A stretch of DNA of 56,702 bases, filler included, from Sphacelaria rigidula (Eukaryota): the NCBI GenBank assembly GCA_964200075.2. It is 5 parts of 5 records of this genome, joined end to end, with 100 filler letters (N's around TTAATTAATTAA, not from the genome) between each part and the next. Parts side by side here need not be neighbours in the genome. Positions count along the whole stretch, not along the records: positions 22,723 to 33,982 come from CAXNAA020005152.1; 4 more parts are not named here. The stretch is one strand, 5' to 3'. Numbering within the stretch: the first letter of the stretch is position 1; each line of letters begins with the position of its first letter. The position numbers and the translations under genes are program-made. A model generated the notes under the pieces. That model saw only the letters and a list, made by a program, of their open reading frames with translations, had not been told where the DNA came from and made no database searches. Of this stretch, positions 1 through 56,702 are shown one piece after another.

Positions 1-66
1 GGATGCGTGGTCAATGGTCACACGACTAAGGCAAGCAACAAATGAGTATGCCCTCCCCCCTCCCCT
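1..66 (+). repeat. Contig-start repeat, also at 22753-22815 and 45443-45501
   Basis: atgc.t.gtcaatg.tca.a.gactaaggcaagcaacaaatgagta.gccc followed by a C-run in all three copies. Confidence 0.9.
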
Positions 67-270
67 GCCCAGCAGCTAGTAGCTGCCCCACAGGTGCTCC
101 ATGTGGCATGGCCCGTGGCGTCGTGGCGTCTGTGTTCGTAGTTGTTGATTTTTTACTTTGTTGCGGGTATGATATCGGTTATTGTGCTGTATGTAAACTA
201 TTTCATGTTGATGTGAAACTGGTACAAAAATAAACGTGTCATATCTCACGTCAGACGGCGGCTCCCACAC

Positions 271-787
271 GTCAAGCGGACGTCGTATTTCAGGCATCCA
301 TCATACACGTACGTACTGGATGACAGGCCACTATGCTCATTTTGGTACCGCGTGACACTCTAGCCTCTGACCCAGCAAGCTACTATCCCCGCATCATTCA
401 CCGCTGACCGTGCCATTCCTCTCCTTACGGTCCCGGCTGTGTGTGTGCTGTCATCCCATCTATTCTGGGCGCCGGTCTAGACCTTGCGGTACATGTGAGC
501 GCAGCAGCCGGTGTCACACAGGAGGAGCGTCAACACAGGAGCTTTTTGATTGTATTTGTTGTTCGCACCCCACCTTCCTTCTGCGGTGCTTGCCTTCATT
601 TTTTATCGCGAGAGGGGTTCAACAGTCCCTTTCCCTCGTCGACCATTAAGTCGAATTTTGTGTACCCACGACATAGTCGCTCTCCACTGTTAGGCATGGT
701 ATGAGAAAAAAACGCAGATCGCTCCGAGAATTGAACCCACGACCCAGCCGTCAGAGGGTGTCGAGGTTACCAACTGAGCCACCAGGC
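271..787 (-). mobile_element. tRNA-derived SINE-like element
   Basis: Minus strand carries A box TGGCTCAGTTGG (770-781) and B box GGTTCAATTCT (727-737) followed by T7. The downstream segment 271-435 recurs inverted at 1511-1673; its linkage to the head is inferred. Confidence 0.55.
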
Positions 788-870
788 CGGTCCTGGTCGG
801 CTGTAATTCAGCATTACAATTGACTCGATTCTATCACTTACTGCGCTCTCCTGACGAGAGTCCAAGCACC

Positions 871-1157
871 CCTTAAGACCCACTGTTTTCGACACTGTTT
901 CTTCGGAGATCTCCGAGGTTATCGGGACTGGCATGTACCTGATAATTCTCGAATGCTTGCGAGCACCACGGCGTTCTCACAGAGCAGCTCTCCGAAGTGC
1001 TGCGTTGTCGTCCGAATGTTTCGGACTTCTCCAAAATGAAGCCTCGGAGAAAAAATCAAACCGCTTCGTTCTCGGAGAAGCCTGAACGCAGAGTCCGAAA
1101 ACTCTGAAATTTTCTGAGATCTCTGAAAAATCGGTGTCGATAATAGTGGGCCTCAGG
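871..1157. mobile_element. MITE-like element with ~45-bp imperfect TIRs
   Basis: ccttaagacccactgttttcgacac...ggagatctc versus gagatctctgaaaaatcggtgtcgataatagtgggcctcagg; non-coding interior. Confidence 0.65.
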
Positions 1158-1159
1158 AT

Positions 1160-1430
1160 GGAAAATACACGTTCCATGAATGTCGATCATGGCTGTAGTA
1201 GAACAATGTCTATTGCAACCTGAAACACCAAGAGGGGAGCTTGTTTTTGTTGTCATTTCAAAACGACATCAAATCATACATGAGATCAGGCGGCCGAATG
1301 GACTGATTCTCAGTATAATTCAATGTCCATCCGGAATGAAAACAAAAAGGACCTCCACTCTTGGTAAAAGGTTGCAGTAGACATTGTTCTACTACAGCCA
1401 TCACCAGCAGTTATGGAACGTGTCTTTTCC
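1160..1430. mobile_element. MITE-like element with ~62-bp TIRs
   Basis: ggaaaatacacgttccat...atggctgtagtagaacaatgtctattgcaacct versus aggttgcagtagacattgttctactacagccat...atggaacgtgtcttttcc. Confidence 0.75.
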
Positions 1431-1510
1431 GCTATTAGGGGGTGCTTGGACGCCCGTCAGGAGAGCGCACTAAGTGATAAAATTGAGTCCGCTGTGATGC
1501 TGATAACCAA

Positions 1511-1673
1511 CCAGGACTGTAAGGAGAGGAATGGCACGGTCGGCTGTGGGTGATACGGGGTTAGCATGCTGGGCCAGAGGCTAGAGTGCCATGCGGTGCC
1601 ATAATAAGCATAGCGGCGTGCCATCCAGTGCGTACGTGTATGATAGATGCCTGAAATACGATGTCTGGTTGAT
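1511..1673 (+). repeat. Diverged inverted copy of 271-435
   Basis: Colinear match, e.g. gtaaggagaggaatggcacggtc...gaggctagagtg...cgtacgtgtatgat.gatgcctgaaatacga. Confidence 0.85.
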
Positions 1674-3650
1674 GTATGCAAGAAGTTCTGAAATGTGAGT
1701 TGCAAGAGCAAAGTCGCGGGGAGTAACATCGCTGATTATTTCAAGAATATCGTTGTGACCTTCAAACTCAATGAACGAAGAAAACGAACGAGCATTTTTC
1801 AGAGCAAACGTGAAATCTTGAAACGTTTCACGTGTCGTCTTGTTTTTATGCTGGAAGGTACGTTTCATGGGGGATGCCGCTAGGAACCACCAAAACAAGG
1901 ACGCCAAAAAGGCGCATAAATTGGGCATATTTCACCAAAATACGTACAAGGCGCCGCATACTTTATACCTTGAACCATAGGGACAAAATGATGGAACGCC
2001 TGATAATAACAAAAAAACGCGCGTAAAAAACGAAGGCTTACCTCTTTTGTGGTAATTCACAGTCTACTTGTCTGAGTGACGTTTCAAGTAGGATACTACT
2101 GGAGTAGGAATGTTGCCATGATTTGTCACAGGAAAATACTCTAGCAGAGTACCTAGGCGACGTCAGCTGAAGGATATATTGTGTGTAAAGATTGCATTTG
2201 ATCTAAGCTAAAATATGGCAAGGCTACCGCGTCAGCAGCAGTAGTAGCTGAAACGGATGATAGAGCTTCGTTGGACGTACGTGTCCGGAATTGGTTTTGC
2301 TCCAGGAAGTGATAAGCGTTGAGGCTTGATCTCGATCGCCACCGCGTTCACTGCCCCAAGTTCACCCAGCTTTTCCTCCAGCTCTTTGCGTGGAAAAGAG
2401 GCTGTTTGATCTTATTTCGGCCGAAAAATGCCACAGAATACCATACGACTTTTTTTCTTTTTGCTGCACATCTCGAGATAGCTTGACAACTGCTGTGCAA
2501 ACCTTTGCTATTCTGTCTAGTGAGACAGCGCCACACAAGCCGGTACTTCCAACACGATTAAGGGCCTGTACAAACATGACCACCCAGGCGTACTACTAGA
2601 GTTCACGCGGAGATGATACGCCCACGCAGTAAATATACCTCGATTCTTGTGTCCATACTCCCTCTGTCCCATAAGTCTGGGGAGTTATGTTTGTGCGACC
2701 CCTTAACCGTGTCCGATTTGATTTCCGATCTTTTTGTTGCATTTGTCGGCGTTTTTCGAGCTGAAACCAACATTATTTCCACAACGTGGGCGCTTGACCC
2801 ATGCAGCCGTGCGGCCGAGAAAAAAGTAGGTCGTTCCAAAAACGGTCATTTTTCGCTCGTTTTCCCAGGAAAGCATGAGCGACCCGGGATCGCGAAAGAT
2901 CGCGAAAAATGAGCCAGAAAATGTGAAAATCGCGAAACCGCCACTGATTTTGGACCTTGATGTCGCGGAAAAAGCGGCAAGTGAACCTGGAGGTTTCGTC
3001 TTCTCTCCCGAACATAAAACCGGAACTTCGAAAAATACCTGACTGTGGCGGATTTCAAGGCGACGAAATGTCATGTTGTAGCCCTTCCAACAGTGACAGA
3101 AGAACCACTGTCGTACCTTTTCGAGTTCATCCAATAACGTATCAGTGTTCAAAAGTACTACATTTGTTCCGACCTCCGGACGGAGTCCACCTTGCGTGCG
3201 GAAGTTCGGCTACCGAGTCTGCCCGCCATAGATGAATCGTGTATGCGCGGCAAAACAGATATCGTGCTTGACGAGTGGCAAAAAAGAGGAGTTATGCACG
3301 TCAACGGTCTAAAAGAGCCGTGCACGCCAAAATCTCACGACCGATGGTAACCCATCAAGGCGGGAAAATGGCGGAAAATAGCCAAGATTGTAGAGGAGGA
3401 GTCAGTGCAGTGTCGTCGACGGCAGGTGCCTGTGCAGTGCGGATCAGCGTGAATGTCCTATTCCAAGTGTAGTTTCACTTGACCCTATGACGTCGTATCG
3501 AGTTTGGTCGAGTGCGATCTGTTCAACAAATATGCGGCGGTGAAACCAGATAGTCATTGTCAAGATGAGATGAGTACTATAGCATTGTACAAAGCGGATG
3601 CTCCGTCTCTCTTGCGATGTCGGGCGGGATGTGGACGTCAATCTAGCACA

Positions 3651-3683
3651 TGATTGATCGATTGACTTGATTGATTGATTGAC

Positions 3684-3723
<40 letters not shown>

Positions 3724-6700
3724 CGCACCTGAACTGACCCCCCAGGGATCCAGCCGTGGTCACATGATAGGCGTACCCAAGAAAAAACAAAACTTGAGCA
3801 CTCGTTGAAGAAAAAGAAGGAACAGAAGAAGTTGAACAGAACGATATAGTGGACTAGAACGTACGAAAACAAGAAACGAATAAAAAAGTCAACAAAAGCA
3901 AAGCACAGAAAGAAATAGCCGATTAAAAAAAAAAAAGGAAAATACAAAAAAGAAAAAAGAAAAAAAGAAGGAAAAAACGGAAACAGCCCTAAGAATTCAG
4001 GACAGCAGAGTAGATACCGACCCGCACCAGTGGTCACCGCAGAGCCACCGACTAAGGACATAATCAACAACCGATATGAGCAGCAGGATTCTTCAACTGG
4101 AGGCCCTCGATGCAGCAGCCTCTCATTTGTGACGGCGGTCTGATTCTCGTTTGTCCGCGTGTTGCCACGTGTCCTCAAACTATTCCGTTCCTTTTTCGAC
4201 TTCAATATGCCATTTGCCCATGTTCTTCGCCGCAGTGACCCAGTCGCATGCATCGTTAACCTCTACACCGTAGACGAACCATGCCCGTCGGGCTTCTTTG
4301 TGCGGGACAGCCCCTAGTGTACGCAGGTTCTCCTGGAGGTTATTCTTCCATTGCTTGGGGGGGGCGGCCGGCCTCCTTGGAACCTGTGTGGTTAACCGAT
4401 CTTGCATGACGCGATCACGAAGGCGCGTTTTCGTCTGCCGGACAAGGGCTCCCGCGAACCATAGTTGACGTTTGCGGATAGTCGTCTCGATACGTTCTCA
4501 GTTGGTCATCTCGAGCCCCGCTCTGGGTGAAAGAGTCTCGTAGCCCTGTCGATTTTTCCTGCGGAATCCAACCATTCGCAGCAAGAGCTTGTGATGGGCG
4601 GTCCGCAGACTGTCGAAGTCCTCAGAACTTAGCGTCCATGTGGCACATCCGTACGACAGAGCTTCTACCACCTCCGCTTTACGCAGTCGAACTTTCAAGG
4701 ATAGCTCGGCGTTGGGTCGGTCGTACAGTTGGGAGTTCTATTTTCGGATACGCGCCCACGCCGCGTTGATACGGCGGTTGATTTCGATAGACATTTTCGC
4801 ATCCGCGCTGATAGCTCCACCAAGGTAGATGAACTCCCCGTCTGCTTATACCGTTGACCCGCAGCTTAGATATCCAGGGCGGCCTCTGTGGGACTGGGTA
4901 CTGACTAAAGGCTCGTGGGCTCTGGCTTGCTCTCGGAGACCATCAGGCCGAATTCCCGGCAGATCATCACCATCACGGCCATCATCCGAGCAAGGCCTCC
5001 TGAGGTCCTAGACACTATACCGGCGTCGTCCGCGTAAAGCATTGTGCACAACGCGCGTCGCACCTTTCCCAGCGGTGTCTCTTCCACGGGTTCACCACCG
5101 CCACCGTTTGGCGCATCATCTAGAAGGGCCAAGTCTGAGACGAAAACTGGGTCCGCCGCAAACCGTTGAACGATCACTTCCACCAAGCCTGCTCCGAAAA
5201 TGTTGAACAACAGCGGGGGCGAAACGAGACCTTGTCTGAGTCCCAGGCAGACGTGGAACAACACTGAAGTTTGCCACTATCTAGCTGAACTCGAGCTCGC
5301 AATGCCGTCGTCAAACATACGGATGATCGTGATCATCCGCGACGGGACTCCGAACCGAGCAAGCACTTCCCACAGGAGCGTGCGGTCTACAGCATCGTAG
5401 GCTTTCTGCAGATCGATAAAGCACATGTTTGTTGGGACGTTGCTAGCCCGTCCCAACTCCTGAAGCCGGCGTACTATGAACATCTGTCTGTGGTCGATCT
5501 TTGGCGCCTAAATCCACACTGTTCTTCCGGGAAGACATCTATTTCCTCACAAGTATTACTGAGTCTGCTGGCCACGAACTTGCGCAGAACTTCAGCAGTA
5601 TGTACCACAAGTGAAATGCCTCTGTAGTTACCACACTCGGTCTCTTCTCTTTCTTCTTGTGCAGTACTTTGATAGTGACATCGTTCCATTCTTGCGGCAC
5701 CTCGCCAGATGTCCAAACCGCAGAGGTGATGCTTTGAAAGTGGTACAGAATCTCCGATGCCTCCCCGTTCAGTCCAAGCTTCAGGATTCCAGCAAGAATA
5801 CCATCCAGACCGGTTGCTTTGCCGTTCGACATAGCTGTCAGAGCCTCCTCGGTTTCACTTGGGCTTGGTGGGTCTCCTAGTGACAGCGCTATTGGTCGTT
5901 GAGCCATCTAATCGATGACGGTTCGGTCGATAGTTGCCGATACGGCGTTCAGCAATGTAGAAAAGTACCATCCCCATCTCCCGCTGATCAAACCTTTGTC
6001 CCGCAGTAACTTGCCGTCCTCATCTCGAATGTACTGCTCACTCTCGATTGGTCGTCTAGACAGTGTCCACCCTCCGTTGTACCGTCCTCTCATGTCCCCC
6101 GCTCGACTATACTCCTCTAGTTCTCTAGCATTCACATCCATATACTCGTCCACCCCAACTTGGATAACTTCTTTGACATTTTTGCATGCTGCTCGTAATT
6201 TGCGCCATGCGGGTTTATCTCGAGATGAATTCAGTCTCACACCGTTGATCTGGCCCTTTCCCTCTCCATTCAGGCTCGGAAGCCGTTCTGATTTCAGCAT
6301 CCTCGAACCACCCTGGTATACGTGGTTTTCGGGTCAGACGGGGTACCACCTTTTCAGCGGTACTCAAGAGTACGTCGGCAAATTTCGTGGCCAGTGAACT
6401 AACTCACTGTATCACCAGGTATACTCTGTTTGAGCTCGCTGGTGATGAGCTGGGTGAGCTGCTCACGTCTGTCGGGATCAGATACTATGGTCCGTCTGCC
6501 GATTGGTGTACCCCCAATTGGGGTTCGTCTAGGCCTGTTGTGTGCGAAGCGACCAAGGAGTCGCACTGAGGCGCACACGATGTTGTGGTCAGAGTCTGGC
6601 GAGTTTGGGGGTTGAAGGTGGACGGTGACATTGCAAACAAGCCTGCGGTGATCTTGCCGTGTGAGGATGTAGTCAATGCGTTTCTCGTCCACGGGGTGAT

Positions 6701-7210
6701 TTGCAACGCCGTTGGACGTACGCGAGGTGTTTCCCTTGGGGTTGGACAAGAACGTATTGGTCAGGGTAAGCCTGTTGTCGCCTGTAAATCCCATTATACA
6801 GCGTTTTCGTGAGATTGAGAGTAGAGGATACGATTGAGAGTGAAAAGCGGTCAACTAGTGAATGGGTCGTTTCAGTTCCGAAATGCCCCTCCACAAGACC
6901 CGACATGCTTTCTGCAGTAGCTTGCCACTGAGGCCCTTGATATCCCTGAGTAGGATATCGACGTGTAGGTGTGAGCATACGTTTGTGGTGGAGGCAAAGA
7001 AAAGCACTCACGGAGTGAAAAATCGACTTGGTTAAAGAGAATTATCCAAGGCACTCTCAATCAGCGATTTACTCTCAATCTCACGAAAGCGTTTTTATGA
7101 GACATATGCCGTTATCGTCATTGGATCGGGAGTGCCGGCCGTATACTCTGACAACTTTACGCCCCTCCTCACCTGTTTGTACTCCTCTTCATGCGCTTAG
7201 AATCCGATCA
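3651..7210 (-). mobile_element. Degenerate RTE-clade non-LTR retrotransposon (APE endonuclease + RT), frameshifted and 5'-truncated
   Basis: Successive minus-strand fragments: EN (RIDYILT, SDHNIV), [68 protein letters not shown]. Then a pyrimidine-rich 3' UTR and a (CAAT)n tail at 3651-3722. Confidence 0.92.
6799..7095. mobile_element. TA-flanked MITE (Tc1/mariner-type) inserted in the LINE endonuclease
   Basis: ~45-bp imperfect TIRs (cagcgttttcgtgagattgagagta... / ...tactctcaatctcacgaaagcg); TA on both sides; LINE EN-like coding (VYGRHSRSNDDNG) resumes at ~7100-7200. Confidence 0.75.
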
Positions 7211-9086
7211 ACTGTTTTTCACACAGAAAGACGTACTTGCATCTCCGAGCCATCCCACGCTAGAAGGCGGCCCAATCGTTGCCCGAACGTTATTCCCTCG
7301 GAAACCAATGTGGTGATGACAAGCGCTCAGCGTTATCGCAGAATTACTCTTCGCGGCTACATACTCTATTATATCTTCCGAACTGATAACGACAGCCTCC
7401 TGCGAAGTCGTTACTGTATGCAGCGATGATCCGGGATTGCTCCTTCGGAAAAGTCAAGGTAGATCTAGTACCGATCCCGATGAAAATAGCAGCAGTAACA
7501 GCACGAAACGTTACTAGCCCATGCCGCATGGCTCCAAGTACGGAGACCGAACAGAAAAAACAACAAAAGCCAAAGTGTGCAAAAAACGTACAGTATGATG
7601 ATTTGACGGATCGGCGTTCCTCGTACGTTCCTCGTATATATGTAGCCTTTTGACAAGCCCCTCGTGCCGGACGAGGGTATACAGATTCTAACTGGCCACG
7701 AAGTTGTACTTGGTTTTTACTTTTGCGCCCACGGTTGCGCCAAGTGTCGCCGATGGTTAGATATTCTCGTCGACGCTGTCGGCAACTGTAGATAACACAA
7801 TTATCACGTCGTCGCTACCCAAAGAGATTCGAAAACACGTTCTTGTTGGTGAGCGTAATCTTTGCGAAGTCTACGCTTGTTTCGAAAACTCTGATTGTTT
7901 TTCACACAGCACATGCAAAAACTCGAAATGATGGTGGAGAAAATGATTTTTTTCGAAAGTGTCAACCTTTTTCAGGACGCACATTCTCTGGAAAAAAAAA
8001 ACATTTCCGGAACTCTATCGTTACGGCACATCGAGAGATTCCTCCTCGCGGGGATCGCATGTTTGGGTCCCGCTACATGCCGTCCAGAAACAATTATAAC
8101 TTGTGCTGGTCAGTGCTGGGTTGAGATATCGCTAATTCAAATCACACGGGGGGCAAGTGTTCACAAGTTCAAAATGATCTGTTATGCTGCTACGAGCTGA
8201 GCCAGCCTGAAACGGATTCAAACTATCGCAACGACATCTCATCAACGCAGACGGACTGGACCGTGATCTCACATCTTGTTGCTCGATTCATCAAGGGGCC
8301 AAAGATGCCAATGTCATGAGGTTGAGAAGCGTTTTTCGCCATGACTTCGCAGACCCGGGGACATGGCAATTGGCGCTTGGATATTTTTGTAGGATTTGCA
8401 GGCCCAATCATGTTTCATCAGTAGGCGACTGTGATATATGCTCTATCGTATCGTATCAGTTAAAGCTTCTACTCTCACGAGGGGTATTTCCTGGAAGTCA
8501 CTCAACCCGGTGAGGCGAGTGAAAGAGCATTTAACGAGCGATACGGAATAAGAGGGGACATGAATGCTGTTGATCAAGCAAATATCAAACCTACTCGTAC
8601 CTATTGCGTGAACATGAAGGACGTCGTATCAAAAGGACACTCGCATCACCCAGAGGTTTGACATATTGTCGCTGCTGAGGTGTGATGTGCAGGTGAATTG
8701 ATCTGTACTTTTCACGGATGCACTTACATGCCGAGTAAATCTCATCTCGCACGGAGATATGTCCATACTAAAGTTTATGCGAACCCCCGAATCTGTACAA
8801 AACGGATTGCGCTTGTTTTGGCGTGAACAGTCCATGAAGTACGATACAACGAACGATGCCGTCACCTTTACCTAACGAGTAATTTACTGAGAGATATGAC
8901 GCGAATAACATCCTATACTAAATTGAGGATATTGCGAGAGTTAGGTAGTTCATGCGCTGAATCTGGAATGGGCAATCGCAAGGTAGTGATAAAAAAAAGT
9001 GATACCGATATATTGAGTGTTATTTCCATAAGTCAAGGGCGTTTCAAGGACGATTTGGTGGGAAATGGGCATCACTTTTTTTACTC

Positions 9087-9513
9087 AAGGCCATTTCTTA
9101 TGTCTGGATAAACATCTTCTTGGAAACTGCATTTTGGTTCTCCTGCGTCGTTTTACGCCCTGAAAGAGGGCTACGCGGATGTGGAGAGTTTTGAAGAAAA
9201 ACAAAGGGTACGCCACCGGAAAACGCAAAGACAGACGTCCTGGAACGGTCTCACCGAGACGAGCAAGTCATTTCAAAATGTCAACAACCGCCTAGCCCTT
9301 TCCTGAGAAAATATAAGATTTGGCCAAAACAAGAAGCTAACACCACCGGAAGACGCAAATATGCTCTGGAATGGTGTCAACGAGTAGGGCGAGTCATTGC
9401 AAGGTGTCAAAATCCTCCTGGCCTTCTTTCAGCAGGGGGTAAAACGACGCGGGAGGACCAAAAAGGCAGTTTTCAACAAGATTCGTTTTCGACACAACTG
9501 AAGAAGTGGCCTT
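9087..9513. mobile_element. Foldback/MITE element with internal direct duplication; same family as 36837-37215
   Basis: ~85-bp inverted arms (aaggcca.ttctt...ttttgg.tctcc.gcgtcgttttac.ccc) plus two internal copies of caccggaa.acgcaaa...ctggaa...gtcatt.caa..tgtcaa. Confidence 0.7.
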
Positions 9514-11261
9514 ACTCATGAGAAAAATCCCAACACGTATCTTGGATTGACTTTTTTTGTCGAACCCTTCGATCACGATAAACATTTTGTTGCAACCTTA
9601 GAACGACAGAGAGAGAAGTGAACGGATTGTGGCGCCAACAGCCCATGGGCAATCGTGAGAATCCAGGGGCACATATGTGGAGGATACCTCTTTGCAGTGA
9701 CATATCAGAGACTGATGCCATACATGTACGCAGACCCAGCGCAAGTAGGGTCAAGGTAGGAACGGTCCGGAAGGACCAGATTACCGAGGACCCTGTAATG
9801 CCGACGTAACTAGACAACTCGGGGTGATGCCAGGAAGAGCCTGATATTAGGACGGTTCAACATCCCCCGAGGTCCTGGTCGCCTCTGGCGACCATTTCTA
9901 ATCTGACTCACTTCTTGCCTACATATACAAGAGGAAATCATCGCCAGCCTCGGAGTTCCTTCGGCATCAGGACCGCAGTCTCCCCCCGTAGGTCTCTGAC
10001 TACTCTAGCGATACGCCTTCCTCACACCTATGCTTGTTCGTGAGCACCTCACGTTTATGGATACCCACGGGTCACGGCAATACGTGTACAGTAGCCCCTT
10101 GGATAATGGGATCAAGCAGCGACTTCTTTCACTTCGCCTCTTCTAATGGGCACTGCCATGCCCTACTATCTTGGGTTAGCGGGCCGCCAATGATGGCGCG
10201 AAGCGGCGATGCAAGTGAAAGGGGTAGGGGGTGCATGACAACTATAGTGTGGCATTCATTTCCTGGGGAGCACATATATATATATATATATATATGTGTG
10301 TGTATATCGAGTACTATTATACTCGAAAACATGAAAATATCATCGACCTAGAGCAATACCCCGTGCCCACCCCACGCCCCCGCTCCTTCAGCTACATCGC
10401 CTCGCGTGATACGCAGCACTGCTACAGGAAGACTCGCATTTTCTTTTGCAGAGTAGGCATCCTTGAAAGTCTACTTGGTCACGTGACAACGGCTAGAGCC
10501 GCCAACGTGTCTCTCTGCGTTAGCGCACTAGTGAGTGTGCGCCCCTCACAAAACGACCGTTAATTTGGGGTTGCCGCCTTCTCCATCCAAACTCGACACT
10601 AAATATGGTACATTTACGTGTTGGCAGATTACAAGTGGTCAACATCATCAACGCGAGGCGCGTTTGCGCTCTCTCTGTGAGAGTATCTAAAGACTAGACT
10701 GCAACCGGCAACAATATCGAATACAGCTCCAGGTCCGAAACGTACCGGAGATGCTCGCCAGATGTCCACCAGCACGTTCCCGGCCGCGGCTTTATCCTCC
10801 AGCCACAAGCTGTCAAAGGTGAAATGTCAAATTCGGGAGGGGACTCCGCAGCTCGCCAAACACAGTGCAAAACCGCGACCTACACGAGCTGTAGTTGACA
10901 CCAGGTTCTGACGTGGGGGACAAAGTGCACAGCGTGATCACCACGTTACGTGTGAGTGCTTCGCGGTCAGTCACCCTAGGCCTCGCTGCAGCGAAACTCT
11001 CAGGTGGCGTTGCTGCCCTCGATGGGCGGATGTCAGGCGGCTCTGGCATCGATTAACAGGAAATGGGACCACGAAGATACAGAATTGGACTGTTGCGGGA
11101 TCGAGGAATGTAAACGCAGATCAACCTTGTGTTAGGTTGCACTACGAGCTGGCCCAATAGAATGTGCCGCATTTGTATCTCCAGCCATAACTCGTCAAGT
11201 TTACCAAATCAGCTCGACTCGAGCATATCGCTGTGAACTGCAGACTATCCTGGTAATGCAC

Positions 11262-11361
11262 NNNNNNNNNNNNNNNNNNNNNNNNNNNNNNNNNNNNNNN
11301 NNNNNTTAATTAATTAANNNNNNNNNNNNNNNNNNNNNNNNNNNNNNNNNNNNNNNNNNNN
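11262..11361. other. Artificial contig spacer
   Basis: N44-TTAATTAATTAA-N44 (stop codons in all six frames). Confidence 0.97.
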
Positions 11362-11825
11362 AAGAGTAATGGCCGCGCAGGTCAGTTTGGGGTAGGGAAA
11401 AAGGGGGGGGTGCGTTGACAGAGATGGTTTGGGGGGGGGGGGGGGGGGGGGGTGTGAAGGTACACGCGGGTGTAGTTGCAAAACTGCTCATGACGGACAC
11501 AATCTCAAGCTTAAATTAAGTGTCCCGCTCTCCAGATGAACAAACAGACTTGTGGTTTAGCGTGTTCTCACGGAAAAATAAAACACTGGTCTGGGGTTCA
11601 AGAATTATATCTCGGGTTCGACATGGCCCGCTTTGAACCCCGAGCCAAGGCTCGTTCACTCTCGATTTTAGACAAGAGGTAGAGCACGCGACCGCAGCTG
11701 TCGCGGCCTCACGATACGATAACTAGTAGATACAAAAGAAGTGAAATGAACCAGTTGAAGGGCATCCCCTCCTGTCAAACCCTACCGATCGACCTAGATC
11801 ACTCCTTACAGTCAACACTCGTTAC

Positions 11826-12134
11826 CGGCGAGTAGTCCAGGCACTGTGGTGACTGGCCATGCTGAGGAAAGAGTAGATGAGGTCTGGTCTACCGACGTCA
11901 TTTGCGACGGCGCACATCTGCCCGTACGCGCCCGCACCAGCCTCCGACAGCGCCGCGCCCGCGTGCGTTCCTCCGTGGACGTCCACGCCGCCGCCACCGC
12001 CGCCGGTCGCTCGCCGCCGGCCGGTACTGAGAGCATCCACGAGGGAATCGACCAGTGCCTGCCTGGAGTCTCCGGTGGCAGCCTGATACACGAGCGCCAA
12101 ACCCTTGCCGGCCACCTCTTGCACGAACTCAGAC
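11826..12134 (-). CDS. ECM29: ECM29 exon 6 (gene continues beyond the contig end)
   Basis: TTGCAG| acceptor compatible with phase 2; SEFVQEVAGKGLALVYQ...YGQMCAVANDVGRPDLIYSFLSMASHHSAWTTR is the conserved Ecm29 'PDLxYxFxxLAxHxxxW' segment; donor CG|GTAACG. No further exon seen before the spacer at 11361. Confidence 0.88.
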
Positions 12135-12520
12135 CTGCAACAAACGAAGGCGGCGAGATGAGAAAGGTACGATCGGGCGGAATAGCATATGCATTATGCA
12201 CGGCATGCGAGGTAAACGCGGGGGGTTAAGGGGGGCAGGGGGGGGGGGGGTCTTTTATCTGTCTGTGCCGGTGGAGCATATCCGTGACGGGGTCGCTTTG
12301 TCTGGGTTGCATATCGTTCGCAGGCAGACAGAACTCACTTCCGACCCCGAGCAACCTATCTGTGCTTCACACTACATCCACGGACCCAGATTCAATAACT
12401 AGAGCATTTACACAGCGCCCACGGCAGACTGTTCTCCATGATAGCATGGTGTTCTCAGTTCTCCGAGACGACTAGTGCAAGGTGGGCTTCAGCAAAGAGC
12501 AACCAGTACGTATTCATCAC

Positions 12521-12675
12521 CTGACCGTGAGTTTCCGCGTGAAGGCCGCCTGAACGTCTGTGAGGTAGGCGGTCAAGACAGGATGTCCCTTGCAGCGCTG
12601 CACCAGCGCCAGGAGATAGACCGCCGCGGCTCCCGACACGTGGGGAGAGTGATCTTCGAGGAGCACGTAAAGTAC
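12521..12675 (-). CDS. ECM29: ECM29 exon 5 (not in the supplied ORF track)
   Basis: Manual translation VLYVLLEDHSPHVSGAAAVYLLALVQRCKGHPVLTAYLTDVQAAFTRKLTV resembles Ecm29 'PHVRxAxxxWLLxLV...IQxAF'. GTCAG| acceptor; AG|GTGATG phase-2 donor. Confidence 0.82.
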
Positions 12676-12975
12676 CTGACCCGCGATCAATACGTAGAAT
12701 CACGAACGTTTCCGAGATCCTTACAACAACTTCATGGCAGCACCACGCTGATAACACCTGATGAACGATATCATAAATTGAACGTCAGCATATAACTGAT
12801 GCGGAGAAAAAAAAGGATTGTCCGAAAAAAAACTTAACAAATCCTAACAATCACTTGCCAAACCCACCAAGACGTTTTATCACCCGTTCGAACGTCTACA
12901 CTGCTTCAGCAAGCACCTCATACCGGAAACAAGTGGCCATGTACGGTATAACTATTTCACGAAGTTCATCCGTAC

Positions 12976-13206
12976 CTGGTAAAGAACATAGTCCAGGGCA
13001 TCCACAATCACCCCCCCATCCTCTTTCCCGTCCTCTTTTTTTTCACTGCTACTGGTCTCAGCCACAAGCGTGACCTCCTTCATCTCCCGCCGGGCGGCTC
13101 GCGCCGAAGCCCGCATGGCCTCGAGGACGCTACCCGCAGGCATGAGGAGGGCCCCGGAGCAAGCCACATCGGCGACTGCCCCTCCCACAGCAAACTGGAG
13201 CTCCTC
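12976..13206 (-). CDS. ECM29: ECM29 exon 4
   Basis: EELQFAVGGAVAD resembles the Ecm29 'ELQFxVGEAL' segment. Acceptor AACCAG| (an alternative in-frame CACAG| lies 6 nt upstream); donor CAG|GTACGG. Confidence 0.8.
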
Positions 13207-13988
13207 CTGGTTCTGTGCTCGTGACAAAAGTAAACGTAATTGATCGGCACGCAAGAGTTACCAAACGGGAAGATAGGCATGAGGTTAGATATTCGAGCAC
13301 GTGTCCAGAGGGAGCACAGAGCGTGCGGCAAGGCGTCGTGTTATTCTTAATTTTTGTCTCAGTTACCCCGCCCCCCCCCCCCCCCCCTGGGGCGAGTCCG
13401 TGGTCTCAAGGGATCAAGCCATCTCTCCCTCGATACACGCCTTGCATTGGGGCATCATGCATTGAATCTGTACTTCCGAACCGCGTTTCTTCGATATTCA
13501 CTTCCTCATGTTGTCGTCGACGAGAATCAGATATTTCTCCGCAAAAAACTCGATTGCATCTACCAGGAACCAGAGCCGCATTCTTCCGACGTATTTGGTT
13601 CAGTAGTACCTAATAGATCACGGGTGCGCGGCGACAGTAGGGTTGATGAAGTACACACGTGATATAATCCTTATGGATAAGACGTGTGCATTCCACCTGT
13701 GACCCTCGTCGTGTGGAAGATATAATCTTCCCCACGTGAGACAAAAAAAAAAGAAGGCGAAAACAAACAGAAGTCAATGTATCCTTGAACTATCTGCATC
13801 AAGTGAAGCATGTATAAAATAAAGCTGCGTTAAAATGGCGCCCCTTCGCCTCACGCAACAACTGGCCGCTGCTCTTACTCGAGCGAGAAGCTCCGTTCGG
13901 CTCTTCGTCCTGCATACCAATATACGTGCTGCATTTTTTGCCAGCTTCTCCACCCACACACCCACACAAAAATTGCTTACACACGCAC

Positions 13989-14573
13989 CTGGCTCTTGGC
14001 CAAATCAAACAGAACATTGAGAGTCTTGCGCAGCCTGGCGGAGCCCTCTTTTTGGACCATCTTCAGCACCGTTCCTGCCTTCTCGTCCTCAAATGCGCCG
14101 CGCCCCGCTCCTCGACAGCACTTACCCAAGGCCTCGGCCGCCGCCTCAGCCCTCCTGCTCGCATCCGTCGTCTCCCCGAGTATGCATGCCGTCCACAACC
14201 GTTCGAACACCGCCGAAACCGTCGTAACCCTGCCGTCGTCCAAGGCGCCTCCATCGCCGCCGACGCCAGTCCCGCTCGTCGGTTTTTTGTCGTCAGCAGC
14301 GGCCGAAAGTAACGACAAAGCGCCTACCGCGCCCACATTCCCGACGGCACGGCACGCAGCCACGTGCAGAAGGGATACCGGGTGTCCGATGGCGGCGACT
14401 AACGAGGAGAGAGCCATAGGCAAAGTATCGGTCGATAGAACCTCCCATCTTGAGTCACCAGAGGCGGAAGCTTCGGCGAGGCGGGTCAAGGTAGAGCCAA
14501 TAGCGCAGGCGGCGCCATGGCCCGTGCTGATCGCTCGATTGCTAAACCCTGCCGCCCCAGCCATCGTGCAGGG
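13989..14573 (-). CDS. ECM29: ECM29 exon 3
   Basis: TTCAG| acceptor; PCTMAG...GHGAACAIG...LFDLAKSQ; donor CAG|GTGCGT; 585 nt, phase 0. Confidence 0.8.
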
Positions 14574-14934
14574 CTGAATGTTGAATTTTGAGGCAATAAT
14601 CACATTGGAGAAGAAGACAAAATATGAACCGAGACAGACTTCCAGACGGTACCGCAGTCCTGCAGATTGAAAGTATGTAGACATCTAGGCGGTGAGTTGT
14701 TGGGCATTTACAGACATCGTTGAGAACCGAGCTGGAGCAGAAAGCAAGTAACAAATAAGATATAGCGGTGAGGTACTCATGCTTAGGCGTAACGGCGCAA
14801 TCTACACCAAACCATTAATAAATTTCAACCATAGAATCCCTCAACAGTAGAAATAGAAACGAAGTGAATACGGTTCTAACCATGCCCAGGAAGCGGTCGC
14901 TCGCATGCATAACTTCTCTGCATCTTTGTCCCAC

Positions 14935-15885
14935 CTTCAGTTTTAAGCCTAGAGCTCTAAGAAGAGGCACCAACTCCCCATTGGGATCCATGAACACCGC
15001 AGCCGCGCCCGTGATCTCGGCAAACGCCTCCCTGATGTCAGTTGACGCCTCATGCCCAAGCCATTGCTGCAGCCACGGTCCGCGAGAGGCCAGGTTTTTC
15101 GCCACGCCGATCGCCGGTGGAAGCCGCGTCGATCTCTCGGGGCTGCCGCCGACCTCATCCGCCACCGCCGTACCTTGGGCCGCCGGACTGACTACACCCG
15201 GTGACGAATCCCCGACGGCCATTTTCTGCAAGGCCACAGAAGCGGATCGATGCAACAAGACCATCTGAGCATGGCCGTGTTGCCCGTCGGTGGCTGACGG
15301 TGCAGATTTTAGCGTAGACTCGATGAGAGAGATAAACGCGTCGACAGCTTTCACCTCATTTTCGGCGCCTTCGCATTCCGTTGATGCCGTCACCGATTCG
15401 CTCGATGCATCGGTGATGATGTGCTGGTGGGGGTGAGAGTGCGCCCCGCGACATTCGAGTGCAAAGTCTAACGCGCGCGCTAGGGCCGCTGGAGGTAAAT
15501 ATTTACAGCTCACGGGCGCCGGGCCTCCGCCGCGCACCATTGCAGCAGCGTTATCGTCGCGAAGCGCGCCCAGAACGAATGCGGGGAAGGTCGGGTAGCT
15601 GGAAGGCCGTCCACGGATGTCATTATCGGTGCTACCGTCCGAAGCAGCGGGAATAGTGTGCGGCGGCGGGCGAAGGCCACGCGAGGCGACCGACCGGACG
15701 GCCGTAACCTTGTCGTCACAGAGAGATATGCACAGACGGCGGGCGGCGACATTGGAAAAATCGAAAAGCTCGCACGCCCACTCCACTGCGCATAGACGAG
15801 CACGATGTTCGACAGAGATGGCAGCACTCCACAGCAGGGACCACAACTCCGAATCTATCGTGCTCCCGGCGACCTTGTAGGCACC
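14935..15885 (-). CDS. ECM29: ECM29 exon 2
   Basis: Pyrimidine tract plus CATAG| acceptor; reads GAYKVAG...ARLCAVEWACELFDFSNVAARRLCISLCDDK in frame with exon 1; donor AAG|GTGGGA; 951 nt. Confidence 0.85.
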
Positions 15886-16032
15886 CTATGACGACAAACG
15901 GGGCAAACAAAATAGAGGCAACGGGGACAGAAGGCGACGAATCAGCTGTAGCTACTGCAATAGAAGGCGCGCAACTATTCCTCACCGTATTTCAAGCGTA
16001 GTGGCAAATCCACTTACTGAAACATTCCGCAC

Positions 16033-17682
16033 CTTCAGAGCCCCGAGGGCAGCGCTGATTTTGACCCTCAGCCCCGGCTCTTTTGCGGAAAGCTCAGAAA
16101 AGAGCAAACGTGGCACCGATGTATCCCCCTCGAACAATACAGGACGCCGCACGGCGATAGATGCCACCGACTCGTAGCACGCTTCGAGCATCGCCGTGTG
16201 CTGAATCTGCATCGAAAGTGACGCCCCAACTGATAGTGCCCCATTAGTGCCGCTCGCCTCGTTGTTCTGCGAGTTTGCAGAAAGCCCTCCCGCCCCTTCA
16301 GGCCCCGCTGGAGCAGCATTCATTGTTAATACTTTTTGCACCGCCTGGAGTAACAGTGGACCAACCATTGGCAGCACGGTGGCGTCGCATCTCGAAGCGA
16401 TGAACGCCGCTAGCCTTGCCCCGGCTGCCCGAAAACGCGCCTCGTTGGCACGATCGTGATGGGCCGCCCCCGGAGCTCTTGGGAGGGCACCGCTGCTCGT
16501 CGCGGCGCCTCTACTTACACCCGTGAAGAGCGCAAGGAATGACACTCGTACTGCCTCTTTTACTCGAGCCGCCGTTCCCTCAGGACACTCAGTCTCGAGC
16601 CAAGCTAGAGCCCGGACTGCAAGTGCCGCGGACGCTGGCGATCGTGCAGGGGAGACGCCCGCCGCCATCTGTACCGCGACCTTCCCTGTCCCCACGGGGA
16701 CTGGCGGCGGCGGCTTCGGCGGGGCCTGGCTTCCACCCCCGAGCACGAGGTTGAGGACATCCGCCGCTACAGCGGAGTCTCGCTGGAGTGCCCCAGTTCT
16801 GTCAGAGGACGACAGGCTTTTGAGAAGATCTTCTGCCGACTTCACCACCTCGTGATGTGTTCCTGCGGCCATTGCGAGGGCCGGTACCACGGCCGAGGCG
16901 GGGGTGAAGAGGTCGCTCTTGAGAGCTCTCACCACGGCGAGCTTTCGTCGGGTGAGCAGCTCCATCGGCCACGTCTTCTCTTTCATTGTGAGTCGTGCCA
17001 ACCCAGAGGGCGAAAGCCCGTGATAAGCGCTCCCTTCCCGCGTAAGGACCCCCGGATACAAAGCGACGTCGAGGAACCAGTCTGTTACCACCGCCAAATC
17101 GGCGACGTCCAGCTGCTTCTGCGTCGCCGACACTGCTGCCGTTGCTGTTGCTACTTGTGCAACGTCACCTACGGAGCCCTGCTGGGTGGAGTCACCTCCA
17201 CCGTTACCATCGTCGCTACGAAGCGGCAGATGCTCGAGGGCAACTAGCAAGAGGTTGAGCAGTATGTTTTGAGACATGGAGTACCGCTGGAGCCTGGATA
17301 TCCCGCGGGCGATCTCGGCGGCCACGACGCCCTGCTCGACCGCCGGCAGCCGAGGCACCCCCATTTCTAGGAAGGTGATGCTAAAGTTGAATGCGAAAGA
17401 AGTCGGCGAAACGTCTCGACAGACCGCCAGCAGCTGCGAGCACGGGAGCGTGATGGCGGGGTTGGGGCGCGCCCTCTTGCTCACATGACTGAGGATGTCG
17501 ATGACCTTACCCCGCACAGCCGGAGCGTCATTGAGCTTGCGTACCAACCTCGGTAGCAGCTTGTCAAGCACGGCAGGCAGCTTTGCGTCATCTGTTATAA
17601 CTAAGCGATGCAGTACATTTCCCAGGACTGCGATCTCTTGCTCGGTGCTCGCTACTCCAGCAGAAGGTGCTGAAGTTGCCAT
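16033..17682 (-). CDS. ECM29: ECM29 proteasome adaptor/scaffold (HEAT-repeat protein), exon 1
   Basis: ATG at 17682 (MATSAPSAG...). The N-terminus 'EQEIAVLGNVLHRLVITDDAKLPAVLDKLLPRLVRKL...VRGKVIDILSHVSKR...ITLP' matches the Ecm29 N-terminal pattern as I recall it. GT donor (AAG|GTGCGG) at 16032; 1650 nt, phase 0. Confidence 0.88.
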
Positions 17683-20378
17683 AGGATGTCGATGGAAAGC
17701 CGCAGATAGCGCTGTCTTCAGTCGACGCTGATGCAATCCTTGAAGGCGGGCGTCTCTATACTCTCGACTTGACTGCTGCTGTTCTTGTTGCAGCTGTTAC
17801 ACTGTCGATCGGCGCTAGCTACAGGTATCGCTGCGCATAAACGATCAACTTGTCTTCAAAATACACTAGAACAGCAGTGTGATGTATTCAGGAGCTCAGA
17901 TGGCATTGCAATGGTGCCGTGGAGACAAGCGTGGCGAAAGCTCTGAAGAGCGCTTATTACATATCTAGATTTATTTTGTCTTTTCAATTTATATATTTCT
18001 CTACGCGTACAATCAGACCCGTAGGTCAACACCGTTCCTCGTATTCTCAACGATTCGCAACCGTACTGTTGGCACCATAAGCGCAACACGAATTGGGGGG
18101 CAAATTGCCTGGGTGCTAGACGAACTCGATATTTATCGCTACTTGGAAGAGTACCTGAAGCTTCCGTCACGGGGACAGCTGGTGAGTGACCACCAGCATA
18201 GCTAGCATATAGCCTGGAGTTCTTCCGGGTTCGTTGTGAACCCAAATGGCATCCTGTATATATTTCCCTGATTTCACAACTCCGCTCCCTCGAGCTGCGG
18301 TTTGGCAATTTTGTTTGGCAAGTTTCTTCTGTGCGGTACAACAACAATTCCGTAGATATGGTGGAGCGGGCGTTGTTGCCTGTAATTGTCAGGCGTGACT
18401 TATACAGAACAATATTGGGTGCATGCTGTGTGCATTTCTTCAGCGTCCTGGTTAGGACGACGTCGTTGTCCTGCATCACAGTTTTGAGTACTTGCTTTCC
18501 CTCCCTTTTTCTTCCCTGGCGACCCGTGTGCATGTCGGAACGCTCTTCGCGAATGTAGGCTACATACAGGTCTTGTTTCCCTTTGCGACACTCCCGCTCT
18601 CTGGTTGTTCTACGATATGTACAGTACTGGGAGACGTTTGTGTGGTATTTGACCGGGTGCTATCTGCTTTTCAAGACAGGGTATGCTATATCGAGGCAGT
18701 GTACTGCGTATAATCGCAGTCACATCCAGCCCGATTGGCATACCAGGTGACTTGATACCGTGTCATGGGCAATCAGTTGCTTGTGGTATTTGTGGTGGTC
18801 TACCTAACGATTGTTCTCTAGATTGGTTGTCCTGTATAAATAGAAACCATAGTTGGGGTGATTGAAGGTCTGATACCTGGCCGCTGACACTTCCCCTTTC
18901 CTTTTGGTGGCGATCATGATGATGGTGATGACAATAGTCAGTGCTGCGTGCTAATTGGTACGGCTCTGTCAGCGATACAACGGCTTCATCGTGTCCTGCC
19001 TGCGTCTATATATGCACACAGCTTCGTCAACTGTCTGTATGGGGGGTGGTAAACCGTGGGTGTCCATCACCCATTGCCTTACCATCTGCTACGATTACAA
19101 AGTACTGACACTACGGTACTGATTATAGAGATACCTCTCTACGATTTAGAACATTCCGTACAGCACAGCACATCGACATTACAGATAGTACAGAATTATT
19201 TTGAGAATTGTACTGTGGTTTTGACACGTGTGCAGCGCGCGCCAAGAGTGCGATGGGGTCCCATGCGGTCGTCTTACTCAACAGCGGGCACTTTCATAGT
19301 GCAATACAACCAGTACAGTACAGATCTGTGCAAGTGCTGCGTTAGAGTTGGGTTGCATAGTCCATTATTCTGTGTTTGACGCGTACATATCTGTACCTCC
19401 TGCTGTACTCATGGTTTCCCTGTAACGTATAATGGGCGTACCACGAAACACCTGAAGTCGAGGCGCGGAAACGTGACGGCCTGCCAAAACCCCTTCGTTG
19501 CCTGATGTGCACGTCTCTGTCTCTTACGTTGAGACGTCACTCAAGCCACACCCTCCCTCTCTAGCCACCCGAGATTACTTCCTGAAGTGTTGATTGAAAC
19601 GCTTTGGGCGCCAGACCTCTTTTCGGAACAAAATTCGACATTCATCTCAGCCCCCAAAATTAAATCCATCGCCGATTGACCTTCACATTAGAAGTAGGTG
19701 GACCTCTCTTAACAATTTGCTTGGTCTCGACCCCCACCCAGATTGCCGTAAGCCCTATCATCGATTTAGCGTCGGAACCTCGTCATTCAACTGGCACAGC
19801 GTACCTATTACTTACATTAACACGTGGATCTGAACATGAACGTGTCGAGGAATGTGCGGGTGAGAACCCCTGACCGGCTTTGGGTCACAAGTCAAGAGCA
19901 TGTATTTCTTCACGAGGCCATTTTATGGGGTCCGTGTTATCATCGCAGGTGGTGCTCACTTGCGGTCACCTCTGCTTGAATACACCCGAACACCATGTAC
20001 ATTCTTTTTTTACTGTATGGTCTCGGAGTCTTTGTATCATCGGGGCAGTGCCGGCAGCGTCGAGTATAGAGCTCGGAAATGGTTAGTCTAACCATTAACC
20101 AGTTATATAATACATCATGATTTGGTCATTGAGCGGCGCAGCCGCGAGGCACAAAGCCCCCCCCCCCCCTTCACCCGACAGAGGGGGCCCCGCTGGAGGC
20201 GGCGTGCCGAAGGCACGTTTCTACGTGATTTGGCTTCACTAAAGCTCAAAAATACGTTGAAATGGGGGCAATATCCAGGGTCTGTGTGTAGCATACGTAG
20301 CCCGTAACGGTAAATAGTACTTCGAAGTAGTATAATACCATTATCCAAGATTTTCATATAACTATTTACCATTATCAC

Positions 20379-20649
20379 CATTATGAGTGATGCTACGGTA
20401 GGGGTACACAAATATTTCCTGAGGTTAGAACTGTTAGGAGCCCTTCATCTCATCCAAAGCACGACTCATGAAAGTATGCGAGAGTACGCCAGGATAACTA
20501 TTATAATGTGCTGGGAGTATCACGAATTAATCTGCAAACATGGATGCCCTGACCCATATTCTTGTTCTTCTAGAATTGTTGAGAGTCCCTAAACCGGACA
20601 AGATTTCGCAAAAAATGTGCACCCCTACCGTAGCATTGCTCTTATAATG
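20379..20649. mobile_element. Tourist/Harbinger-like MITE
   Basis: TIRs gagtgatgctacggtaggggtacaca / tgtgcacccctaccgtagcattgctc in TTA-rich flanks. Confidence 0.65.
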
Positions 20650-20975
20650 ACAACGGCCAGTTATAACTGGTACCATTTCCGATCTCTAGTCGAGTATGTT
20701 TTGACCCTGGACGGGTGCAGCATGATCTGAAATGCATGTGTTTTTTCAGCTGGTTCATCTTATACCGACCACTTTTCATGCGACCAACAGCACAAATCGA
20801 CCAAGATTGCGTATCTTGACTTTTTTCGCGGCGCTTTTCCGCGTGAAAGAACGGTCTAGCTGGTAATGCCACCTCGGAAAGGCTTGCTCTACTATCTCAG
20901 GTGTTCCCTCACACTAAACAAGAAAAAAAAGAACTGGACGCCATTTCCGGGGCGCGCAGTTCGACGCAGTAGATG

Positions 20976-21327
20976 TGAGGATTTGTACGTAAACAATGGT
21001 TGGTACTTGATTTTAGTTGATTTCAGACTGAACAAAGTTCCGAGAAAATTCATCGTCTGGGGCAGGTGAGCAGTGGTGAGCAGTAGACCCAGCTCGTCCA
21101 GAACGTGTTTTGGTCCAATCGGCTGAAAGGCGTCGATTTGAGCTCTGGCAACGCACACTTTGCCTACGGAACGTCCTGCACCCCCTTGCCCGAGGGTTCT
21201 CGGTATGCCTTGGTCGGGGTTAGCGTTAGCGTTAGCGTTAGCGTTAGCGTTAGCGTTAGCGTTAGCGTTAGCGTTAGGGTTGGCGGCATCTTCATATTAC
21301 CAACCATTGTTTACGTACAAATCCTCA
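20976..21327. repeat. Perfect 30-bp inverted repeat pair enclosing a telomere-like array
   Basis: tgaggatttgtacgtaaacaatggttggta (20976-21005) and its exact reverse complement (21298-21327). Confidence 0.85.
21217..21281 (+). repeat. Telomere-like hexamer array (TTAGCG)9 + TTAGGG
   Basis: Read directly from the sequence. Confidence 0.9.
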
Positions 21328-22347
21328 GATCCCCTCGTTCGACGCGGGGTTGGGCAAGATAAAAACGCGCAAAATCGTAAAACCTTCCCGAATTCTCAGA
21401 AGGTAGTTCGACTCTCTCTCTTTTTTTTTTTGCGACCGCAAGTCAAACTGCTCAGCGCGTGTCCTGGAGCGTGTCTTGGCACTTTTTTTTTTAATCGAAA
21501 AAGTGCGATCGATTTTTGTGTTGCCGATCTGATATGTCCACCGCATTTATGTTCCCAGAAGGCCTCAACTCATGGTTATAACTAGCGGCACGCGGAGAAG
21601 AATTACTCGAGTTGAAAAACAATCATTTCCGATCAAAAACATGCGGTCGAAAGGCACGAAGCGGCACTTGACTCCTATCTTCCAGACCACCACGCCAAAT
21701 GACACCTGTTCACATGACCATGCAAACTGCATCCAACTCATTCCCAGCTACCATCGCAACCCTGCAGCATAGAGCACGAGTTGAGCACAGGGATAGATAC
21801 ACTGCAATAGTCGGGTGTGCTTTGTTTATTTTTTGTTGGCGAAAACTTGCGTATCCTCTCTTATGGTAGAGATCAGGGACGGAACTGCGTGGTACGGTGG
21901 GCAACCGAGTTGCGTGCACGCTCATGGACAGTGCAGGCAGTACAAAGCTGCACGTTGCTGAAGTTCTTTTCACGTCGCACTGTAAGCAGAGAGAACTGAT
22001 AGTCCTGGCCTGTCTGCACTGTACGTTGTTTGCTTCTCCTTCATATTCTCTTGCACGAAACACGCACACACGCACTCAAGACACCCTACTTGCAAGCAGC
22101 GCGAACAGTACAAGCTGCCTGTACTGTACACGAGTGACCGTGTACCGTTTCACGAATTTCAGTCTTTTTTCGATCGAAAGCTTGAAAATCCATCGGGACC
22201 CAACTGCATCGAAACAAGAATATTTCGCTCAGATTGATTCCATCGCCTCATTTTCTCGATCGGAAAGAAAAGTGCGAAGACAGGCCCTTCGCAAACTTGC
22301 GGTGGGGACAAGAAAAATCTGATGGGTCATTACCACAACATAAATGG

Positions 22348-22458
22348 CACGGGTGGCCACTCGGGTGCCTGCAACCTCAAACTTTGAACGTTACAGACGT
22401 TGCACAAGGTCTGTAACGTTCAAATTTGAGGTTGCAGGCACCCCAGTGGCCACCCGTG
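22348..22458. repeat. Near-perfect 111-bp hairpin (mini-MITE or small-RNA precursor candidate)
   Basis: ~50-bp stem cacgggtggccact.gggtgcctgcaacctcaaa.tttgaacgttacagac with a ~10-nt loop. Confidence 0.85.
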
Positions 22459-22622
22459 GGTCAAAGGCATGCGTTGACGACATACTACCGTACCTCCGGT
22501 GGGGGGATGAGAGACGGGGCGCTATCCTAATCGGTTTGTTCCTTATTGCTTCTTCAGGATAGCTTCTCCATGAATGTAGCGCTGTTGTGTTGGCGCCAAC
22601 ACGGTCAGCCTTATTTCTTTCG

Positions 22623-22722
22623 NNNNNNNNNNNNNNNNNNNNNNNNNNNNNNNNNNNNNNNNNNNNTTAATTAATTAANNNNNNNNNNNNNNNNNNNNNN
22701 NNNNNNNNNNNNNNNNNNNNNN
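22623..22722. other. Artificial contig spacer
   Basis: Identical 100-bp linker. Confidence 0.97.
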
Positions 22723-23200
22723 CTCCCCCCCCCGTTTCCTTCCCCTCGAAAGGGATGCATTGTCAATGATCAAACGACTAAGGCAAGCAACAAATGAGTA
22801 CGCCCCCCCCCCCCCGTTTCCCGGCTTTATAGGAATGCCAGATCAAGTCTTACATGAAAACGGCATGCAAGATCATGAGTACACCCCCCCCTTCCCCGTT
22901 TCAAGAAAACAGGTGTCATTGAGGGGAAGCGTGCAGCCCCTAATCTTCAGTCGGGTTGAATTCTCTCAGGCGTAGGCTGTTGTTCAAGCCACGGGCAAGT
23001 TTCGAGTACTCGTGGGCTCATTGTGGGGTACTACTAACGTCGATGTACATATCCCCACTGTTCCGGTGTTCTTGCAAAAAGCTTGCACAGAGACCCCCTT
23101 TCGCGCCTCTCTGTCTACTGCCCTCTGCTTTCATTTGTCTCACCAACCATGCGCCTGAAGAAGTCATCCCACGGTGGGGAGCGGTGATGTTTCCATAAAA

Positions 23201-23275
23201 CTGATTGATTGATTGACTGTCGCACTTGAGCGGACCCCCCAGGGATTCAGCCGTGATCACATGATACACGTACCC
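23201..23275 (-). repeat. Orphan copy of the RTE LINE 3' terminus
   Basis: ctgattgattgattgactgtcgcac...gacccccagggattcagccgtgatcacatgata..cgtaccc matches 3710-3778. Confidence 0.8.
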
Positions 23276-24257
23276 TCGTTCTCTCCACCCTCAAGATGAC
23301 GGGCGGGCCATTACACCACCAGGGCGCCGGAAATTGTCGCGCGAAACAAGCCGTTTTGAGCCGTTTTTTGAGGCAGTGCAGAAAGAACTTCATTGACCTT
23401 CATGTCGATATCCAGCAAAATATCAGTAGCTTGACGGCTCGTCCCGCAAAAATACACATACACAGGTGTGATGCTGTACACAACACGAATGAACCTCGTT
23501 GTTTGGGGGGGAGGGAAATGTACACCCCCGCTCTCACTTTCATCGTGGGATGGCCCTCAGGTCAAGACAGGCTCTCAATTTCCCTCATACATCTATCTTC
23601 GCCCTGGCCCCTCATTTTGTCACCATCTCCGGAATGCCACCGTATAAGTCTCTTTCACACTACAGCAAATAACCACTCGCACCCCCGCAGCCTGCGAACA
23701 CAGTCTCGTACGAGCCAGCCATCATCCAGTGAGCACAAAAAGCGCCCACATCACCTCAGGGCCCTGCCTGTTGCAGAGCCCCACACCCCACCCCCCACCT
23801 TGCCCCTCCCATCCTACTCCGCGACTCCTCACATAACAAGCCGGCGATTTCTCCAAGAAATCCTCTGGCCTGTTTCTCGTGACCCCTGCATCAAACCCCC
23901 TTGAATATCTTGGTCCATACAAGTCTTTGGCGTTCATCAAAGCCGAGCGCGAGATCACGGCCTTCTCGCACGACTCGTTGCTAATATACAGTATGGACGG
24001 GCGGACTTCAGTACATCGGCCCCTTCCTGCGCCATCCCCCGTGTTTCGACCTCTCGACTAAAGCCCCCTGAATATTTGTATCACTAATCTACGGTGTCAT
24101 GTTATTTATACTGTACACTACATCTTCTCTGTACATCTATTTGGGAGGTAACTGCACATCAACAGTTAATTTGCCCGTCCGCTATACATGTATACTGTAC
24201 AGACAAGGACAAACAGTAATGTGGTCACAAAGGTGAAAAAAAACTGTAAGATCAACA

Positions 24258-26627
24258 CTAGCGCGTGACCGTGAGCTGGTGGGAGTCAACCTTGGTGTAC
24301 ATGGCCCTCAGCGCTTGCAGTTGCTTTTCGTAATCCGCCCTGTCTCCATCACCACCACTTTTGCCACCACTGCCACCACCACGCTGCCTGACCACGTTTT
24401 CCCCCTTCACCCCCAATGGCACCGACTTCCGACGAGAGACCGGGGACGATACGGCGCCCGCTGGCAGCGCCAGCCCTGACTCCTTCCCAAGCGTAGCCAT
24501 GCCGCCATCCGCTTTCCTACTCAATGTATCAGCATCACAAATACCAGCGCCACCAATAGTGGCGCGCCTCCTTCGTTTCTTCGTTCGTCCCGCAGGTGTG
24601 CCACCAGCGGTTTTCTCTCGACGCGATGCTGCCGCTGCTCCCGCCCTCCCGCCGCTTCTCTTCGTGTCTCCACCGGCGTCGCCAGACAACGGACGTTTTC
24701 TGTTGCCTTTCGTTCCCTGGTGAGCACCGCCGCGCGCGCCGCCGACCTCGCCGACGGTCTCGTCGGCACCTAGGTTCGAGGAGCAGTCCTCCTCCAAAAG
24801 CCAGCATGCAGTCTGGCTTCTCCGTCTTGTCTCATCTTCTTCGTCCGACGACTCGAAGTAGCCCTTCGAACGTGACAGCCAAGCCGACAGACGAGATCGA
24901 GGCGACACGGCCTCATGCTGGTCCTCCCCAGCGGCCTGCGGCTTCAGTAAATCATTCCCTCCCACGTCTCGGTATTTCCCGCTAGACCCGCCGCCGGCGC
25001 GATCATCGCCCTTGTCATCCTCGTGCTCGTGCTCCTCTCGCTCCTCATCGTCATCACTGTCCCCGTCACCGTTGCGGTTGGTGGCGGTACCTCGCTTTCG
25101 TCTCTTCATTCCCGTGGTGGTGCGCTGCCTGTCCTTCTTACCGCTCTCCGTTTCCCCCTGAAAAGCCGTCACGGTCGCGGATTGCTCTTTGGAGGATTTT
25201 CTCGCCAACTGACCACGTGTCGGCTTGCGGGGCGACCGGCGATTTCTAGTAGGGGTTGATTTTGCGGAGAAGTTCGCAGAGGCGGTCGCGCCTGAGCCTG
25301 CGGCCGCGGGGGCGGCGACAGCTGGTGACTCGGACTTCTTCGGGCACCTGGCGGCGACCGTGGGTGGCTTTTCGGTCTCTTCCTTGTGACCACCTGGTGC
25401 CACTGTCGTGGAGGCATCGGCATTGCTATCCAGGTCGTCGCCGATGAGAGGGAAGTCGAACACTGAGCTTGGGGATGGTCCCGTCGGATCAGCAAGCAAC
25501 GGCGCGGGTGTCGATGATGCCACTTCGGATCCCACCACGCGCCTGACGCCAGCAACCGCAGGCGGTTTGTCGGTGCCCTCCTTCCGACCGTCTACTGATG
25601 CTGCACTTGCTGTTTGTGCAATGGACGCACCTGTATCCCTCTCGTCATCATCATCGCAGACATCGAAGTCGAACGCTGAAGTTGCGGATGATTGCGTTGC
25701 ACCGACAAGAGGCAGGGGTGGGTGTGTTGCGTGAGGCTCACGACTAGCACCACGAGTTGTCGAACGGGTGTTCTTGTGTCGGTTTGCTGCGCGGATGCCG
25801 GTGCCGACAGAGGTAGCCGCTGTAGCTCGTTTACTGCTCTTGTTAGCCTTTCCGAGAGCAGCAACATTGCTCTTCTTGGCCATGGGGGGCACTTTCGTCT
25901 CCGCGACTGCCGACCGTTTCTTCGTCGTTCCTGCGCTGGGAACAGATGACCTCCGCCTAACGCTCCCACTCGTGTTTTTCATGATCGCTGCTTTCGACGC
26001 CGGGCCCTTTATGTTGTTCCCAATGTTCTCCTTGTGCGGGCGAGTCTTCCCCATCTCAACCTCCTCTCCATGTTCTGCCCCCGCGCGCGTCGCTCTGCTG
26101 CTCTCTGATGAGGCACCGCCATCGCTTGCCCCGACAGATGTACCGTCCGTACCGGCATCAGAGGTTGCAGCAGTATCACCAGTGGCACCAGACTTTCGCA
26201 TCACTGTGCTCGTTTGCGCTGTTCTTGATGACTGCGTCAGATTGGTGGTGTTTTTCTTGGTCGTGGTGGTCGTCATAGTTTTGGCAACGAGCGGTTCATC
26301 GATCCGGGGCTGCGGCGATGATGATGACGAAGAGCAACCTCTGCCATCCCCCGTCGCCACGCAAGTGCCAGGGACATTGAGGCCGCTGCTTCTTTGGTTG
26401 TTGCCGCGTCTTTGCAGACGAGGGGAAGCTCGCGTCGGCGTCGCCGGGGGTTTCGTCTTATACCCACTCCTGGGGCCTACGCCAAGCCGCTTGGTGGTAG
26501 GTCCTCCTGTTGCTGCCGCTGTTCCTGCGGATGCCGAGTGTATTGAGAGGGTTGCTGCTCCCGCGGAGGGCGGGGCCGTTGTGATGGCATGGCACACGTT
26601 CTCCTTGTTACTGTTCTCTGCCGCCAT
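24258..26627 (-). CDS. Long disordered protein (~789 aa from first ATG) with KEN boxes, FDF motifs and a Sororin-like C-terminal motif
   Basis: Uninterrupted 2.37-kb GC-rich ORF, rich in S/T/A/G/K/R with basic NLS-like clusters. KEN at 26598-26606 and 26025-26033; FDF at 25665-25673 and 25452-25460; ends DYEKQLQALRAMYTKVDSHQLTVTR*. An upstream exon cannot be excluded. Confidence 0.7.
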   Translation of the reverse strand: MAAENSNKENVCHAITTAPPSAGAATLSIHSASAGTAAATGGPTTKRLGVGPRSGYKTKPPATPTRASPRLQRRGNNQRSSGLNVPGTCVATGDGRGCSSSSSSPQPRIDEPLVAKTMTTTTTKKNTTNLTQSSRTAQTSTVMRKSGATGDTAATSDAGTDGTSVGASDGGASSESSRATRAGAEHGEEVEMGKTRPHKENIGNNIKGPASKAAIMKNTSGSVRRRSSVPSAGTTKKRSAVAETKVPPMAKKSNVAALGKANKSSKRATAATSVGTGIRAANRHKNTRSTTRGASREPHATHPPLPLVGATQSSATSAFDFDVCDDDDERDTGASIAQTASAASVDGRKEGTDKPPAVAGVRRVVGSEVASSTPAPLLADPTGPSPSSVFDFPLIGDDLDSNADASTTVAPGGHKEETEKPPTVAARCPKKSESPAVAAPAAAGSGATASANFSAKSTPTRNRRSPRKPTRGQLARKSSKEQSATVTAFQGETESGKKDRQRTTTGMKRRKRGTATNRNGDGDSDDDEEREEHEHEDDKGDDRAGGGSSGKYRDVGGNDLLKPQAAGEDQHEAVSPRSRLSAWLSRSKGYFESSDEEDETRRRSQTACWLLEEDCSSNLGADETVGEVGGARGGAHQGTKGNRKRPLSGDAGGDTKRSGGRAGAAAASRREKTAGGTPAGRTKKRRRRATIGGAGICDADTLSRKADGGMATLGKESGLALPAGAVSSPVSRRKSVPLGVKGENVVRQRGGGSGGKSGGDGDRADYEKQLQALRAMYTKVDSHQLTVTR

Positions 26628-26939
26628 TCCTGCGCGCGCGCGTGTTGCTTCCGTAACGCCGTGTCTTTTTGCGGGGCGGTGTTTTGGGGGAAGGGTTGGA
26701 GCGGGCAAAAGGTGGATGGGGCAGGGATGGTGTCAGGAGACGCGGACGATTAAAAGTTACAGTGCATCAGAGAATAACGCGATATTGTAGTGTGGACACG
26801 CGGGAGAGGAGGTGCCTGCTCATTCGTGGGGCGTCACTCTGTGGCGTACTAAAGCGTAGCTGGCGCCTTGAAACATCCCGTCTGACTAGAACGCCCTTGA
26901 ATAGACAGGCCCAGTAGAGTTTACCCTAGTTTGGTGCAA

Positions 26940-27480
26940 GTTAGTCATGGCTGAGGAGTCCAACTGCCAAAACACGGTGCACTTTTAACCCCAGGGTACT
27001 CACTCTACTTTGGGGTTGGTATAGCGCTAGGGTCATGGTTTGACAACATCAAAACATACACCGACCAACGATTACTTGCGCCGGACAAGGATAAACCCGC
27101 CTCGACAAATCTTGCCCAGAGCGAGTCAGCCATGACGCCGTGGTACCATATGTAACTGCGATGCAATCTGTCCGACGCCAAAATCAATGAGCTGTGGAAG
27201 CCAAGCGTTGCCGACGACAGCCTCATGTTGATACAGTCCATGAGCGCCTCCGGCTCAGTGACTATGGATTGGGAATTGGCCGCACGGGTCATGCGACGCC
27301 AGGCAGCGCGCGGGCGCCCAAATATTAATCAGGATAGCCCACGCGAGTCCGGTTGCGGTTGCGTTGAGCATGAATCTCATCTGCAAGCCACGTATTATAT
27401 CTGTAGGCTTGACTCTTTAACCGCCGGAGTAGGCGATATGGGACACGCAGTGATTTCCCAAATTAAAGTAGTCACCGATT
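26940..27480 (-). mobile_element. Probable decayed Ty3/gypsy RT fragment
   Basis: WARFVEAGLSL...AIPTPK loosely resembles gypsy 'RLxxAGLxL...GIxPxPxK'; catalytic motif not recognisable. Confidence 0.35.
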
Positions 27481-29765
27481 GAAGAGGTGACCTACCCTGA
27501 CGGCCAAAGGGTTAACCCCTTCAGAGTCTATGCGCTAGCAAGCCGTTTTTCGTATTCCTCTGCCGGGAGTTCGAAACCATTATTTGGCGGAGGGAACAGC
27601 GCATTCATGTGAAAAATGGGGTCCGGATGTCCTTTGCAGGATGAGGGTTTGAATCAGTCTCGTGAGAAAGGGGTGATTGAAGTCGCCGTAGTGTTTGTGC
27701 GAGGAAATATCGTGTGTATGTAGAGATGTCAACGCGCGATTGGGCCATAGCTCATGGCCTCGCCTGGTGATGTTTGCACACCACCACCAGCTGCTCTTCA
27801 ACGGCGTATCCATCTCTGCTCTTTTAGGGGTCAACGGCAGCGCCAGTTGGATACGATGGCGTACAGGGTGCAGCCATCCTGTTCGCTATAAGCACTGCAC
27901 AAGCACAAGAAACACTACGGCAAAACCCCAACTTAGCCGCTCAATCATGTGCAGCAGCTGCGATCCTAGTGATCAAGAACGGAAACACGCGAAATCATTT
28001 TGTAATAGCGCCCGAGCGTCTTGCTATGATTTTCTTAGTCTACAACATCGCCATCCTCGACGGGTTTGTCAGGAGCTACACTACAACGGTCAACCCTTTC
28101 GCCGCCACGGTGGGTTGGACGGATTTGTACGGCAGCCAATCCCGAATCTATGCCAAATCGGGGGGACATAGATTCGTGAAACTCTGATTCGTGTGTACCC
28201 CTGTATGGATTCACAGATTTGTTGAAATTGTCCTGTACACCAACAGTCATTTTCTGGGGGCGGGTGTGGTCTCACAGTGAAGCCGAAGAACAGGCAGGCA
28301 GGGAATCATCCTTCGAGAGCACCGTCATACCCTGGTACCCTACGGTATAATGCAGTGCAGTACACTGTACAATCATAGTACAAGATAATACCGTGTGGTA
28401 AGACATGATGGTGCAGTCGATATTGCGATAGCAGTGCACAGTGTACGACAAGAGTTCACGAGTGCAGTGTCATTCACCACCCTGCAAGTACAGCGACAGC
28501 AGACTATAGGATAGTACAGTACCGTTCGTTATGATGATACATACAGCAGTACAGTGAAGTATAAAATATTGCCATTAACGCAGGGTACGGCGTCAACACT
28601 TCTTATCCGCTTTCAAACCCCGTGCAGAGCTGCTCCAGCAGCCGGCGCTCGCAGGCACTGTCTGTGCTATCACGAGACTGCTTCTGCTGTTGTTGCAAAA
28701 ATATCAAACGCATGTTGCCCAGTCACCGTACGTCAACATCCGCATGTGACTTGCTACAGATTCGGAGGACCTAGATTTTCCACGGATCTGCGCTCAGATT
28801 CGTGTGAAATCGTTCTCAAATCGTGACAACCGAATCTGAGCTTTCCCGATTTGGGCCAAATTGGGGTCCGTACAATACGTTTCCGGATCTGAGGTCCCCG
28901 GATCTGCTTACAGATCCGTTTTTGTGACCGCCATATAATACGGTCTTATCTGTCGAAATGAAATGGGCATATTTTTCACATGGGCATGGAATGTAAGACC
29001 ATCAGAATCACCCTCACTCTCACGGCGCATTCCCACTTTGTTTGTTTCGTTATAACATGACCTAACAAACGACAAAAGTGACGGTGATTTCGTGAGAGTG
29101 ATGGCAACGTGACGGTTCACAACTCCATCATCACAGGAAACGAGGTGCCATTCCTGTCGATGGGGGGGGGGGGGGAATGATACAAATGGAAAATTAAGTG
29201 ACGGTAACAACACGCAAACAGACCGGCGATTTCTAGCAGGGCGGCAATGACGCACAAGGTATATTGGCATTGTCGTGGGTCGAAACGCGGGCCGCCTCCC
29301 GCACGAGAAGGAGAAGCAGCATCAGCAGCAGCAGCATCTTTACCATCAGCAGATGTGTGCGGTTGAGCAGCCGGTGCTGATACTGCTGCTGCTGCTCTCC
29401 CTTGTGCCAGAGACGGTCCGCGTTTCGACTGCGCGACAACACCCACGCACCTTGCGCGTGATTGCCACCCTGCTGGGAATCGCTGGTCCGTACACTTGTA
29501 CTAACCACCGATGGGTCCATACTTGCTCACTCGGAGACGTGCTGGGAGACATAGCTGTGCGCATCTCTCTTTGGGATCTATCCACGTCGGGTGTGTATCC
29601 CAAGCGCGGCTACTGCTGGTGATGGGAAAGATAGCTGTGCGCCCCATGGAAAGCCGAACAGCCCACGCCATGCAACCATGTGACGTTCCTTTTCGCATCC
29701 TCACGCGAATGTTCACCCGCCCTAATGAAAATTGATTCCTCAACGATGAATTTTCGTGAGGCCGT

Positions 29766-31585
29766 GTGTCTTAGCACATCAGTTTTCGACTGAAAAAGGG
29801 CGGTGGAAAACAAAAAGCCTGATCTGATAGGCCGTGATTTCAACCATCGTCGAAAAATTTGAAGATGATTGAAATCACGACCTAGCAGGTCGAGATTTTT
29901 GTTTTCCACCGCACATTTTCGATCGAAAAATTGCGGTGAAGAACAAAAATCCCAATCTGATAGGTCGTAATTTCAATCGTTGTCAAAATTTCCGACGATG
30001 GTTGAAATTACCAGAGCTCTTTACATTACACGTTACGTCACAACTGTGACGTATGAAAATCGTACGTTACGTCACGTCACACTTGTGACGTATGTAAACA
30101 TGTATGTTACGAATAATATACTTACGTTTGTGACGTGTAAGGCAAAAGTGAAACGTTACACTTCGACTGTGTTGAGGGCAGATGAACGCTACTCACAACG
30201 TTGTAAGGTTTCATGTACTGCAACTTAGTACGGGTCACGATGGCTGCCTTGTTCGAGCTTGAGGCGCGTTCTGCTCGCTATTTTGACATGTAAGAATGCG
30301 TTTCAGCTAGCGTATCGCTTGTTTGCGGCGAAGTTTACCCTCTTCCGCTCGATATTTTCGAGCGTGAACTTGTCGGAAGCAGGGAGGTCCAAAGCTCCGT
30401 CTGTTGTACGACCCTCTCCTGCAGCACTCTGCCGTGCCATACTCTGAAGGGGAACCCTGGGCCGAGCTCATCGTTACGGTATCCTGGTCCGCGCTCATCA
30501 TTACGTTACACGTCGCTCCCGCCCCGTCTGTGCTATCGAAGTTGGAAATTTGAAATTCGGACATTCGAAACTCGTGCTTTCGGATTCCGAACTTTGCTTG
30601 TTTTACGAGCTGGGCCAGCCTAGTCATGGATTTAAGGTCTCAAAGCAATATTTCGTCGACACGGACGAGTTGGGCCATAATCTGCATATGGTATTCATCG
30701 TCTAACCAAGAGGAAGGTGCCCATCTGCTCAAGAGTTTGGGCCAATATTTTCTCGTTAATTAAACCTCATGTCTAGTAGTTCTCACCCAAGGGAGATAGC
30801 GTCTATAATAAAATCTCTATGAAGCCCCCGATCGATGCATTCAGCGGATGGCGAATTTCGGTGTAGACATTCCCTGGAGCACGGGGAGACGATAGACACC
30901 CTCACCTTCACCTAATTCGTGATCTACCTCGAGATATGGCGCACATAAGTTTCTTTACTAAAATCAGTACATTACGAGCAGATGGGCTACATAAACTAAA
31001 TCTGGATATCGCGTCTCACATTTTGAGAGTTATGCTATGAAATTTCGTATGGAGAACCGCTAGTGTATAATAAAGATTATAAACACAGTTTAATTTCATT
31101 ATTTTTTTCGTTTTATTTTTCATTCATTTTTCGGGTTTTGGAGGCAGTTTTGAGGAGAAATGAACACTGCTTTTGGGCCATATCTCACTTTTTTAGCTCA
31201 ATTTTTAGAATTGTGATTTGAAACTCAGGTGAAGAACCACAGGGGTGTGCTGAATGAAAAAAAAAAAAGGGCCCTCAGCTTTTTGGGGGGGGAGGTTCGG
31301 GCGTCCTCGTAAAAAAATGGCGGTTTCCACACAAAAACGCCCTAGACCAGTGAAAAACATATATATCAACCTTTGTGACGTATTGAAAATTGAAAGTTAC
31401 GTCACGTCACATTTGTGATGTATACGAAAACAAACTCTGCGTTACGTCACACCCTTGTGACGTAACGGTTGTGACTTGTGACGTGTGACGTGTGACGTGA
31501 AGAGCCCCGGAAATTACGACCTATCATATCGGGATTTTTGTTCTCCACCGCACAATTTCGATCGAAAACTAGTGTGCTAAGACAC
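29766..31585. mobile_element. Palindromic MITE host split by the hAT insertion
   Basis: Termini gtgtcttagcac..agttttcga / tcgaaaactagtgtgctaagacac; removing 30012-31517 restores two tandem ~120-bp palindromic units. Confidence 0.75.
30012..31509. mobile_element. Non-autonomous hAT-type DNA transposon
   Basis: 8-bp TSD GAAATTAC (30004-30011 and 31510-31517); TIRs cagagctctttac / gtgaagagccccg; arrays of GTCAC/GTGAC subterminal repeats at both ends; no intact transposase ORF. Confidence 0.85.
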
Positions 31586-31929
31586 GCCCTGAGACCGTAT
31601 CTTATCATGCTGTTTTCGACTCGAAATGTGCGGCAGAATCGAATTCGCTAACACCCAAAACGTCCACGGCATTCATGTTCTCAACCATATGAGAAAATAA
31701 ATTACGTTGTTGTTGTTGTTATTATTATTATTGTCTTCACATTAACAACCGTTCCGATATCTGGGCGGTACATTCGTACTGGGCATCTGATGCGGACGCC
31801 TTCCGTGGTCACAGGCTAGCAAAAAAACAAAAAAACAAACAGACCCAGGTTAAAACTCACAAAACGCGATACAAACAAAACAGGGATAAATGAAAAAGAA
31901 GGAAGAGATTACGTATGACTAACCTCAGA

Positions 31930-32540
31930 AGATCCGGTGCCGCAGGTGGCCATTCGGACTTCAGGGGGCGGACATATCAGATACGAGCGAATTTGATTCT
32001 ACCGCACGTTTTCGACACCAAAACAATTTGGTCAGACGCGGTTTAAGTGATTCGGGGGCGATGAGAACCTCGCATCCACTCACAACCAATCGGAGGAAAA
32101 AAACCCCAACACCGCCAGAATCAGCTTCAACCTCGCGTTGTGTTCTCACTTTCCTGGTTGGGTTAAAACGGGCGCTAACTTGAAAATGTCAGTCGGACGC
32201 ACGTGTCCTATATCGAATCAACTTCACACTTGATCTCCGAACGATCATGCCAGTTGCCACATCAGTAGCATCAACTCCAACGACGGCTACAATGGTGAAC
32301 CGACACTTCTCTCTGTACGATATCGAGTACGTTCTATAATAGGCAAGTGATCGAGTTCACAAGTCAAGAAGTGGTACTCCTTGGATAGTTTCTTCGTTAA
32401 TCTCCATGTTCTCGAGGACCGGATTCGGAGGCTTCCCCGAAGAGTCGTACGTTCAATCCGTCCCCGACGAGACGGCGATGTGGCCCCTTGTTTGTTCAAC
32501 CACTTTCGCCAATTTATCAATGGGAAGTCCGCACTCCTGA
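31930..32540 (-). mobile_element. Probable decayed Ty1/copia RT fragment
   Basis: Frame-broken RYR..SVGS..LMW.LA..RPTDI resembles copia 'YRxxVGSLMWLAxxTRPDI'. Confidence 0.4.
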
Positions 32541-33982
32541 CGTATCAGCTCACTGAATTATCTCAATGATATCGTTCCAACAACATAGACTATTGAACAA
32601 CAATGTTTCCAAATGTGGCCGACGAAGGAAACTCGAGATTGAAAATTATTGGATGGGGGTGTTATACACAGTCATCTCGCCGACTAAAGAGCGGGACAGT
32701 TTAGTACAGAACACGTCACTGGAGACAGACAGCAGTAGTACCGCGTTCCCCCCACTGAGAAGGCAAGACTACTTCGCCTACAATCTAGAGGAAGACGGGG
32801 GAAAAGTAATGCTGCAATATACTCGTTGTCTGGTGAAGCAACATTCTCACGTGTAAAGTGACACTGAGAGTGAGCAATGTTCTCGCGGCAAATTCACGGT
32901 GAATTTGCATTTCAAACCCATCCCAAGTGCGAATTCGTGGTCTAAACATGTGTCAAGTAAACGAAACCCCTGTTTGTCGAGTTTTGTATCAACATCGACC
33001 TACAGCTGTGCTATAGTAAGGTGTATACGGTACCTTGCCGAACCTCCTGGGGGGAAAAGTCTCTTGTGGGATGGAAGAGCGATCGTGTAGAATGGTATGC
33101 AGTACCTTGTGCCACCAGCTCCTAGGGTAGATCTCTCGCGCGTAAATGGCGGTGGCAGATCAGGTATGTCCGTGATCTGGTTTCTACATATCACTTTCGA
33201 TCAGATTAACAGTTCCCGTGCAAAACGCCGAAGTTATTCACAGCAGATGTGGAGTGATGAGCGTCCTTGACCTTGTGAGCGCGTTCAGAATCGAGCAGCT
33301 ACTATGAGGACTCGGACACAGATAAGAAGCACCGATGGCAAGGAATAAATAGCTTAATCTCACCTTGAAGAGAGAAGATATTATACATTTGCTAGAATAT
33401 ATCGTGAAACGTATTTGTGTACATGAGCATATATATCGTGCACAAAACAAATAATAATAATGCTGTACAAGCTGGGTCAGCCGAGAAGCGAATTTGTAGT
33501 TTGCAGGTCCATTAACCGGCCAATATTTATTTTAGGGTTGGACCCTGAAATTTGATGTGGACAATGAATAGGGCAAAATAAAACAAATACCAGTACACAC
33601 AAGGTTTGCTTTCACGAGATAACGCAATTGTACTGATACCTGAAAGTTGATTATTGCCCTTGATTGACTCGTAAAAAAATACTGGTGTGCACTGGTATTT
33701 GTTTGTATTATTATGCCCTATCCATTGTCGTTCGTTCATTCAAAACTGGTTATTTGAAGACTGATTACCAGACCGTTTGTGGCTGCCCCGGGTTGTGCGT
33801 CGACCGTTGTTGTTGTTGCGGTGGGCCCCTTGATGACGGCGTGGTGCGGCCCCGAGAGGGTCGTCGCCACCGTCGTGATGACCCTAAACTTTGGCTTGTG
33901 ACGGTTTAAGAGAGTTCTTCACAGAAAGTGCGTCCGACGGGAATCGAAACAGCGACTAACTTTTGTGACGGTTTAAGAGACA

Positions 33983-34082
33983 NNNNNNNNNNNNNNNNNN
34001 NNNNNNNNNNNNNNNNNNNNNNNNNNTTAATTAATTAANNNNNNNNNNNNNNNNNNNNNNNNNNNNNNNNNNNNNNNNNNNN
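33983..34082. other. Artificial contig spacer
   Basis: Identical 100-bp linker. Confidence 0.97.
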
Positions 34083-35039
34083 CCCTACAAAGCCGGGACG
34101 GAGCACGCCGGGTTCTCGCCGGACCAGGCTATATGTGTGAGGGGGGGGGCGTGACTCGAAACCCGGGATCTTTTTCTTACATGAAGTACACAGAGTCGAG
34201 CCATCTTATCGTTTTCGCCAGTGTGAAAAGGTGACAAGCCCTTGGCGGACACTTCTATTGACTTTTACTTTGTATGCAGGGAATAACGTGTCCATCAGTT
34301 CTAGCACAATACCCCCCCGCGCCCCTTCCAGTTTTTTGCCCTCTCGAAAGATTTTTCACATTGCTAAAAAACCTCTGCAGGCCGGTCATTACCTGCCTGA
34401 GTGCTCGAACGAACACGAACAACTGGTTTGGTCGTCTGATCTTTTCCTGCCCCCTCCCCTCCCCTTGAATGTGCAGCATGGTCTCCAGGAAACTCCGAAA
34501 GTCAGCCTCTTCACTGGTATTTATTTCATCACCCCATCATTTCGACCTTCCTGACTCGTGATCAACTCGTACCAGAGTCTCGCAGACAGTGTCAGTCCTT
34601 GCTCCGACTCCACAAACATACTTTGGTTAAGTCGTGAACCATCTTCATATTCAGACGTCTGACCACGTCCAACAGCGTAATAACTTCGATTTAAAGTCCC
34701 CCCCCCCGCGCGAAAATTAAGCCTTACAGAGATTTTTGGGCGTGGTGTCGGAATTGAAAATTATGTCACCCTCTGTTTTCATGTGATGGTAACCTCATAT
34801 ATGTGGATAATATACGACTGTACTCAACAGCAGGGAGTCAATCACCACAAATATCTGCAGAGAACTTGTAAGCTTTTCACATTTATACGAGTATATTGAT
34901 ATGTTTTGCTTTATCGCCGTGTTGCGATGGGGAATGTTAGACTCAGCGAGGACTCTCCACATGATCGTGAATTATATCTGTCTACTAGTGCTGTCTGTAC
35001 ACATGAACGCAACGAATGATTTAACACAGAATCTGAGAT

Positions 35040-35370
35040 ATCTTCATGCTTTTTTTTTTCTTTTTTCTTTTTTTCTTTTTTCTTTTTTTCCTTTTTTTCT
35101 TTCGAAATTTCCGCAAACTATACTGTGTACATGTATATACATATATATATATGTTCGCCCTTCTCGTTCCTTTGTTCTGTCCCCCCTCCCTTTTTTTTCC
35201 CCTCACGCAGCTCAAGATTTCTATCCCTGTATATCTTGATTATATTTTCTTTCGAGTGAGTGTTCCCCCGTGTTTTTCACTCTGGGAACGTCTTTCTTGT
35301 GTGACCACGGTTGAATGAAAACCCCTTCATATCAAGACTGGAATGAGACGATCAAATCATCAACCAACTA
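35040..35370 (+). repeat. 3' end of a related LINE/SINE family
   Basis: Pyrimidine-rich tract, then tgtgaccacggttga, then gacgatcaaatcatcaacc: the same architecture as the RTE tail. Confidence 0.5.
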
Positions 35371-36836
35371 ACGCCTGACGTGCGTGCTTGTGTATGTGCG
35401 TATATGTGTGTTCCGGCACGTGTTGGCTCATGTTTTGCAGTCTTATGGGAGGAAGTACAAAGGGCTGCGAAGGCCGAAGGCTCCTCTGCAGTTCGTGCAA
35501 AAAGACTTTTGCGACGAGGATTTCGACATCTCCGATGTCGATGTGGTGTTCGCATATTCGACCAAGTGAGTTTTTTATTCCACTTTTTTCTCCCCCATCG
35601 TTTCAACCGTGTGTGGCATTTGCAGCGGTTGAGGATCATGAGCAGCTCCCGCTCACCCCGCATACGGGGTAGAAATATTCCAACGGCTATGTTGTAATGT
35701 ACGGGAACACGTAATGTGCGCCCAAATGTTGGGAGTGTCTCCATGAAGAGTAGGAACGTCTCGAAAGGGATGCGTAGTCTATGGTAAAATGAATAAGGCA
35801 ATCAATGGACGAGTGAAAAGCTTCCCTCCCTTGTACAGCACAAGGGGTAGATGGACACAAGATTGAGAGAAAATAATCAGGGCTAAAATGACCGCCTCTG
35901 AGGCAAGGGGGGTTGGTGATGTCACAGTAGAGTATGAGTTGCGCGAGAAGCGGGGCATGCACGTACGTCCGCAAAATACCAGAGAATTGTGTGCTGAGAT
36001 ATCTCCCTCTATTTTCACATGGCGTGGTAGTAGTGATGCAGGTATAAGAATGAGAACTAAGCTACTAGCGTGAACTGGGCCGGCCAAACAGCGCGAGATT
36101 TGCCAATATCGCCACGTGCACCTCAATTCCCCGACTTGATACCAGAGACATTGACAACACACATGGTATGCAAAGTATTCACCTACATCTTCCGACCGAC
36201 TGACTCCCAATAACATATATACATATATATATATATATATATTACTTTTTTTGCACCGAGATATGACCAAACAGGTCGATTGGTCGTTTCTCGGTATAAT
36301 TGGCGTGGTCGTGTTTCGACGAAAAAGACCCCTTTAAAAAATATATCACATATACGAGCTGATCCAGTCGTGAAACCTACAAACGTACATCACACAACAA
36401 CTTCCTAAGCTTCCGAATTAGTCCGATTTAAGCACATCGTTGTAAAGTGCAGACCAACTCGTCATGCACGCTCTGCCGCAGAACAAAAAAAGAGGTGTAC
36501 TGCATAATATATTATCTTAATGACGGAACGAAAAGAAGAGGATCTATCGGGATTCGAACTCGTGAGCTCCATAATTGCAGTTTCCTGTATCACTGGGATT
36601 AATTTCAGGGGCGCAGCGGTGTCAGGCAAAAAGTGCCAGACTGTGCCCAATCTCTGGAGCTTCTGGCGGATTTTTTAGTAGAATCTCCCCCACTCAAGCA
36701 TGTGCAATATTCATGTGAATGCCACTGTTTTTCGTTTTTTTTCACAGAGTTATTACATTTTCCCAGTTTTTGCTGAAATCTCGAATCGCTCCAAGGTCGC
36801 TCCGTATTGCAAACAAAAATAGAGTCCTGTAACAAT

Positions 36837-37215
36837 GCTTTTTTGGTCCTTCTTCGGCGTTTTACGCCCAGAAAAGAGAGCTAGGCGAGGTTTGACACCT
36901 TGGTATGACTTACTCTACTCAATCAGGCGGTTCCGGGACATCTTCGCGTGGCCGCAGTTTTCATTTTGGCTAAACAAGAATTTTTGTCCAGAGACGGTCG
37001 AGTCGTCAGAAAGTTGCGTGTTTTTTCTAGATTTGACCCCCTTTGACCGTTCTTGGACAAAATTTTAAGATTGACCAAAATATCAAATTCCCGCCACCGG
37101 ACAACGCGAAGATGTCCTGGAACCGCCTGATTGAGTAGAGCAAGTAATTCCAAGGTGTCAAACTCCGCGTAGCTAGGGCGTGAAACGACGCCGACGAAGA
37201 AGGTCCACAAAAGCG
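36837..37215. mobile_element. Palindromic foldback element
   Basis: Long inverted arms, e.g. gtttgacaccttgg..t.actt.ctctactcaatcaggcggttcc.ggacatcttcgcgt at ~36890-36950 and its reverse complement at ~37100-37163. Confidence 0.8.
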
Positions 37216-37799
37216 AGTTAACAAAACTTCATGTTTGTCTACTATAAATAGTAGCCCAACATTCTGCTTATTTTTTTCTTCTCGGCATCCCGAGAAATTT
37301 TTCGCGTGTTGATAAAAATGTCGTGTCAAATTTTCAGCGCCTCACTCCTCAAATTCAGCACCCCCGGACGCGATACCATTCACGAGTAATCACTGCCACC
37401 TGGCCCAGCTCGTAAAGAAAATGCGGAATGTGTCAAGTAGTACTTTGCAAAAATCAGCAAAATGTTTTGTCGAAAATTCAGGTCACGATTCGAAACACCT
37501 GGCTGCGCGTGGCGATATTTGTGGAAAATTTTCCACCAAAATCGATCGCTCTGCATACAAACTTGCCATATGAGTGAGTTCCGGCCAGAAACTTTCAAAC
37601 GACGAAGTGATGTATGGCAGGGATCGTTCATCGCCCTTTTCACATCTCCTACGGGCTTACTCAGCGGGCGTAAAAAAATTCATGGGAGAGATTCGATATA
37701 TCGTGTTTTTACGAGAAAATGAAGTCTTGCGGGAAAACAACACGAAATACCTGCCACAAAATAAGCGTAGAGTTGGGAGACGACCCGACTTCCACGACA

Positions 37800-38630
37800 T
37801 GAACTCGGCGGATTCCTGAGCCAGATGGCTGCTCGTGACCGCTTTTAAGTAGCCGAATACAATGGCATGCTTGGCCAGGGCCGAAGCTCATAAGAGTAGG
37901 GCGGCGCGTACACTGTGCAAAGTTGACGGGGGGTTTCCGTGGTTCAATCTCCACATTGCCTTGGGCAAAGTTTTCCGAAGGCTCGAGGTGCCTACCCTAC
38001 ATGACGGCCGCGTGGCGGTCTTCCCCAGGCTTCGGGTAATTGGCCAACGAATCTGTTTTCGGGGCCAGTGTTGGGTGACGTTTCCTCTTTCCTTCAAGGA
38101 GCAAAAATAAGGGACGTGCTTAGCTTGCCCTGATCCTGACCCAGTGCTGCCTACGCGAAATATGTTGACAATCTCACACCTGGTGTTTTTTTCTTGACTG
38201 GCGTAGCGTGCGTAGTTTACCTATAAACTACTGTAGCCGCAGCATTCGTCCCTCCCCTCCCTCGTTTGAGGAGTACGAGTGTAATTGTGGGTCAAAGACT
38301 CGAGGCACACGTTGTGAAGAGGTTCAAGCATCCCAGGCGCAAGCTATTGATGAAGTCACGTTGTGTCGATTCCAAAGACGTCAATACCACGCTGGACCGA
38401 AATCATTGGCCGGTACGGATATGGCCCGTAATGAGACATTGAGTGCATGCTATTGAGAGCAAGTACGCTGTCAAACACTAGAGGCACCAATGGGATCGAG
38501 TAAAACAAAGAACATGGATGGTACTTCTCGCGGATAGCTTTGACTCGTCCTGCCCCGGGGATAGCCGGGGTTATTTCAGGGCAAATCAGATCGACTTTAG
38601 GGACACCTTCCATCCACCGCGCCGAGCGCA
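37800..38630 (-). mobile_element. Possible decayed gypsy RT/RNase H fragment
   Basis: PGAGRVKAI and AALGQDQG..LIFA are weakly similar to gypsy RT-thumb and RNase H motifs. Confidence 0.28.
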
Positions 38631-39139
38631 AAAAATGATATCATTCACGTCAGTTTTTTCGTTGTTGGTGGTGAGTGTCCTGGCTAGCTGGAAATAATAC
38701 GACTGTTTATGTCCTCATGTATCTTGATTTTCACCTGGAGGAGAGTAAAATTAAGCCCGAAAAAGAAAAGAAAAAGAGGGAACCAAAGGCGAAAGAATGT
38801 CACGGAAAAAGATGGAATATGTGAGGGCAAAAAAAAAAACATAGAAAAGAAACAGCGATGTCGGGGCTCGAGCCCGCTCCTACAAGCGTGAAGATAGACA
38901 CTTGTTACGCATCATTACAAGTATGTATGGGCTACTTATTTCGGTCCTGAGTGGTATAAATTATACGACTCCTATTGTGTTGTACTGTCAAACTATACTG
39001 ACTGTATCGTAAATTGTTATTTTATTGCTGTCTGTATAATGTGCGGAAATAACAAAAATAATAAATGATGTATGCTGTTTGTAATGAGTTTGTACTGAAT
39101 TGTGCACAGACAAAATGGATAAATACGTACAGTAGAGAT

Positions 39140-39232
39140 GTTGTTGCACATCGTCTGATCCCCCAGGGATCCAGCCTTAGTCGTCATCCACATGATAGAT
39201 GGACGTATAGTACCCGAGATGAAAACAAACCG
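39140..39232 (-). repeat. Diverged copy of the RTE LINE 3' terminus
   Basis: tgatcccccagggatccagcc...cacatgatag..ggacgta..gtaccc.aga..aaaacaaac. Confidence 0.65.
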
Positions 39233-41309
39233 GGAACACTCTCTGGAAGAAAGTGAAAAAACCAGAAAGGTGGCGCAGATACGTACACTGAGGAAGTACT
39301 TAGAGATGCGCTCCTGGTGGATAGCCTCGTGTCCCTGCGCTCTATGGTAGTCAGGATGTCTTATAGGCTGCTTAGCATGAGGGCCGAGTTTTGTAGAGCT
39401 TCAGTGCGCATAGACGAGCGTCAACCCTGCTGAGAGCCAGTTCTGCACATGCGCCTATGACATAGAGGCAGAGTTCGACAAGGACAGCTTAGCCACTGGT
39501 AGAGGGGAGATACTTTGCGCTACACTCCTGTGCACATGTGGATATCAAAAGAGCAGACTGAAACATACACGCACAAACACACACAACACACACACAAGTA
39601 GAAATGTCCGGCTTCTGCAGCATGACTTCAGGTGAAAAGGATCTTGCGCAACAGCACATGCATTCATACCCGCTCGAGAAAAAACAAAATGGCGTGGGGA
39701 TGTTCCTAATCGGCCACACTATTTGGGGTACGTACATGAGCTCTCTCTCACCCATGAACCGCACGGAAGCGAGGTACCAAAATGCGACTTGCAGACGCCG
39801 GAAGGGAAACACGCACACACGCACAGGGAGAGTTTGGGAGAGAAAAAGAGGACAAAGAAGGGAGGCTACAGAAGTGAAACTCAAGGGCGTCGTACAGTCG
39901 AGCAGGTACAAACACACACACACACACACACCAGGGAGCAACGTGAAATTCTCCAGCAAGGATGAAATCAACAACCTACAGGGCAAGACAGGAGGACGTC
40001 AGTTTCCGTGTTAGCCCAGCTTCCCACATTCATCGATAGTTGGGTACAGAGCGGGCCATCATTCTATCGGCCATTTTCATCCTGGATTCCTCGCGAGCTG
40101 CTGCTGCTGTTGTGCCACCGGTGGCGGCTCTCCGATTGGCGACTCTCGACGCAGCAGCCTCTCGTTCGTGGCGGAGGTCCGGTTCGCGTTCGTCAAGCCA
40201 AGTGTTACGTCCACGCACCGAGCTTTACAGCATGGTGGGGTCAAATGTTTAACCGAAATGTTTGCTGTTCTGCAGTGCATAGTCTCTGAGGTGGTGACTC
40301 CCATCCGTCATGTGAGCGAACGATCCAGTAGATAGATCATGGGTTGCATGCAGTTGATCTCCTTGGGCTTAACAACATAAACTGTGTTGCACCATAGGCA
40401 TACATACATACATACATGCACAACCAGTAAATCACGTTCATCTGCAAAAGCGACGCTAAGGCAGGAGGAAGCAGTGGTATGAGATACAGCCTGTTGTCGT
40501 AGGTCCTCAGTGAGGGTTCAGGTAGTTAGAGGCTTGGGAAACGAACTATTAATATGGCGGAAGCACCCTCTACACCGACAAAACACACACATGAAATAAA
40601 TGAACCCGCGCAGGTCCTGCTCCAAAACAATCTCCATCGCTGAGCTTCATGCCTTCCTCCGAAACTGTCTTGTCATCATCGGAGAGACACCTCGCCTCCA
40701 AGTACGTTGTAATCGTAAAGGTCTTGTGAATCAAGATAGTTGATACACAAAATATAAACACACACGCACACGCACACGCACACTTTCTGGCTTTCACCAG
40801 CGCCCCCTTTTTTTCATCCTTTTCTCGTTCGTGAAGCCATCATCCAGAAATAGAATTTGGTGGACTCTCGGGTACACCGCAATTCGCTCATCATGTTTTT
40901 TTTCGATATTTCATGCTCATGTTATTTTTGTGTAGATTGATGTCATATACCGAGCAATAATTTGATATACACCATAGGATAACCGTCGCTTGCCTCCGGG
41001 CAGCAGTATCCATACCCGATCTTCACTATGTCGTGATACTGCACAGCAGCGACATAAACACACGAGTAGACAAAGCGAGATGTGTCAACTGTGTGTTGCT
41101 GAAATAAAATACTCCGACAAGGTAGTTTTCTGTGATACAATCTGAATTAGCTGACATTCAGTTTTTGCAATACTTCTGGCATCGGCGGCACAGTACAATA
41201 TGAACTCTCGCCGCTTGAATCGCTACTTGCTGCCTCTGCAAACATGTTCGCCCCTTGTCCCGGCCCCTGCGCGGCACCATGTCGCTTAACCCTCAGACCG
41301 CGAATATTG

Positions 41310-41620
41310 GGTATCAAGTATCAACCCGGGTATTACCCCTACCCAATATTCCTGTGAGTTCTGTAGAACCTCTCACACTGGTATCGACAGTTCGGTAACT
41401 TCTGTACGAAGTGTTCACCTTTTCCCGGGGTATATGTATACCCTTGTAGAAATACCCGGTTGTGGATAAGGGTTTCTGTACAACCTCCATGCCGTACCTG
41501 ATCTGCAAGTTCCGTAAGGCTTGCATACCGGTACCCGAGAGTTCTGTGAGTTCTGCCAAAAACTCTCATTCCCTGTCGAACATACCCGTACCCTACAGGA
41601 AACAACCTCGGGGACGTTCA
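41310..41620 (+). repeat. Satellite-like dispersed element (gagttctgt/cataccc.taccc units), copy 1
   Basis: Repeated ttctgtgagttctg and ataccc.taccc motifs shared with 52369-52760 and 53080-53552. Confidence 0.75.
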
Positions 41621-41910
41621 ACACGGCTGGGGTTTTGATAACGATACCTTTGTTTCGGGATGTCGACGGACCCGCAAGAGACCCACTCGGCAGCGTTTTG
41701 TGCGGCAGTATGAACCGGGAGGCGATGCTGCCTCAACAAACGTTAGGGTACACGAGTTACAGACAGTACGTTTGGGAACCTACAGTCCGCCCATGCAGCC
41801 TGTGCAGCCGGAAGGCGGGTGTAGTTTGTTGTCATGCTGGCTCCGACGCTGGTTGCCACGGCTTCTGGATGTACCAGATGGATTTCAGCTAAACTGAATA
41901 TTCTGTTCTT

Positions 41911-42100
41911 GATTTGGTTGATTGATTGTCAGACTTCAACTGACCCCGCCAGGGGGCAGGGATCCAGCCGTGGTCATATGATGGACGTACCCAAGAAAAA
42001 ACAAAACTGACGAAAAATCGCTCAAGAAAAAAAGGAACAGGAAAAGTCCAACATAACGACATACTAGACTAAGAAGTCAGAAAAAAAGAAAAAAAGAAGT
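41911..42100 (-). repeat. Copy of the RTE LINE 3' UTR and tail
   Basis: gattgattgtc...aactgacccc...gggatccagccgtggtcatatgatggacgtacccaagaaaaaacaaaact matches 3715-3860. Confidence 0.8.
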
Positions 42101-45100
42101 AATGTGTGTGTACTCGTGCGGCTGGTCAAGGGCTAGGCTGGGGGCTATCTTAGTGCATACGCGTGAACTGTTCGTGTGGGTCGTTACGCGGCGCAGGCAT
42201 AGTACAGGACCAAACTGCCACGTCTTTGTATATGTTTCTTTTTGTTTTCGCAACCCAAACAAGCAGCACCTCTGTACATGCCACCTGTTCCGCCCTGTGG
42301 TAAAAGTATGCACGGCCTCCTCCGTTACTCTGATGTCCCATCAATCGACACACGGCTACGGCACAAATCATGTTGGTGTCGTGGATCTAAACCGTACGGC
42401 ATACGTAACCGAAGAATTTTCGTGCGGTCGGGACTTGAAACATATACTCTAGTGTATGCATGGTATTTGCGTTCAGCCCTTTCGTGTGGCTTTTTATGCA
42501 CATGTCTCTCCTCCGATTTTGTTCCAGTCATTTTTCGCGCCGCCCCTTTGTTACCATGCATTTGTTCTTCGAGTCTGCTCATTGAGATTAAATAAAAAAC
42601 ACCACATTCCGCTGGGGAGATCAACTTCTGACAATAACGCGACGAGATTTGTCTAAAATAACACTACGACAAACGACCTCGCCTCTTGTGTCGGGTGAAC
42701 TTCCAAGCTCACAGTCCAGAGGGTGGCCACAGAGGGACACATTCAAAGGAGCGGGGATATTGGAATGATGTACTTGTTGGCGGGTCGGTGAGGCGACGAT
42801 GTGTATTTGACAACGTGCCAGGGCGCTGTCGTGAGTTTGTTCAATGTGCGCATAGCTTACCAACGCCTCGTGTACGCATCGACAGCCGCCACAACAGAAG
42901 ATGAGACCTTGCAATATCCGTCTCGAGATACCCCCTAGTCACCCGTGATTGAAGTACAGGCTCTCCCTCTCAGCCATCTCCGTTGAGAACTTGAAAAACA
43001 TAGATACCCCCCTTCGGAAGCTCACGCGCTTCACCTCCTCCCCCTCCCCCCTTTCCGCCCCGGGCGCGCCCGGATAATGTATGCAGGTACACGACCGACC
43101 GAGGAATCTATCTGTCCGAACTGTCACAGAAGCTGACCGAGCTCAAGCCGAATGCTAGGGTAATCACGATAGACAAGCGCCTGGATGGTCCTTTCAACCT
43201 GATCTCGTGAGTGGTTTAGTGCCTATCTTGCCCTGTTTGTGTGTGTGTGTGTTTTCCGTTCTCTTTTCTTTGCTACCCGAAGTTTGATGTTGAATTTGGC
43301 GTTTCGACATTCACCCATCTCGTGGGTGTCTTTCATTGTCTTGTAGCTATGTGGAGCCCTGTAACAAGGGACCTGGATCCTAGGCGTTATCCCCGTTACA
43401 GGAGGGGTCTCCTGTATCGCAAATCCATTTTTTGTCATGCTCATCTGGTTGTGTGCGGGTGCTACTCCTTGGCCGAGCATTCGGCCCCTGTGCATAAAGT
43501 GATGGCCCTTTATTTTGGTGGTTGGCCATTATGATACATACGGTACTTTCTCCACATCCACATGCTGTACCAACTTAGCCTCAGGTTTTGAGCTTTGGAA
43601 TGGAAGTTTTCGACATGTTCCATCCTGAAAGCGTGTGATATTGTGTTTGCTTGCCACCCCACCAACGCTGACTCAGGTTTTCTTCGGCCTTTTGCAGTTT
43701 TTTTATTCGACGCACATCCGACTGCATATGTGTGCACGATATTCAATTCATCCTTCTGGCTTATCATCTCGTGTTGCCAAAGCACGTCCTGACTGGACCC
43801 TTTTGCCCGCCCTTCGTCCCACCCCCTCCCCCATCCCCTGTTCAATTTCTGTGCCTCGCTGCGCTCATGCACGCCCATCTCTCTCTGTCGGTCTGGGCTG
43901 CCCATCGGCTGGTTTCGGGGGAACGCCTGTCCGTCTGCCTGCCTGTCTCTCTGTCTGTGACCGACTGTGTGCTCATCTGCTGTAGCACCGTGAGGGACCC
44001 CAACGGAGACTTGCAAACATCTACCGGATTTTTATGGCAACGCCAATGAAACTAGAGTTGTCATGAAGTTAGTTGGCATAGTTTTTTTGCGGGTACCATG
44101 AAAGAGCACGGAGGGCGAGCGGGGACGGGGGGTAGCGTTGAGCAGGATAGATATGATGCTGTATTCGTGTCGAGCTTGAAAATTGGGGGTACGGTAGTCG
44201 ACGTTTGAGTACTAGACTCACTGAATCATTTTTGTTTTTTTTGTAGACTGCTTGTCACTCTCACTCAAAAGTTCTGTAACAACCTGTAGGTCTTGAAAGA
44301 AAATCAGATGGTTGACAGGAAACGTCCCCAATTCTTTGTTTGTAAACCGTATTTTGTTCAAACTTACGGTTTTTGGATGTAGCGCGATGAACAGCAAGGA
44401 ATTGAAGAAACGGAATCATGCGATTGTTCATCATTCAGATGCGGGACTGCTTAGATCGAGTGAAAGTATCGAAGAGACAGGTCGGGGCTGTATCCTCATA
44501 GAATTTCCGACGACCGGCCAGCCCAGGTCGTGAGTCGTTCAAAATTAATCAGAAATATGAATCCCTTCCGGAATTTGTGTCGTGTACTAGTGTTTCTCCA
44601 TCCCCCATTTTTGGAGTCGCACGTTCACGATGATGAATCTTGGCAACCACAATTTGTTTCCTTGGATGTTGATTTTCGAACATGGTTATTATTATTTTCA
44701 TTATTATTTCCGCACATTAGTCCGATCTCGCGAACCCGTGGTCACAGACGTGGGCTCGCCTTTTCAATACCATTTCCTGCTATTCCTTACGAGACACACT
44801 ACCCAAAACAAGATAAGAAGAGAGACGCCACGAAAATTGGTGAGAATAGCTCCCCCGAATTCAACGGGGAGAGAAAAGAAGGAAAGAAAAACAAATCAAC
44901 ACACAAACATGGTCGTAAGTGTCAACAGCTATGTCACTACTGTGCCGAAAGGTGTAGGCTGGCATCTAAAACAGAGAGGATTACAACACAATACACACAT
45001 ACATTTACATCTATGTACAAACTTACAAGATGACTTTCCGCTACAACAACAATAGTCGAACGACGGCGAATCGCGGAATGAGACCTTTCAACACTTTTCT

Positions 45101-45342
45101 TCTCACTTCGCGAGGCACATGCTCGTAATTTTCGGGCAAACCCTTGGGGTGAAAAATGAAAAGATGCATCAAAAGTTGCCATGTGTATACATTTCCATGC
45201 AGTGTTTAGAGCAACCCTTACCCGCGTCCACAAAGCCACTGCTACAAAATCATACCAGGCGAACGCATGCAACAACGTTTTCACACGTCGGACAGATCAG
45301 TTTCTATGCGATCCAGCTCCTACAGGTGAAGTATGAACACAC

Positions 45343-45442
45343 NNNNNNNNNNNNNNNNNNNNNNNNNNNNNNNNNNNNNNNNNNNNTTAATTAATTAANN
45401 NNNNNNNNNNNNNNNNNNNNNNNNNNNNNNNNNNNNNNNNNN
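45343..45442. other. Artificial contig spacer
   Basis: Identical 100-bp linker. Confidence 0.97.
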
Positions 45443-46889
45443 ATGCGTGGTCAATGGTCAAATGACTAAGGCAAGCAACAAATGAGTACGCCCCCCCCCC
45501 CTGGAATCGCTAAATGTCAAATTGAGTCAACTTGGTGCCCGCTTGCCTCTTCATGGGGTCCCTTCACGCCTAATAATACAGCATCGTATTTGAAAAACCA
45601 TAACTTATACAATATGCCGTCCTCGGGCGATGCGTTAACTTTAAGTTGCTTGGATCCGAAACATCGTTATCTGCTAGTGTTACTTAGGGGCGGTAGACGG
45701 TAAACAAACTACCACCTGTGATGGGGTGGGAATCTCTGCGCAAACAATTTTCTGATAATGTCATATCCCGCGCAGGCGGGGGGGGGGGGGGAAGAGTAAA
45801 TGAGAAGATGAGAGCGTGCAAAGCGATTTGGACCTCGGAATCACGCTAGGCGGGCAAGCGGGGGGTGCGATATATATCATTTTGGGGTGATGGAATACCT
45901 CGCGATTTGGGATAGTATCAAGCCCCCTCGACGGGCGGTTGAGGAGGGCGATAAAAAGGCAGGAGCGATATTGTGCTTCGCTACATCACCTAGGGTAGGT
46001 TATATCACCCAGTGAAATGAAATTTTCAACCTCGACCCTCTCTGGCAATCAACGAGGCCCTCCTATACGAACGCCAAAAACTGATATCTATTGCTTCTCT
46101 CTGCTTTGCGCTGAAGGTGATTTCAACGTTCTTGGGCATACGTGGCTCCTCCAACTACCTATATATGCAAGGGATGAGTTGTAGCTTTATTTTTTTTCTG
46201 TCCTGTGCTAAATGTGGTGCCGGAGGGCTTCGGAATCTGCGACTCCTGCACCGAGCTGTAAGTGCAGGGGAAACCCCACTTTCGTTCATCGTTAATTGTT
46301 TTCACGTGGGTCCCTCGCAGATCAGCTACTGTGTGACACTCAATCGAAATCGCTCCCACAGTCGGTGCAGAGACAAGCAGCCAGCTACAGCTCCCAGCAG
46401 CTCGTTGGCAGATGCGCTCACTTGCGAGCATAATAGCACCACTTTTAGTCTGGAGCAATAGCAAGCAACACCTCGTCCCTCACATCACTCGCGACCAAAC
46501 TGTTCACAGGCAGTTATGACGGTCAACCATAGAAGTACGGCATCAAGATATGCGCCAGTGTAAACCATGCGATACGTACGTCTACACGCATCTTACGACC
46601 GCGGGTAAGAAGTGAAAATTTCAAGGTTATGCATTGTAGGATAAACCCTGAAGTCGGCGATTTTCTGGCCTGCGCACTAAACCTTGCCGAAATTTGTATC
46701 AAACATTCCTGTGAAGTCTGGCAGGGTGTCGAGCCCCATTCCGAACACTTTGTCATGGTGCGGAAGGATATTTGCTGCCTAAATACCTCTTTTATTCGGC
46801 TGTAAATACCCGAATTTCAGTCGGCATACCGTACAGAACATAACCTTGGGAAATTTGAGATAAGTACCCAAGCCCTGCCAGCACCGCAG

Positions 46890-48020
46890 CACTGTTGTCG
46901 TCGGTAATGACGCGAAGAGTGGTAGTAGCTTGAGTACCATCCCCCAACACCTCCACACAACAGCAGACCAGCACGATGACTTGGCTCTACTTAAACGCTG
47001 GCTAAAGCACGCTTTGGTCCCTGTCCTGACACCCGCAGTCCTCTATTCCCCCAAAGCCCCCGAATCCTTTGTTACTGCGTGCACGTGAACCTCAAAGTCC
47101 TTCGAAATATCGGGGGACCGTAGTGCTGGAGCAGACGCCACGGGCTGTCTAAGTTCTGCGAACGCTTTGTCCTGTTCTGACCCCCAGTTTTTCTTCAACT
47201 CCTTGTCATAAAACTATTTCCTCTTGCGTGAAAAGTACGAGTGGCTCGATCACTGTCGCGGGGTACGGGGTGAATTTGCACAGAGCGTCGTGCTTTACGC
47301 CAGGTGCGGGAACAGCCACAGATATACCGAGCTATTTCAGCAACATTACTACTGTATATCGCGAACATACCATGCATTGTTGAGCACGTTCGTTCTGATA
47401 TTGCATTATTCTGCGGTTGACACAGTGCCGTTTTGATGATCTTAGATCGGAATCACCTCTGCAGCTGGCGACGGATCTGATATTTTTATTATCTTCCGTT
47501 GCGCGAATACAACACCTCTGGGGGGTCGATAACACCGACAACCCTCTCGCGCATTGGCGCTGCTACGATCTACGCCGTTTTCGCCTGGCACTGCTGTAGC
47601 TGACAACCCAAACCAACTAAGGCGGCCGACTACTGCGAGCACTAAACTACATCATGCCCCAGTCGGAGAGAGGTAAAGAGACTTGGACACTTTTGAATGG
47701 TTTGATACTCGCTCAACTGGTAGTTTTGCTGGCGCGTGTCCTACTGGCTGATATTGCGCGATTGTGTGCCACTTCACTTCTTTGACCCGCTTGGGATTCT
47801 TGGCACCGCCCTTTTACATCATAGCGATGAAGTATGCCCCCCCCAACATCGCTCCCGACGTCACAAGAAGGCTTACATGGCAAATGTCCTCCCGAAAGAA
47901 CATGGTCGCGGAAAGCATATAGCATCACCCCCGCCAAAGCCTGTGGCACTAGCAGTTGGTCGCGGGAATCACTGTGTATTCGCAAATGCCCGGGTGAGTA
48001 CAGTCTGAACAGCAACTGAC
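46890..48020 (-). mobile_element. Decayed Ty3/gypsy pol: integrase Zn-finger and core, followed by RT tail/RNase H
   Basis: RDQLLVPQAL...DHVLSGGHL (H2C2 region); RVVGVIDPPEVLYS and QPQNNAISERTCSTMHGMFAIYS (rve core); WGSEQDKAFAELRQPVASAPAL...KDFEVH (RT connection/RNase H). Many stops and frameshifts. Confidence 0.8.
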
Positions 48021-51000
48021 CTTGTTCGACGTAATACGACCTTCTTGGTGGTACCGTGTCGTGCTTAGATAGTGATATATCGGAGTCCTTCAGGTATTGA
48101 GATACGGTTCAAATTCACGAACTTGCGCTTGCCGTAGATTTTCCGGGAATTTTGTCGTCAACAATAGACCGGCCGTACTAGCAGTCGCCCATCAATGCCG
48201 TCGCAAGATGAGGTAACCGAAAACAACAAAACTTGCTTACAAGTACAGGAAGTGTTGCAAATAGCGTTCGATGACTCTAGATTCGACATGAACCACCGTT
48301 CACAACAATTAAATATACGAAAGTCTTGAACCCTTTGGGAACTCTCCCCTTCCGTCCCCGGGCCAGACGCCTCAATCTATTAAGCCCTGGCAAAGAAAAG
48401 ATATGGGAACAGGAAGACCGAGGGCAACAATTTGTACGGCGGAAAGCCACAGGAGAATTCACCAGCATACGTCATGCGCGCACCAAAACTGTCACCCCGG
48501 TGCGGTCGGATTAGTTTATGCCCAATGAGGGGACGCAACGGGTCAAGTGTGTTCAACTTGTGCACACCACCAAAATGAACATTTGCGTGCCTGGACTCTA
48601 GATGAATAAAAATCGGTATCACCTGTCTATTATCTTTTTACTGAGTCCCGCGTTGTACTTGGGCACAACTTTTATACGGGTCGGAAAAACACGCCTCGGG
48701 CGAATAGTTTTGCGTGAAAGCTGTCGAAACTCAACCATATGTCGTGCAAAAAACTGCAGCTCGAAATCCACATTTTTCCATCGCCAGTGCCGGAACCGTT
48801 AATGTCCTACTGTCGACGATAAATTTGAATTCTATGCTCCCACGAAAGACTGCCTACCGCGGGCGCTGTGTCGGTGCTCTAGCAACACTCCCAACGGGGT
48901 CTGGGGTCGTGAATGTAGCGTGGAGCACAGGCAGGTTGATAACCCCGGAGATAGCAATCTCCCGTGCGGGACCATACAGCTAGCAAGTTGCTGGTTGTGG
49001 AGACATGACCTTCTCATGGATGTCGCCCCGAGGACCGGAAACACGGAACCACAGAAATGCCAGGAACATGTTATCCACAAAACCCGTCAAATATCTACGG
49101 GTGAAACGCACTTGGTTTTATCGCGGACCCTGTAGATCGGATCCTTGGGAAATCGGTAGCTCCTAAGTACTCGCCAGCGCTGCACGTGTTTTTCCTCAAG
49201 TCGACGCCGTTTAAGATCAGGGGTACACTCCTTGGCGTGATCGGGTGTATGTTGGCATCCTCTGGTATCCACAGAGTTCTGTCGTTGCACCCCCTGGGTG
49301 CCTACGGCTGATCATGGGCTACCCCGGTTGCCCACGGATGCCCATGAACTCTAGAATCAACTATTAACAGACGTAGGTGTCCGTGTGTTGTAACCCATGA
49401 TACCCTGCAGCGTTGTCCATGTTCAAGTGCGTACAGTAGGTACTCATCGGCTTCAATGGGTGCCAATCAGTGTCCATGGGCACTCATGAGCAACCTATGG
49501 GTAGCAATAGGTTACGCCAAGGATTGTAAATGCTCCTAATACAACATCTTTTCCCACAAATGCGGGTGTGGTGCGGTGTGTGTAGTTGAGGGGTGCCTGG
49601 AGCTGGAACCTCGCAAGAACTTCCAAAGGTCAAGCGTCGATGTTAAAAACAGAGTACGGTAGGCTCGAGTTTTACCGGCCAGAAAATAGATGATATGTCA
49701 ATCTGGCAGCAAATAGAAGGGCCTTGTCATGCCAGCTAATTGTGAGCGAAAAAGCGTGTAACTTCATTGCCATCGTGACATGTTTTTTCAGGTAATCCAA
49801 AATCGTTTTTGCTTCGTGCGACGATTCATCTTGTCTTGTCAACGACCAGCACGCTCAATACAAGACCGCTGCACACAAATGGCATTCACACAGGCAACGC
49901 GTCCATCTTGCAGTCACGCCTGGCATCGTAGCGGGTTAGTGATGGGTTCAAGTGGGGAAATCAATCCACTCGTCAGCCAATTCAATGAATCACTCACAAC
50001 TCCATGAGATGTGGGTGACCGTGGGTGTCCGGGGTCGGGACCCGCAACCGCTCGCGGCTACGGCGTTTATGGGCCGGCGTCGTGGGGAGGGGAGTAAAAC
50101 ACCTGGTATAGGCCATTCGTGAAGTATTCGAGCGCCGCTTGTGACTCCTTGCTATACTGCTTGCGACCAATATTGCGTCAGTTCTTGTTATGGTATTTTG
50201 AGGAAGAGGCCTCGAGGAGTATTAGTGGTTCTACCGGACGGATGTGAACGTAAGATATGTCCGGATAGTCACGGATTTAGGATGCACCTCGTGGTTGATT
50301 TCGTCTACGCACCGTGCACGAGTCGTATTTGAGATGTGGATATTTAATTTTCAACGTCGCGCAGAGCATCAACCGATGCTCAGCAGGTTGCAAGAGGCGA
50401 ATCTACCGGTCAGGGGTTACACCGAACTTTCATAGTGTTCCTTGTTTGAGCATATTTCCAGGCACATTTTGGTGCCATTTCCGGTCCTAGCTGTGGCAGA
50501 TGACAATACGTGTAAGACGTGTCTTTCTGAAATGGCTTGAGGTTACCACTCTCCCGTACTCACTCTGGTTTTGGACCTAAGAAACGACTTTTGAACAACA
50601 CTCTCTTGCTCCTATGGGCTAGCCGCGTCCCTACTAGTGAGCCACCGCATGGGGTAGAGGGCTACTTGTTTGTATTTTGCACTGTAATACTTGATTTCTC
50701 CCACTGCCTGAGATCATCTTGGGCCTTGGATGCATGCATAGTGAGGCAAGCCTAGGAGAAAGCACAACATGGCTCAAGCCTCTGCTTTTGTTTGTGACCA
50801 GGAAATCATATTTCGAGGTACTTGCGAGCAGTATTTTAGGGGAGAAGCCTATCTTTCATAATATCAATTCTATCGCATGATGGGGCTTCTGCTGGTGCAC
50901 AAGCACGCTTAGGCTGTGTTGACTTTCTTGCGCTGGTGTGTGAATGTTTTTCCTTTAGAGTACGAAGATGCTTTACATTTTTGCTCGGTTCTATTCCGCA

Positions 51001-52368
51001 CGTTGTTGTGTTGTTTCTTCTCCATTTTCTCTACACAAAAATTCAGAGTAAGTACGCATGTGCAGCTCGTGCCCTCACAAATGAGCGGTTTGGCGCAGCT
51101 GGAACAAGCTCTAGGTGTGCGCTATCCCACTGCATTGCTAGCTGTGCTTCTGTACGTTACTCGCTTGTGCGTACAGTACGGTCAGTGACGGTTGTGGGTA
51201 CTCTGAACAAACTTAGTATTCGCGCGATAGCTCCATTCTGTTATTTTTTCCAGTGGTAACGACCAAAGTTTGAATTCCATATGTCTGTTTGCAGATTGAC
51301 TTGGCTCACTATAGTCAACATCTTAATTTCAGTGTTGCAATCCGCGTCGCGTTCAAAACAAAAGTTATCGCCTACAAAGGACGACGCAGGTGTGGAGAAG
51401 ATACAGGCAAACTGCCCCGTGGTGTGATGAAGGCCCTCATCACAGGACAGAATATGGTAGAGTACAATGTTTGCATAAACCGTTGGGCTGCGTTCCTGTG
51501 TGATGTGTGTGCAAAAGAATGCAAGGGAGATTATGCTGCTGCCCGTCTTGAAACTGCACACATGTATGGGGGGTATGGTTATCTCAAACCAAAAAAGAAA
51601 AAATACACGTCTGTTTACTGCTACCGCTGGTGTGCATTGGGTTTCACACCATACCGACGACACGTTTTGTTCTGTCGGTAACACGGTACTAGACAAGACG
51701 TCAGCTCAACGAGTGCTCTGTCACCCATGCTCCTGCACGCTACGAATGCTGTAGCATCACAGCACAGAAAGCGGGAGAACGTGATGCTTGTGTGAACTGC
51801 CGGGCTGGGCTTTGTGTATTTTGCGGGAGAGTGGCAACAGCACAACATGCGCCCCTGAGCGTACGGGCGTACCACCTCGTGTGTGCTATGTCTGTTGACT
51901 TTTTCAAATATTTCTGAAGAGGCGCGCTGAAGATGAATCAAGAAGAAGGAAATTTGTTGATCACGCGGATACTCGCAGTGCAGTATCACTGAATAACAAC
52001 AATAATTGTGTACCTTTGCAGAGGAGAACAGCGCTCGAGCAAAGCAACAGGCTCCTAACTAAGCGTGGAGTGCATCGAGTCATGGCATTCCCGGGAGTGA
52101 GTGTTGTGTCGCAGTGTAACGTGTGGCAAACGTTTTGATGCTAGCTCCCTACTGGACTAGTAGTACTGCTTCCACCATCAACTAATATACCAGTGGCACT
52201 TGCTATTGATACCAAGGAATTGAGCAGATGGTACACCGTATTGCTCGTATATGTACGGCGAACGGGAGAAATGAATCGATTGAGACACTGAAAAATAGTG
52301 CGGAGTTGTGTGCTCAACAGTTGAAGTATTCAAGGCTGTGTTCTCTCTGTAGGGTGCGGTGTTTTGTA

Positions 52369-52760
52369 TGTCCAGGGTATTTTCTAGGGTATTACCCGCA
52401 CTCGGCAGCTCTACGAGTTCTGTAAGAGTTCCACCCCAGTACCCGACAGTCCTGTAACTTCTGCAGGACTTTCATGCCCCTACCCCATAGTTCTGTGAGT
52501 TTTGTAAGTCTCTCATACCCTTACCAGGGGCACGGGTATACTTTATACAACTACCCGGTTACGGGTACGGTTTTCTGTGCAACCTCCATACCCTACTCGA
52601 CAAGTTCTGAACTTCCGTAGGACTTTCATACCGGTACCCGATAGCTCTGAAAGTTCTGTAAGCCTCCCACACCTCGACCCGAGGTTAGGGTATACCCTCG
52701 TAGATATACCCGATACAGGCATGAGCACAGGTATGTACCCTGGAGGGATGTGGGTATCGG
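52369..52760 (+). repeat. Same satellite-like element, copy 2
   Basis: Starts ccagggtattttctagggtattac...cggcag; repeated ttctgt..gactttcata.cc.tacc units. Confidence 0.75.
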
Positions 52761-53079
52761 TTTAATCCCGACACAATCCAATGGCCTGAACCTGTACCCC
52801 AAACACCCATCAATCAACCCCTCCTCATTCATTCTACACTACACACCCTCCAACTTTCAAATATGTAAATGTCGTACACTGACGGGTTACGGGGTGCAGT
52901 TGAGAGGACACACGAAAAAATGAGCAGCAATGCTGGCCGTCAGGGTGGATTACCTCCAGACTCGAGTGGTGGCTGAACGGTTCATCTGCGTCACCAGGGG
53001 CGTCCAGTTGTAAGGTGAAGGGCATCGACTGTGATGGTGGCCGCGTCCAAGGTTGCATTCTGAAGGGTGCGGTTTTTGG

Positions 53080-53552
53080 ATACCCGGGTACTTTTCTGGG
53101 TATTATACTCATATTCGGCAGTTTTGAGATTTCTGTAAGACTTTAATACCTGTACCCGACAGTTCTGTAACATCTGTAAGATCTTCATACCCCTACCCGA
53201 TAGTTATCTGAGTGCTGTAAGACTTTCATACCGATACTCGACTGTTCTGTGAGTTCGATTGGCCTGCCATACCCTTACCCGATCATTCCATCAGTTCTGA
53301 ACAAAATGTTTACCCTCGCCCGGGGCGCGGGCATGCCCTTGAAAAAAAAACAGTCGCGGGCTCTGTTTCTGTGCAAGATTCATATACCCTACCCGACACG
53401 TTCTGTGAGTTCTGTTAGCCCCTGCATACCGTGCCCGGCAGGTTCTGTACCTTCTATGAGACTTTGATACAGCTACCCTTCAGTTCTGTAAATTCTGTAA
53501 GGAATCTCATACCCTACGGAACATACCCGTACGCTACAGAACACAACCTTGA
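53080..53552 (+). repeat. Same satellite-like element, copy 3
   Basis: Starts cccgggtacttttctgggtatta...cggcag; ends ctacagaacacaacc, like copy 1. Confidence 0.75.
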
Positions 53553-55618
53553 AACTTTTCTTTCCGGGAGGGGGGGCGCGTATATGTCATCCGAAAGTCT
53601 AGTTCACGGAGCCTTGTCTGTTGTATTGATTGAAGATACACACACGGTGGGGGTGAAGGCATCATTTTCGGTTGGTGGCAGCACTCCTTCATGAGTGGGA
53701 GTTTTGAAGATCCGTTGGCTTTGCTGTTCGCGCTGAAGCACCACCACCTGGCGGTCTGAGTCATGCCACGGTAGTCGTTACACATTTATGGCCAGACGTT
53801 CCTCATTGAGGGGCTTCCGGAGTTAGGAGCTTCATAGGAATATGGGTCAAGACATCCCCGTATTCAATTTCATTCGGGATATCCCTAGCCCATTGGACTT
53901 CTAATCGTGGGGTGCTCTCACACATTTCATGAATCGTTTCACGGATGGAATAAAGAGCCTCTGACGATTCAAACCCGAGATATAATATGCGCTACCATAC
54001 CATGGCATGACTCGTCTACCAAAGAATCCAATTCCGGGGTGCACTACATGGAGTTATACAGCAGCCGGATATACCTTCAGAGAAGCAAGATTTTCTGAAG
54101 CTCAAACATGTGTGGTCTGACGCACGACAGCATTTCACCATCAGAGATGTACTGTTCTGAGTCAAGAGCTGAGAGTTTTCGTATCGAGTTGTCCCAGTCA
54201 CAAAAATAAACTCAAAAATGACAGTCTTGTCGATCCTGACGAGTCATCCACTGATCGCTTGTACCGTCGGTTCGTTTCCCAAATGAAGGATTGTATCCTC
54301 GTTTCCGAATGTGAAGGGTTGCAATAGGATCCAAAACATAAATCGCGTTCGAAACACTGCGCTGTGTGAACCAGTGCAGTGTGGACTTCGCTCCAACCTG
54401 GCTCTCTAACCCATGGGTAAATGGTACTTGGCTTATAGTAGTCTGGACAACAATGATCTGATCCTTACAGGGCTCACAGTCCCAAGGGCACGTCGAGCGT
54501 GCTCAGCACGCGTTTTGGCTTAAATCGGCGCCGATTGAAGCTCTGCCGACGCACACCTTGCTTAGGCCACTGTATGCATCCGCCCTACCTGAGGGTTCTA
54601 GGTTTGCCTTTTTTTGTTGAAGTTTGAGGGTAGGCGCATATTATGCTGTTTGACAAGAACAAAACTACTTGTTGAACCAGGAATATGGGAAGCGGAGTTG
54701 GGGAGACCCCCCTCACTGCCGCATCCTACTTTCACACCCACGTGGCCTCGTACGCTCTGTCGGTAGTGAACACTCAATGCTACCTCATGGCCTCTGTTTT
54801 GGATTCGAAATGCGCTGTACTGTGCTGCGTTAGGTACTCTACGTGCATTGCACGCTGCGTGTGTCCGCGTGCTCGTACCGCGTGCTGTCTTACCTGTTCC
54901 ACGAGAGGTCCAAAAAAAGAATGGTACCGGGGACATTTGAAGGCAAGCGATCCAGAGAATTCCTGTTTGCGATCAGTACCACCGGTCTTGACCATAGACG
55001 CAGTGCATTCTCCATATCCTCCACCAACAAAGCCTTACCACCCAAGTCACACAAGAGCACGTGTCTCGGGTCAACACCTATTATTGCCGTCTCCTCCCTT
55101 CTGCGCTCAAATCTGCTCGCGGTGCCCACACTGCGTTCTCCAACAGAAGGCGGTGGTGCGGGGAGCGGGTCTACTGCCAGGACGTCATGCTGACCACGAG
55201 AGTACGCGCTCCCAGCCATCTCAGGCTGCGGAAAGCTTGACATGGAGGAGATCTCGGCGGTAACAAGAGAGTGACTACCGTTTAGGTCACCTCGTGGCAG
55301 GTGGCTCGTCCTTCTACGATGTGGCTAATCCTACCGCATCCTGGAACAAAAGTGTAACCGTCACATGTGTCGGAAAATTCAAGTATCTGAGTGTTACTGT
55401 TTGGATCCCAAAATAAATAAAGATGAAGAGCTTCTGGTGAATCCAAAACACGCGGGACAGGGATTGGATTCAACGGCAACCCTACGGTACCGTAACCCAC
55501 CCATTTCGGTGTTCTTGCCTCGCAAGACCATGCAAAAGATTGATCTCCTGTGGAGCAAGGGAGGAGGTGCCTTGATACAACGGAGAGCACGTGCATAGCG
55601 TAGAGCAGCTGTGCTACA

Positions 55619-56341
55619 ATGAACATGTCTCGCGGCGTCAAGGGTGGACGTGTGTCCTCAAAGTCCGCATCTGCACCGGAACAAGGCTGGGATCCCCCCG
55701 ATCAGTACGTGGACAGGGCAGTAGCTTCCGCAGTTGGCACCAGTAGCAACGACGCGGCATTGCGAAACAGCAGCAGCGTAATTGCGCCATCAGTGACTGT
55801 GTACACCAATATCGCTGGGGCAGTTGCGGTTACGGTGGTCCACGGCGTGCGCGACGGCAGGAGCCGAATTCGTTCCAAACTCCTGCCCGAAAATCCTTTT
55901 AACCCGTTCCGATTCTCCCGCTCTTCTGCTGCTGACAAGACACAAATCGTCGGGACGGATGGGGGACCAAAGGAGTCCGTCCCACAGGTACAGGAGCTAT
56001 TTGAGAATGAGTACGTCCGCTCTTCTGTGGCTGCATGCATCGCTGCGGAGAGCATCAAGGATGGAGTGCGCAAAGAATTGGACAAGTGGGCTTTTCAAAC
56101 GTACGTTCCTATTTCTCTCCAGCTGGGTTTGGAACAACGGGACACATTGAATTTTGTTGATGACACAGGCTGGTTGAGGGTGAAAGCCCAAAATTTAGTC
56201 TCCACTGTGTACAGAATGCAAAACTGGTCCGACAGAAACATACTCCGGAATATTCGGTATCACAGTGACCCCCTCGAGGAAGAGATCAATGTGACATGGC
56301 CAGATTTTTCTTGCGTCCTCTGCCGTGGCGCTGGTGGTTAA
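55619..56341 (+). other. 240-codon ORF of unknown function, possibly transposon-derived
   Basis: ATG-initiated ORF with protein-like composition; no family recognised; flanking frames are broken. Confidence 0.3.
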
Positions 56342-56702
56342 AATGTTTCTCGGCCAATCAAGGGCCTTCAAAATGTTCTGAAATGAAGGATGTGAATTCC
56401 CGACACAAGTTGTACCTGATCATACACCAAATCTCAGTAACTACTATCAGCTAGATAATCTAACACATAAGACAGAGTTGAAAGCAGTTCGTGTGGGATC
56501 GACTTATACCCCCAAAACGTGGTATTATTTCGGTGATGTGGGGTTTTGGCGTTGTCGGATTTCCGCCGAAGGTAGGCATCGAAGACTCGAAAGGTCTTTT
56601 GATGGTTTCCCTTCAAGCTTTTGACTAATAATGCCGAGATAGCCCCCACACACAAAGTGCACCGGAGACCGTCCGACAAACCGGCTGCGATCCCACTATT
56701 GG

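Follow-up and report, generated by a model that had tools for sequence, protein, structure and literature searches.

The stretch of DNA analysed here (the window, 56,702 nucleotides from Sphacelaria rigidula) consists of five pieces of about 11.3 kb, joined by four identical N44-TTAATTAATTAA-N44-type spacers. In one of these pieces an open reading frame of 789 amino acids runs without interruption from an ATG at 26627 to a stop codon at 24258, and its product ends in the C-terminus DYEKQLQALRAMYTKVDSHQLTVTR. A preliminary description of this DNA had reported a frame of about this length; we find it intact and place it on the minus strand, the plus-strand frame over the same interval having many stops. 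The gene sits on a single contig (G000:C5152), and the last 60 amino acids match the genome once, at the gene itself. A protein identical to the product is present at NCBI and a 647-aa form of it occurs in a Logan assembly, their cluster having two members. The features of the locus and of the rest of the window are collected in Table 1.

The gene is real and transcribed, and its C-terminus is real in RNA-like contigs. Three sequencing runs (X1, X2 and X4), none of them on record as RNA, were taken as RNA from their cover. In all three, RNA-like contigs span 23818-26667 (one contig in X1, one in X4 and two near-abutting ones in X2) and the ORF is intron-free. Since these contigs run through the stop codon, splicing to a different C-terminus, which the preliminary description had named as grounds for abandoning its proposal, is not seen in the main isoform. 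The RNA-like depth is about 28-52 over this interval, and a DNA-like run has a depth near 70 that continues past 26667. Beyond that position about 100 nt of the RNA-like contigs do not fit the genome in any of the three runs, from which we infer an upstream exon of about 100 nt that is spliced to the exon carrying the ORF. Seven AAG|GT donor candidates lie upstream on the contig, none of which adds an ATG in frame within about 110 nt. On the downstream side of the gene, a short C-rich gap is followed by a second transcribed block of similar depth (22865-23725), which is either extra 3′ UTR or a separate transcript.

Table 1. Features of the candidate gene, its product and the window (positions count along the window; aa, residues of the 789-aa protein).
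Feature	Position	Strand	Basis
Candidate Sororin CDS, single exon (P0001), 789 aa and stop	24258..26627	-	ORF and RNA-like contigs
Putative 5′ untranslated part of exon	26628..26664	-	RNA-like contig ends
Putative splice acceptor AG (AAG, atypical)	26666-26665	-	Contig ends and context
3′ untranslated region	23818..24257	-	Same RNA-like contigs as ORF
KEN box 1, NKENV, aa 7-11	26595..26609	-	Motif scan
KEN box 2, HKENI, aa 198-202	26022..26036	-	Motif scan
FDF motif 1, S-A-F-D-F-D, aa 317-322, then acidic residues	25662..25676	-	Motif scan and alignment with motif 2
FDF motif 2, S-V-F-D-F-P, aa 388-393, then acidic residues	25449..25463	-	Motif scan and alignment with motif 1
Basic cluster KRRKR, aa 508-512, possible nuclear localisation signal	25092..25106	-	
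Internal aromatic-rich element, aa 583-614 (W583, Y590-F591, D595, W609), speculative weak box look-alike	24786..24881	-	
Basic cluster TKKRRRR, aa 682-688	24564..24584	-	Motif scan
Modest basic patch, aa 732-749 (6 K/R in 18), and 15-aa Gly-rich polar linker, aa 750-764	24336..24434	-	Read from sequence
Terminal Sororin-like box, aa 765-789 (L773, Y777, V780, D781, H783, L785, V787)	24261..24335	-	Consensus scan, Atlas lead, Sor1 comparison
ECM29 proteasome-adaptor gene, exons	13977-17796	-	ECM29_N, E=1e-50
Reverse-transcriptase fragment	4905-5276	-	RVT_1, E=3e-7
N spacers	11262, 22623, 33983, 45343		Window-building artefact

Elsewhere in the window, the reverse-transcriptase fragment is probably a retroelement remnant, and it was the sole Pfam match among the 60 shorter ORFs that we scanned. 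The ECM29 gene lies on a different contig and is no true neighbour of the candidate, because the window joins separate pieces with N spacers; synteny between the two was therefore rejected.

Composition and short motifs

The protein had been described as low-complexity and basic, which its composition (A 13%, G 12%, S 11%, T 10%, with 14 aromatic residues) and its net charge of +35 confirm. Both the composition and the ESM Atlas model (pTM 0.14, mean pLDDT 0.37) point to a largely unstructured chain, as is usual for a Sororin.

The enrichment of short motifs was judged against 2,000 composition-preserving shuffles, the p-values being post hoc. By this measure the two KEN boxes and the two FDF motifs of the preliminary description hold up, both exceeding what composition would give by chance: KEN occurs at aa 8 and 199 (2 seen, 0.09 expected, p=0.004) and FDF at aa 319 and 390 (2 seen, 0.002 expected), while for any F.F motif 0.05 were expected (p=0.0015). 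Basic runs are also enriched (5 against 0.5). The same cannot be said of the many S/T-P sites that had been reported, as 11 were seen against 9.5 expected (p=0.35), nor of full CDK sites (3 against 1.5, p=0.19). There is no D-box (RxxLxxx[NDE]) anywhere in the protein and no match to the YSR/PIM pattern ([KR][ST]Y..[RK]).

The two FDF segments are alike, each reading S-Φ-F-D-F followed by acidic residues (p=0.004, for regions chosen around the motif), and they form the clearest internal repeat of the protein. Apart from an Asp in place of Gly, they agree with the [S/T]ΦFGF consensus of vertebrates. The optional features of vertebrate-type Sororins, a KEN box and an FGF-type motif, are each present twice, the latter with this substitution. 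The internal aromatic-rich element contains both tryptophans of the protein. It has three of the 12 Sororin consensus positions in register, and its similarity to the terminal box is not significant. An internal duplication of basic cluster and box was also considered and is unsupported (p=0.19 and 0.86).

The terminal box

In the Sororin family a K/R-rich stretch is followed by a polar linker of 10-20 aa and then by a terminal box (PMC11148194). The end of the present protein has the same arrangement, its box being preceded by a polar linker and, before that, by a basic patch of modest strength; a strong basic cluster lies 77 aa upstream. The element that had been claimed for the extreme C-terminus is there; the protein ends QLTVTR, two residues beyond the sequence that was quoted for it.

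We scored the box against a 12-position animal consensus (PMC10656103) in which either F or Y was accepted for F. Six of the 12 positions agree in the top-scoring 20-mer of the protein, aa 769-788, and four in the next best. The control set comprised the ends of 8,282 other ORFs closed by a stop codon, drawn from the window and from retrieved loci; 57 of these (about 0.7%) score at least six. A single one fits a core pattern that was drawn up post hoc, after the sequence had been seen. The terminal helix is not outstanding by hydrophobic moment, ranking 11 among all 15-mers of the protein.

The conserved hydrophobic pattern of the Sororin box is found at the extreme C-terminus (L773, Y777, V780, D781, L785 and V787). 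In the S. pombe Sororin, Sor1, the residues F299, V302, D303 and Y305 are each required for function (PMC11148194). Three of these four functional residues have counterparts here, Y777, V780 and D781 matching the spacing of F299, V302 and D303. The second aromatic of the box (human F247, S. pombe Y305) is replaced by His783; Sor1, which has a single phenylalanine, retains Tyr at this site (PMC11148194). Human Sororin requires W233, F247 and E252 for binding (PMC12976308), and these correspond to Gln769, His783 and Thr788, so that three contacts are not conserved. Nor is the tail acidic.

Searches for relatives

The preliminary description had anticipated a match to a Sororin profile, and none was obtained. 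Neither Sororin_C nor Sororin_middle of Pfam matched the whole protein or its fragments at E≤10, with HMMER filters that lose most matches above about E 0.1, and a genome-wide search with the Sororin_C profile gave 0 candidates. A missing profile match is usual for this family, since the S. pombe orthologue was first detected at E=1 with a score of -4 (PMC11148194). A weak 10-aa match to Nup54_57_C of Pfam lay below the cut-off and was rejected, and a search of PDB sequences returned Gly-rich chance matches only.

It had also been proposed that the KEN, FDF and terminal motifs be followed through orthologues, and our word-based, phmmer and metagenome searches found none in which to do so. The word-based search with aa 735-789, run over proteins of length 433-1381, confirmed one of 118 candidates, namely the protein itself. 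A phmmer search with the last 34 aa among 1.84 billion representatives (E≤0.001) gave two matches, of which one is again the protein itself and the other is a repeat protein that we rejected as spurious. None of the 599 pattern matches in metagenome contigs was confirmed as an orthologue. Brown-algal proteomes are included in the collection where no orthologue turned up. Close relatives may be few, because the RAD21 exons of this genome score best against Chrysoparadoxa (141.8 bits) and then against Laminaria (128.6) among 119 homologues, which would put RAD21 nearest Chrysoparadoxa, ahead of the crown brown algae. The same ranking, with Laminaria in second place, supports only roughly the brown-algal origin suggested at the outset. 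The blanks for profile and orthologues lower our confidence without refuting the assignment, because accepted Sororins were first detected at E-values from 0.04 to 1 (PMC11148194).

A feature search of the ESM Atlas with aa 570-789 was blind to the Sororin hypothesis, and we give its result weight for this reason. Four of its 30 matches are listed here: an oomycete cluster without a name at rank 1 (0.82, 173/256 features), an unnamed arthropod cluster at rank 2 (0.82), an arthropod cluster with Sororin_middle in 18% of its members at rank 3 (0.80) and a CDCA5 cluster with Sororin_C in 87% at rank 7 (0.76). Six of the ten best family-bearing matches share the Sororin family or clan. Scores below 0.9 are leads only in this search, in which shuffled proteins reach 0.8 one-third of the time and which is uncalibrated for parts of proteins. 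With the last 45 aa alone there was no match.

Cohesin partners in the genome

The N-terminal exon of RAD21 was found in the genome, and brown-algal RAD21s retain Tyr3. Coiled-coil exons of SMC3 were also found, 69-75% identical to an unnamed SMC3 (P0133). The SMC3 head exons were not found with three DNA patterns and two protein queries and, the coiled-coil exons being present, this reflects the fragmented assembly or the limits of the search. P0133 is the closest stand-in, and its positions were mapped by motif spacing through cnidarian sequences; it has Arg, Arg and Gln at human L1031, K1034 and K1038. At the last of these positions most of the sequences counted have Gly or His: over 88 of the 121 SMC3 sequences, there is Gly in at least 25, His in at least 24 and Lys in at least 19. 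WAPL gave no match in the genome with a query that matched nowhere at all.

Some further observations concern the SMC genes themselves. No named brown-algal SMC3 is among the best 120 matches to an SMC3 N-terminal query, and named brown-algal RAD21s are in the same collection; this may reflect gene models, unnamed records or divergence. Besides exons of SMC1, SMC2, SMC3 and an SMC5-like gene, the genome has divergent SMC-like exons on G000:C1635 (L014, L015), G000:C6090 (L016) and G000:C199 (L011). They comprise two C-terminal head pieces, a hinge and an N-terminal P-loop and may be extra SMC paralogues. An intronless, GC-rich SMC gene of bacterial type lies on G000:C21433 (L003, L005), adjoining what we take to be a DNA-glycosylase gene, and is likely to be bacterial contamination of the assembly.

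Discussion

We put the probability that the 789-aa protein is a divergent Sororin-family cohesin regulator at roughly 70%. It most likely works as a Sororin does, although membership is unproven and one position of the motif is unfilled. Sororin is known for holding replicated chromosomes together. The protein is probably an expected but unlabelled member of the family, not something new. The Sororin proposal of the preliminary description remains the best reading. It has gained the Atlas lead and the agreement at three of the four Sor1 residues; its S/T-P argument has failed, and neither a profile match nor orthologues came to its support.

Our results concern the anatomy of the protein and its transcription; a mechanism can be drawn by analogy with published work (PMC10656103 and PMC12976308). 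The terminal segment would consist of a helix and a short extended tail, placed over the N-terminal helices of RAD21 and the neck of SMC3; Y777, V780 and D781 would do what F241/E245 do in human Sororin and F299/V302/D303 in that of S. pombe. As in animal, yeast and plant Sororins, it would hold the cohesin exit gate shut. The FDF motifs would replace the vertebrate FGF, bind PDS5 or the cleft of WAPL and compete with WAPL. The KEN boxes would mark the protein for destruction by APC/C-Cdh1 at mitotic exit, and its period of action would thus be S and G2. A more elaborate version, which we consider improbable, is that brown algae and their relatives have a multivalent Sororin variant, with a gate box carrying His783, a degenerate second box at aa 583-614 and a duplicated FDF. 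His783 could then co-vary with SMC3, whose lysine in contact with F247 (human K1038) would be lost.

The alternative that we take most seriously, unlikely as we think it is, is a lineage-specific disordered cell-cycle protein that is degraded through its KEN boxes and binds something else, its tail being Sororin-like by chance or by convergence. The blank profile and orthologue searches and the three altered contact residues would fit this, and a preprint on SMC evolution warns that short motifs may be convergent (bioRxiv 2024.01.07.573240). So would the control scan, since a rate of about 0.7% of ORF ends implies many chance candidates across a whole proteome. Against a chance tail we count the coincidence of terminal position, linker, basic patch, FGF-like motifs and KEN boxes in one protein, together with a blind Atlas search that pointed at Sororin clusters.

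It is much less probable that the protein belongs to another class of cohesin-associated proteins, one that engages PDS5 or WAPL through FxF motifs and resembles Securin, Shugoshin or the N-terminus of WAPL, and that the tail is incidental. Securin has N-terminal KEN boxes and is disordered, features that the present protein shares, and its KEN box is followed by a D-box, which the present protein lacks. Securin is listed as disordered and motif-defined in the same preprint (bioRxiv 2024.01.07.573240), FGF-type motifs occur in WAPL as well as in Sororin (PMC10656103), and the duplicated FDF is the clearest repeat that we find. However, no Pfam family of Securin, Shugoshin or WAPL matches, and the frame ends at the box with 3′ UTR beyond it, so that the main transcript has no WAPL or kinase domain further downstream.

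Finally, a non-functional frame, whether a long chance ORF in GC-rich DNA or a mis-modelled exon, can practically be dismissed: the GC content of 57-60% in the stretch, a 351-aa ORF on the opposite strand and the lack of a homologue would suit it, but the frame is open for 824 codons, RNA-like cover falls to ≤5 upstream (26782-28125), the 5′ end is apparently spliced, the motifs are non-random and the identical protein is at NCBI.

We retain the protein as a new candidate member of the known Sororin family. Sororin is reported to be broadly distributed and has been inferred in the last eukaryotic common ancestor (bioRxiv 2024.01.07.573240), so the novelty is modest. No publication naming a stramenopile Sororin was found in the literature covered, outside which lie the supplements likeliest to list orthologues. 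If the assignment is true, a concrete Sororin candidate can be named in a stramenopile alga, which supports dating the WAPL antagonist to the last eukaryotic common ancestor and offers a gene to knock out for the study of cohesion in multicellular organisms distant from animals, fungi and plants. His783, at the second aromatic site, and the joint presence of KEN and FxF motifs, which are absent in the plant and Sordaria proteins, would then tell which of the vertebrate features are ancestral. The known mechanism of Sororin would stay unchanged.

Comparison with known Sororins

Sororin is established in animals, S. pombe and Arabidopsis (PMC11148194) and has also been described in Sordaria (SMAC4_08091, 701 aa; PMC12758814). 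The candidate resembles vertebrate Sororin/CDCA5 (PF25220, PF09666) in its disorder, KEN box, [S/T]Φ-F-x-F motif, basic stretch, polar linker and terminal box, and it matches positions Φ237, F241, Φ244, E/D245, L249 and Φ251. It differs in that W233, N238, F247 and E252 are unmatched and no Pfam family is hit; it is 789 aa long against 252, has FDF twice in place of FGF and lacks YSR, a vertebrate feature (PMC10656103).

Like S. pombe Sor1, the candidate is not found at significant E-values; the two share the C-terminal layout and the spacing of Y777/V780/D781 and F299/V302/D303, and differ at the Y305 position, which is His in the alga. Fission-yeast and plant Sororins (313 and 222 aa) are shorter, the candidate being 2.5-3.5 times longer, and unlike it they are described as having no KEN box, and in egg extracts APC/C left Sor1 undegraded (PMC11148194). 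The preliminary description was therefore wrong to count them among KEN-box substrates of APC/C.

In length and disorder the candidate is closer to the long Sororins, which include the Sordaria protein and arthropod clusters of 739-783 aa (the second- and third-ranked Atlas matches to aa 570-789), a likeness of length and disorder without alignable similarity shown. The Sordaria protein differs from it in being described as without KEN and FGF motifs (PMC12758814). The top feature match, at 0.82, is the unnamed oomycete Atlas cluster (71 members), the only stramenopile cluster among the four matches listed. Its representative, of 137 aa, is much shorter than the candidate and has no Pfam family. 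This cluster may be the oomycete counterpart of the 789-aa protein.
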